Assembly: GCF_035594765.1 (NCBI RefSeq)
Contig: NC_085843.1
Span: forward strand, 206,809,971 to 206,873,970
Length of the DNA stretch: 64,000 nucleotides
Direction: 5' to 3'
DNA from: Anolis carolinensis
Taxonomy: Eukaryota
A program made the position numbers and the translations under genes. Numbering within the stretch: position 1 is the first letter of the stretch; each line of letters begins with the position of its first letter. A model generated the notes under the pieces. It searched no databases. It was not told the DNA's origin and was given only the letters and a program-made list of their open reading frames with translations. This document shows, one piece after another, positions 1-64,000 of the stretch.

Positions 1-1559
1 ATAGGACATTTTCAATTAATCATAGTTTTTATATTATAGGCCTGACTGCTCTGAGAATTACAGAAGAATCCTCTCTTCAGATGAAATTATAAGAGGAGGA
101 CAAACAAGATTTGCATCATATTCCTCACACCCAACACATCTCATGTCATCTTCCCAACAGGAAGTTAATTCAGCTGCGGTGGACTGTGAAAGGGGGCCTC
201 AGTGTGAAGTCACAAGGGAGATGGGTCAAAGGAAAAGGTTACCTGTGGTAACAATTGATTATAATTATGGATTGCCTTTAAACTATACAGCTGAAGGGGA
301 AGATAGAGCACATTGTGATTCACATCCAAGGGAGCACTATATTTGGAAATGAACCACATACACATATGCATGCATTTTTCACCTATTTTCTTTTTGTGTG
401 TGGACCAAACTTCTCTCAAAATGAGATTTTTAAATATTACTGGTATCTGTGCACTGGTGGCTTATTGTTTGCCTCATCCTGACCATAGTAGGGATCGGCC
501 TCCATCCATACAATTTGGATCACATGCCATCAATGTATGATTTATAAGACTAGCTTCTGCCAATGTTTGTTTACATTTAGACAGTCATTATATTTTTTAC
601 ATGGAGACAGATGTCTAACATAAATGAACAGTAATATTTGCCTTTAGTAAATTGGAAGGATGTAGCATAAGGCACAGCTCAATCTGGTCCCTTCTACACT
701 GTCATATAATCCAGTTCAAAGCAGATAATTTGGATTTTATATGGCAGTGTAGAAGGAGCCTCTGTGTTCTCCTAGTAATTGCATCTTAGAAAACATGTAA
801 CAAAATAATATAAAGATTGTTCTCAATAAAATTTCACTATGAATTTGATTATGATTTGAAAGGAAAGAAAATAAATCTATTGTAAATATTGAAAAAATTA
901 TGGTAACATGGTTAATTAATTTGGTGGTAAGAATTTGGGTTTCCTAAAGCATTTTCTGTTTACAAAATAGAGGCAAGGATTGTTTTAGAATAAAGCCTAT
1001 GAAATTAGAAAAATAAAGCTGATCTCTTCTTTTCTGTCGGTATCCTAGCCATATCATCTGAGTTCTCATTTTTCTTTGCTTCTGAATTAAGATATCTTGT
1101 TTCATATAATGTTATGGTTCATCCATATATAATGGATGAACCATAACTTCTCAAAGCTTTGGAGTCTTTTTGGAGCCATTATTGATCCCATTATACCATA
1201 TTTACTTGAGTGTAATGCTCACAATCAGGGTGGCACATTAGACCATGGGTATATTTAACCAGACCATTCTTTGTGTGTTTGTGTGTGTTTTATTTTTTTA
1301 CTGTATACAAGTGACAAATGTAAATAGAAATTGCTTTAACTAGCCAAACTGGTACATTGCAACAGTCTAACAAATCTTTCCCCACCTACCTCATTCCTGT
1401 GAACCACCACCCATGACCTCCATCACTACTTCCTGTGAATCCCATATCTAATAAAATCTATCCTTATAACTACTTTAGTAAATTCCCATTATGGCTACTT
1501 TAAAGTCAATATTTGTCTTTCTTTCCAAATATTCAAATACCAGTCTCCTTTTTTTTTTA

Positions 1560-1990
1560 GCAAACTCTTCATTATCTCCCCCCCCCCCCCAACAAACCAT
1601 TAGATAGCTTGGCCATTTGAATATAGTCTAATAACTTTTCTCTCCAATCCTTTTTCACCTTTACAAGATATCACTATTGTCAATCTGGCTGCAACAAAGC
1701 TATACTGACAAATTTCCTCATCTCTTTTACTAATTCTCTCCCTAAATATTACTAAAAGGCACATTTCTAGATTTTTAAAAACCTTATTGGTAATAATTTT
1801 GTTTGTTTCCTTAATCACCTTTTTTCAAAAATCTTGTATCGTCCTACAAGTCCACCAAACATGGAAGAAGGTGCCTTTCTGTATCTTACACCTCAGGCAT
1901 TCCCCAGAATGAGATTTATCCATTTTGGTGATTATCCCTGGCATTATATAACTTCTGTAGAACATTGTATACATATTTTCTCTTATAGAG
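1560..1990 (-). mobile_element. L1/Tx1 LINE ORF2 3' fragment
   Basis: CLRCKIQKGTFFHVWWTC zinc knuckle typical of the L1 ORF2 C-terminus. Confidence 0.75.
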
Positions 1991-2303
1991 CCAGCTATTG
2001 AGAATTTATTGGGCTGGTGGCTGGAGGGGGGAAGATGTGCTGGAGAGAGCTCTAGCGGTTGCTGAGATAGTAAGGAGAGACTATATAACACAGAATATCA
2101 AGGCAAATAATCCACAATATCTGCTTAGAACTGGTTCATCTGAGTCCACACTGTCATATAATCCAGATCAATGTGGATTTTATACAGCTGTGTGGAAGGG
2201 GCCTACATCAATCTTCCTTTCCGACCATCGATACTAGATGAAACAGAGGATTTAAAAATATTGTTCTTACATGCCCAACACCATTCTTAGGGAAAGTCAA
2301 CAT

Positions 2304-2437
2304 TTTTTTTCGTGTCAGGAGTGACTTGAGAAACTGCACATGGGGAGCTGGAGCTGACAGAGGGAGCTCACCTGCTCTCCCCAGATTCAAACCGCTGCCA
2401 GCACAAGGGTTTAACCCATTGTGCCACCAGGGGCTCC
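2304..2437 (-). mobile_element. Short tRNA-headed SINE with a ...cctgacacg(A)n tail
   Basis: 11-bp TSD aaagtcaacat (2293-2303, 2438-2448); head resembles the Sauria SINE. Confidence 0.8.
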
Positions 2438-2974
2438 AAAGTCAACATGAGAACTCAACATTAAAACTACCAGCAAGAAATAACCCCTCCTTTAGATTTA
2501 TCTGTGCATCTTCACCTACTGAGAGTGAGGCAAAGAGCAATGAATCCAGAAAGGAGTACCTGGCAGGAGGCAAAGTAGAAATTTAAATTATATATTGATA
2601 TTTTCCACAGTGTACATTAGGGAGTGGGAGGGAAAGGTAAGACTTAGTCAAGTTGTTAGTAGTTTAATACACTTTAGTACATATCTTAGCAGGGAATAAT
2701 TTTTTGAAGTGTGGGTATGTGCAACAGAATATCGAGTCCACAGATAAGGGGAGTTATATTGTACTTTATGAGATCTCAGCCTACTCACCCTCTTTTTTCC
2801 TTTTTTGCTGTACATCTGACCAATCAAATTCCATATCACCTAAAAGAATATAGCAAAATTATTTGAATTTTTGGAAAGTATGAACACTCATTAGGAACTG
2901 TTCCCCTTTCCCCCCTTAAAACTGCACTTTCTATGTCTGTTTGCATATTATAAAAATCTCTGCCACTCCCATTA

Positions 2975-2977
2975 ATA

Positions 2978-3025
<48 letters not shown>
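2975..3025. repeat. (AAT)n microsatellite; others at 9480-9550, 10200-10250, 16040-16075, 16675-16695 and 49318-49370
   Basis: Read directly from the sequence. Confidence 0.95.
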
Positions 3026-3027
<2 letters not shown>

Positions 3028-3149
3028 ACTTTATGTATATTCCGCTCTATCTCCCCAAGTGGACTCAGAGAGGATTACAACATACACAGATAGACAAACA
3101 TTCAGTGCCTTAATACAGTGGAATAACAATGACATACAAATACACAGAA

Positions 3150-3491
3150 CAAAGGTAAAGGCTTTCCCTTTCATCTCTGGCTTTCTGGAGGTGGTGCTCA
3201 ACTCTGCCCATGAGGAGGTGCTCTTGTTTCATATCCAAGCCGAGGAGCCTGTTGTCTGTAGACATCTCCTGGTCGTGTTGCCGGCATGGCTGCATGGGCG
3301 CTTTTGATTATCTTCCCCGTTGAAGCGGTACCTATTGATCTACTCACATTTGCATGTTTTCGAACTGCTAGGTTGGCAGGAGGTAGGACTAACAGTGGGA
3401 GCTCACCCCGACCTGTGGCTTTGAACTGCCAACCTTTAGGTCAGTAGATTCAACAGTTCAACAGTTTAACCCACTGCGCCACCATAGCCCC
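3150..3491 (-). mobile_element. Sauria-type SINE next to an L2 tail and (AAT)n (about 2975-3060)
   Basis: Reverse complement of the 10912 SINE, aaaggtaaagg tail. Confidence 0.8.
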
Positions 3492-4347
3492 CTCATCTGC
3501 CTCCCATTCGCTTCCTCTTCGGTCCTCTCATCTCTTACCTGTTATTGCAAATGTGGCTTGAGTTTGCTTTGCAGATGGCAAAAAGGGATGTATGGGATGA
3601 GCAGGATGGAAAAAGGAGTTCACAAGTGTATAGTCTTTTGCTGTTAAAGGGCTGCAAAAAGCTGTTTGAGCACAAGGTTGCAAGCTAGCAACCTAATTTA
3701 AGATTTAACACAGCTTTCCATAATCTTTAGATCTAGGTTGCACATTACATTGTATACCATCTACCATCTAAAGCAAACAAAAAACAGCTTAGACACATTT
3801 TTTAAAAAATGTATTTAGTCCCGGGAGAAATATTCTGAAAGTGCTAATTCTCTGCAGCGCTAATTAGAGAGGAACATAGTCATATTATACATTTTTAATT
3901 TTTACAGCTTGGAAAGTATTTTCATTGGGATGTTTGGAACAAGATGGTCAGAGGAATACCTGAAAAACATTTCTGGCATTTCAGGATTTACTTTTTTTGG
4001 CACAGGAAAAATAACAGGAGCGGAAAATATATCAGTTGTAATTGTTTTGGTGTAGCATCCAATTGGCAATCTATCTGGATATTTATCTGCTATTCCAATT
4101 TTAGTCATAATGTACCATCTACAAATGGCACTGAAAATGCTGCTAGGGAATTTTGTCTTTACAGAAGGAGGGAAAGTAAAATAAATGTTTATTTGTTCAG
4201 AAATGGGATCATAATCTAAAACAATAAAATGTGTATTATTTTGGGTTTGACGATGGTTAGAATTCATGAGGTACAAAGCAGCTGGAGGATAATTAAGATT
4301 GCAATTCTCCCCCACTTACATAAGAGAAAACACTGTTCAGTGTAATG

Positions 4348-4478
4348 CATTGGTTCTCAACCTGTAGGTCCTCAGATGTTTTGTCCTTCAACTCCATGAA
4401 ATTCTAACAGCTGGTAAACTGGCTGGGATTTCTGGAGTACGCCAAAACACCTGTGGACGCACAGGTTGAGAACCATTG
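4348..4478. mobile_element. hAT MITE
   Basis: TIRs, 8-bp TSD (g/c)tgtaatg. Confidence 0.8.
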
Positions 4479-5009
4479 CTGTAATGGGTCTTACCTCCAA
4501 AGAAGAGCTGGGATCTCAGATGAGCACTGGGAATAAAACTGCAATCTTCTTCCACTAAAACTCAGGATGACTCTGATTAAAGTTTGATTAAGTAATTTAA
4601 TTCACTCCCATCAATGTAAATTATACAAATGCATCTATTTTGAGTTAGTGTGCTTCAGTTTATTACCGTGTTATACTAAGGATTTTATCCCACCAGCCTG
4701 TTATCTCATCACAATCAGATTTTTTAAGTAAAGAAAAACATACCAATGTTGGAGAACGATAACTTTTACAACTCAGCACAATTGTCCAATCCTCATATTT
4801 TATTGAGGCTAATTCCCACATTTCAAGTGCAGTACGACTACAGGACAGTCACAGTGATTTCAGCTATCTGCTAAGGTTGTGGTTCAGAGCCCAGCACGCT
4901 ATGCTGCTCCACAGGCCAGATTAAGACATGAACCAGTTTGAAGGCAACAAAAACAGAGGTTTATTCTTTCCAGCCAGAAAGGATGTCAGAAAAAAGTCTG
5001 CATTCTCAA

Positions 5010-5150
5010 TGATCCGGAAGTACAGAACATATTTATACACTTTTGACAGCTATTCGGAACACCAGCACCAGCCTCTGATTGGCTGAAAATTGATACAGCT
5101 GGCATCCGGGCTTCTAATGGCTTGGAATCCCTTGTGATGTCATTGCTGGT
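5010..5150 (-). promoter_or_regulatory. Candidate promoter of a divergent upstream gene
   Basis: On the - strand CAGCCAATCAG (5085-5075) is followed by TATAAAT (5037-5031); ETS-type CCGGAAGT at 5014-5021; non-repetitive context. Confidence 0.35.
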
Positions 5151-5588
5151 TGGTGTTTCTCCATGGCAGGAAAGCTGCCATTTGTTGGTTTGAAGTTTTG
5201 AGTCCATTAAAGGTCTGTCCCGGAGGGAGGTGGGGCCTCCAAAATGCTGTGTGGCAGTATGGAAAACAGTTCATGATGGGATTAATTGCTCAATCCAGTG
5301 CCACATGGCAACCGGGGGGGGGGGGGGGTAAAGGAGGAGGCACCACAACCCCTTTGTAATATCAGATCAACCTCCTGGGGGTCGCGACCCCCAGGTTGAG
5401 AAATACTGTTTTACATGATGATATTAGCATCACAATGGATGGGAAGCCAGAAGTGCCTCAGGTACACAAGCAGATATGCTAAATTATTTAACTGGTTTTC
5501 TGGGACTTGCACGCTGAACTGTATAAGCGGATATCTTCATTCATGGCATCAGCGCACACAGCTACATTTTATCAATGAATGTATAGAG

Positions 5589-5934
5589 CAGCGTTTCTCA
5601 ACCTGGGGGTTAAGACCCCTGGGGAGTTCGCGAGGGGATTTCAGAGGGGTTGCCAAAGACCATCAGAAAACACATATTTATTATGGTCTTAGGAAACCAT
5701 ATCCCTCCAGTATTTTCTGTTGGTCATGGGGATCCTGTGTGGGAAGTTTGGCTCAATTCTATGGTTGGTGGGGTTGAAGGGGCTAGATCTCAGCAATTAC
5801 AACTCCCAGATGTCAAGCTCTATTTCTCCCAAACTCCACCAGTGTTAACATTTGGGCATATAGACTATTTGTGCCAAGTTTGTTCCAGATCCATCATTGT
5901 TTGGATTTCACAGTGCTCTCTGGATGTAGGTGAA
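5589..5934 (+). mobile_element. Truncated longer hAT non-autonomous element (another end fragment at about 5360-5408)
   Basis: cagcgtttctcaacctggggg terminus of the same TIR family. Confidence 0.6.
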
Positions 5935-6774
5935 CTTGTCAAGAAATTATGATAGGTTTTTCTTTCATTTCCTGAGGCGATCCACTTATTCACAGAGAGA
6001 TATGGTAATGTCTCAGGGGTGTGCAGTCAGTCAGCCTTCCATGCCAGGGTCAATGAAATTAGAGAAAAGGGCAGAATGGAGGGAAGGTTCTTCTCCAGAA
6101 TTGCAAAGCTGTATAAAAATAACATTCATGTTTTAATCATATTGAACTTGCATTGAATCCATACTCTTTGGGGGGGCGAGGGGGGGGGGAGTCCGATTTC
6201 TCAATAACAACCAAGCTCCATCCAAAGGCACTTTTGTTCTGCCATAATTGCACTACATCAGCCTTGTGTGATAAAGTCATTGAAGTCCAGAAGACTGAGG
6301 CCCCTTCCACACAGCTGTATAAAATCCACATTGAATTGGATTATATGTCAGTGTGAACTCAGATAATACTACTCAAGGGGGGATATAAATATGGTAAACA
6401 AATAAATAAATAATCTACTTTAATATTCTGAGTGATATGGTTGTGTGGCTAGGAGCCCTAGTCAAAATCTCCATTTGGCCACAGAAACTCTCTTGGTCTT
6501 AGAAGAAGGCAATCCTCTCTCTGATTATAAAAAAAAAAAAATCACCCACATCCATGATAGATTTACATTAAATTCACCATAAGCTAAAAGTGATTTGAAA
6601 GCACATAACAATATTTGGGGACATTTTAGAGCTTGATGCGATATACAGAGGAATTACGCCTGTGTCATGTTCAAATCTTCATGACCAAGATCCAAGAATT
6701 ATAGCCGCTATTCAGTTTATAGGAAAGGGTTGCCTAATTTATCCTAATACATACAGTTATAGAGACATTATAAA

Positions 6775-6990
6775 ACTCTAGGAGACCAGGGTTCAAATCG
6801 CAGCTCAGCCATGGAAACCCACTGGGTGATAATGGGCAAGTCACATCCTCACAGCCTCAGAGAAAGGCAAAGACAAATCCTCTCTGAGCAAATCTTGTCA
6901 AGAAATTATGATAGGTTTTTCTTTCATTGCCATAAGTCAGAAACAGTTTGAAGATATGCAGCAGCAATAATAAACAAGCAAACAACAACA
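6775..6990 (+). mobile_element. tRNA/CORE-like SINE with an RTE-type tail; relatives at about 6430-6610, 7580-7780, 25035-25255 (-), 40765-40935 (-) and 59050-59240
   Basis: B box gggttcaaatc, ...gggcaagtcac...cagcctcag, (CAA)n-like tail; recurs several times in the window. Confidence 0.7.
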
Positions 6991-8754
6991 ACAATGCATC
7001 TTTGGCCTTTTATTTTTATTCCAGAATTAATAATTAATAACACACAGTACTATACATACTGAAAAGATACAGCTGCACATGACAAATTACACATATCAAA
7101 TGTGCACATAGTTCTGCATTGACTTTGGGATGCATCCTATGGAAAAGAGCTGTTGGTGTATGAAAAGAATGGGCAGCTTTTTGATGAGGCCCTGGAACAG
7201 CCCTGATTGTACAAAGGATAAAACAGAAAAGCACTTTTGTGGTTAGGGGAGATAAGAAATAATCTACAATGCTGAATAGACAGCACCAGAGGTTTCACAT
7301 CTAATTCAGCTATTTCCAAAAAGCTGTTGTATCTGAAACCCAGGAATAACACTACGTTAACTGATGTGGAGACTAGCCAAACGTTTATGGAGCCCTAGGA
7401 ACTGTGTCAGAGAACACATTCACCTGCAAAGATATTAACATAAAAATCAGTTGTAAACTCGTTCAATAACACTAACAATATCTGGGGGGGAAATCTGTTT
7501 CTGGGTTGAAAGTGTTATTTCCTGTTTAATTGTGCAGTGCTTACTTTGAAAGTAGTTGTTATACTTCAGAAACTTTGAGTTAGTAGTGTTTGAGCATTGG
7601 TTTGAATCCCTGTTCAGCCATGGAAACATATTGGGTGACCTTGGGAAAGTCATACTCTCTCACCATCAGAAGATGGCAATGGCAAACCTTCTCTTAATAA
7701 ATCTTGCCAAGAAAACCCCATGACAGCGTCTTGGAGTCACCATAAACTAGACATGCGAATAATGTGTACACATCAGCAACAGCTTGAATACAAGTTGCAC
7801 TATTATAGTTAGAAGATAATATTCCAAGATAGTTTAATCAAGCTGCTTTTCAGATCAAGCAGGTTCCAAAGGCAAATCTTACACCTTTGTGCTGGGAATG
7901 TCACTTCAGAAGCAAACAAAACCTCTTGCTTCTTTGCAGTATTCTGAAAGAGCTAGCTGATCTAAGTTTTTTTACAAGTTACACATCCAGGGTCCATTAT
8001 CAGTCACTAGATCTGCATCCTCTCACATCTGAACATAATTTGAAATATATTATACCTGCCATTAGAATAAACATTTTGTAATTTACATGTTCCTTGCATA
8101 TGACCTGTAACTGTTGGCAGCTGTGGGAAAAGATTGATCACCTTCAAATGCAGCAAGCAATAGCAGAGCCCCCAAAATAAATGCAATTAGTAGCGAAATG
8201 TATAGCTGAATGGAGTTAATGTTAGCCTATAAAATATTTCTTACATCTATATATATAAAAGGATTTTAAAAAATCGGCCTAGGACAAAACAACAAAACTA
8301 CACATCCCAGAAACTCTAAACTTGGCAACACAACCCCTCATCCATGCATCTACGTTCATACAATAAAAAGAAAAGAAAAATAAAGTCCTAATTAGAGGGA
8401 AAGGAATAATTGTTTTTTATCCAATTGCTGCCAGTTAGAAGGCGAAGCTCTGCCCACTTGGTCTCCTAGCAACCTACTCAGCCCAGGGGACAGGCACAGT
8501 TAGGCCTCAGGCCTCTTCCACACTGCCTATAAGATACAGATTATCTGATTTTAACTGGATTATATGGCAGTGTAGACTCAAGGCCCTTCCACACAGCTAT
8601 ATTACCCATTTATAATCTTATATATCTGCTTTGAACTGCATTATTTTGAGTCCACATTGCCAGATAATCCACTTCAGTGTGCATTTTATACAGCTGTATA
8701 GAAGGGGCCTCATATAATCCAGTTCTAAACAGATAATATAAGATTATAAATATA

Positions 8755-9098
8755 CAGTAGAGTCTCACTTATCCAACATAAACAGGCCGGCAGAACGTTG
8801 GATAAGTGAATATGTTGGATAATAAGAAGGGATTCAGGAAAAGCCTATTAAGCATCAAATTAGGTAAAGATTATACAAATTAAGCACCAAACATCATGTT
8901 ATACAACAAGTTTGACAGAAAAAGTAGTTCAATGCTCAGTAATGCTATGTTTTAATTACTGTATTTACAAATTTAGCACCAAAATATCACAATGAATTTA
9001 AAACATTGACTACAAAAACATTGACTACGAAAAGGCAGACTGCGTTGGATAATCCAGAACACTGGATAAGCGAATATTGGATAAGTGAGATTCTACTG
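8755..9098 (+). mobile_element. Tc1/mariner(pogo)-type MITE carried inside Helitron 1
   Basis: TIR CAGTAGAGTCTCACTTATCCAA, TA TSD. Confidence 0.88.
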
Positions 9099-9117
9099 TA
9101 ATATGAAATAATTACTG

Positions 9118-9479
9118 TGGTAATCCAGTCCAACCCAATTCTGCCATGGAGGACACAACCCAAGCACGCCCAACAGATGGCCATCCAATATCTGCACAAT
9201 AATAACACACATCGAATCATAGCATCACACAGTAAGGAGACACCCCTAAAGGCCATCCAGGCCAACCCAATTCTGCCATGCAGGACACAATCCAAGAACT
9301 CCCAACAGATGGCTACCCAGCCTCTCATTACTAATACTAATACTAATAATAATAACAACAACAACATCATACAATCCTAAGATTTGGAGTGACCCCTAAG
9401 GATCATCCAGATCAACTTCCTTCTACCATGCAGGAGGACACAATCCAAGCACGCCCAACAGATGGCCACCCAGCCTCTC

Positions 9480-9526
<47 letters not shown>

Positions 9527-10200
9527 GAAGAAGAAGAAGAAGAAGAAGAATATCATACAATCATAAGGTTAGGAGACACCCCTAAGGATCATCCAGTTCC
9601 ACTTCCTTCTACCATGCAGGACGACACAAACCAAGCACTCCTCACAGATGGCCATCCAAGATCTGCACAGTAATAATACAAATCAAATCATAGAATCAGA
9701 CAGTTAGGAGAGACCCCTAAAGGCCATCCAGTCCAACCCAACTCTGCCATTGGACGATACAATTCAAGCACCCCCAACAGATGGCCAGCCAGCCTCTCAA
9801 TAAGAATAAGAATAAGAATATCATACAATCCTAAGGCTAGCAGATACCCCTAAGGATCATCCAGTTCAACTTCCTTATATCATGCAGGAGGACATAATCC
9901 AACCACTCCTGACAGATGGCCATCCAATATCTGCACAATAATAATACACATCGAATCATAGCATCAGACAGTTAGGAGACACCCCTAAAGGCCATGCAGT
10001 ATACAATCCAAGCACTCCCAAGAGATGGCCACCCAGCCTCTCAATACTAATACTAATAAAAATAATAACAACATCATCATACAATCCTAAGGTTTGGAGT
10101 GACCCCTAAGGATCATCCAGATCAACTTCCTTCTACCATGCAGGAGGACACTCCTGACAGATGGCCATCCAGCCTCTACATAACAATGATTATGAAGATG

Positions 10201-10251
<51 letters not shown>

Positions 10252-10340
10252 GAAGCATAGAATCCAAGAGTTTGGAGAGACCCCTAAGGGCCATCCAGCC
10301 CAACCCTTTCTACTATGCAGCAGGACACAATCCAAGTATT
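9118..10340 (+). repeat. Tandem array of about 9 units (roughly 120-185 bp) made of an antisense CR1 3' tail plus a variable (AAT)n/(AAG)n spacer, inside Helitron 1
   Basis: Core acccctaa recurs at about 9242, 9392, 9578, 9713, 9846, 9981, 10102 and 10280; the unit resembles the CR1 end at 52616-52735. Confidence 0.88.
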
Positions 10341-10825
10341 CACATGGACAACGTATAAATACTATACAATACTACACAGGGACATAGACCCCCTCTACCC
10401 TCACCATTTTCACAGTACACAAACAACCAAATGCATACTAAACATAAAGATAACCATACAACAGACATTCAATACCACCACTACCTCAACAAGTTCTCAC
10501 CAACACCACCAGAAAACACCACAGCAATGCGTGGCCGGGCACAGCTAGTGTTTTATATTGAGAGAAATGTGTTCCACATGAAGTAGAGGCAATTAAATAA
10601 ATCACACTATGTAACAAAATTTGGGGGGGGGGTGAATCTGTTCCTGGTTTGAAAGTGTTATTTCCTGTTTAATTGTGTGGTACTTATTTTGAAAATAGTT
10701 GTTATACTCCAGAAACTTTAGTTTTTATGGCTGCCACAAATTCTATTGAATTGGTTGAGACTCTACGAGATATTCATTAGAAAACTATAGCAAAATGTGC
10801 AGCAGGATGTCCCACAAAAACAATA

Positions 10826-11325
10826 GGCCCTTCCACACAGCCCTATATCCCAGAATATCAAGGCAGGAAATCCCACAATATCTGCTTTGAACTGGAATCT
10901 ATGTCAGTGTAGGAGCCCGGTGGCGAAGGGCGTTAAAGCACTGAGCTGGAGACCGAAAGGTCCCAGGTTCAAACCCCGGGAGTGGCGGGAGCGGCGGCTG
11001 TTAGCTCCAGCTCCTGCCAACCTAGCAGTTCGAAAACATGCCAATGTGAGTAGATCAATAGGTACCGCTCTGGCAGGAAGGCAACGGCGCTCCATGCTGG
11101 CATGCCGGCCACATGACCTTGGAGATGTCTACGGACAACGCCGGCTCTTCGGCTTAGAAATGGAGATGAGCACCAACCCCCAGAGTCAGACATGACTGGA
11201 CTTAACGTCAGGGGAAACCTTTACCTTTTATATGTCAGTGTGGACTCAGATATCCCAGTTCAACACAGATATTGTGGGATTTCCTGCTGTGATATTCTGG
11301 AATATAAGGCTGTGTGGAAGGGCCC
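10826..11325. mobile_element. PIF/Harbinger-like MITE (GGCCCTTCCACACAG TIR) split by a Sauria SINE
   Basis: TIRs ggcccttccacacagcc / ggctgtgtggaagggccc, palindromic body. Confidence 0.75.
10912..11230 (+). mobile_element. Full-length Sauria-type tRNA-derived SINE
   Basis: tRNA head with A and B boxes (ggtggcgaagggcgttaa, ggttcaaaccc), (ACCTTT)n tail, 11-bp TSD tatgtcagtgt. Confidence 0.88.
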
Positions 11326-11819
11326 ATAGTTACTGCAGTTTAATAAACTTTTCCCATGTTTTATGATGGAACCAATTAGGAAGTGATATTTATAACCCTG
11401 GAACAAAAATAGTTTTACATAGTGTTATTAGTTTTCACTTAAGTGTATGTGTTATTAGAGCAGTAGAAAGTCTCATACCTCAAACATATTAAAGTATTGT
11501 AACAACTATTTTGATTATAGTATGTGGTATCCTTATTATTAGTGACAACGTTTATTAAAGCAAGGGCAGGAATCATGCAACTCTTCATATCTTGTTTGAC
11601 TGCAAATCCGAGCAACCCTACCCAACAAAGTAAATAATAATAAATATTTGGATGGCAATCCAGCAACTGGAAGGTTGCATGATTCCTATTCCTGCTTTGT
11701 AGTTTGATCCTAATTATTATGTTTTAAATTAGTGTGGCTTTTGATAGCATAGCTCGTTTTTAAAAACAATTATTGAATTTTAACTTTGTATTATTTTAAT
11801 CTGTGTTTGAGCCACACTA

Positions 11820-11970
11820 GGACCCCTCCCAAACAGCTGAATAAAATCCCACATTTTCTGCTTTGAACTGAAATATATGACAGTTTGGACTCAGATAATC
11901 CAGTTCAAAGCAGATATTGTGGGATTTTCTGCCTTGATATTCTGGGTTATATGGCTGTGTGGAAGGGCCC
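11820..11970. mobile_element. PIF/Harbinger-like MITE
   Basis: Same family as 10826-11325, tag on both flanks. Confidence 0.72.
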
Positions 11971-12373
11971 TAGATTTCATATCGTGAGAAAGCTATAGGC
12001 TTGTTGTACACATTTACATACATTCATTGGTAAGATAACTGATTAATCAGCAAGATTACTCAATAGACAGATGTTATTTCTCATTGTGAAGAGTATAGGA
12101 TACAGTATTTCACAATGATGAGGCTTTTAGACTATGAATGTGGAGTTGTTTTTACTAGTTACTCATCACTGAGGAGTCATCTCATGACCACATCTTGCAT
12201 TTCCTAAATAATGGTTAACCACACTTTCATGATGCACCCAAGTCTGGCTTAATCTGTTAATACCTATTTTTGAAACTGTCATCTTTACTAACATTTCATT
12301 CTAAGACCAAGGACAGGTCAAAGTCCTCTGGTGCAAATAGGGGATGAATCCATTCGTTTATCAATTTAAATGA

Positions 12374-15300
12374 ATTATTATTATTAACACAACAACGTTG
12401 TATGGCACAGCAAACAAGATAGATATGCTGGATTTCGTTTCGCAAAACCACAAGTCGAACACTTCCCAAGTGTCTAGGACTGTGTGATGTATTTTCTGAT
12501 GATGTGTGCAGATCCCAGTAGGGTGGCCTTTTGCAGTTGGCAGATGGTGATTTTGTCAATGTCTATTGTTTCCAAATGCCGGCTGAGATCTTTTGGCACA
12601 GCACCCAGTGTGCCCATCACCACCGGGACCACCTGTACTGGTTTCTGCCAGAGTCTTTGAAGTTCAATCTTGAGGTCCTGATAGCGGCTGAGTTTTTCCT
12701 GTTGTTTTTCATCTATGCGACTGTCACCTGGGATGGCAACATCAATGATCCAAACCTTGTTCTTTTCCACAACTGTGATGTCTGGTGTGTTGTGTTCCAG
12801 AACTTTGTCAGTCTGGATTCGGAAATCCCACAGTATCTTTGCGTGCTCATTTTCCAATACTTTTGCAGGTTTGTGATCCCACCAGTTCTTTGCTGCTGGG
12901 AGGTGGTACTTGAGGCATAAGTTCCAATGAATCATTTGGACCACATAGTTGTGCCTCTGTTTGTAGTCTGTCTGTGCGATTTTCTTACAGCAGCTGAGGA
13001 TATGATCAATGGTTTCGTCGGTTTCCTTGCACAGTCTGCATTTTGGGTCATCAGCTGATTTTTCAATCTTGGCCTTAATTGCATTTGTTCTGATGGCTTG
13101 CTCCTGGGCTGCAAGGATCAGGCCTTCTGTCTCCTTCTTCAGGGTCCCATTCGTGAGCCAGAGCCAGGTCTTCTCCTTATCAGCTTTTCCTTCAATTTTG
13201 TCAAGGAACTTTCCATGCAGTGTTTTGTTGTGCCAGCTGTCAGCTCTAGTTTGTAGTGCGGTTTTCTTGTACTGGTTTTTGTCTGCTGTGTTTTGAGGAG
13301 TTTCTGATTTTTGACTTCAATCAAAGCAGGTTCTTCACTTTGCTTGACATATTCTGCCAGGGCATGTTCTTCTTTGACTGCTTGCTTTACTTGTAAGAGT
13401 CCTCTGCCCCCTGATCTTCTAGGCAGATATAGCCGGTCAACATCACTGCGAGGGTGCAGTGAATGATGAATGGTCATGAGTTTTCTTGTTTTTCTGTCCA
13501 AATTGTCCAGTTCCACCTGTGTCCAATTTATAATGCCAGCAGTATATCTTATGACAGGTATGGCCCAGGTGTTTATGGCCTTGATGGTGTTGCCTCCATT
13601 GAGCTTGCTTTTGAGAATTTTTCTGACCCTTTGTGTGTATTCTTTGCTGACCACAGTTTTCACATGTTCATGCTTGATGTTGTCCAGCTGTAGTATGCCC
13701 AGATATTTATAGGCCTCTGGCTGGTGAGACTTTATTGTTTGGCCATTGGGCATATTTATGCCCTCACTTTCAATGATTTTTCCCTTCTTCAATGCCACTG
13801 TCGAACATTTGTCCAAACCAAACTCCATGTTGATATCAGTGCTAAAAATTCGGACAGTGTTGGTCAGAGACTGGATTTCAGTTTCCGTTTTCCCATATAG
13901 CTTCAGGTCATCCATGTACATCAAATGTGAAATTTTGTGAGAATTCTTAGATATTTGATAGCCGAGATTTGTTTTTTGTAAGATTATTGACAGAGGGATC
14001 ATGGCAATAATGAAAAGGAGAGGGGACAATGAATCTCCCTGGAAAATTCCTCTCCTGATGTTGACAAGTCCATAGCTTTCATTTCCAACAAACAGTTCAG
14101 TTTTCCAGTGCTCCATCATGTTTTCAATGAAGGTGCCAACTGTTTTACAAATCCCGATGGCGTCCAGGCACTTGATGATCCAGCTGTGTGGGAGTGAGTC
14201 AAAGGCCTTTTTGTAGTCAATCCACGTCATGTGAAGATTAGCTTTTCGGCTCTTACAGTTCTCCAGAATCATTTTGTCAATCAATAACTGGTCTTTTGTG
14301 CCCCTGCTTTTCCGTTTGTTGCCTTTCTGTTCATCTGGCAAGATGTTTTTTTCTTCAAGATAGTCTTGAATTCTGTCAGCTATGATGCCAGTCAGTAGTT
14401 TAAACATAGTGGGCAGACACGTTATTGGCCTGTAGTTTCCTGGTGCTGCTCCTTTTGCTGGATCCTTTTGTATCAGGTATGTTCTTCCAGTTGTTAGCCA
14501 TTCACTGATACTTCCTTTCTGCAGCATCTCATTGAATTGTTGGGCCATTTTTCCATGTAAACTAATCAGATGTTTGAGCCAAAATCCATGAAGTTGATCA
14601 CTACCAGGCGATGTCCAGTTCTTGACTTTTTGCACTCGTTTGCTGATCATTTCAGTTGTTATTTCCATCCGTTCCATTTTGTTCTGTGAGAATTTTCCTT
14701 CAAACTCCTTTATCCACCCAGCGTTTTTGTTGTAGTTTTTATTATTTTCCCAAAGTTCTTTCCAGAACTTTGTTGCTGCAGTTTTCTCTGGCTTTATGGT
14801 TACTGTGTCTGTTGTTTGGTTCAGACTCTGGTAGAACCGTCTTTGGTCTGATTGAAACAGTTGATTTTGTCTGTACTGGATGATTCTGGCTTCATACCTT
14901 TCAATTTTTCTGGCTGTTGCTGTAATTTGTTCTTTCACGATTTCCAAAGCTTCTTCAATTTTTCTGGTGTTCAGCCAGTACTTTCGGATCAGGTATTGCT
15001 TGATTTTGTCATTCTTCAGTTTCCTCTCTTTCATATTTTTCAGGTTACTTGCATCTGATCTAAGTTTCTTGATTTTCAACTCTAGCCTGACCTTCCACTT
15101 TGGTTTTCCAGTCGATTTTCTTTGGGGCTGCCTTAGTTGTAGGAGCCCAAGTTCTTCTGTTACTATCACTGCTGCACTGTAGGCAAACTGGTTTGTTTGT
15201 TCAATTGATGTTATTTGGACAGTGGAGAGTGCTGCATTCACATCTTTCATGAGAGGCGCCAGGTGTCTCTTGGGCACTGTTTTTAGAGTTGGGAGCCGCT

Positions 15301-16038
15301 GTCTTATTGCATTTGCTGCAGCATGAGCCATGATCTTATCCTTGAGCTCTTGTTGTCTTGCTGTCAAGGTTCCTGGTTGTTCAACAGATGTTTCAAGTGC
15401 TGGTTCCTCAAATTCTTGCAAAAGCTCCACCCTTTCTTCTGGTTCAATCTGTTCCACCATTCCAAGTGTTGCTGGAGTCTCTGCTGCTGTCTGTGCTGTG
15501 GTCTGATGGTAATCTACTTTGCAAATTTTCTGGATTTCTTCGAGTTCAACTTCACTGAACACTTTGTTTCTGATTATGAATCTTCGTTGGTCAGCCAGTT
15601 GGGGTTCTGTTATCTGTGAGTCAGGGTACTCTTGTTTCCATAGCTGATGCATCCTTTTTTGGTAGCCACGCCTTTGAGGTTCAGATTTGTAGTAGCATTT
15701 CATAATTGTGCGGTTTTCTGGCATTGTATATTTTTGCCGCTTCTGTGACTGTTCATTTGGGTTTTGATGATTCCGTAGCCCACTTGTCGATGGATGTCCA
15801 GAATCAGCAGCATCCACCGCGGTCCTTTTTATCCTGGGCGACGACCGAGCCAGTATAGACTTCGTTTGGGTTTGATTCTCCATAATGCTAATGGGTTAGG
15901 TGCTCTTGGTTGTGCTCCTCAGCTGAGGCCTCTCTGGCTTGGTTGGACCTGCCGGTAGTTACACTACCGCCAGCACAGCCCTCAGTCATCATTGGAGCAG
16001 CTAAGCCCCCCCGCAGGTGCCACCTTGACGGGGGGGGG
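12374..16038 (-). mobile_element. Full-length R4/Dong-clade non-LTR retrotransposon (RT + restriction-like endonuclease) inserted in (TAA)n
   Basis: Single long ORF with RT and C-terminal CCHC/RLE motifs, a 155-nt 5' UTR, a short 3' UTR, and TAA repeats on both sides, as is typical of Dong/Rex6. Confidence 0.93.
12474..15883 (-). pseudogene. R4/Dong polyprotein ORF (Myb-like N-terminus, RT, CCHC, RLE), about 1136 aa if the single 1-nt frameshift at 13276-13280 is repaired
   Basis: RT motifs YRPITCL, DYKKAFDS, GIFQGDSLSPLLF, YMDD, YKYLG in the 914-aa ORF; the shifted frame continues through CRLCKETDETIDHILSCC, RHN, PDITVVEK..IIDVAIP, EKLSRY to TAG at 12474. Confidence 0.92.
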
Positions 16039-16074
16039 AATGATGATGATTATTATTATTATTATTATTATTTT

Positions 16075-16674
16075 ATTATGACACAGCAAACAAAATAGAT
16101 ATGTTGGATTTCGTATCACAAAATCACAAGTCGAACACTTCCCAAGTGTCTAGAACTGTGTGATGTATTTTCGGATGATGCGTGCAGATCCCAGTAGGGT
16201 GGCCTTTTGTAGTTGACAGATCGTAATTTTGTCAATGTCTATTGTTTCCAAATGCCGGCTGAGATCTTTTGGCACGGCACCCAGTGTGCCCATCACCACC
16301 GGGACCACCTGCACTGGTTTCTGCCAGAGTCTTTGAAATTCAATCTTGAGGTCCTGATAGCGGCTTAGTTTTTTCTGTTGTTTTTTGTCAATGCGACTGT
16401 CACCTGGGATGGCAACCTCAATGAACCAAACCTTTTTCTTTTCCACAACTGTGATGTCTGGTGTGTTGTGTTCCAGAACTTTGTCAGTCTGGATTTGGAA
16501 GTCCCACAGTATCTTTGCATGTTCATTCTCCAATACTTTTGCAGGTTTCTGGTCCCACCAGTTCTTTGCTGCTGGGAGGTGGTACTTGAGGCATAAGTTC
16601 CCTTAGTCATCATTGGAGTGGTTAAGCCCCCCCCCCCCCCACCATGACAAGGTGGCACCTGCGGGGGGGGGGGG
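16075..16674 (-). mobile_element. Internally deleted R4/Dong copy (about 75 nt of 5' end fused to about 525 nt of 3' end)
   Basis: 16075-16601 matches the RLE region and 3' UTR of the full copy; 16600-16674 matches its 5' UTR start; flanked by (TAA)n. Confidence 0.9.
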
Positions 16675-17153
16675 TATTATTATTATTATTATTATGAGGA
16701 GGAGGAGTTATATCCCACTCCTTCTTTCCCAAAGGAGACTCAGGGCCCATCCAGACAGGCCTGTCTCAGTTTTATTGTAGGCATCCAAACACCTCCAGTA
16801 AAACTGAATTAATTAAACACTAGGTAAGATCTGGGTCTTACCAAGTGTAGGTCTTGTGTGGATTGAACTCGGGAACCATGTGACGCTCCAGGAGCCCAAA
16901 AAACCAAGAGGAGACCCCCCCCCCCCAAATAACCCATCGTTTTTTAAAAAAACCTCAACTGGCTGCCATTATGTTCCTCCATTATGTTGTGCCATTATGG
17001 GCGGCTTCGGGATGGCTGCATGCCATCCCAATTGTTATCAGGATGGCATATTTGCTGTTTTTGTTTTTGTTGTTTTTTACTTGTTAACACAAGTAAAGTA
17101 ATACAAATCTCAATAATGTAATTTCACTTACATTTTCACTTGATATAACAAGC

Positions 17154-17852
17154 TAGCTGGCATTGCCCCCTGATTTGTGATGGAAAGTTGCTGCCAATTG
17201 CGAGAGACAAAAAGTTGAACACTGTAAAAGCCACCCACTGCATGGCTATCAGCCTCCTCCCAGTAGACTTAAATTAAGGAAAAGTTTAATGAGAACCACC
17301 ACACCTCTAAATGTTCCCCCAACAACAACAAGAATATCCCTGTGGGCAGCAAAATCAGGCAAGTCCAACTGGATGGCCCCCCATGAGGGTCTTCCTCCTG
17401 GGGCAAACCAAGACTGGGCAACTTGGAAGTCCTTGAACAGATTCAGAAGTGGAGTGGGCAGATCAACAGACAACCTGGCAAAATGGCACTACCTAGAACA
17501 GAACAGTGGTTCTCCCCAGGTGTTTTGGCCTACACACCTCAGAAATCCCAGCCAATCTACCAGCTGTTAGGTTTTATGGGAGTTGAAGGCCAAAACATTT
17601 GGGGACCCACAAGTTGAGAACCACTGACCTAGAAGAATCCTCCACCTTGAGTGACTGTGGAGCAGAACAAACAACTCCGCATCTGTATGCTTGCCCATAA
17701 TGCCCTGCCTAATGCACAGAGGAAGAACTGTTTAAAGCTACAGACAATGCAGTCACTGATGCCCATTTTTGGTCTAAAACTATTTGTGATCCCTTTATTT
17801 TCTCAGTTTCAAATGTATTTATTATGCAATGCTTTTGACACAAAATAAATAA
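17154..17852 (+). mobile_element. Vingi-type LINE 3' fragment interrupted by a hAT MITE
   Basis: LPPGANQDWATWKSLNRFRSGVGRS..LAKWHY then DCGAEQTTPHLYACP; tgacac(aaat)n tail. Confidence 0.75.
17504..17626. mobile_element. hAT MITE
   Basis: CAGTGGTTCTC TIRs; acctagaa duplicated on the two sides. Confidence 0.8.
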
Positions 17853-17894
17853 ACTCAATATAATATATCTTATTGATTTAACCTTACCAATCCC

Positions 17895-18770
17895 AATTCC
17901 ACATGGCAGTGTAGAAGGGGTTTTGGGACATATAGTAATCCAAATTATTTGCTTTGAATTGGATTTTGAGTCCACACTGCCATATAATCCAGTTCAAAGC
18001 AGATAATCTGGATTTTATATGGCAGTGTAGAAGGGGCCAGCGTCGCAGCTTTGTGAATTTAGTGATTTTTATATCCGCTGTACGTATTTAGCTGTTTGAC
18101 TTTCCTGCTCTTAGAAACTTGTTCATTTTGCTCTTTAACCTGCGGTGTATTGCAGATTAATACTTTTTTGGAATCCAAAATACTCTCAAAATCTGAAATT
18201 GCTCACGAGTGGCTGAGGGCCCTTCCACAGTCATATCAAGGTAGATAATCCACAATATCTGCCTTGAACTGGATTATCTGAGTCCACACTGCCATATAAT
18301 CCAATTTAATGTGGATTTTATACAGCTGTGTGGAAGGGGCCTATGATAGTGACGCCTTTGCTTTCTGTTCAATGTACACAAATCCTGTTTCACACACAAT
18401 TTGATAACTAATATTGTGTATAAAACTGCCCTCTGGCTATGTATTTATAGTGTATATCAAGCATAAAATAATTTCGTGTTTAGACTTGGGTCCTGTCGCC
18501 AAGATTTCTCATTACATACACAGATTATTAAAGCAGATAATCCACATTATCTGCTTTGAACTGGATTATGAGTCTACACTGCCATATAATCCAGTTCAAC
18601 TCAGATAATCTGGATTTTTATGACAGTGTACAAGAGGCCTCATATAATCGAGTTTAAAGCAGATAATGGGGGTTATTGTTATTATAATCCGCAGTATCTG
18701 CTTTGAACTGGATTATCTGAGTCTACACTGCCATACAATCCAGTTCAATGTGTGTGTGGATGGAGCCACA
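17895..18770. mobile_element. Cluster of Harbinger-like MITE copies and fragments upstream of the BTAF1 promoter
   Basis: Repeated atccagttcaaagcagataat, ctgccatataatcc and gtgtggaagggg modules. Confidence 0.72.
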
Positions 18771-18849
18771 GTCCAGTCTTTAGATATTTAAAACGAACGG
18801 AATCTTCAACAAATAATTCAGTATTGAGAATCGTTTCATGCCCAAGGAT

Positions 18850-19760
18850 AGCTGTTTACGTCACTGTGAACTTGGCCTCAAAGAACCCAGATTAGGTTTA
18901 ATTGTTTCCATAAGGCGAAAATAGAAAAGGAAGTGGGCCATGCAAGGGACGCCGGGACTTGTAGTCAATAGACTTGTAGACTTGGCGGCACCGCGTGTCG
19001 CCTCAAGGGTCATTCCATTGTGTGCGTATTATTTATCCCTTGGGCTAATGCAGCCGGGGGGTTGTTTCAGATTATAAGTACCCGGAAAATTCCAAAGAAT
19101 GAACACGGGCCATTTTCTTCATATCTATTTGCTACTAAAGTCCAATAAAGGCATCAGTATATTTAGCACCTCCTGCCTCGGTGCGCAAATGGTACAGCCC
19201 TCCTTTGCTTAGGCTAAGGAGGGAGGAGGCGGCGGCCGCCATCATCTCCTCAGCGGAGTCTCGCGGAGGCTTGTCCCCGCCTCCGCGCTCGGCTTCAAAA
19301 GCCCGTCGCGATTGGTTGCGGCTTCGCGTCCGTGCCAATCAGGAAGCTGCTTCCATGGAGGAAGGGAATAAATACAAGATGGCTGCTCATATAAAACCAG
19401 GCGTCTGGCTTCTCCCTGGTGATGGAGGAATAGAGGCTTTTCCCCGCGCGGTTCGTGTATCGTGGCTTTGCCGCTGGGACAGGCATAAGGAGGGCGGAGT
19501 GGGGCTCGGGCTGCTGCCGCTGGGGACTTTCCCGTTTCGTTGTGCGCCCCTCAGGCCCAGACTTTCCTGTCAGAGCTGCTCGGCTAGGCCCGACCCCGTC
19601 TTTCTGCTGCCATGGCCGTCTCCAGGTTGGTCTGTGTGTTTGTGTGGAGGGTGTATGAGAGAATGTGTATCTATTCCCTACCTCATTGTGCCTGGTTTCC
19701 CCTCAGCGAGACAGGCCTCGTGGGGTCGCAGCGAAGAGGTAGGCCTCTGTATCCTTTCAT
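18850..19760 (+). promoter_or_regulatory. BTAF1 CpG-island promoter / 5' UTR
   Basis: The most GC- and CpG-rich non-repeat segment in the window; ACTACAnnTCCC-type motif on the - strand (18954-18966), opposed CCAAT boxes (19311-19315, 19335-19339), YY1-like CAAGATGGC (19375-19383), TATAAAA (19390-19396), GC box near 19492. Confidence 0.85.
19612..19625 (+). CDS. BTAF1: BTAF1 coding exon 1 (MAVS-R)
   Basis: gccATGGCCGTCTCCAG|gttggt, strong Kozak context in a CpG island, phase 2 joins exon 2. Confidence 0.93.
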
Positions 19761-22700
19761 AGCCTCTTTCCCCTTCCCCCAAATGGGGCTCTGTGGCTTA
19801 CAAACCTGCGCATTCCCCCCTTCAGACTCATTTCGAAAGACTTCTGATGGGAGAACTATGATCTGAGGGCTCTTCCGCACAGCCTTATAACCCAGAATAT
19901 CAGGGCATATAATCCACAATATCTGCTTTGAACTGGTTTATCTTAGGCCCCTTCCACACAGCTGAATAAAATCCCACCTTTTCCTGCTTTGAACTGGAAT
20001 ATATGGCAGTGTGGGCTCCGGGCCCTTTCACACAGCCATATAACCCAGAATATCCAGGTAGATATTCCACAATATTTGTTTTGAACTGTTTTATCCGAGT
20101 GCACACAGCCATATAATCCAGCCCAATGTTGATTTTATACAACTGTGTAAGACCCCCAAAGAGCGAGCCACTGTTTAGTAATTATAGGTGTCCGGTCCTG
20201 AAATGAATGGGCAGTCAGGGCTTCCTTGTTTTGTATACATGCTCTTTCTTTGCCCATGCCTGGAGCATTCATTCCAGTTTCAGAAAAGGCCTGCCACCTC
20301 TCTCTGCTGCTTGCTTGCTTGCTTGCTTGTTTATCCTCCTGCTTTAGTATCAAGTTGGAAAATACCCCCACAAGGCCATCCAAACCAACCTCAACAACAC
20401 AACAACCTCATTCTGCCATCCAGGAACACACAATCAAAGCATCCTTGCCAGATGGCCATCTGTCCTATTCTTGAAAATCTCCAGAGAAGGCGACCTTATA
20501 ACACTCACAGGCAGTGTGTTCCACTGCTGAACAGCTCTTCCTGTCAAAAAAACTTTCCCTAATGTTTACATTCCAAGTTTCTCCAGAAATGAATGGGGCT
20601 CCCTTCCACACAACTGAATAAAATCCTACATTATCTGCTTTGAACTGGACTATATGGCAGTGTGGACTCAGATAACCCAGTTCAAAGCAGATATTGTGGG
20701 ATTTTCTGAAGATTTAGATGGTATACTTTTCAAGTTTGCAGATGTCGCCAAATTAGGAGGAATAGCTAATACTCTGGAAAACAGGATCAGAAATCAAAAT
20801 TACCTTAACAGATTAGAGAGCTGGGACAAAATGAACAAAATAAATTTCAACAAGGACAAATGCAAGATACTCCACTAATGCTGAAAAAATGAAATACAAA
20901 GATACAGAATGGGTGATGCCTGGCTCGACAACAGTCCGTGTGAGAAAGATCTTGGAGTCTTTGTGGACAACAAGTTGAACGGAGTATAGTGCCTAGATCG
21001 AGGGAAGTCATGGTGTCTTTGTATTCTGCTTTGGTTAGACTTCACCTGCAGTATTGTGTCCCTTTCTGGGCACCACAGTTCAAAAGAGATACTGACAACT
21101 AGAAGGTGTCCAGAGATCAATTAAAATGAACAAAGGTTTGGAGATCATGTCATGAGGTGTGTTGTAAAGAACTGGGTATGTTTAGCCTGCAGAAGAGAAG
21201 GCTGAGAGAAGACATAACCATGTATAAATATGTGAAAGGATGTCACACGGAAGAGGGAGCTAGTTTGTTTTCTGCTGCCTTTGAAACTAGGACTTGGAGC
21301 AATGGGTTCAAAAACAGGAAAGGTGATTCCACTGGAACATTAGGACCATACGAGCTGTTCAGCAGTGGAACTCCCTGCCTCAGAGTGTGATGGAAGCTCC
21401 TTCCTTGGAAACATTTAAACAGGCTGGATGGCCATCTGTCAGGGGTACTTTGATTTTGCTTTTTCTACATGGCTGGGGTTTGGACTAAATGGTCCATGTG
21501 GTTTTTTCCAATTCTATTAACCTATGATTCTATATGGCTGTGTGGAAGGGCACTTTATATTTGCCATACGCTGTTCTATGCATTGAGATAGGTCAAACCA
21601 TTCTTGAAACCTTGGCATGGATGAGAGCTATAAAATTCTGGCTGCATATACGTTTTCAAGCAGACATTGGGCCCTTCCAAACAGGCCCTATATCCCAGGA
21701 TCTGATCCCAGGTTTTCTGCTTTAAACTGAATTATATAAGTCTGCACTGCCAGATAATCTGGGATTAATAGAAAACCTGGAATCGGATCCTGGGATATAG
21801 GGTCTGTCTGCAAGGGTCCCTTGATAGTTATGTTCCCTCTCTGTTATCATTTTATTTCAGAATGGTATTCTTTGATTCTCATCCATGCCCTCCCATTGGC
21901 TGTATTAGAGGGGAGATATCTAAAGACCCCCTTCAAGGAGAGATTATGCCCATGTGAGTCTGGATACACAGAAACAACCGAACATATAGTCCTTCAATGC
22001 ATGTTCTACAGAGACATTAGAACTAGTCTAATCACTCCATGGCTTCTTAAATAACCAGGGCACACCAGAAAATTATATACTACCCTGCTGCTCTCGAACT
22101 CTAGCACTTCAATAACTTAAAGTGTTGCTAGCACTGCAGCACTTAAAATTTGATGGATGATGATCAACCCTGCAGGGCAGCACCCTGATGGGAGCGCATT
22201 GGAGCAACCTGTTGCAGCTGAGGTGTTGCTGGACTTGCAGTGTGCCCCTCCCTCTCCCTCTAGTGCTCCCCTAGTGTTTTGACTCCTATCAGACTTCCCT
22301 CCCTCGGTCCCATAACTGCTTTGTTAAACATCTCTTTAAACAGTACTGTTTTTTTAAAAAAATATTTTCTAATCTCTTTTATGATTGCCTCCATAGGGAA
22401 CTGTGTTTTCCCATCCCAGGGCCTTTGTTCCCCTCTCTGGGCTGGTCAATAAAGTCTTTATTGATTCTCAGAAAGATCGAGGAAATTGGTCTGTCCTTGG
22501 AAGCACTCTCAGGGCCCTTCCACACAGCCATATAATCCACAATATCTGCTTTGAACTGGATTACCTGAGTCCACACTGCCGTATCTTCCAGTTTAGTGTA
22601 GATTTTATACACCTGTATGGAAGGGGCTTACATCAGTCTTCCTTTCCGACACTCGATACTAGATGAAACAGGATTTAAACAGATCATTCTTAAATACCTA

Positions 22701-25700
22701 ACACCATTCTTAAAGTCAACATGAGAAGCCGCACTGCCATATAACCCAGCTCAATGCAGATATTGTGGGTTTTTATACGGCTGTGTGGAAGGGGCCCCCA
22801 TCAAGAGTAGACTTTTAGATCTTGGCTTCCATAACCTGACTCTTGGAGCAAAGGCAACTTGTTCCCCTATCACAACATTAATTCTATGCAAGCATGAAGT
22901 CATGGGAGTATGTCTTCGTATTTTGATTAATCCCACCCAGAGGAGAGCTTTGGCCATTGCAGGATTTAATGTGTTACCATCAGTTCTTTTGGATGGGAGA
23001 TATAAAAAGTGGAACGTACCAAAAGGGTTTGTTCTTGTGACTTGGTCTCTGTTAAAACACTTCATCATTCTTTGTTTGTCCCAAATATGATAATATATGG
23101 ATGAAATACAGGAGTTCAATTTTTTCACAGTGTTCTCAATGGCAAAAGTGTTATAAAGTTCCATATCTTCTGATGCAGCCTTTTTATCCTTGAGATTAGT
23201 AACTTTTAAATATGTTTTCTTTTTATCTGTGATTTGCTCTTGTATATACCTGTGTTGTATGCCAATTTTGTCATTGTGTGCCAATAAAAGCTCTCTCTGT
23301 GTGTGTACATAGAATCTTTTTCCTGCAGCTTGGAATCTCTTTTCCTGCAGTTTATTTTATTTTATGACATGCGCAACACTTGGTTCAGATTTCTCTGTAA
23401 ACACATCTGCCATTTTCAAAAGCTAACCTAAGCATCTGCGTCAACATCCTGGTATATTATTTTATTTGTTAAGTTTAGCTGTTTTGCAGTTTGCCACACT
23501 GCCCTAAATGTGTTTAGAATACAGCGCTTTTCTCAATTGCTGCTCTTAGTGTCATCATTAATGCTCTTTATGCTTCATTGCAATTACTTCCAAGCTATTA
23601 ATAACCCATTCTACATACTTTCAAAGTGATTCTTCTTATAATGTGTAACAGTGTGACCCTCCAGATGTTGTTGATCTACAAGTCAAAAGGCTTCCATAGC
23701 CAGCAGTGCAGGCTATGGCTTTTGGGAGTTGCAGTATAACAAGTTCTGGAGGCTGTCCATCCCCCCCCCTTTTTTTTAAAGAGAAAAAGAGTAATGTTTT
23801 GAAAACTAGTGGTCAGTAATTATAAAACTAGTAGCTTGCATTGAAAACCATAGAAAGTGTAAGTAATACAGTACTCAGAAATCAGCTTATCACTTAAAAC
23901 TTTGTGGCTTGTGTGTGTGTTTCATATTAAGGCAATGCAATTGGAAAATGACAAGTGACATATTGATGTTAGCAAAACGTTAAAACCAGTTCTAGTGTGA
24001 TATGCTGCATCTTACAACAGGTAGCCATATTGATGGATTAAGTCTCTTTCATCATGGTCTGCATGTTGAAGAGATCTCGTGTAGCCATAAACAACATTTA
24101 TATTACTAAATCTGGTTCTGTCAAACTTGTGTTTGTATCCTTGTGTTTAGAAACGTGTTAACCTTGTGCCCATTGTGCTTAGAAAATGTTTTATTTTTAC
24201 ATGCTACTTAGAAGCATTCTTCTGGTAGTCTGCAGTTAAGTGGGACTGTTTTGTAGTTGCTATTCATAGAAGAGGCGATTCAAAATCTTGTTTCTGAACA
24301 TGTAAACTAAAACCTAGTCCCCTCGTGCTGTATTAACTTCCAATAGATTTTGAGTTTCTGTCAAGGTTCTTCTCTTTCTTACTTCCTAAAAGTCAGTTTC
24401 CCTTTTGTGTAACTGCTAAAGTATTATAATGTAGCAGATTTAGGAAGTCCATTATTTCATGGTTGGCACATTTGCTTCCCATACAGAGAGTTTGGGTTCA
24501 GTCTTCAGTATTTTTAGTTCAGCGAGAGCTAAAGAAGCTTTAAGAAAGGTGCCAATTGAAGGCTTAGGGATCCAGTGGTAATTGAAGTTAACAAGATTTT
24601 TCTGAAACAGATACTTTATGTCTAAATACTCAAAAGGCTCAAGATCATGTTTGATCTTGGAAGTTAAACCATAGTTAGTACTTGTTTAGGAGACCACCGA
24701 TGTATAACAGGTGCTGTAGGCAATATTTCCGAGGAAGTAACTGGGAAAACCACCTCTGGGCATTTCTTGCTTAAGAAAACTCTTTAATATTTGTAGGGTT
24801 GCCTCAAGTTGACAGATGGTTTGACAGCACATATGACCAACATATCTGCATAACATGACACTGTAGAAAGATGAAAAACAGTATTAGAATATCCAAATGG
24901 TCCAACCTCCTTAAGGCAGTTTTACCTTTAAAGGTCATTCAAAGTCAAAATGCATTGATAACCTAACTTTCAAAATGCTTCTGTTGCTTTAAGATAACAG
25001 TACTTCTAGCATTTTTAAAGCTGTGGTTTTGCACTGTTGTGGTGGTGTGCCTTCAAGTAGTTTCTGAGTTATAGCTACCCTATGACAGAGTTTTCTTGGC
25101 AGAACTTATTCAGAGGGAGTTTGCCTTTGCCCTCTTCTGGAACTGAAAATGTGACTTGTCCAAATCATCTAATGGATTTCCATGTTCAAGCAGGGGTTTA
25201 AACTGTGGTTTCCAGAGTTGTGGTCTAGTGCTGAAACCATTATATAACATTGGCCCTCACCCAGTAACTGTATATATTTTATTCAAAGGTTGGTGGCTGT
25301 AATAATATCTGCAAGTTGAACTGTAAGATATATACTATAAGGTATATAAGTATTTGAAATTTTGATTACATTACATATTTTTGTTTAACAAGATGAAGAA
25401 ACTTTTGCAGAATTAATAAGTGACGGAGAACTGAAAATGTTTAAGATTACAGTACTGTACATTCCTTGATATATAGCCTCACATATAGCTGTATACAATC
25501 ACATTAGCACTTAAAACTGATGAACTCCCTCCCCCCTCAAAGTTTTGTATTATTAGTACAATAATGATTTTATTGGTAAGGAAATGAAATTGAACCAGGA
25601 GATAGTAATGCCTATTAAATCTCAATCTGTTTGGAGAAATGAGCTGGAGGACAACAATATATATAGATAGGTAGATAGAAAGCATTATTTGGTTCTAAAG

Positions 25701-28700
25701 AATCATTCATGCTCCCAGGCTATGGGACCAAAATAGCCACATCACTACGTATGAATGTAGCAACAATATCAAACTCAGTTGAGATTCTCACTGATCCTGC
25801 ACATAATTGAGATATTATTGAACATGGATGGGAATTGTGTGCAGTTCCCATTATAGATGCTAATTGACAATGTTATGTAAAATTGACTTTAATTTTGGAA
25901 GTGGTTATAACAAATCATTCTGGAACTGTTAATTCTTTTATCTAAAAATGTATGGTAAAACTCCCAAATTCCACCTTTTCTCCTCTGCAGACCCTTTTCC
26001 ATAGTTTCTGTGTTAAGAGAAACTGAGATATATCAAGCTACTTTCTTTTAGCTGGACACTCTGTGATATGAACAATCAAGATTTCCCTGATGTTATGGTT
26101 GTGCATCCAACTAAAAGAAATAGCTGAATGTGCCATTGCTGCTCCCTCTACTCTCCACCAATATAGGAATAACTATTAGGGAGAGCTGTCACAATGAAAA
26201 GAATGGGGTTGAGGGGAGATTTTGGTTGCTGGCCCCAACAAAAAAGATGGTTACAATAGTACCAATAGGTCTTTAGCCATTATAACCCATTAACAGGAAG
26301 CCATCTCTTTGTGGTTTGTTCAGACAGTGGGTAAGTGTAATATCTTATATATAGTTAAATAAGAAGCCTATGAGTTTTGTCACTTAACATAAGTGACAAA
26401 GCCTTTATGCTGAACTTTTATTTTGGGAGTGGGTATGACTGTAGTGGTGGAGGTATTTAAAGGTTTTTCCAGATGTTAGAAGTGAAATACTGAACATTCA
26501 GCCCACTAGAATTCATGGGACTATCAGATGAGATGCTGTATAATGTATTACCATTTGTGTAAAAAAAAAAAAAAAAAAGCAACATGAGAGTTCAAACAAG
26601 TTTGAATTCTAGCGGTGAGTCATACAAAAATGGAATTTTATAAATGAGGTCAATGCATTTATCAAGGAAAAGTCTAACGCTCATCTGTAATCTTTGATGT
26701 AGAATTTCTGTTTTCTTTAGTTTGCTTTATGGCAGTGAATGTTTGCCATTTTTTATGGAAACTGCCCTGAGTCCCCTTGGGGAGATAGGATGGGTTACAA
26801 ATAAAGTCTTATTGTTATTAGTATGATGTGAGGACACATAGTAGTTTCACTAGGGATACATCAACTGTAAAATATGCAGTTTGCCACAACTTTTAATTGC
26901 CATGGCTCAATGCTATTGAATTAATAGAGTTGTAGTTTGGTGAGGCACCAGCACACTTTTGCAGTGAAGGCCACATACCTTGTAAAACCACAACTCCCAT
27001 AATTCCATAGCACTGAGCTTTGACAGTTAAAGTGGTGTCATACAACATTAACTGTACAGTGCAGATGTACAGTTCATTAAAGCACATGTGCCTCTGTACA
27101 AGAAGATGCCATGAGGAGCTATAAATGGAACTTAACATTCAGAAGTAACTTGGTTGCGGATCTACACTGTGTGCTAATGTTGCATAAGATAAAGACAGAA
27201 TAGTTCACACAATATAGAGGCAAACATGGGTTTATTGCAGAGCCATAGTTCTAGGAGCACTGTGCTTTAATAGCAGTGACATGATGAATCCAGTTCTCTA
27301 CTACAATTCCTGTATTTCTCATCAAAATTCCCAGGTGATAGTCCTGAGTTGGGCTGACACAATGACTCCTTGGCCATGTGGACTAAGGGAGTGTTGAATG
27401 CAAGTGATCCATTTGAGTTGTGTTTGCATTTCTTGGGGCCTTTTAAGTCCAGGGAAGGCTGGACTGTACATAATTGTATAGTAGTGTTTCCAGTAGGAAG
27501 TGACCTGAGAGTTGAATTACACATGGAAAGTTTATCTTGGCTCTGTAATGGCCCAAATAGCCCAATAAATAAAGAGAAGGTGATCCTACTACAGGAATCA
27601 AAAGAGAATTGGGAAGATACTACTCTCATGTATCTTAACTTGAAGTTGATAGATATATTAAAAATTACTGCATATAATGTATATTACACTCGGTGCTTAA
27701 GTATCAGTTCTCTTTGTCTCTAAAAGAAAAAAAAATCACTGTTTTAAACTTATTGAGAACTAAATTCAATGTGGCATGTGAAATAATTTTGACTCTTTAA
27801 GAATATTCACCAGCTGTAGTCCAATATTTATGCCACTTATCTACAAGTTTTGGACTAAGAAACAGCAGTCCTGTTATTACTGGGGAATATTTAAATGGCT
27901 GTGAAGGGAGAATGCAGTAGCTGTATGATAAGTTCACGAGTGTCAAATTCAAATACATAGCAGTATTAGTCTGGAGTATCAGTATGCAAGTACAGGGATC
28001 TTGTAGCACCTTAGAGACTTGGTGAAAGAAGTTGTAAACAAGCTTTCTTGGATGAAGTTGATTTCTGTAGATGAATAAGTACATGGGATTGTGAATGACT
28101 AGCTGGAAAATAATTTCAAATCCTGAGCCACACAGGATTTGATCCATAGATAGTAAAGAGCTCCATGATTAGAAGAGATGCTTGTGAAGGGAATGGTAGT
28201 CTAGTCGTGTCCGACTCTGGGGATTGGTGCTCATCTCCATTTCTAAGCCGAAGAGCTGGTGTTGTCCATAGACACCTCCAAGGTCATGTGGCTGGCATGA
28301 CTGCATGGAGCACGGTTACCTTCTCGCCGGATCGGTACCTATTGATATACTTATATTTGCATGATTTCAAACTGCTAGGTTGGCAGAAGCTGGGGCCAAC
28401 AGCGGGAACTCACCCTGCTCCCCTGGATTCGAACTGTCAGCAAGTGCAGCAGCTCAGCGGTTTAATCTGTTGTGCCACTGGGGGCTCCCAAAATTTGATA
28501 TGTGAAATTAAGTGAATTTTATTGTTTAATTTTTAGAATTCTAAGGCAAACATGTGATTTTTCACTATGTAGATATTGAATGCATTGAAGTTTTTATCTT
28601 GGTTATCAATTTAATGCAGTTTCAAAAAGTAGGTGAACATATTGTTTACCTTTTAAGATGGCAAAGTTTTATTTAATTATGCTATACAATGAAGCAGGTG

Positions 28701-31700
28701 GGCAATCTTTCTCAATTACTATGTCAGTAGGCACTGACAACAGTAACATTTTTGTTATTGTATATTAAAATATTTCTGGAGGTTTTTTGAATAATTGATT
28801 TCTTTTTTTGACTGTAAACCTTTGTCTGTAATCTTAAGAAAACTTGTTTCACTTAAATATCTAAAGAAGCTCACAGAAGCTCCTTTATATCATCAAATAC
28901 CTTCCTATATTTGTGTAATTTAAAACTATTTACATCTTTTATCTAATAAAACTTTAAACTTCTTTTTTAAGGATGTCAGGTAAATAAAGTTTGATCAGGG
29001 AAAGGCCAGAGAAGTAGAAAATACAGTTGTAAAGATAACTTTGTGGATTCTTCTGTGAAAGACTCTTGTTTAAACCTGGAAATCTCTTGCCAACTAATGT
29101 ACAGAGAACTGCCTGACAACAAAAGCCAGGTTGCTATATTTGTTTAATTTACTTTTACTCTTCTGCCTTAAAAGGCACCCTGAGCATCTTGGAATAATCA
29201 AGAACAGGAGAGTTCCTTTCCTTAGGCTCTCAGTGCACAAAGCAACGAGTTTGGAAATGGGCAAAATTTATCTGCACTGTCACATAGCTTTCACGACAAG
29301 GAGAAATATACTAAATTATAAAAGCAACTGTTCAAACTAAATCTGTTTTCTTGATAACAAAGGCTGTTCACAGATCATTGTGGGTGATTTGACACTAGAG
29401 GAAACACAAACACAAAAACCATTCTTGATACAGCATGAGACTGAATAATTCTTAATACTACTTTCTTAAATATTTGCAATTTCTTAGCTATCTGGTTGTT
29501 GCAACATTTCTTGGTAAAATATAAAGTAATTGGTGCTGAATAATACATTTTGTTGCCAGCCTCTCCTAACAGCTCAAGGAGGAATACAGCAAAGTGAAAA
29601 CATATGAACATAATATACATACAGTATAATAGATAAAAACACACTAATATAAAAAAACAAACAAACACAAGGTACAGAACATACATATAGCAGCAATAGA
29701 ATGCACATTCAAAATCCATAAGTAGAAGTTGATTGGATAGGCCTGCCAGAAGAAATGGTTCTTCAATTAAATTCTGAAAGCTAGTTTAGCTGTTGAAGCT
29801 CTTTTGGCAGGTTTTTCCACAGTCTTGGGAAGGCCAATGAAAAAGTCCTCTGGGTGATGGTTACTAGTCGCGTTTTGGTAGGCTGGAGTAGCCACTCCCA
29901 GAGGACCTCAATGTTTTAAGGAGCGGATTGTGTGGGAGAAGGCGATTCTGTAGATAACCTTGACCCAAACCATGTAGGACCTTCAAGGTCAAACCTTATT
30001 GTACTGTAAAGAAAATGATAGTGCTTGAAAAAGTGGGCTTTCCTTGTATTTTAATTTTTTGAAAGATCCAGACATGAGACATGAACACTTAACTGAATTG
30101 TAGGATAGGAAGAATCTGTGTCACATGTAGGGTTTTTTGTTAATGTGTTTTATGCTAATGGGGCTTGACAATGAATGATTTTAAACTGATATTTAAAAAA
30201 TCCACATAAATATTAAGAAGAATTTCCTGATGGTAAGAGCTACCTCGGGAGTCTCCGTCTCTGGAACTTTTTAAACAGAGGCTGGATGGCCATTTGTTGA
30301 AGGTGCTTTGATTGTGTCCTGTATGGTGGGAGTTGGACTGGATAGCCCTTCGGATCTCTTTCAACTCTATGATTCTTTGATTTTAATTGATCCACTTTAT
30401 AGGGCAAAATAAAACCATTCTGGTATTTGGTAGGAAATCCACATGGTGCCTTCTGTGTGTGTTGTATCAGATCTTCCTTAAAACTGGTGATATTCACAAA
30501 GTAAATCAAGTAACATTTTTATAAACAGACCCATGACATCACAGTCCCCTAGAAAGGTTTTGCTGGCTCTTGTGACCAAACCTAGATCCCCAAATGTTGG
30601 CTCTTAACCATATTTTCAAAGCTATTTCACTGATGGGTTCATGCTGTTGAGAGGGGTAATACATAGTTTTGTGGGATGTGAAAGTCGATCAGCTGCCATC
30701 AGCTAAAATCTGCTTCAATGTCCTAGGGAAGTAGATGGGGTTTTGTAAATCTGGATGAGGGATTGTGATGCTAAGGAAAGAAAGGGAGGGACAAGTTGGT
30801 GGTGTTGGCAGGACAGAAGATGAGGAGGCAGAGGAGTGGGTTGAGGAGATGGATCAGCTGCTAAAATTGGCCTCAGTGTCCTAGAGAGGCGTAAGGGCTT
30901 TGAAAATTTCGTTGAGGTGTCACAGTACCAAAGTGGGAAAGGGAGTGGTGAGCTTGTGCTGTGAGCATAATAGAAGACATAGAGGAGGTTGAGCTAGTTA
31001 AGCAGCAGACACAAAATCATGAATAATCAAATCAGTGAAAGAGAAATCCTTGAATGTGGATGGCAAACTGTATGAAATTGACAAGACTTGTTACTTGCAA
31101 ATATAGCTCTGTTAACTTGGTTGTGTCCTTCATAAATGTGGCAGATAGTCAGTGAGAATAGACCATTTGAGGAAAATACACTGTGTGTCTGTGCATCTGT
31201 TTCAGGGGTGTATGTGTACAAATGAGAATAGTCAGATTTAGCTCGTATAGCACTCAATCTAGTACTTTTGCTTAACATAATGACTCAGTCTTCTTTAATC
31301 AGAGATTTCTATAATTTCTGCATACAATTTTAATATAATTTCATTACAGCATATTGGTTTTGTATTATCACTGGAAACTGACTAACAGACAAACTTAAGA
31401 GAAAATCAGAATTCTGTCTCTTTCAGAAACATATCCATTTAAGATTTTTTGTTCTCGGCTAAATGGCTTATGGCACCCTTACAAAGAATTTTGGTTTTGG
31501 AATAAACATATTTCTTTTAGCTTGCGTTCATTATTCTTTTTAACCTCTGTGCTTTGGTTCTGGTTTCAGTATCCTTCCCTCTTCCCACAACATCCTTGAA
31601 TGTTTGCACTTCACATCTTAAAATGGTTCTAATCCATATGCCTTAGTATTTTTTAAAAGTTTGCTTTTGTTTTTAATGAGGATGTTATAGGGCTAGGTAA

Positions 31701-34700
31701 AAAGGCTTACAGTGTTATACTATATTATGTCACCATGTTTTCCTACTATATAAAAGAAATTACTTCTGATAAAGAGGGAATACCTTCGTAACTTTGGTAA
31801 TTATATTGAGCTGACCAGAACACTTCGCTTTCATGGAGTGAAAATCAAATGTTTACCTTCAATAGGCAAGAGTGTAAATATTCATGTTTGAAAAATAATC
31901 ACATGGGATTTCTGTTTACACAGAGCAGTCTCCTATAACCTGGTGTAATGGTTACAGTCATTCATTCACTTCAGAATATAAATATTCATTAATGGTTAGA
32001 AATAAATATGATATATGCATTTAAAAATTAGGTTTCTTTTTAAAAATACAATATCTACAAGTGACTTTTTTCCATTCTGCTTAACACCTGCTGGTGACTA
32101 GGATTTTTGTACATACAGTAGAGTCTCACTTACCCAAGCTAAACGGGCCAGCAGAAGCTTGGATAAGCGAATATCTTGGATAATAAAGAGGGATTAAGGA
32201 AAAGCCTATTAAACATCAAATTAGGTTATGATTTTACAAATTAAGCACCAAAACATCATGTTATAAAACAAATTTGATAGAAAAAGAAGTTCAATACGCA
32301 GTAATGTTATGTTGTAATTACTGTATTTACGAATTTAGCACCAAAATATCACGATATATTGAAAACATTGACTACAAAAATGGCTTGGATAATCCATAGG
32401 CTTGGATAAGCGAGGCTTGGATAAGTGAGACTCTACTGTAATAGTGGACATAGAAGGCCAGTGTTCAATCAGCATAGGGTTTTTTCAATAAAAGTGCATT
32501 CTTACAATCACTTAATACATAATGGGTATATGTTAACTGCAAAAGATAATGAGAATTCTTGCTTTGTAAACTAAAAGATATTTGTGGGTTGTTTTTTTTT
32601 TAAAAAAGGTGATGAAACACTGAATATGGTCAACCTCTGATGTAAAATGAAGTTGGAAAAATGAGTATTTACCAATAAAGGTCACATATTGTCAGGACCC
32701 AGGCTGCAGAGCACCAATAACCATGCACAGAGACCAGAATCTATCTAATATCTTTAAACTATCTAATAACTATCTAATATCTATCTAATATCTATTAAAG
32801 GAATATATAAGGTCAATAAAAACAAGTGAAGAATATAGTTCAGAGGTAGACCTTACAGGAAAGGTCAAATTTAGTCCAGGAAAGCAATGTCCAATATGTG
32901 ATATTAGAGTCCAAAGTTATAATCCAATAACCGAAACACACACTTTGCCGAGCAAAGTGTGGGGAAATGACAAGGTCCTTTAGTCCAATGGAGCTTAACA
33001 ACAAGGCTGGAAAACAAACCAGATTCTTGGCAAACAAGACTCGATACGAGGCAACAAGAAGCAAGAACAAGGTCCGTGGCGAGGTCCGGGGAACAAGGCA
33101 GGCTTGGAACAAGAACAAGGTCCTGGAAACAAGGAACTGGAGTAGCGTAGTCCACACACGATCTCACTCCTGAAGCTGACGAATTGACTCCGCAAGGATC
33201 TCCTTGCGGTAAAACACCTATATAGGATCTTGTTTTCCCGCCAAGGAACACTTTCCCTGGGGAACAAGAAGTGAAACCCAAACTGTGTCCAGATGCATGA
33301 CTCCTTAAGATTTCCCAAGGGAAACAGGCTTAATCAGCTAATTGTCTGGCAGCGATTCTGGCGCTTCGGCGCTTCGCCTCCCTAGCGCCTCTATCTCTAT
33401 TATAATTATCCTTACGAGAGAACGGGGGAGAATTCTGCCGAAGGCTTGTTTGGCTGACTTCTTGAGGGCAAACATCCTGCAGGTGCAGGGGCTCCGATTC
33501 TGGCTGAATCGGTGGGAAACCCAAGTTTTCCTCTTCGTCTGCCACAATAGTACTAGGAACGGGACTACATGGCCCATGAGACATCACACATATGAACAAT
33601 GTTTTGAACTAGGCTATTAATTTGGTCTGAACTATATGGTTTCTTAATTCTTTAAATTGTGGAAAATAAAAAACCAAAACTAAATGAATGAGCTAGTTAT
33701 GAGTAATAGTAAGTCATTGACCTATTGCTTCAAGAAAGAATTGTTATTAGGATTGCTTTTATTCTCATTCTTTTTCTGGAAGAAACACAACCTTGCCTCA
33801 GTGATCACTTCCCATTCTGTGCCTTGCCCTTTTTATCTTCATGAGAACAGTCAAAGCTGAAATGTTGAAAGTGCCTTTTGAGGGAAGTGATAACTAAATC
33901 TTGATACTATTGAGCACATGGGGTTGTGGAAAGAAGTAGATAATGAAATAAATGAAGGATAGGAGCCATGTGGACCTCCAGATGTTGAATTACATTTGGT
34001 ATGCCATTGAATTGCCATTGGGTATGCTGGCTAGGGCTGCTGGGACTTTCATTCCAATAACAGCTGCAAAGGTCCCAGCATTACCATTTATTATCTAGGC
34101 AGATAGTAAAATCCCTTTGGAATCGGTGGTACATGGTTCTTAGGATTGTACTGCTCATTTTTAAATTGGCTTCTGATATTAATCCCAACTCAGGAATTTA
34201 ATCTAGACATTATTTTCAAAGTGTACTAAGTAAAAGTAAGTAAGTAAAACTATATTTCTATCCCACCCTTTCTCCCCATGGGGACTCAGGGCGGCTCACA
34301 GCATAAAGGGCAAATATTCAATGCCGTAAAATGCAACAAAAGACTACATCATTCAAATAGACGGTACAGAACATTAAATAAAACAACAAATCAAATAAAA
34401 ACAATAATGACAAGTTACACAATATTAATAAAAACAAAGTTAAAATAGGTTAAAAGCCATGTCCAAATTCCATTCCTTATTTAAATATTCACATCTCCAG
34501 ATGCCTGAGTACATAGAAAAGTTTTTATTTGCTTCCTAAAGGAGGGCAGCAATGCCATTCTCATCTTCGGAAGGGAGTTCCAGAGGCGGGGGGCAATTGC
34601 AGAGAAGGCCCTTTCACTCGTTCTCACCAGTCGGCTTTGAGACGGGGGGGGGGGCGACCGAGAGGAGGATGTTCACTGATGAAGGCTCATATGAGATTTG

Positions 34701-37700
34701 GTTGGCCAGGTAGTCTGGACCCGAACCATTTAGGGCTTTAAAGGTAACAACCAGCAATTTACATTTCACTCAGTAGCAAACTGGAAACCTATGGAGCTAC
34801 CGCAGCATGGGAGTTGTACTCCCTGTACGGTGCTCCCGTTAGTAGTCAGGCTGTTGATCTCTGAACCAGCTGAAGCTTCTGAGTGGTCTTTAAAGGCAGC
34901 CCCACATAGAGCATGTTGCGGTAGTCCATGTGATATGTAACTAACGCGTGTACTACCATGGCCAGATCCATCACCTCAAGACACAGGCGCAGCTGGCACA
35001 CAAGTTTTAGCTGTGCAAAGGCAATCCTGGTAACTGCTGTCACCTGAGTCTCGAGGGTCAGAGATAAATCCAGGTTCACTCCCAAGCTGCGTACCTGTGT
35101 CTTCAGGGGGAGTGTAACCCCCAGCTAGCACAGGTTGTATCGCTATACCCTGATCTGCCTTCCAACTGACCAGTAGCACCTCTGTCTTGTCAGGATTTAA
35201 TTTCAATCTATTCACCCTCTTCTGTCAAACAGTTTGCTGGCTTGCTTGCTTGCTTTGGACAGATATTGAGCATTTGAGTATTTCTGTTCATACTGTTAAG
35301 GATAAAAGTAGCATAATTGTTCTGTCTTTTAAAGCTGCATAAAAATACCTAACCTTTCAATGTTGCAAATCAGTTAGATTGTATTTAAACGCTATGGTTA
35401 AATATCACACATTACATTACTGAAGACAGATAGACAAAGAAAAAGAACTCATTGAACCAAGTTGTTATTCTATTCCAGGAATGGAAAGCCTATCAATTTG
35501 ACTGGTAACTTCTCCACATCTGGGCAGTAGTTAGGTGCGTGTGTGTGTGTGTGTGTAAGTTATCATTTTTCTAATTGCCACATTGGTCAAAGGTCTACAT
35601 GGCAGCTCAATTAATAATCGCCTTTTTGCCATTCCCCAAATGTTTCTCTTCTTTTGCATTAAAGACTGCATTTCTGTAAAAACTAAATTTTGGCATGGGT
35701 GAAACCCCGTAGCATTAGATGACAATTAGGATAGGGTAGAAAGGGAAAATAAAGACAGTTACTTCAGTCATGCTTATAATTGCCATTTAACTCCTGGAAA
35801 GGTATGTGTGGATGAATTGTTCTGGAATAAAAATTCTCTTGTGCATTCCTTGGTAGCTTCCTAAGATATTTAACCTTCTACAAAGTACATCCAATCTGAC
35901 ATACTATCATAATCCAGTCAGAAGTTGTTAATAATATAATTGTTCTAGTTATGTGCTTTTAAAAAAGTGTTGTACAATTGGTATCAAATAAGAGAAGAAG
36001 TGGGCGAAATATTTATGTAGTGTCATTTTGTCATCCACGTTAGACTTGATCGTCTCTTTATTTTACTGGATACTGGGACGACACCAGTTACGAGGAAAGC
36101 GGCTGCACAGCAACTTGGGGAGGTTGTAAAACTTCATCCACATGAGCTAAATAATCTGTTGGCTAAAGTAAGTATTTTCTTGAGTGTTTTGATAAGGAAT
36201 GCAATGGGATTTTTCCCATAAGTCTAAATAAGACTAAATGAGACAAACTTTTAGTTTATAATGGTTGTAGTGATTGTTTTAAATTACACCATTCCATCTG
36301 CAGACTATCTAAATATATTTAATAAGGGCCGTTCACTAATTTATTTGATAGACTATGCTTAGCATATTAATCTGTCTATTAACATTTTATTTAATGAGTT
36401 TGTATAGAGATTATTTACTAAAATTACAAGTCCTAAAACATGTCACTGTGACTAGATATTTAAGGAAATGTCTTTAGTTTTAGTATTACTAAATAAGTCA
36501 TGTTAATAATGTTTTTTTCTGCTGTATTTTTATCACATAAGCAACTGACAAAGGTGAGCTATGCATACTTGTGCTTGCCATGCCACTGTCATTTCTATCC
36601 TCTCAGTCACATGAATGTTGTGAAAAAATATGATGTTGGCAAGGGATGAAGGGCTGAACTTCAGAAGTCTTATGCTGATGTTTTATGTAAGAACAGATAT
36701 TATATCTTTCATTCCCTCTGGGGTATTATCTATGCCAAAAACCACAGAATTCTTTGAAAAGCCAGAAAAATTAGATTATTACTTAAGATGTATATATTCA
36801 GTTTTATCATATTTATTTACTGTATTGTTATAAGTGTTTTATTTATGTGTTTTATATATGGTGTGTAATCATGTTTTATCAAGTCTTTTTGTTTGGTGTG
36901 GTACTGTGATATGGCCTAAGGGCTAATCAATAAATTTACTTCTTAAGATGTAGAGAAAAAAATACCTAATTTTGACAGGTTATGAGGACCTTTGAAATTT
37001 ATAGATGCAAATGGTTATTTCACTTTCCTCATGTATTCATGCCTCTTTTTTAATCCAGTCCTTTTTATAAGACTTTTAATGTGGTCCAGAATGGCTACTG
37101 AGCGAGTGACATATCATTTAAGATATGTAATAACCTGTCTAATTTTTGAACATTTTACAGGTGTTGATACACCTAAGAAGTACAAATTGGGATACCCGAA
37201 TTGCTGCTGGACAAGCTGTGGAAGCAATAGTGAAAAATGTACCAGAATGGAACCCAACTCCGCGCCCCAAACAAGGTGCTGTGTACAGAAATTGTTGTGA
37301 ATTAATTAACGTTCGTTAAATTGTTTTTCTAAAACTGCTCTGGATTGAGTAAATTATTAAAATAAAAAATAATAAATTAAATCTGCTTCCTCTTTAAAGA
37401 TTTTGTTAACATCTACTTTTTCACTTTGCTTACACATATAATATGCCAAAACATTGCTAAAACATGATTTAAATGCATTTTATCAGTCTTCAGTTTAATA
37501 CTGAACTCATGTTAAGTGTTTGCTGTCTTTATCTAGAACGTAGCTGTGAAAGTCCAATGGAAGAGTCAACTACCTTTGATCGATTGCGATTTGATCGATT
37601 TGATATCTGCCGACTTCTAAAACATGGTGCATCTCTTCTTGGATCTGCTGGTGCAGAATTTGAGATTCAAGAGGACACCTCTGGTATTTATCCATTTGAT

Positions 37701-40700
37701 ACTTTACACTATATATTTAAGCAATAGTTACCATGCATTATGATATCCAGAATCAGCCAAAATGTTTTATTGCTTTACACAAGGATTATATAGGGCCAAT
37801 TCTCAGTTCCATAGACTTGTAGCTTATTATCTTCCATTGTACCTGATACTGTGGTTATATTGGAATACACAGTTATACCTCTAGGAAAAGAGAACATTGG
37901 GAAGATAATACTATTGTCCGCTGCTATTTACTGCTGTTTATTTTAACTCAGTTCAATACCTTTTATAGTATTTCCATTTATTGATGATTTTAAATTTTCA
38001 TCAGAATCTATAATTAGATTATATCTATTTAAGAATATTTACCTCATTCCTTCTGCTTTAAGATGGTAAACTAATGAAGACTGATAGCACACCCATGGAT
38101 TACATTCTTATACACACTCAGAAAAACTAAATAATTTTTAGCAGTTACACTACTCTTCTGTTACGTTTTAAGGCTACTTCATCTAGGATTTACATAGCTT
38201 GTAAGTCATGTCTCGTCACAGCCAACAAAATGTACAGTGTATATTTCTAACAGGTAGCAAAGCTGGTATAATTATTGTTAACTTGTTATGTACTGAAATT
38301 GTTGTTTAAATAGTGAGTTACTGTGCTGTATACAATGTGATTCAACCTAGATTATTATATTACTTATATTGTGGTTTCCCAATACCAGTGAAAGTTTTCC
38401 TAGGCAAAGTTCTGCTTTGGTCAGTGAAGAGCAGACACTCTTGTTTTTACAACTACAGCACTGGAACAGAGTTGGGTGGGCATAATAGAGTGGGAAGGGA
38501 GGAATTGGTGAAGATCAGCTCTGTCTTTGTTGCATTAGCGCAGTGGTTCCCAACCTTTGGTCTTCCAGTTGTTTTGGGCTTTAAATCCCAGATATCCCAG
38601 CCAACTTACCAGCTGTTAGGAATTTTGGGAGCTGAAGTTCAAAATACTTACAAAACCAAATGTTGGGAACCACTGCATTAGTAGATGTGGAGTCTCCATG
38701 AACAGAATGAGCCCAGTGAATATATACTCTGCATTTAAAACAGCAACAAAAACCAGTCTCTTCTGGCAGTCCTGTCCAGATGATTTTTAAATTATGAAAT
38801 TTAAATTTATTACTGATTGCTTATAATTCCATTAATTGTATATGTTCTTTTAATTTAATGTTTTAGCTAGTGTATGTGTTAAGTGTTTTTCACTGATGGT
38901 TCATGTTGTGTTTTAATATGTTGTTCTTCTCTATCTCGAAGCATGGGAGGGAAGTAGATTAGAAGTTCTTGTTATTATCATTATTGATGAGTGGTAGATT
39001 TTGAATCAAAACCACTATCTCTCTGTAGTTTGACATTGAGTTAATCAGTCTTGAAGCTACCCCCACTACCTTGTCATTACTGGTTTACTGCTTACACTAA
39101 ATAATCTGAAATAGCAAGGTAGCCTTTTCAGAATGCTGGGCTTTCAGCATTATATATTTTACCTAACTGGTTTTGACAAAAAGTCTGCCTTGAAAACATT
39201 TATGATGGAAATACGAATTTTAACAAATTTGAAGCCTACTATTTAAAAGACTGTTAATATCTATTAAATCTTCCAAAGAAACAGACATGTATCTCTTTAA
39301 ATACTGTTGAAGTGAAGGCAGTGCCAAAAACTTAATATAATACAGGATATGTTTTTTAAATGCGGATTGAAGAATCATTTTATTTTCAATTCAAGTTTGC
39401 TACGTTCATCAAAAGGCAGCCACTGAAGGTAAGAAGCACAAATAATCTCAATGGTGTGTTTTGAGAGAAGTTTGTTACTCTTTTCAGTTTGCTTCTAGAT
39501 ATAGATTCAGTGGTTTATTTTAGCAATTGATAATTATGGTGTTGTACTTTTCACTCTTAAGGGGATGTTGATCCGAAAGAAAGGATTGCAAGACAAAGGA
39601 AACTACTTCAAAAGAAGCTTGGTCTTGATATGGGAGCTGCAATTGGAATGAATACAGAAGACCTCTTCAATGATGAGGATTTGGACTACATTCCTGCGTC
39701 ATCATTTCTTGTACACAAACAGCCGGTAGATAAAACTTTAGGCTGCTTGACTATAGAGGCTTTTGTAAAGCGTTTTCACTTCAGTTATAATCACTTATAA
39801 TCACTTCAGTTTTTATGAAGATAAAATATATCAAAATATAAATATCTGTGGTATATTGTAAAAATAGTTTCTATAATAAGCACTGAGCAATTTCTGACTG
39901 TTTTAAAGCTGCAGTTGGATAGGGTCACTTGGATAACTGTGATTGGATAAGCCACTTCTGCTTTCACATAGGTAGTTTCTGATTTCCAGTTATTGCTCCT
40001 TCCAACTACAGCCATATATGCTGTATTTTACTGTCTTCCAGAAAGTTTTTGACACTTGCAAAGCTTTTGGCTGGAAGTAGGAGATGCTGTTTTACACAAA
40101 TAGAACTCTAGCTTTGTTTATTTTGATTGAAAACAGGCTAGCCACTAAATCTTTGCGTCTTTTCAGACTCTTCAGGCTGCTGAGTTGATTGATTCAGAAT
40201 TTCGAGCTGGTATGAGTAGCAGACAAAAGAATAAGGCTAAAAGAATGGCCAAGTTGTTTGCAAAGCAGAGATCAAGAGATGCAGTAGAAACAAATGACAA
40301 GAGGTACTGTCACAGATGAACATTATTTGATTCATTGATTGAATACATGCTGATAAGTTACAAGAATAACAAATAGGATGAAATACAAATGGCACATTTC
40401 CATCTCTTTCCAAAACTCTGTGGTGCGTTTTTTTCAGTTAGCTAGAGAAAATGGTACCATACCAAATGACTCTATTGGAAGGCTTGATAAAACTTCAAAG
40501 TACACAGAAGTGCAAAAAAAGTAAAGGACAAAAAGTAATCCTGCAATCTCATTCTCGTTTTACCCCTTTGAGCAGCCATAGGAAAACGACAGATGGTGAG
40601 GGAACTGAAGAGGAAAGATTCCTGGCTGAAAGTACTTTATATGTACAACATTTTGTTGTAGGCACTATCTGAGCCTGAAAAGCAATCTCATCAGTTCCAT

Positions 40701-43700
40701 TTCAGTACTCCAGAAATATGTTTGTCTGTCTATCTGTCTATTTATCTATCTATATTGCACATTATGTTATGTGCTTACAAGCCTTTTCTGACTTATAGCT
40801 ACCCCAGCATAAAGGTATCACACGAGTTTCTGAGCAAAATGTTTTCCTCTGAGGCTAAGAGAGTGTGACTTGTCCGAGGTCACACAGGGCATTCCCGTAG
40901 CTGAGCAGATATTCAAACCCTATTCTCCCAGGTTCCTAATAAAATCACATTCTCTCTTTTCATTGTATATTATTCCACTATGTTTTCATAACTGAAAAAA
41001 AATCTTAAGAAAGTGTTCAATCTGCAAATAATAATTCTGTCTTTTCACTAGAATTTGGATTTTTTTCCGACAACGGAGTGTCACAAAATAATATAATGCC
41101 AGATTATAACCAGTTTTCTTTCTCTGTATTTTCAAAATGTTCTGATTTTTATCATTAAATATGATAATTACCCTCATGTATTCAAAGAAAGTACTGCATA
41201 ATTAAACAGGAAATAACACTTTCAAACCAGGAATAAAAAATTGGTTCCATAGTGTTAAGATCACAGGCTTACATTTTGTCACAGATGTTACTCTGGTGTC
41301 AATCGAGATGGTTTTGAGAGATTTCTGTATACCTACCGTGTATTATCTAGTTAATAAATGTTTTGTTAAGTGGTGTTACGTGACACTTCACAAATACTTA
41401 AATGTTTTTTTAGCAATGATAGCACTGATGGAGAACCAGAAGAAAAGAGGAGAAAAATTGGAAATGTTATCCTCAGTCAACCAGCATCTGACACCAAACT
41501 CTTGGTAGAGAATATTCCAGAAGAGGTACAGAATACATTAATAACAAATTCAAGTGACATCAAAAACTCACTGCATTAATAAACTAAGGTCTGAATCAAA
41601 TTATTAGTTCCAACTAGAATAGCTCATTGAATCAGTGAAATTTGCATTAAGTGTGAACATAGCAAATTCCCTTGACTCAGTGGTTCGACTGTAGTTAGGA
41701 CTAGCAGTTGGTAGTGAGACATTAATAGCTTGGACTTACAGTAACTAAACCCAACAATCAGTTGTACAGCTTTCTCCCATTGAGGGTAATAGGACTTGAG
41801 TAATGTGATTGTAGCATTCTAGAAGCTTGCAGCAGCGAAACTGGTCAAGGCTTCAGGATGATGTGGAAAGTGATACTTTCCTGCCCTTCTGGACTTGTTC
41901 TGTGTAAAACAGTGGTTCTCAACGTGTCGGTCCCCAGGAATTTTGTCTTGCAACTCCCAGAAATTCCAGCCAGTTTACCAGCTGTTAGGATTTCTGGGAG
42001 TTGAAGGCCAAAACATCTGGGGACCCACAGGTTGAGAACAACTGGTGTAAAAGGATGGAGAGGTGACTTAAGTGAAGAAAGCAATTTTTTACAATCTGCT
42101 TATTGTGATTTTTCTTAGCAACCAGTTAACGAGACTCAATTTTCTTTCAAATGTTCACAAGGAAAAGTTAGAGGAGCTGAGTGTTTGCCAAGGTGGATTA
42201 AGGGAGATTGCCTGTTACCTATCTAAAATAGCTAACATTAACCGAATCATACTCTTTGAGAAAATGCAGTCTTAATCTTGAATTACTTGACCATGCAAGC
42301 AACTTCTATGAAACACTGAAAGAAATTGATTACTGGAACAATTGCTTAGAATTACTTTTTTTCAAAAGTACTTTTGGTAATTGCATCCTTCAGTGCACAC
42401 TAGAATAGACATCTCAAAGATGCGATGAAATTGCTTAAGAAGCTCAGTTGTTAAGGATTTCTTTTGCAGTTGCCCACAACTGTAGTTTAATACACCTGTC
42501 AGAATCAGTGGAATTTAAATGTGCAAAAATGAAACATGGGGTTACATGTTTCATGTTGCTTTGGTGATAGGTACATCAGATTAACAAATAACAGTTTTTG
42601 AGCACTTTCAATAAAATACTAAATTTCTATAATTTAAAACTGATAGGTACTATCCAGAGTCTTTCAAAGAAAGAAGAGACCCCTAGAAAGATGCCAAGAG
42701 TAGTACAAAGAAGGTGCAGAGTTCAGAAGTCAAACGCTCAATAAAAGATACATACATGTATTAGAATACTGTTTTAGTGTTTTCTAAGGAAGCAGATATA
42801 CTGATTTAAAGGCTGAAAAGGACAAGAAGGAGTTGAGTTCCAACTAAGAAGAACAGCAGCAAAGAAATGCTAAATTGGTTGCATACATATAGTTACCTTA
42901 GGGCAAGCCAAGGTGAAAATGTCAGTACAGCAAAGAAAAAAAGGAAGAGATTAAAGAGAAAAGGTGAATTTATAAAAAACTAAAAGGTAAAGCCTTGAAC
43001 TCAAATAAGGAAATAGAAGCTACTGAACAGAGCATAGCAGAAGAATGGAGTGGACAAAACTCGAACAGCACAAGGCAGAAGACTTAAATATGAGGGGGAA
43101 ATGTAATTGAGTGGAAGTTCAGTCTCAAAATTTCCCATGAAAAAATGCCATGGATTTCTGATCCACAACAGGATTGATTACATTAGAATTTGACAATTTC
43201 TTCTTTCTAACAAAACTGCCTTAATGTCCTGTAGCTAATTTCATGTGTTTATTCAAAGTGTAGACTAAGGTTTAATGTAGTAAAATGTAATCAAGATGGT
43301 TTATCTTTTACAAAATAATTTGGAAGCTAAGTCTTCATAGCAGTTTTTTTGGGTCTTTTTTAGACAAATGAATGGCCTCTGGAAAGTTTTTGTGAAGAAG
43401 TGTGTAATGATCTCTTTAATCCATCATGGGAGGTAAACATTTCTCTTAACTGTCTTCAGTCATATAGGAGTGAAAGGAATATATTTTTATCAAGATTCTT
43501 GTGGTGTAGTTTTCCAAGCCATCTTTCTGATTTAGTAAGGACACCAGTTTTATTTGCTCAAATAAAAAAATATTACAATTGTGTTGATTCTTTGCACAAA
43601 GATTTAACAATGTATCAGTAAATTGACATGCAAGACCAATAATACCCAATTCAAACATTGCATATACATGTAGTGGGAAAGTTGTATAGGCATCGGTACT

Positions 43701-46700
43701 GTGAGTGCCAAATCTTCCTTCATTAGAAATTTGCTTTACTTTTGGACATTTCCCAGTATGCAGATTACCTCAGCAAGGTTTTAGTTTGCTGCAATATTTG
43801 TAAAATATGTATGTATTTTGGAAAGCTTTTCATTTAATTGGACTTTTAACTACAGTCTCCCTCCACATTTGCGTTTTTGACTTTTACGGTTTTGATTATT
43901 CAAGGATTTGATTTAAAAGTTATTTTCTGGTCATCCAGTCTTTGTTGTTAACTTCCTCCACTCATGCTGTAGGATATAGAGATTTTTAGAGAGAACATCT
44001 CTCTAGGAATCTCTAGATCCTCCAATACAATTCTGTAACCAGCTTCCAGTGGAAATTGACCAAAAAGTTCTGCTGGAAGACCTAGAAATTACTAGAGAGA
44101 TGTTCTATCGGGGGGGGGGGGGGGGGGGACTGGATGTCCCATATGATTTCTTCTAACTCTGATTCTATGTATCTGAACTGCGTTTTAATGGCTTTTCAGA
44201 TTCGGCACGGTGCAGGTATTGGACTGAGAGAAGTACTTAAAGCACATGGAAAAAGTGGAGGTAAAATAGGAGACAGCACTATAGAAGAGGTAAAAATAGT
44301 ATGCAAACCTAGATAAAGTTTAGTCTGCACTGACACATTTAGTTGCAGTGCTGATTGTTCAGCTCCTCTGTGCCTGTGTTTGTGTGTTTAAAATGTGGAC
44401 ACAGATTGCTAAGGGAAGTAGAATACTAGGGAATTCCATCATATGTTAAAATAAGCATTTTTTTTTGCAATATTGTAATTACTTGTTCACACCTCCTGCC
44501 AACCTGTTATCAAACCTAAAATCAAGGACTGTATTTTAGCCGTAAAACATTGTTTTTTTCTTTTTTTAAAATGCTGTCATTTGTTGTTTATTCTCAGGGT
44601 TTTATAACAAGATGGTGGTAGTTACATAAAAAACTTGGCATTGGTCTCACCATGTAATTGAATTAACTGGTAGAAAAAACTATGCTGCTACTTTGATTTC
44701 TGGAATGTATGTTACATTTTAATGTTCTTAATGAATATGGATTTTTAAAAAAACAGCTCTGATGGAAAATAGCAAATAAATGCCTTAACTTAATCGGCTT
44801 TGGTCGCCTTGGTGGATGAACTAGACAGGGGGAGTGTGTCTTTGTTGGTTATCTTGAACATCTCGGCAGTTTTGGATACAATTGACCATGGTATCCTTCT
44901 GTGACAGCTCTCCGGAATGGGTCTTGGGGGCACTGCTTTGCAGTGGTTCCACTCCTTACTGGAGGATCATACCCAGTTGATGAAGCTGGAGGACCCCTGC
45001 TCAAATCCCTGGCCATTGATTGACCTGTGCGATCCCGCAAGGTTCCATTCTATCCTATGCTTTTCAACATCTACATGAAACCGCTGGGTGAGGTCATCCG
45101 GAGTTTTGGCATTCAGTGCCATCTCTATGCAGATGACACTCTATTACTCCTTTCCACCAAATTCCAAGGAAGCCCCCCAATCTTGTACCAGTGCCTGGCC
45201 CCTATGATGGACTGAACGAGGGCTAATAAGATGAAGCTTAATCCAAACAAGACAGAGGTCCTCCTGGTCAGTCATGAGGTTGATCGGGGTATAGGGAGGC
45301 TACCTGTGTTTGACGGGGTTACACTCCCCTTGAGGACACATGTCCACAGTCTGGGGGTCCTCCTTGACTCAGCGCTGACACTTGATGTTCTGGTGTCAGC
45401 GGCGGCCGGAAGGACCGTCGCACAGTTAAAGCTTGTGCGCCAGCTGCGACTGTATCTCAAGACATCTGACTTGGCCATGGTGGTCCATGCCTTAGTTACA
45501 TCCTGACTGGATTACTGCAACGTACTCTACTTGGGGCTGCCTTTGAAGGCAACCTGGAAACTGCAACTGGTGCAAAGGTCACCAGCAAGGTTGCTAGCTG
45601 GAGCTAATTATAGGGAGCAGACAATGCCCCTATCAAAACAGCTCCACTGGTTGCTGATAGATTTCCAGTCCCAATTCAAAGTTCAGGTTATCACCAACAA
45701 AGCCCTAAACGATTTGGGTCCTGCCTACCTTCGCAACCACATTTTCCCCTATGAACCAGCGCAGACTCTTAACATCTGGTGGGGAGGCCCTTCTCTTGCT
45801 CCTGCCACTATCACAAGCACGATTCGTGGGGACGAGAGAGAGGGCCTTCTCGGTAGTGGCCCCCCAGCTTTGAAAGTCCCTCCCCAGGGAGATTAGGCTA
45901 GCACCCACTCTATCTACCTTCCACAGGGATCTCAGAACATGGATGTTCCAATGTGCATTTGATAATGGTTAGGCCCCTGTCCATGAATGCCCGGCCCAAA
46001 TTGATTGTCAGATTGAACTCAGCACTTTACCCCCAGCCCTGGCCCTATAATTCACTTTTTGCACAAGCCCATGCCCAGCCCTCTCTAATTTCTGATCTGC
46101 CCATCGTGTTCCTGGTTCTAGTTATTGAGGTTTGCTTTTAATCATTTTGATGTTGTTTTTATACTCTACTGTTTTAATTGTTTAATTAGATTCTTATTGT
46201 TTATTATGTTTTTAAATGTGTTTTTAGTTGGTTAACTCTGTTCTTACTGGGCTTGATCCCACTTGTAAGCCACCCCGAGTCCCTTCGGGGATATGGTGGC
46301 GAATATAAAAATAAAGTTGTTGTTATTATTATTATTGTTATTAATATTATTATCCTCGTTTTTTTATTGGCTGTTCTTACATGCTAGAAGACTAAAAAAT
46401 AATGCCACCCACCTACAGCCTAAAATGATATTTTACAAACTTTGAATTCTAAATGTTTATTTTCTTGCTGGTATAATACAGTCCCAAGTTGGTGGTTGCT
46501 CTTTATTAGTATTCTTTTAGTGTCTAGGTCATAGAATGGGTGTGTCTTTATCTTGGTTTTATTAATTTAATAACATTTGTTAAAATATTCATTTAGTTCC
46601 ATCAATAAGATGAGGTAACACTTGCAAAATATTTAAACACTTTAGCCAATTATATCTTCTATTGTTTTATCAAATAGATGTTTCAACAGCACCAGGACTG

Positions 46701-49317
46701 GCTGGAAGACTTGGCTATCAGACTTCTTTGTGTATTTGCACTAGACAGATTTGGTGATTTTGTTTCAGATGAAGTAAGTATCAATACTGAAAGTCTGCTG
46801 TGTCTACAGGGGCTTACTTTTGGCTTGTATTTCTACTATTCTGTTTATTGCTGTTATTGTTTTTAATTTTAGGTTGTGGCTCCAGTACGAGAGACATGCG
46901 CGCAGACTTTGGGAGTAGTACTCAAATACATGAATGAAAGCGGAGTTCATAAAACTGTGGCTATCTTGCTGAAATTACTTGCACAAGAGCAGTGGGAAGT
47001 GAGGCATGGTGGTCTGCTGGGGATAAAGTATGCACTGGCAATTCGTCAGGTATGGTTTTAAGTTTTACCAAGATGTCATAGTTCATTCCATTGTTCCAAT
47101 TATATATGGCATTATCCCATTGTGTTGAATCATATGTATGAACGTGTTAACCAAGTAAAACCAGTAGGAAGTCTTTCTTGCCTGATCACAACATTTGGGT
47201 TGCACAAGCTTATTATTTACAATTAGCTCCCCTTATCCACGGGTTCTGTATCCATAGATTTTTTCACCAACTTATTTTGATTTTTTTTAAAATTCCACAT
47301 CCATACTGTAATTCTACATAAGGGACATCATTTATGCTACACCATTGTATGTGTGGTATTCACAAAAGGGGAAAGGGTCCTGAAACAAGCTCTAGTGGAT
47401 AACAAGGGCAGACTAGTTATTTTAGTGATTTCCTCCCCTCCATTTTTCAGTAAATTCTGGAACTTCGTGTTTTTTATATATATTTTTTTAAATTCCAAAC
47501 ATACTTTCCACTAAAGTAGATTTTTGGTAACCAGCCCATTATTAATTTTGGTGTGTTTCCATCCATTTCCTCTAATCACCCACTGGATCAAGTGGGCTGA
47601 AACATTAAAGCTTCTCCCATCCTCTCATGATCCCACATTCTCCTTTTGCAAAGCAGCGACAAAGGGATAGTCATCTCAGTGGAGCTTGCAAGGTGGAATA
47701 GGTGTTAAACACTAACGCCTCTGTGATTCTGAGATCCCACTTTCATATTGTTGCTTATCTCTGGTAGTATCTATGGAAAAACAATAATTCCATTCAGGAT
47801 TGCTGGAATGCAGATGGAAACTTTTTTTTCCCTCTTCCAAGTAATCCCAAAATTTCAATGTACAGGAATAGGGAAGGTAAACTTTCACATCTTGTGTCCG
47901 AAGATACACATATGGAAAATGCATGCTCAATAATGTGATGGGGAGTAAATGTACATATATGTTGAGATGCCAAGCGTGTATGTGCACACCCCAGTGTGTT
48001 TGTGTTCTCTGGTTTCCTGGTACATGCCAGTTGTGAAGAGGTTGTGCATTCCTTGACGAAGCAGTCTCTTGTTTTTAAGAAACCTTACTTTAGATTTGCT
48101 CATTTCACTCAGCTATTTGCTGGTATTATGATAAATTGTATAAAAAGGCCATAGGGTCTACTGTACTCTTAAAAAGTTGACTTTTTCTTTTGATTTTAAG
48201 CCTACTATTTCTTGCTTTTGCAGGACTTAATTGATACTTTATTGCCAAAAGTCTTGCCTGCAATAACAGAAGGACTACAAGATCTAGATGATGACGTTCG
48301 AGCTGTTGCTGCAGCATCTTTAGTACCAGTGGTGGAAAGCCTTGTCCACCTTCAGCCAGAGAAAGTGAGTCAAAGTACATTGGCACTGATGATATAGATA
48401 TACACACACATATATGCATTGTTTGTGTTCTAAATAAAATTACAAGGACTGAAAGTTACTTTGTCTTGTGTCTGTATTTCAATTTTAGGTTCCCTTTATT
48501 CTTAATATATTGTGGGATGCACTCTTAGATCTTGATGACCTCACAGCTTCCACAAATAGCATAATGACTCTTCTGTCATCCCTTTTGACTTACTCTCAGG
48601 TCCAAAAATACAGGTAATCTAGATAGAAGCATTCTTGCCTTTTTCTTTCATAGCAGCTCAATTTTGCTTTTTGCTTGATAGGAAAGCATTCATAGTAGAT
48701 TTGCATGTTTTAGCCTACATATAATACATTTTATGGTAAATTTCAGGCATGTATGGTCTGGAAATGTAGGAGGATTTTAAAAAGGATTAAGGATGCTACG
48801 AAAGGAGCAAGATTTGATGAGGGAAAGGTTACTCAGTTTTTATGCATATATTTTAGTTCCTACTCAGGAAACCTAGCCTGAAATGTTTATGTTAACGACA
48901 AAAGATAAGATGGAATGCAATAAACAGGAGGAAAGGAAAAAGTAGGTGGTAAGATGGCTTTTGCACCTTATGTCTGGCCTTGGTATCCCAAAATAGTTCC
49001 TACTAGACAATAAGATTATAATAAAGTGCTGCTATATTATTATTGTTATTGTTATTGTTATTAGAAACATAATAAGATGAGTCCACAGCAGTCACTCTGC
49101 TGGCTGTTGCGTTGGATCACACGTCGGACACTTCCCAAGTGTCTAGGACTGTGTGATGTATCTGTGAATAATGCGTGCAGATCCCAGTAAGGTGGCCTTC
49201 TGCAACTGGCAGGTGGTAATTTTGTCAGTGCCGATTGTGTTTAAGTGCAGGCCAAGGTCTTTAGGCACTGCACCCAGTGTGCCGATCACCACTGGGACCA
49301 CCTTGACTGGCTTGTGC

Positions 49318-49368
<51 letters not shown>

Positions 49369-52300
49369 TATTTTATCCACCTTTCCTCATGGCTCAAGTT
49401 GAGTTACAACATAGTTAAAAACACATAATCTTTGTATAAAATGCACATATTAAATTGTATTTCTATAAAATACATATTAAAATTCACAGAATAAAACACA
49501 AGAGACGAGTTAAAAATTCGTGATTAAAACTGAGTGGGTAGGCCCTCTGGAAGATATAGGTTTCCAATTGTGTCCAAATTTCTGTTAGCTGATTTAGCTA
49601 TTGGAGCTCTTCCGGCAGGTTGTTCCATAGTCTTGAGGCGACCGATGAAATGGTCCTTTGGGTGACTTACATGAAGGATGCTTCTACATACAGGAAGGAT
49701 TTGCCATCTAGAAAATGGCAACCTACCCCTACTTTTATGATTTTTTTTTCAAGAAAAAGGAACGTCTGACTCAGTAAATAAGAGTAGTACTCTTAAGACA
49801 ACTGCCAAGCTAATTGAAGGAAAGGGAAAAATAAAATGCCTCAGATGTCCGCTGCCCAGCGAAACTCTGAGATGAAAAAAAGTGCCCAGACTGCTGCCCT
49901 GAGGCTGAGAATTGAAAATTATTTTCATTACTTCCAGTGAGAGTGAGGCAGAAGACATTCAGTCAGAAACAGCAAATAGAACCGTCAGAAAAATTTGTAA
50001 CATGGCGGATTGAGGAATATATTTTCCTGGTATGCCTAAGCAACAAAATGTTGCAAGCACACTCTGCCAGTTTAGCAGCCATGTCAACAACCTTCTCAAC
50101 TAACACCTCTCTGGAGGAAATTTGCAGAGCTGTTACTTGGGCACTCCTACTTTTATAAAACACCATAGACTCAACGTATACTCTTCCAAAGCATCAAATG
50201 GCAGCTGGATTACTCAGCGGGTGCTATTAGATTAGTAAATCTTCTTGCCATCTTCCTTCCCATTAATGATCCATTGGGGAACTTAGCATAAAAGTCCATT
50301 CTAGCCAAGGAGAAGGAGCCACATAGGGATATCTTGTAGTGGGAAGACCTTTTTTCTTTCTTGAGATCATTCTTTTTTCTTTTCCTCAGTTGAGAAGGAT
50401 TCAGGGATCCAATTCTGTTTCAGCTAGAATGGATCTTAATTGTAAATTCTCCAATATGCTGATTTGAACAAAATTTGTTAATATAAACCAGTGGTTCCCA
50501 ATCTTCAGGCCTCCAAGTGTTTTGGGCTTCAGCTCCCACACTTTCTAACAGTAAGCTGGCTGGGATTTCTGAGAGTTTGAAATCCAAAACACCTGGAGGC
50601 CCAAATGTTGGGAATCACTGATATAAGCACAATACACTCCAAGTCAGTGGTTCTCAACCATTGAGTCCCCAGATGTTTTGGCCTTCCCAACAGCTGATAA
50701 ACTGGTTGGGATTTCTGGAGTTGTAGGCTCAAACACCTCTGGACCCACAGGTTGAGAACTTTAAATGCTGTAACTGCCTCCTGCAAAATTCTGGGGTTTG
50801 TAGTTTAGGGGAGGGGGGCTTTAAACTGCTCATCCAGAGAAGCTCTGGGCCTCCCTAAACTATAAACCCCAGAATTATGTAGGAGGTAGTTTCAGCATTT
50901 AAAGTGGATCGGCAAAATGCTCGAGTTTGAGGCTCCAAGTCGAGAGTGGTTTATTTAACTTTGTTCTTGTTGTCTCGACATGCTTAAGTTTCTGTATGCC
51001 CAATCAGTTGCATTTTTTTTACTTTCCATTTTTTAATACAATGTGTTTTTCCCCTTTCTCAGTATTGGATTAGTAAATTTTTTTCAAGTGTAGGAAAGTT
51101 AAAAGATCAACAGTATGAGTAAGGTGAGAGAGAACTCGCTTGAAATCTTGGGAGAACCATTGGGCTATGTCTTTTACCTTACGTGCTATAATTTCTTAAT
51201 ATCTATACTTTATGATATATAGAATGCATTTTTCTTAATAAAGCATTAAAATAACATTTTATTTTAAAACATGAATATTAATTGAAAAGCAGTTTAACTT
51301 TTTGTTCATTATTTCTTTCCTTTCCATTGCACACCAGTATTCAGCAGTCTCTTACAGTTCTAGTACCCCGCGTATGGCCATTCCTACATCATACAATATC
51401 CTCTGTTCGAAAAGCAGCATTAGAAACTCTTTTTACCCTCTTGTCTACTCAAGATCAGGTAAGAGTGCTGTTATAGTGAACTTTAAAAGAAAAGAGTTGG
51501 CATATACTTAATTCCAGTTATGCTTAAATCCTATATCCTATGGGATATCCTATAAATCCTTTATTTTTTTCCTTTGAAAGGAGAAAGGCATTTTACAATA
51601 TTACTAAAAATTCACAATACAGGAACATTTCAAAACTCAAAGCAGTATGAAAAAACAATCTTCAGGAAAAAGAGAATGAATGGGGATAGGGCGGAGTGGG
51701 GACAAAGAAAGAGAGAAATAGAGATGGTGTATGTATGTATGAATGTATGTATGTATGTGAAAGACAACAGGATGGAGAAAACAAGGCGGAAGTAGGAACT
51801 AACAGGAGAAAGCAGAGGTTAAAAATTATTTATTTATTTATTATTTTATTTATATACTCTTTTTTCACTCCTGGGGAGTCTCAAAGCGGTTCACAGCAAA
51901 GTAAATGGCAAAATTCACATAAAATATAAAATACATGGCATATCTAAAATAGCATATAACAATATATTAAAACTGTTAAACTGTATACATTGGACATAGT
52001 CAAAAACATAAAACATAGAACATTAGACATTGCATAATCCTGAGGTATCTTGAGACTAATTCATCTCACTCCCTGAATGCTTGCTTGAAAAGCCACATTT
52101 TAAGTTGTTTCCTACACGCCAGGAGGGAGGGGGCTGATCTACTCTCTCTGGGAAGGGAGTTCCACACCCAAGGGGCCACCACCGAGAAGGCCCTGTCTCT
52201 CGTTCCCACCAGTCTCACCTGCAAGGACGACGGGACTTGAGAGCAGGACCTCCTCAGCCGATCTTAATGCTCTAGCTGGCTCATAAAGGGAGATGCCTTC

Positions 52301-55300
52301 TGATAGGTAAGCCGGACAGGAGACAGGACAGAAAAGGCCAAGCATGTTTATTTCTCCCCCCCCCCCCCCCCCCAAACCCTTGTCAGCACTATAGTCTGAA
52401 GAAATTCACGTTAGGTTCCAACTTACTTTGTTAAAAATAATGAACTTCGATGGTTTCTTTTTCTTTTGTTAGGATTCTGCAACCTGGCTTATACCCATTT
52501 TGCAAGATATGTTAAGGCATATCTTTCAGTTCTGTATTTTAGAAAGTAATCAAGAAATTCTGGAACTAATACATAAGGTATGTATCATTGTAGAACTTAA
52601 ATTCACTGCCTTTCTATAGAATCATAGAATAGTAGAGTTGGAAGAGACCTCATGGGTCATCCAGTCCAACCCCCTGCCAAGAAGCAGGAAATCGCATTCA
52701 AAGCACCCCCGAGAGATGGCCATCCAGCCTCTACTTAAAAGCTTCCAAAGAAGGAGCCTCCACCATAGTCCGGGGGAGAGAGTTCCACTGCCAAACAGCT
52801 CTCACAGTGAGGAAGTTCTTCTTGATGTTCAAGTGGAATCTCCTTTCCTGTAGTTTGAAACCATTGTTCCGCGTCCTAGTCTGGAGGGCAGCAGAAAACA
52901 AGCTTGTTCCCTCCTCCCTATGACTTCCCCTCACATATTTGTACATGGCTATCATAGGGCTTGTTCTCCAGACCTTTGATCATTTTAGTTGCCCTCCTCT
53001 GGACACATTCCAGCTTGTCAACATCTCCCTTCAACTGTGGTGCCCAGAATTGGACACAGTATTCCAGGTGTGGTCTGACCACACACATAGATGTGAATGT
53101 TTGTCCTTGGGTATGATTGTCTTTTTTTCCTTCTTTTCATAGGTGTGGCTTGAACTGTTAAGCAAGGCTACCGTACAATACGTAGTAGCAGCTGCATGTC
53201 CGTGGATGGGAGCTTGGCTCTGCTTAATGATGCAGCCTTCTCATTTGCCCATTGATTTGAATATGTTGCTAGAAGTGAAAGCTAAACAGAAGGTCAGAAA
53301 GGAAAATGCAATAGACGACATTGCAACAATATTGTTTTTAATACCATATCAGCTGGAATTGAATACTTGTAACACCGCAATAGTTTTTCACTTAATTTAA
53401 GTAATTCAGGGTCACAGTTGTTGTTTTGTTTATTTATACTCTCCCCCCCCCCAAGATTTTGACTGAAAGAGCCATAATTTCTGTCAGACAATATATGTTG
53501 GCACTTTACATATCCTTGGCCTAAGCATGAAAATCCAGTATTGAAAAATAATAGCATGGGCAGTTATATAACATTGTCCTTTTTATTCTTAAAAAATTCA
53601 GAATTACTATTAAATAGCCAAATCATCTTTTAAAACTACTGATTACATGGACTATATCATAGTGTTTGTGTTTATGGTTAACTTTGCAATGTCTTTGTAC
53701 GGTATGCACAGCTGTACATATACTGCATATGTAAAGTATAAAGTATTGTTACACCTTATACCCAATATGTTTTTCTTCTATTCATTCATTCCCCCTAGTT
53801 TCGGTGTTGAGATCAGAAAGATTGAACACAAATATTTAAATGTTAAGCACATATATATGGGGTTAGAAGCCAGAAATAATTTCTGCCAGAAAGCAAGTCT
53901 ATAGAAGTACTTGGGAGCAGAGTTGCTCCATTTCCACACTTTCCACAGAATTAAAGATAAAAGCTGGTGATGCAGAATTAAAGATAAAGGCTTGTTTTCC
54001 ACAAGCCTGAACCCTATATACATCTGTCTTCAGAGGCCACTGACCCTTCTCCCCTAATATGGCTCAGCATAACTATGTAAAAAACCTATTTTCAGTGATA
54101 GGGTTAAAAGGTTTTTAAAGGGCAAGATGGCTCCCAGGTTCTTTACAATTGTTTTTATTGTGGGTTTTATTGTAGTAGTAAAGTCAGGCGTCCACATTCA
54201 TTCGGTTTAAGGACAGGGAAACCCCTGTGAAAGTGAGAAACATGATGGTATATCTCTGTAGAAATTTCTAGGTCCTCCAGGATGACTCTGTGGTCAACTT
54301 CTGATGGAAGCTGACCATACAATTACACTAAGGGACCTAGACATTTATAGGGTGAAAATTTTAATCCACAAATGTGGAGGGTCGATTGTAGTAGTAGTAC
54401 TCAAAACAGAAAGGGGTCTTTTGGACCTCCCTGGGAAGTGAGTTCCTGAACCCAAGGACATCCACCAAGAAGGCCCTTTCTTGTGTTCCCACCAACTATG
54501 TTTACAATCATCTCAGCACTCAGTCAAGCTGTTTATGTATTCATTAACGAGAGGACAGGACAAAGTAATGTAGTCCTTTTTTCTGGTAAGGAAGGTGGAA
54601 TTGAGTGAGAGAATCTAGTTGCGAACAGCATTGTATCTAAAGGGGAGATCTTGTAAATTCCATGCTTCAATCAGTTTGCAAAGCTTCCTTGTTCTTAAAA
54701 ACAATATTGCTGTTGAAATAAAATCATACAATTGACAATTGATTAGAAAACATGTATTTTCAAGCAGCAGGAGGAAAGCTTGAGGATATCTGTTCAGTTC
54801 CAGAGAAAGAGATAGTGCTATTGGAAGGCATAATAAGATACTGCCTTAAAAAAGCAGCTGTGCATATGGAAAAGGAGAGAAATGAAATATGATTTGGGAC
54901 TTTCACGCCCTCATCTTACCAGTCAAACTTTCTGTATATCCTAGAAAAGGAGCAGAGAAGAAAAGGCAAAAACCCTTGCAAATGATATTTAGAACTAGAG
55001 AACAGATATTCTCTTTCCAAAATATAGCCCCCCTGCTATTTTATCTGCTAAAGTGCAACCTCTCTCTTTTAGATTTCTTACTTTCCGAGTTTAGATTTTC
55101 TCATCTGTTGATAAGTTGGTGTGTAATCATGGTTGTAAGACCTTGCTACCTAAAGGTCATTGAATGGTTTGAATAGTTTTTGTTGGCTATTTTATTATCC
55201 TTTTTCATTTCAACAGTTTGACACAAAAATTTCTGCCACTAGCACTTGCAAATATACAAGCAAGTAGTTAGTCTAGGCTGTTGATGTCAAGATCTTTCAA

Positions 55301-58300
55301 GTATTGATGATTGGTGGTATGAGTGTCCTCACTGTTTGAGAAGAGTTTGGAACAAAAGACTAATGGTGTGGGTCCTAGAGAGAAGGAGTGGCTATCAAAA
55401 GTTCAAGTAGAATAGTATGATAAAAATATGCACTCCCAGTGTTTGGAGTTGAGTTTTAATTTTAAAAAATTATATGTGAAATTAAAGGGGACACTCACCT
55501 AAAAAACACCTTCTATCTTTTTCACAGGAAAAGATTGGTGGCAAAGTGCGGCAAGGTCAAGCCCAGACTAAAGAAGTGATACAAGAATACATTGCTGGTG
55601 CAGAAAGCATTGCTGAAGATCCAGCAACCAGGGATTATGTTGTTATGAGAGCCAGGATGATGGCAGCAAAGTTAGTTTATTATTGAAAATCTTAAACAAA
55701 ATATTTAAGCATAAGGATTTATAGACAAGATGCTTTTAATATAGCTCAAATTAAAATTGTACAGAACACTATGTTACTTGAAATGTAACTAATATAAAAT
55801 TGATTGTTGTTTCAGATTGCTTGGAGCACTCTGCTGTTGTATTTGTGATCAGAGTGTGAATGCCATCTCCCAAGAAATAAAGCCAGCTGAATCACTAGCT
55901 CAGCTATTGCTTTTCCACTTGAATTCCAAGTCAGCTTTGCAAAGGTTTAGTGTCGCATTAGTAATCTGTGAGTGGGCTGCCTTGCAGAAGGTAGGACACT
56001 TGCTGCTATGAAAATGATATTGTTTTAAAATATAAATCATTTTTGCCATGGTTCGGCACGCTTAAGTTATAATTTTGCAACAGATTACATTTTACGGTGT
56101 TGATAAGTGAAATGCAAAATTACTAATTTTCAGGTTGAAAATGTGTAATTTCCAGAATTTGAAGCACAGCAAGCAGGGACCAAAAATGCTTTCATATAAG
56201 CAGAAAGTGAGGCTGTCTTTTTTAATGGGAATATTGACTTCTATGTAGCATAAAACTGTTTTCAGAAATAATTCAGAGTTTATGAGTGGGTGATAATACA
56301 AACATTTGCAATCTTTTTGGGAACTCAGTTTACTGTTCCTTCCCACTGTGGTCCAGGTAACAACCAAGAATCATAACTTTTGTTTTATTCGTATAGTATA
56401 CTTATTAGCAAGCCCTGTTTATCACTTTTTTATCATTGTGGTTACACATTGGCTTTTGCATTATTATTGCTAAACATCAATTTTCTCTATTGGAATTATG
56501 ACACTGTGCTTTAAATGTCGTTCTTCAAAAAACCTGGTGATCACTTAGACTCAATATGTAAAAATGGCCCACTTGTTAGCAATATTATGATTGAAATCTA
56601 TTTTCATTTCTAGGAAAATAAAGTGGTGGCTCTTGCTGTCCAGTCACGCTTGCTTAGTGTCCTCTCTGAGCATCTTTATTATGATGAAATTGCTATCCCC
56701 TTCACTCGAATGCAGAATGAATGTAAACAACTCATTTCCTCATTTACTGATGCAAATATTGATGTTGCCAGCAGGGTAAACTGCAGTGTATTTACAATAG
56801 ATCAAGCTAATGAACTGGTGAGTAAATCGGTGAAAAAGCTAGCCTTTCATGCTTAAATGAACAGTATGACAAGTTACCTGAAGGGTTGCAGCAGCAAATG
56901 GATAAAAAGCAAACTATTGTATCACTGAAGGTGGTTCTAAAAATAATCTTGTTCATCCATACATATAGATACAGTCTAAGTGCTGTGTCCTTGATCCTTT
57001 GATTTATGTTGGACTGTAACTTCCATCATCCCACGCTAGTGGTCATGGATGATATGAGTCATAATCTAAAGCATCTCTGGGCCTAAAGTTGATATCTTGA
57101 GTTAACTCTTTTAAGAGTGGGATGGCATCCCTTCCTCAGTCCATCAGTGGCAGCCACAGGCAGATCGTTATTTTGCATATAAGGTTGTGCTAATGTTCCA
57201 CTTTGACAGCTAAGATTTTTAAGCATTTCAGATTCTCTAGGTTTAGAAGTTACACTTTAAATGTCAGTGTATTAATTCTTCAAGAGGGAAGTTTGTAATG
57301 CCAAGAGAATAGAGACATGCTAGACCTTTAAAGGAGTGACACAATCTGAAAGAATACATTACTTTTTTTTTAACTGTACCCACTTTCCAATAAGAAATAA
57401 GCTCAATTGTAAATGAGCTCATTGTAAAAATTGTGAAAACCCAATTGTAAATAAGCACATAGATTTCAGATCTATTAGCCAGATATTGTGAGTAATACTG
57501 TAGCTATTTTGTCTTCTTCTAATTATAGATATAGAAAAGCCAGTGGGTTTGTCTTTGATAAGGTTAAGCATTATTGCTTCTGAAGAAAAAAAATAGGTAT
57601 TGCAACTATTGTTCACCTCTTTGTTATGTTGGAATATGCTGGTTCTTCCTATATCCCATTTTGTATTGTATCTGGTGATGAAAGGACTCTAGTTCCTCTG
57701 TTTATGTTATTAAATGGGAAACATGTAGAATGTGCCATAATCAGTCCGTTGCTTTCAACTTCAGTGCTATGAAGAAGCAAAACCTTCTATCCTAGGGTGG
57801 TCATGAGCGTGGTCACATTTGAGTGAAACGGCAGCCAGGATCCAGTGATGTATTTTCACTGGATTATGTTGCTTCTGCTGATAAAGTTCGGTAGGAGTGA
57901 TCTCCCCTCCTGTGGCTCTTGTACACCCTAAAAGGTGTTACAGAAGATAGGAAATCCTGTGGAACAGGTTCTTAGTGCTACAAAGGGTTACAATGGGAAG
58001 AAGAAAATCCCAATTCTGCTGGCAGAAGTACACACACACCCTGCAGAAGTACTTTGTTGGCTCCTAGCCGCTGTGTCTCTCTTGATGACAGATTTGCAGA
58101 TGGAGCTTTTCAAAAACACTACCTCTGTCTTTTTTATTGTGGTGCTGCTGTTGCAAAGATAACATTCTGCATAAGCCAGTTGTCCTCCATTATACATACA
58201 GTGTGTTTGGACCATAGCATGACTTTACTAAATACACATTTTAAAATAGTCATGTATTATTTCTTTATTAGACAGTTAACCATGTTAATTTATATATACT

Positions 58301-61300
58301 AACTGGTCTATTAAGATTGCTCTAGACCAGTGCTTCTCAAACTCTGTTCCTCCAGGTGTTTTGGACTTACTAGCTTCAGGAATTGGGGGAGTTGAAGTCC
58401 AAAACAACTTGAGGGCACCGTTTGAGAAACTGTGCTCTAGACACTTGCCTTCCATCTACTTATGGTATTGAGAGAAGCCCACGCCATGTTTATCTTCATA
58501 AATATTTATTTTTAAAATACTGTTTGGTAAAGTTTAATTTTTTAAACGTCTAGGCAAAGAACATGGGGTAGGGAATGCCTCTGACTACTGTATATGAACA
58601 TAGTAGATATATAGAAGTATAGCTTTGGATTGTTTCTGTACCAGTTAAGATGTTACAGTCATCAGCCTGGAGGCGAATGTTCTTTACAAATTTTCCACAT
58701 AGTATTCTGGGTGATGAAGAAAAGGAAGCAATTTTTAGTCTCAAAGGTAATATAAGGAAACCAATATGATTGTGATGTAGGAACTTATCATTGCAGGCTA
58801 ATGAAACATGAGAATACAAGAAGATAATGTGTTTATATGTAGTGTGGATGTATTTAGACGCTTTAGAAAATCTTGCTCAGTGTACTGTAGGTTTATTGCC
58901 ATTCTCCATTATTGACTTTCCAGCTTTGGCTTTTTTGTTTAGAACACTATAGCACATATATAGATATGCCCAGTGCCTCTCCAACCAGGTTTTAAGTGTA
59001 GTCTTCTTGTGAACTTGAATATACATTCTGCTACTTCTGGAGATGGGAGACAGCATGGTGTTGAGTGGTTTGAGTGATGAACTATGATTCTGTAACCCAG
59101 AGCTTAAATTCCTGCTCAGCCATGAAAACTTCTGTGTGACATTGGACAACTCTCAGCCTCAGAGGATGTCAAAAGTAAGCCCCTCTGAAAAAATTCTGCC
59201 CTAAGTCAAAAATGACTTGAAGGCACGCAACAGAAACAACAAATGTCTAGTAATACAACAGTTACCTGTGTAACAACATTATGGAAGAGTATCAATTTAT
59301 ATAGCAACTAGCTGTGCCCGGCCACGCGTTGCTGTGGCAAAGTATGGTGGTATGGGAAATAAAGTATTGAGGAATTGGTGGTAGTTAAGGTCAAGGGTAA
59401 AGGTTTTCTCCTGACATTAAGTCCAGTCGTGTCTTACTCTGGAGGTTGGTGCTCATCTCCATTTCTAAGCCGAAGAGCCGGCGTTGTCCGTAGACTCCTC
59501 CAAGGTCATGTGGGATGACTACATGGAGCGGCGTTACCTTCCCGCCGGAGCAGTACCTATTGATGCACTCACATTTGCATGTTTTCGAACTTCTGGGTTG
59601 GCAGAAGCTGGGGCTAACAGTGGGGGCTCTCTCCGCTCCCCCAATTCAAACCTGTGGCCTTTCGGTCCAGAAGTTCAGCAGTTCAGCGCTTTAACACGCT
59701 GCGCCATCAGGGGATATTATTTCCTAAAGGTTGTGAATATACAATATTTCTGATTGGTTTTTTTTGTTTGTTGGAGGCAAGTATGAATGCTGCAATTAGG
59801 AAAAATGATTAGGATGTAATGGCCTTGCAGCTTTAAAGCCTGGCTGTTTCCTCCCTGAGTGAATTTTTTGTTGGGAGGTGTTAGCTGGCCCTGATTGTTT
59901 CCTGTCTGGAATTCCCTTGTTTTCAGAGTGGTGTTGTTTGCGATATTTTATGTGCTTCTACTGTCTGTGGCCCTGAGAAAACAGAGGATTTTCCAGACTT
60001 TGATGATGGGAATACTTTGTTGGGAGGTGTTAGCTGGCCCTGATTGTTTCCTGTCTGGAATTCCCTTGTTTTCAGAGTGGTGTTGTTTGCGATATTTTAT
60101 GTGCTTCTACTGTCTGTGGCCCTGAGAAAACAGGATTTGCCAGACTTTGATGATGGGAATACTTTGTTGGGAGGTGTTAGCTGGCCATGATTGTTTCCTG
60201 TCTGGAATTCCCTTGTTTTCAGAGTGGTGTTGTTTGCGATATTTTATGTGCTTCTACTGTCTGTGGCCCTGAGAAAACAGGATTTGCCAGACTTTGATGA
60301 TGGGAATACTTTGTTGGGAGGTGTTAGCTGGCCCTGATTGTTTCCTGTGTGGAATTCCCTTGTTTTCAGAGTGGTGTTGTTTGCGATATTTTATGTGCTT
60401 CTACTGTCTGTGGCCCTGAGAAAACAGGATTTGCCAGACTTTGATGATGGGAATACTTTGTTGGGAGGTGTTAGCTGGCCCTGATTGTTTCCTGTGTGGA
60501 ATTCCCCTGTTTATTTACTGTCCTGGTTTTAGAGATTATATTGTTCTGCATTATTCTATCCCAGTAATTATTTCATATTAAAGAAGAATCTCACTTATCC
60601 AACATTCGCTTATACAATGTTCTGGATTATCCAACGCAGTCTGCCTTTTCATAATCAATGTTTTTGTAGTCAGTGTTTTAAATACATTGTGATATTTTAG
60701 TGGTAAATTTGTAAATACAGTACAGTAGAGTCTCACTTATCCAACATAAACGGGCCGGCAGAACGTTGGATAAGCGAATATGTTGGATAATGAGAAATTA
60801 AGGATAACCCTATTAAACATCAAATTAAGTTATGATTTTACAAATTAAGCACCAAAACATCATGTTAGACAACAAATTTGTCAGAAAAAGTAGTTCAGTA
60901 CACAGTAATGCTATATAGTAATTACTGTATTTATGAATTTAGCACCAAAATATCACGATATATTGAAACGTTGACTACAAAAATGCATTGGATAATCCAG
61001 AACGTTGGATAAGCGAGTGTTGGATAAGTGAGACTCTACTGTAAATACTATATAGCATTACTGCGCATGGAACTACTTTTTCTGTCAAATTTGTTGTATA
61101 ATATGATGTTTTGGTGCTTAATTTGTATAATGATTACCTAATTTGATGTTTAATTGGCTTTTCCTGAATCCCTTCTTATTATCCAACATATTCACTTATC
61201 CTGCCGGCCTGTTTACGTTGGATAAGTGAGACTCTACTGTATATTTCTAATCTTATATTATCTGCTCAGAACTGGATTATATGAGGCTCCTTCTTCACAG

Positions 61301-63683
61301 CTGTATAAAATGCACACTGAAGTGGATTATAGGGCAGTGTGGAGTCAAGATAATCCAGTGCAAAGCAGATAATATAAGATTATAAATGGGTTATATAGCT
61401 GTGTTGAAGGGCCTTGAGTCTACACTGCCATATAATCCAGTGCAAATTAGATCATCTGTGGAAGAAGTCTAAGTGAGGCCTAAATCTGCCTGTCCCCTAA
61501 CTGAAACCTGGCTGTCCCTTGGTTGCTAGGCAACCAAGTGGGCAGAGATTAGCCCTCTAAACTGGCAGCAATTGGATAAAAACAATTATTGCTCTCCCTG
61601 TAATTAGGACTTTATTTTTCTTTTCTTTTTGTTGTATCAACCTTGAGGCGTGGATGATGGGTTGTGTTGTCAAATTTTGAGGTTGGGGGGCCTGTACTTT
61701 TGTTGTTTTGTGAATCGCCGTGATGCCATCACTCTTTTATATATATAGATATGTGTCATTGTTTTCTATATTTTACTGTCCTTTCTTTCACACATAGTAA
61801 TTGGGATGTTTTTGTTCTTGACTAATTTTTCTTAGGTCAGCACAATCTTCAGTGAAGTCACATCCCCTCTTAATCTGAATCCTCCAATTTTACAGCAGCT
61901 TGAAAGCAAACGACAGCAAATCCAAATGACTGTTACTGAAACAAATCAGGAATGGCAAACGTTACACTTGAGAGTACATACTTTTACTGCTTGTGCTGTT
62001 GTCAATCTGGAACAGCTTCCAGACAAATTAAATCCAGTCATAAAACCATTGATGGAGGCAGTGAAGAAAGAAGAAAACATATTGGTTCAAAATTATGCTG
62101 CTTTGTGTATAGCAAAGCTACTTCAGCAGTCCACAACACGGTCTCCGTGTCCTAATTCTAAGATAATAAAAAATCTTTGTAATTCACTCTGTGTGGATCC
62201 CCATCTCACTCCTTTAGCGTCATGCCCTGCACAACCCTTGAGTAGCCATGAAAATTCAAAAGGTGAGTCAACAATAAGTAATTAAAATGACAGGGAATGT
62301 CAGCCATTGTTTCCAAGACAACTGTTGATGTTTCCAACTGGATTAGATAATGTACCTCAAACAGGATTAGATAGTGTACCTAATTCTCAGATACTAGGAA
62401 TGAATCAACTGGATCCCAAAAGTGGAATTTTGACAAACTGTCCCATTTTTTTGTAGTCAGCTGTGAAATTGGTATTGTTCACTGATGATCCTTTATGAAT
62501 GTTTGTTTGGGAATCTGAAGAATTTCTAGATTCTGAGAAAATTATATTGCATGAGGGCCTAAAATGTTTTAAATCAGAGTGCTATGCACTTATTACAAAC
62601 TACAGTTGTACTTGTAGTATTTTCAAAGGGTGGTTTTTAAAAAAATGAGGAACATTTTAAATGAGTAATAGTTTCATTGTTACACTTTCAGTGTTTCAAG
62701 TTTCTAAAAGGAGTTGAATACATTTGGATGTCAGTTTCCTGTGCACAAATGCTTATTTAGGTGTTGACTTTCTCTACGAACTCACTCATAAGAGCAGTTT
62801 GAGAGCTTTAAAGTGTCTTCCTCGATTCTTACAGGTGTGGGGAGGGAGAGAAGAAATTAGTTTAGATACTTAAAGATGAATATGTCTATGAAATACCAGG
62901 ATGGATCCTATATCTGATAACCATGTTTCATTAATTCACTGTCCCCAATGATTACAGTGGTGGATTTGTGTGAAACAGAATATCTTTTCCAAAGCTGATC
63001 CCAGGAAAGAGTGTGGAAATGACTTCCAAAATTTATCCTTACTAATTTCATTTCTACCAAGTAATAATGTATACCTGTTTTTTATTGTCCCCACTAGTAT
63101 GCCACTTTGTTAAGTAGCTTCAGTCACATCAATTTGATAGTTTCTATTACAGTAGATCCCCTAAATTAGTTTTGGAATGCTAGGTGGATACTTACATAAG
63201 TACTGTTGATCCACTATTTCTAATAGGAAGCAGCAACTGGATTTAGGCCTTTTCATTTTGTAGTGATTGATCTAGCGACCATTCTTCTTTTTAGATTTGA
63301 TCTTCTAGGTTTATTTGTGAATTGATATTTCAGACTCAGCGTTTTCTTTCTGTTCCTCCTTCCAAATTTCTTATAGGTAAACTTCTGTTGATAGGTTACC
63401 ATGTTGGTTCTATCAGTGCAGTCATCTTGTTGTAAAAATGTTTTCCGTTATTTGCTGTGAAAATGTTTCCAATTATCTTTATTTCTTTTTAGGATCAAAT
63501 TCTGAAAGAGATGGCATGCACCACACGGTCACCAAACATAGGGGTATAATCACACTGTACAGACATCAGAAAGCTGCATTTGCCATCACAAGCCGACGAG
63601 GCCCGACGCCAAAGGCCCCAAAAGCTCAGATGGGAGATCTTCCTACAAGCAGCAGTGGAAACATAACTACAGAGCTTGATGAA
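19612..63683 (+). CDS. BTAF1: BTAF1 (TATA-binding protein-associated factor 172, Mot1 orthologue), spliced, 5' part only: 21 coding exons, 1009 codons, N-terminal HEAT-repeat region; the Snf2 ATPase exons lie beyond the window
   Basis: Exons joined at GT-AG sites give one open frame [40 protein letters not shown]...GNITTELDE, recognisable as vertebrate BTAF1; exon lengths sum to 3027 nt and all phases are compatible. Confidence 0.97.
19866..20150. mobile_element. Nested Harbinger-like MITEs at the start of intron 1 (more at 20597-20708, 21670-21820 and 22512-22799)
   Basis: Multiple (g)gcccttccacacagc termini. Confidence 0.72.
20711..21532 (+). mobile_element. CR1 LINE 3' fragment (degenerate RT end and 3' UTR)
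   Basis: [10 protein letters not shown]...[23 protein letters not shown], (attctat)-type tail. Confidence 0.85.
21880..22160 (+). mobile_element. RTE-X-like LINE 3' fragment
   Basis: [39 protein letters not shown] zinc-knuckle terminus. Confidence 0.6.
22800..23290 (+). mobile_element. Second RTE-X-like LINE 3' fragment
   Basis: [27 protein letters not shown] followed by a frameshifted CxC...H...C, ending near aataaaa. Confidence 0.55.
24625..24840 (+). mobile_element. Degenerate 5S rRNA-headed SINE with an RTE/BovB-type tail
   Basis: gatcttggaagttaa...gttagtacttg...ggagaccacc...caggtgctgtaggc follows the 5S rRNA A/IE/C boxes, then aaccacctctg...cttgcttaagaaaac. Confidence 0.7.
28200..28488 (-). 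mobile_element. Sauria-type SINE
   Basis: Homologous to 10912-11230 on the reverse strand. Confidence 0.82.
32116..32438 (+). mobile_element. Tc1/mariner(pogo)-type MITE, free copy
   Basis: TA|CAGTAGAGTCTCACTTA...TAAGTGAGACTCTACTG|TA. Confidence 0.9.
32690..33588 (-). mobile_element. Solo LTR, probably Ty3/Gypsy, antisense in BTAF1 intron 1
   Basis: TG...CA ends (tgtca...tcaca), perfect 5-bp TSD CATAT (32685-32689, 33589-33593), 899 bp; orientation inferred from the ORF and the degenerate polyA-signal region. Confidence 0.88.
34255..35220 (-). mobile_element. L2 LINE 3' fragment
   Basis: [46 protein letters not shown]. Confidence 0.85.
36044..36167 (+). CDS. BTAF1: BTAF1 exon 2
   Basis: ttag|A CTT GAT CGT...GCT AAA|gtaagt; [41 protein letters not shown]. 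Confidence 0.96.
37161..37275 (+). CDS. BTAF1: BTAF1 exon 3
   Basis: acag|[38 protein letters not shown]|gtgctg. Confidence 0.95.
37537..37683 (+). CDS. BTAF1: BTAF1 exon 4
   Basis: ctag|...[31 protein letters not shown]|gtattt. Confidence 0.95.
38541..38675. mobile_element. hAT MITE
   Basis: cagtggttcccaac TIRs, TSD cattag(cg/ta). Confidence 0.8.
39562..39725 (+). CDS. BTAF1: BTAF1 exon 5
   Basis: taag|[42 protein letters not shown]...KQP|gtagat. Confidence 0.95.
40167..40303 (+). CDS. BTAF1: BTAF1 exon 6
   Basis: tcag|[45 protein letters not shown]|gtactg. Confidence 0.95.
41414..41525 (+). CDS. BTAF1: BTAF1 exon 7
   Basis: ttag|[37 protein letters not shown]|gtacag. Confidence 0.92.
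41910..42044. mobile_element. hAT MITE
   Basis: TIRs, perfect 8-bp TSD gtgtaaaa. Confidence 0.85.
43364..43432 (+). CDS. BTAF1: BTAF1 exon 8
   Basis: ttag|[23 protein letters not shown]|gtaaac. Confidence 0.96.
44200..44289 (+). CDS. BTAF1: BTAF1 exon 9
   Basis: tcag|[30 protein letters not shown]|gtaaaa. Confidence 0.96.
44785..46330 (+). mobile_element. L2 LINE 3' 1.5 kb, degenerate RT
   Basis: [43 protein letters not shown]; 3' stem-loop gagtcccttcgggga and (TTA)n tail. Confidence 0.88.
46678..46773 (+). CDS. BTAF1: BTAF1 exon 10
   Basis: atag|[32 protein letters not shown]|gtaagt. Confidence 0.96.
46873..47049 (+). CDS. BTAF1: BTAF1 exon 11
   Basis: ttag|[14 protein letters not shown]...[19 protein letters not shown]|gtatgg. 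Confidence 0.96.
48224..48364 (+). CDS. BTAF1: BTAF1 exon 12
   Basis: gcag|[47 protein letters not shown]|gtgagt. Confidence 0.96.
48489..48613 (+). CDS. BTAF1: BTAF1 exon 13
   Basis: ttag|[41 protein letters not shown]|gtaatc. Confidence 0.96.
49064..49317 (-). mobile_element. 5'-truncated R4/Dong copy of a more divergent subfamily, in BTAF1 intron 13
   Basis: Encodes ...[54 protein letters not shown], shares acacttcccaagtgtctagg with the other copies, (TAA)n on both sides. Confidence 0.9.
49800..50240 (+). mobile_element. Degenerate DIRS-type tyrosine recombinase fragment
   Basis: [26 protein letters not shown] then a frameshifted TFIKHHRL resembles the DIRS1 YR C-terminus (AHSTR...EIC.AATW...TF..HYRL). 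Confidence 0.55.
50489..50760. mobile_element. Two adjacent hAT MITEs (50489-50620 and 50645-50760)
   Basis: CAGTGGTT TIRs; the first has TSD atataa(a/g)c. Confidence 0.78.
51338..51458 (+). CDS. BTAF1: BTAF1 exon 14
   Basis: ccag|[40 protein letters not shown]|gtaaga. Confidence 0.96.
51840..52320 (-). mobile_element. L2 LINE 3' fragment (older ones at about 29560-29992 and 49370-49700)
   Basis: YEPARALRS motif and L2 3' UTR with a (TAAA)n tail. Confidence 0.78.
52473..52577 (+). CDS. BTAF1: BTAF1 exon 15
   Basis: ttag|[35 protein letters not shown]|gtatgt. Confidence 0.96.
52616..53078 (-). mobile_element. CR1 LINE 3' fragment with an internal deletion (small CR1 tails also at about 20350-20565 and 30175-30376)
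   Basis: [16 protein letters not shown]...[28 protein letters not shown]; atagaatcatagaat tail. Confidence 0.87.
53143..53292 (+). CDS. BTAF1: BTAF1 exon 16
   Basis: atag|[50 protein letters not shown]|gtcaga. Confidence 0.96.
55528..55670 (+). CDS. BTAF1: BTAF1 exon 17
   Basis: acag|[47 protein letters not shown]|gttagt. Confidence 0.96.
55816..55990 (+). CDS. BTAF1: BTAF1 exon 18
   Basis: tcag|[58 protein letters not shown]|gtagga. Confidence 0.96.
56614..56817 (+). CDS. BTAF1: BTAF1 exon 19
   Basis: ctag|[40 protein letters not shown]...DQANEL|gtgagt. Confidence 0.96.
58328..58434. mobile_element. hAT MITE
   Basis: Degenerate TIRs, perfect 8-bp TSD ctctagac. Confidence 0.8.
59388..59712 (-). 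mobile_element. Sauria-type SINE inside Helitron 2
   Basis: Homologous to 10912-11230 on the reverse strand. Confidence 0.82.
59868..60508. repeat. 147-bp tandem repeat, about 4.3 copies, inside Helitron 2
   Basis: gggaggtgttagctggcc starts at 59873, 60022, 60169, 60316 and 60463 (periods 149, 147, 147, 147); units are nearly identical. Confidence 0.95.
60723..61041 (+). mobile_element. Tc1/mariner-type MITE nested inside a same-family MITE (about 60581-61239, opposite orientation) within Helitron 2
   Basis: Perfect TIRs and TA TSD, interrupting the host MITE at tacagTA. Confidence 0.88.
61836..62262 (+). CDS. BTAF1: BTAF1 exon 20
   Basis: ttag|[40 protein letters not shown]...SHENSK|gtgagt. 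Confidence 0.96.
63493..63683 (+). CDS. BTAF1: BTAF1 exon 21
   Basis: ttag|[40 protein letters not shown]...TELDE|gtgagt. Confidence 0.96.
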
Positions 63684-64000
63684 GTGAGTACATATCTTGC
63701 AATTTTGCTAATGCTATTATGCGGTGTCCTGCATATAATTTAGAGGATGTTTATGTTGTTTTTTATGGCTGGGAGCATAGTTATTTTCCCTTACACATAA
63801 CTTCATAATCTCCTTCTCTTTTTCTCTCTCTTACAAAGGATAATTTTCTATGCAAACTTAGCCTAGCTTTCATTCTCCTGGTTAATTTTTTTAGTATCTC
63901 AGTGTTGAAATGAGAAAATATTATACATGTTTCTGTTCATAACTTCTGCTTGAAAGATTTTATTTTAAGATAGGATTTGGGAAATGGATGAGGGGTGTGT

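What the first reader, a model, noticed from the sequence alone, without database searches (positions are those of the whole stretch)
15913..15999. Box C/D kink-turn, snoRNA-like RNA module in the 5' UTR of the R4/Dong retrotransposon
Seen: the element strand reads UGCUCC-AAU-GAUGA-CUGAGG-gcugug-CUGGC-GGUAGU gua ACUACC-ggcagguccaaccaa-GCCAG-agagg-CCUCAG-CUGA-GGAGCA. UGCUCC/GGAGCA forms a 6-bp closing stem, followed by a 3-nt bulge. A perfect box C (AUGAUGA, 15992-15986) faces a perfect box D (CUGA, 15922-15919). Nested inside are the helices CUGAGG/CCUCAG, CUGGC/GCCAG and GGUAGU/ACUACC. The module is 87 nt long and ends 29 nt before the ORF ATG. Established: this geometry (tandem G-A, U-U, G-C) is the C/D K-turn bound by 15.5K/SNU13; related RLE elements (R2 and some R4) use structured 5' RNAs such as HDV-like ribozymes. 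Inference: this element may instead recruit host snoRNP or L7Ae-family proteins to protect, localise or translate its RNA. An alternative pairing UGUGCU/AGCACA would break the closing stem and could act as a switch. I know of no description of this, but could not search the literature.
Basis: partly seen in the sequence, partly recalled or inferred. Interest (0 to 1): 0.85.

Follow-up and report, generated by a model that had tools for sequence, protein, structure and literature searches.

The report
Kink-turn hairpin in lizard R4 leader
The 87-base hairpin with perfect snoRNA-type box C and box D is really there in this green anole R4/Dong retrotransposon. It is most likely the variable outer arm of an HDV-ribozyme-like 5' fold, a kind already known in this retrotransposon clade, rather than a free-standing snoRNA-like module.

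Summary
Window 15999-15913 (- strand) reads exactly as described and folds well (z -2.9). It is the only box C/D-type arrangement in the 64 kb.

The host is Anolis carolinensis. The element is an R4/Dong-type LINE inserted in (TAA)n.

Two other lizards carry a homologous leader, and the shared order is: C-run, AGGUGC, a 3-bp hairpin with a 7-nt loop, G-run, linker, the long hairpin, a conserved AC-N-AAG joiner, then GCACCU.
- The long-range AGGUGC/GCACCU helix shows three compensatory pair changes among the three lizards.
- The hairpin's inner helices show four.
- This is the P1-P2-P3-P4-J4/2 order of HDV-like ribozymes, which were shown experimentally for Bombyx Dong and Ascaris R4 (PMC3774820).

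The kink-turn core (3-nt bulge, tandem G.A) is kept in Anolis and Hemicordylus. The box C/D consensus is not: Hemicordylus has GAG-GAAG/CAGA, an Anolis subfamily has AAG-GAUG, and Phrynocephalus has deleted that strand.

No Rfam family matches, and self-cleavage and protein binding are untested. In the window's full copy the ribozyme-like core is inverted.

First-stage notes of this scan describe the same module on other DNA of this genome (s1-528359, s1-517372, s1-555390).

The parts
16049..16078 (-). (TAA)n target repeat between the upstream copy's 3' end and this copy's 5' end, followed by a copy-specific (CAT)4 at 16048-16039
   Evidence: All related elements also lie directly after (TAA)n.
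16030..16038 (-). C-run, the 5' strand of the terminal G/C helix (candidate P1)
   Evidence: The same C-run/G-run pair is present in copy 2 and Phrynocephalus; it is weaker in Hemicordylus.
16013..16029 (-). Inner segment of the terminal hairpin, here in the inverted ('flip') orientation. It keeps AGGUG(G)C at 16025-16019 but loses the 3-bp hairpin with its 7-nt loop.
   Evidence: It is the reverse complement of the segment in copy 2 and in the other lizards.
16006..16012 (-). G-run, the 3' strand of the terminal helix (candidate P1')
16000..16005 (-). Linker CUUAGC between the G-run and the long hairpin. C16000 would pair with the majority G at 15912 to make a 7-bp closing stem.
   Evidence: (15912 variant)
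15913..15999 (-).
   Evidence: Helix covariation against Hemicordylus is; subfamily variants are.
15904..15912 (-). Joiner with AC-N-AAG conserved in all lizards (candidate J4/2, with an invariant C at 15909)
15898..15903 (-). GCACCU, the 3' strand of the long-range helix (candidate P2') that pairs with AGGUGC upstream of the G-run
   Evidence: Acar AU GC GC UA GC CG; Pfor GC GC GC UA GC CG; Hcap AU GC GC CG AU CG
13139..15883 (-). ORF (914 aa up to a frameshift) with a reverse transcriptase domain. The CCHC and restriction-like endonuclease part continues in another frame to about 12474.
   Evidence: 97% identical to an Anolis carolinensis protein
16601..16674 (-). 5' end of the upstream, internally deleted copy in the 'flop' orientation: C-run 16674-16663, AGGUGC 16660-16655, ACC/UUGUCAU/GGU 16653-16641, G-run 16640-16627, CACUCC 16620-16615, box C 16614-16607, CUAAGG 16606-16601, then the deletion joint

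Best explanation
The 87-nt module is the enlarged, evolutionarily variable outer arm (P4) of an HDV-ribozyme-like nested pseudoknot at the 5' end of lizard R4/Dong elements.

Inferred mechanism:
- These elements sit in (TAA)n arrays, often head to tail, and are transcribed together with upstream sequence.
- The 5' fold cuts the RNA at the repeat/element junction, as shown for Bombyx Dong and Ascaris R4.
- The kink-turn near the base of P4 bends the distal arm. Being of the C/D type in Anolis, it would need an L7Ae-family protein such as SNU13 to fold.

Shown here: the sequence, the fold order, the helix covariation, and the indels confined to P4.
Inferred: self-cleavage, the kink, and any protein partner.
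For: 1. The host and element type are settled. All relatives lie in (TAA)n.
2. Homologous leaders in Phrynocephalus (L006, L007) and Hemicordylus (L008) share the order C-run, P2 5' strand, 3-bp P3 with a 7-nt L3, G-run, linker, long hairpin, AC-N-AAG joiner, P2 3' strand.
3. P2 has three pairs changed on both sides among the three lizards and none broken.
4. The P4 inner helices have four double changes and one G-C to G-U change between Anolis and Hemicordylus, with none broken.
5. The closing stem has UGCUCC/GGAGCA and CACUCC/GGAGUG versions within Anolis: copy 2, variants at 15913/15914 with similar shares, and the loose end at 15997.
6. Large changes are confined to P4, namely an 18-nt apical insertion in Anolis and a deletion of about 22 nt in Phrynocephalus, while the core is kept. 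That fits a dispensable P4.
7. PMC3774820 reports active HDV-like ribozymes cutting at the 5' junction of Dong (with a (TAA)7 leader) and of R4.
8. Contigs of two probable RNA runs carry the leader and run on upstream of it.
Against: - No Rfam ribozyme model matches either orientation, even at E<=10.
- My loose structure descriptor also hits 9-55% of shuffled leaders, so topology in one sequence proves little.
- P1 starts with C or A rather than the usual G.U wobble. L3 (UUGUCAU) lacks the CC needed for a 2-bp P1.1.
- The window's full-length copy has the core inverted and cannot form P3/L3.
- Only five sequences from three lizards were available, and the one Hemicordylus copy that covers the 5' strand is decayed (its ATG reads ACG).
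- No cleavage data exist.
Confidence: 0.5

Rival explanations
1. One reading: a snoRNA-like box C/D module that recruits SNU13 and then NOP58/NOP56/fibrillarin onto the retrotransposon RNA. This would protect its 5' side (as in snoRNA-capped long RNAs), send it to the nucleolus, or control translation, independently of any ribozyme.
For: - Perfect box C and D, a 6-7 bp terminal stem, an AAU bulge as in U4, and a U.U plus G-C stem II.
- The MFE exposes the loop.
- The motif is improbable by chance in one leader.
- C/D kink-turns fold only with protein (PMC5579392).
- The window's subfamily is closer to the C/D consensus than the AAG-GAUG subfamily or Hemicordylus.
Against: - The boxes are not conserved: Hemicordylus has GAG-GAAG/CAGA and Phrynocephalus has deleted the strand yet still spread.
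- There is no guide region, no C'/D' boxes and no snoRNA family match.
- Trimming down to a snoRNP would remove the 49-nt leader that all copies inherit.
Confidence: 0.2
2. The hairpin is a binding site for the element's own protein (like the 5' RNA of R2 that directs second-strand cleavage) or a cap-independent translation element. The kink-turn would be just its shape.
For: - Structure is conserved by covariation.
- The loop AGGUCCAACC is invariant.
- It lies 29 nt before the ATG.
- A further conserved hairpin lies just inside the ORF.
- An uncapped RNA made by self-cleavage would need such an element (discussed for L1Tc in PMC3383444).
Against: There is no direct evidence. Phrynocephalus copies lack most of the hairpin.
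Confidence: 0.15
3. No RNA function. The hairpin would be an inverted duplication made by DNA-level snap-back events, which this element clearly undergoes at its terminal hairpin. It might be a remnant of a tRNA-like head, with the box C/D match arising by chance.
For: - The terminal hairpin occurs in both orientations in the genome.
- Relatives carry tRNA-like heads at the same place, and Hemicordylus resembles one weakly (p 0.03).
- The family is young, so invariance within Anolis says little.
Against: - G-U pairs and asymmetric loops are kept.
- The long-range P2 helix covaries and cannot come from snap-back.
- Similarity to the tRNA-like heads is not significant for Anolis (p 0.2-0.7).
Confidence: 0.15

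Closest known systems
HDV-like self-cleaving ribozymes at the 5' ends of non-LTR retrotransposons (R2; Bombyx Dong; Ascaris R4; RTE; L1Tc)
   Same: Same clade, and the same position at the (TAA)n/element junction. Same order of P1, P2, P3/L3, P4 and J4/2 with a conserved C. P4 is the variable part.
   Different: No Rfam match, no G.U at the cleavage site, and an L3 without CC, so at most a 1-bp P1.1 (as reported for L1Tc, PMC3185411). P4 carries a kink-turn. Activity is untested.
Box C/D snoRNA core motif and the U4 snRNA 5' stem-loop kink-turn (bound by 15.5K/SNU13)
   Same: A terminal stem, an AAU bulge, tandem G.A pairs, U.U, G-C, a C-G pair at position -1, and a length of 87 nt.
   Different: It is embedded in a LINE leader. 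There is no guide region and there are no C'/D' boxes. The boxes are not conserved in homologues, and no evidence exists for a stable small RNA or a snoRNP.
Architectural kink-turns in riboswitches and large ribozymes (for example SAM-I; from general knowledge)
   Same: A kink-turn in a peripheral helix that could fold the arm back on the core.
   Different: Those kink-turns usually fold with metal ions alone, whereas the Anolis loop is of the protein-dependent C/D type. No docking partner has been identified.
snoRNA-headed retroposons (platypus snoRTE/PlatSINE1; PMC7245038) and snoRNA-capped long RNAs
   Same: snoRNA-type sequence joined to LINE sequence.
   Different: Those are true snoRNA copies heading non-autonomous SINEs or host lncRNAs. 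Here the motif arose inside the leader of an autonomous element.

Membership tests
Box C/D snoRNA | Box C (RUGAUGA) near the 5' end and box D (CUGA) near the 3' end, joined by a terminal stem | tested here: met
Box C/D snoRNA | Boxes conserved in homologues | tested here: not met
   Hemicordylus has GAG-GAAG/CAGA, Phrynocephalus has a deletion, and an Anolis subfamily has AAG-GAUG.
Box C/D snoRNA | Single-stranded guide region and internal C'/D' boxes | tested here: not met
   The interior is almost fully base-paired and has no C' box. Complementarity to rRNA was not examined.
Box C/D snoRNA | Match to a curated snoRNA family | tested here: not met
   The best hit is 9.8 bits against a gathering score of 38.
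Box C/D snoRNA | Accumulates as a small RNA bound by SNU13, NOP56/58 and fibrillarin | not testable with these tools
   Only contigs were available, and they cannot show RNA ends.
Kink-turn | C stem, 3-nt bulge, G1b.A1n and A2b.G2n, followed by an NC stem | tested here: met
   Anolis has AAU-GA.../...GA and Hemicordylus has GAG-GA.../...GA. The motif is absent from Phrynocephalus.
Kink-turn | Adopts the kinked shape, alone or with an L7Ae-family protein | not testable with these tools
   C/D-type loops need protein (PMC5579392).
HDV-like ribozyme | Nested double pseudoknot in the order P1-P2-P3-L3-P3'-P1'-P4-J4/2-P2' | tested here: met
   Met in copy 2 (5' half), L007, L006 and L008. Not met in the window's copy 1, whose core is inverted.
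HDV-like ribozyme | Helices supported by covariation | tested here: met
   P2 has 3 double changes and P4 has 4 or more, with none broken. Only 3 lineages were available.
HDV-like ribozyme | Catalytic C in J4/2, a 2-bp P1.1, and a G.U pair at the cleavage site | tested here: inconclusive
   An invariant C is present in AC-N-AAG. P1.1 is at most 1 bp, and P1 starts with C-G or A-U.
HDV-like ribozyme | Match to curated models or a specific descriptor | tested here: not met
   No Rfam hit. My descriptor is not specific.
HDV-like ribozyme | Self-cleavage | not testable with these tools
   Shown only for Dong and R4 in PMC3774820.
R4/Dong clade LINE | Reverse transcriptase, C-terminal CCHC plus restriction-like endonuclease, no AP endonuclease, insertion in (TAA)n | tested here: met

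The most novel reading that the evidence does not exclude
In Anolis the ribozyme-like 5' fold of an active LINE has evolved a protein-dependent box C/D kink-turn. A host snoRNP core protein (SNU13, perhaps with NOP58 and fibrillarin) would then become a cofactor that folds, stabilises or localises retrotransposon RNA. That would be the first case of a LINE borrowing the snoRNP assembly pathway.
Probability: 0.15. Interest if true: 0.85.

Novelty: new variant of a known kind. Interest (0 to 1): 0.55.

Why it matters
R4 is still active in the green anole, with 1,729 polymorphic insertions (PMC5389967). If the fold cleaves, it extends the Dong/R4 ribozyme to vertebrates and shows how its outer arm is rebuilt lineage by lineage. 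If the kink-turn binds SNU13, it links retrotransposon RNA processing to snoRNP assembly. The related tRNA-like heads suggest that the 5' processing module of this clade is exchangeable.

Tried and rejected
- **Hammerhead and SECIS readings.** Rejected by eye: box C has A where the hammerhead needs C and there is no GAAA, and the ORF has no in-frame UGA.
- **UGUGCU/AGCACA switch.** Not conserved.
- **Pol III transcription from the tRNA-like heads.** T4 runs are not significantly depleted, and L031 has T4 runs right after its head.
- **Derivation of the hairpin from a tRNA-like head.** Only weak similarity, p 0.03 to 0.7.
- **Rfam on both orientations.** Nothing.
- **ARAGORN on L001-L005 (which include L002, the head with the best Rfam tRNA score).** Nothing.
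- **Searches for more squamate copies.**
  - N-terminal protein queries gave only Phrynocephalus and Hemicordylus.
  - Metagenome loci were distant, at 34-59%.
  - Viral contigs gave none.
  - L034 and L035 are 5'-truncated.
- **Linkage of paired variants in Anolis.** It could not be read because Logan contigs are short and only one read-laying run was allowed.
- **Consensus.** No consensus of the element was built.

Full report
**What is in the window.**
- The 87 nt fold to -38 kcal/mol with z -2.92.
- The MFE leaves a 6-nt/3-nt internal loop between the 6-bp closing stem and the next helix, which is the geometry of a box C/D kink-turn.
- A pattern scan finds this arrangement once in 64 kb. 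Random sequence gives about 0.5 per Mb per strand.
- So the motif is not expected by chance in one 165-nt leader, although a genome holds thousands of chance matches.

**The element.**
- The ORF that follows (15883-13139) has a reverse transcriptase domain and is 97% identical to an Anolis carolinensis protein.
- Its C-terminal CCHC and restriction-like endonuclease part continues in another frame.
- The element lies between (TAA)n repeats.
- Directly upstream sits a second, internally deleted copy at 16695-16077.
- R4 is recently active in this species (PMC5389967).

**Variation within Anolis.** Contigs of two DNA runs show thousands of near-identical copies.
- Variants at 5% or more inside the module are mostly CpG transitions. 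None falls in box C or box D, but in so young a family that says little.
- A15913G and C15914U on the element strand occur at matching shares (10-27%) and turn GGAGCA into GGAGUG.
- Copy 2 and a class of loose ends at 15997 carry CACUCC on the other strand. That would keep all six pairs of the closing stem.
- G15980A and C15928U, two non-CpG changes at 9-20% of depth, fall on the two sides of one pair.
- Loose ends at 15985 and 15979 reveal a subfamily with AAG-GAUG in place of AAU-GAUGA.
- Linkage between these variants could not be read from short contigs.

**Homologues.** Protein searches and contig look-ups gave related Dong-type elements, all inserted in (TAA)n.
- Two Phrynocephalus forsythii copies (L006, L007) and one Hemicordylus capensis copy (L008) have a leader homologous to the anole one.
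- A second Hemicordylus copy, L034, is 5'-truncated.
- Segment by segment they share: C-run, AGGUGC-type strand, ACC/GGU hairpin with a 7-nt loop, G-run, CUU-linker, long hairpin closed by UGCUC(C)/GGAGC, a joiner with AC-N-AAG, then a GCACCU-type strand.

**Covariation between lizards.**

| Helix | Anolis | Phrynocephalus | Hemicordylus |
|---|---|---|---|
| Long-range helix (P2) | AU GC GC UA GC CG | GC GC GC UA GC CG | AU GC GC CG AU CG |
| Hairpin, inner helix b | CG UA GC AU GC GC | deleted | GC UA GU AU GC AU |
| Hairpin, inner helix c | CG UA GC GC CG | deleted | CG CG AU GC |

- P2 has three pairs changed on both sides and none broken.
- The two inner helices of the hairpin have four double changes and none broken.
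- The RNA structure is therefore under selection, and the long-range helix makes it a pseudoknot.

**What the fold resembles.**
- The order P1 (C/G-runs), P2, P3/L3, P1', P4, J4/2, P2' is that of HDV-like ribozymes.
- PMC3774820 shows that Bombyx Dong, tested with a (TAA)7 leader, and Ascaris R4 carry active ribozymes of this kind that cut at the 5' junction.
- The large changes are confined to it: an 18-nt apical hairpin only in Anolis, and a deletion of about 22 nt in Phrynocephalus that removes the bulged strand. The core is kept. That fits a peripheral arm.

**Caveats on the ribozyme reading.**
- Rfam finds no ribozyme in either orientation.
- My loose descriptor also fits 9-55% of shuffled leaders.
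- P1 lacks the G.U wobble, and L3 allows at most a 1-bp P1.1.
- Nothing has been assayed.
- In the window's full copy the inner segment 16029-16013 is the reverse complement of that in copy 2 and the other lizards. This copy therefore keeps P4 but cannot form P3/L3.

**The kink-turn itself.**
- Hemicordylus has GCUCU-GAG-GAAG on the bulged strand and CAGA-GGAGC opposite.
- That still gives a 3-nt bulge, G.A and A.G, then A.A in place of U.U, a G-C pair and the helix.
- The kink-turn core is therefore kept in two lineages, while the box C/D words are not.
- With about 70% identity between the leaders, keeping four bases is weak evidence on its own.
- C/D-type kink-turns do not fold with metal ions and need 15.5K/SNU13 (PMC5579392). 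A host protein partner in Anolis therefore remains a live idea, but no more than that.

**More distant relatives.** Elements with 51-57% protein identity (L002, L030, L031, perhaps L001) have no such fold. They start with a tRNA-like sequence right after (TAA)n.
- Rfam tRNA scores are 31.4 bits (above the gathering score of 29), 19.4 and 16.6.
- A Pol III reading is not supported.
- Descent of the lizard hairpin from such a head is at best weakly supported.

**Literature.** Searches found HDV-like, twister and hammerhead ribozymes in LINEs and snoRNA-headed SINEs. They found no kink-turn or box C/D module in a LINE leader and no tRNA-like head on R4/Dong elements.

**Other notes of this scan.** Notes on other parts of this genome describe the same kink-turn module and, separately, an HDV-like ribozyme at R4 5' ends. 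The ribozyme notes made me re-test that reading.

**Verdict.** The structure is real and selected. It is best read as the P4 arm of an HDV-like 5' fold with a kink-turn, a new variant of a known kind. snoRNP recruitment is unproven.

Noticed in passing
L002:1175-1247; L030:32-101; L031:3659-3731; perhaps L001:28-215: Dong-type LINEs with 51-57% protein identity to the anole element begin with a tRNA-like sequence directly after (TAA)n. Rfam tRNA scores are 31.4, 19.4 and 16.6 bits, and A and B boxes are visible. This may be an RNase P/Z-processed replacement of the 5' ribozyme. I found no description of it in the papers searched.
   Followed up: partly
window 16013-16029 versus 16641-16662 (- strand): The inner part of the terminal C-run/G-run hairpin is reverse-complemented between the two copies, and contigs show both orientations in the genome (loose ends at 16012). 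Only one orientation allows the P3/L3 hairpin. This would fit hairpin-primed second-strand synthesis.
   Followed up: partly
window 15834-15853 (- strand) and the matching ORF starts in L002, L030, L031, L001, L006-L008 and L034: About 20 nt into the ORF, the DNA is far better conserved than the protein elsewhere and can form a hairpin: ACCGG...CCGGGU in relatives and CUGG...CCAG in Anolis, a two-sided change. It may be an RNA element inside the coding region.
   Followed up: no
window 16039-16048 (- strand): A copy-specific (CAT)4 between (TAA)n and the C-run is complementary to box C. In the MFE of the whole leader it pairs with 15993-15986 and competes with the closing stem.
   Followed up: no
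window 16077-16695 (- strand): The upstream R4 copy keeps only its first ~95 nt and its last ~525 nt, joined at about 16600. It is head to tail with the full copy across a (TAA)n repeat.
   Followed up: yes
window 13139-13150 (- strand): The ORF of the full copy is frameshifted just before the CCHC/endonuclease part, so this copy is not intact.
   Followed up: partly
window 49118-49317: A further 200-nt fragment, 83% identical to the R4 3' region.
   Followed up: no
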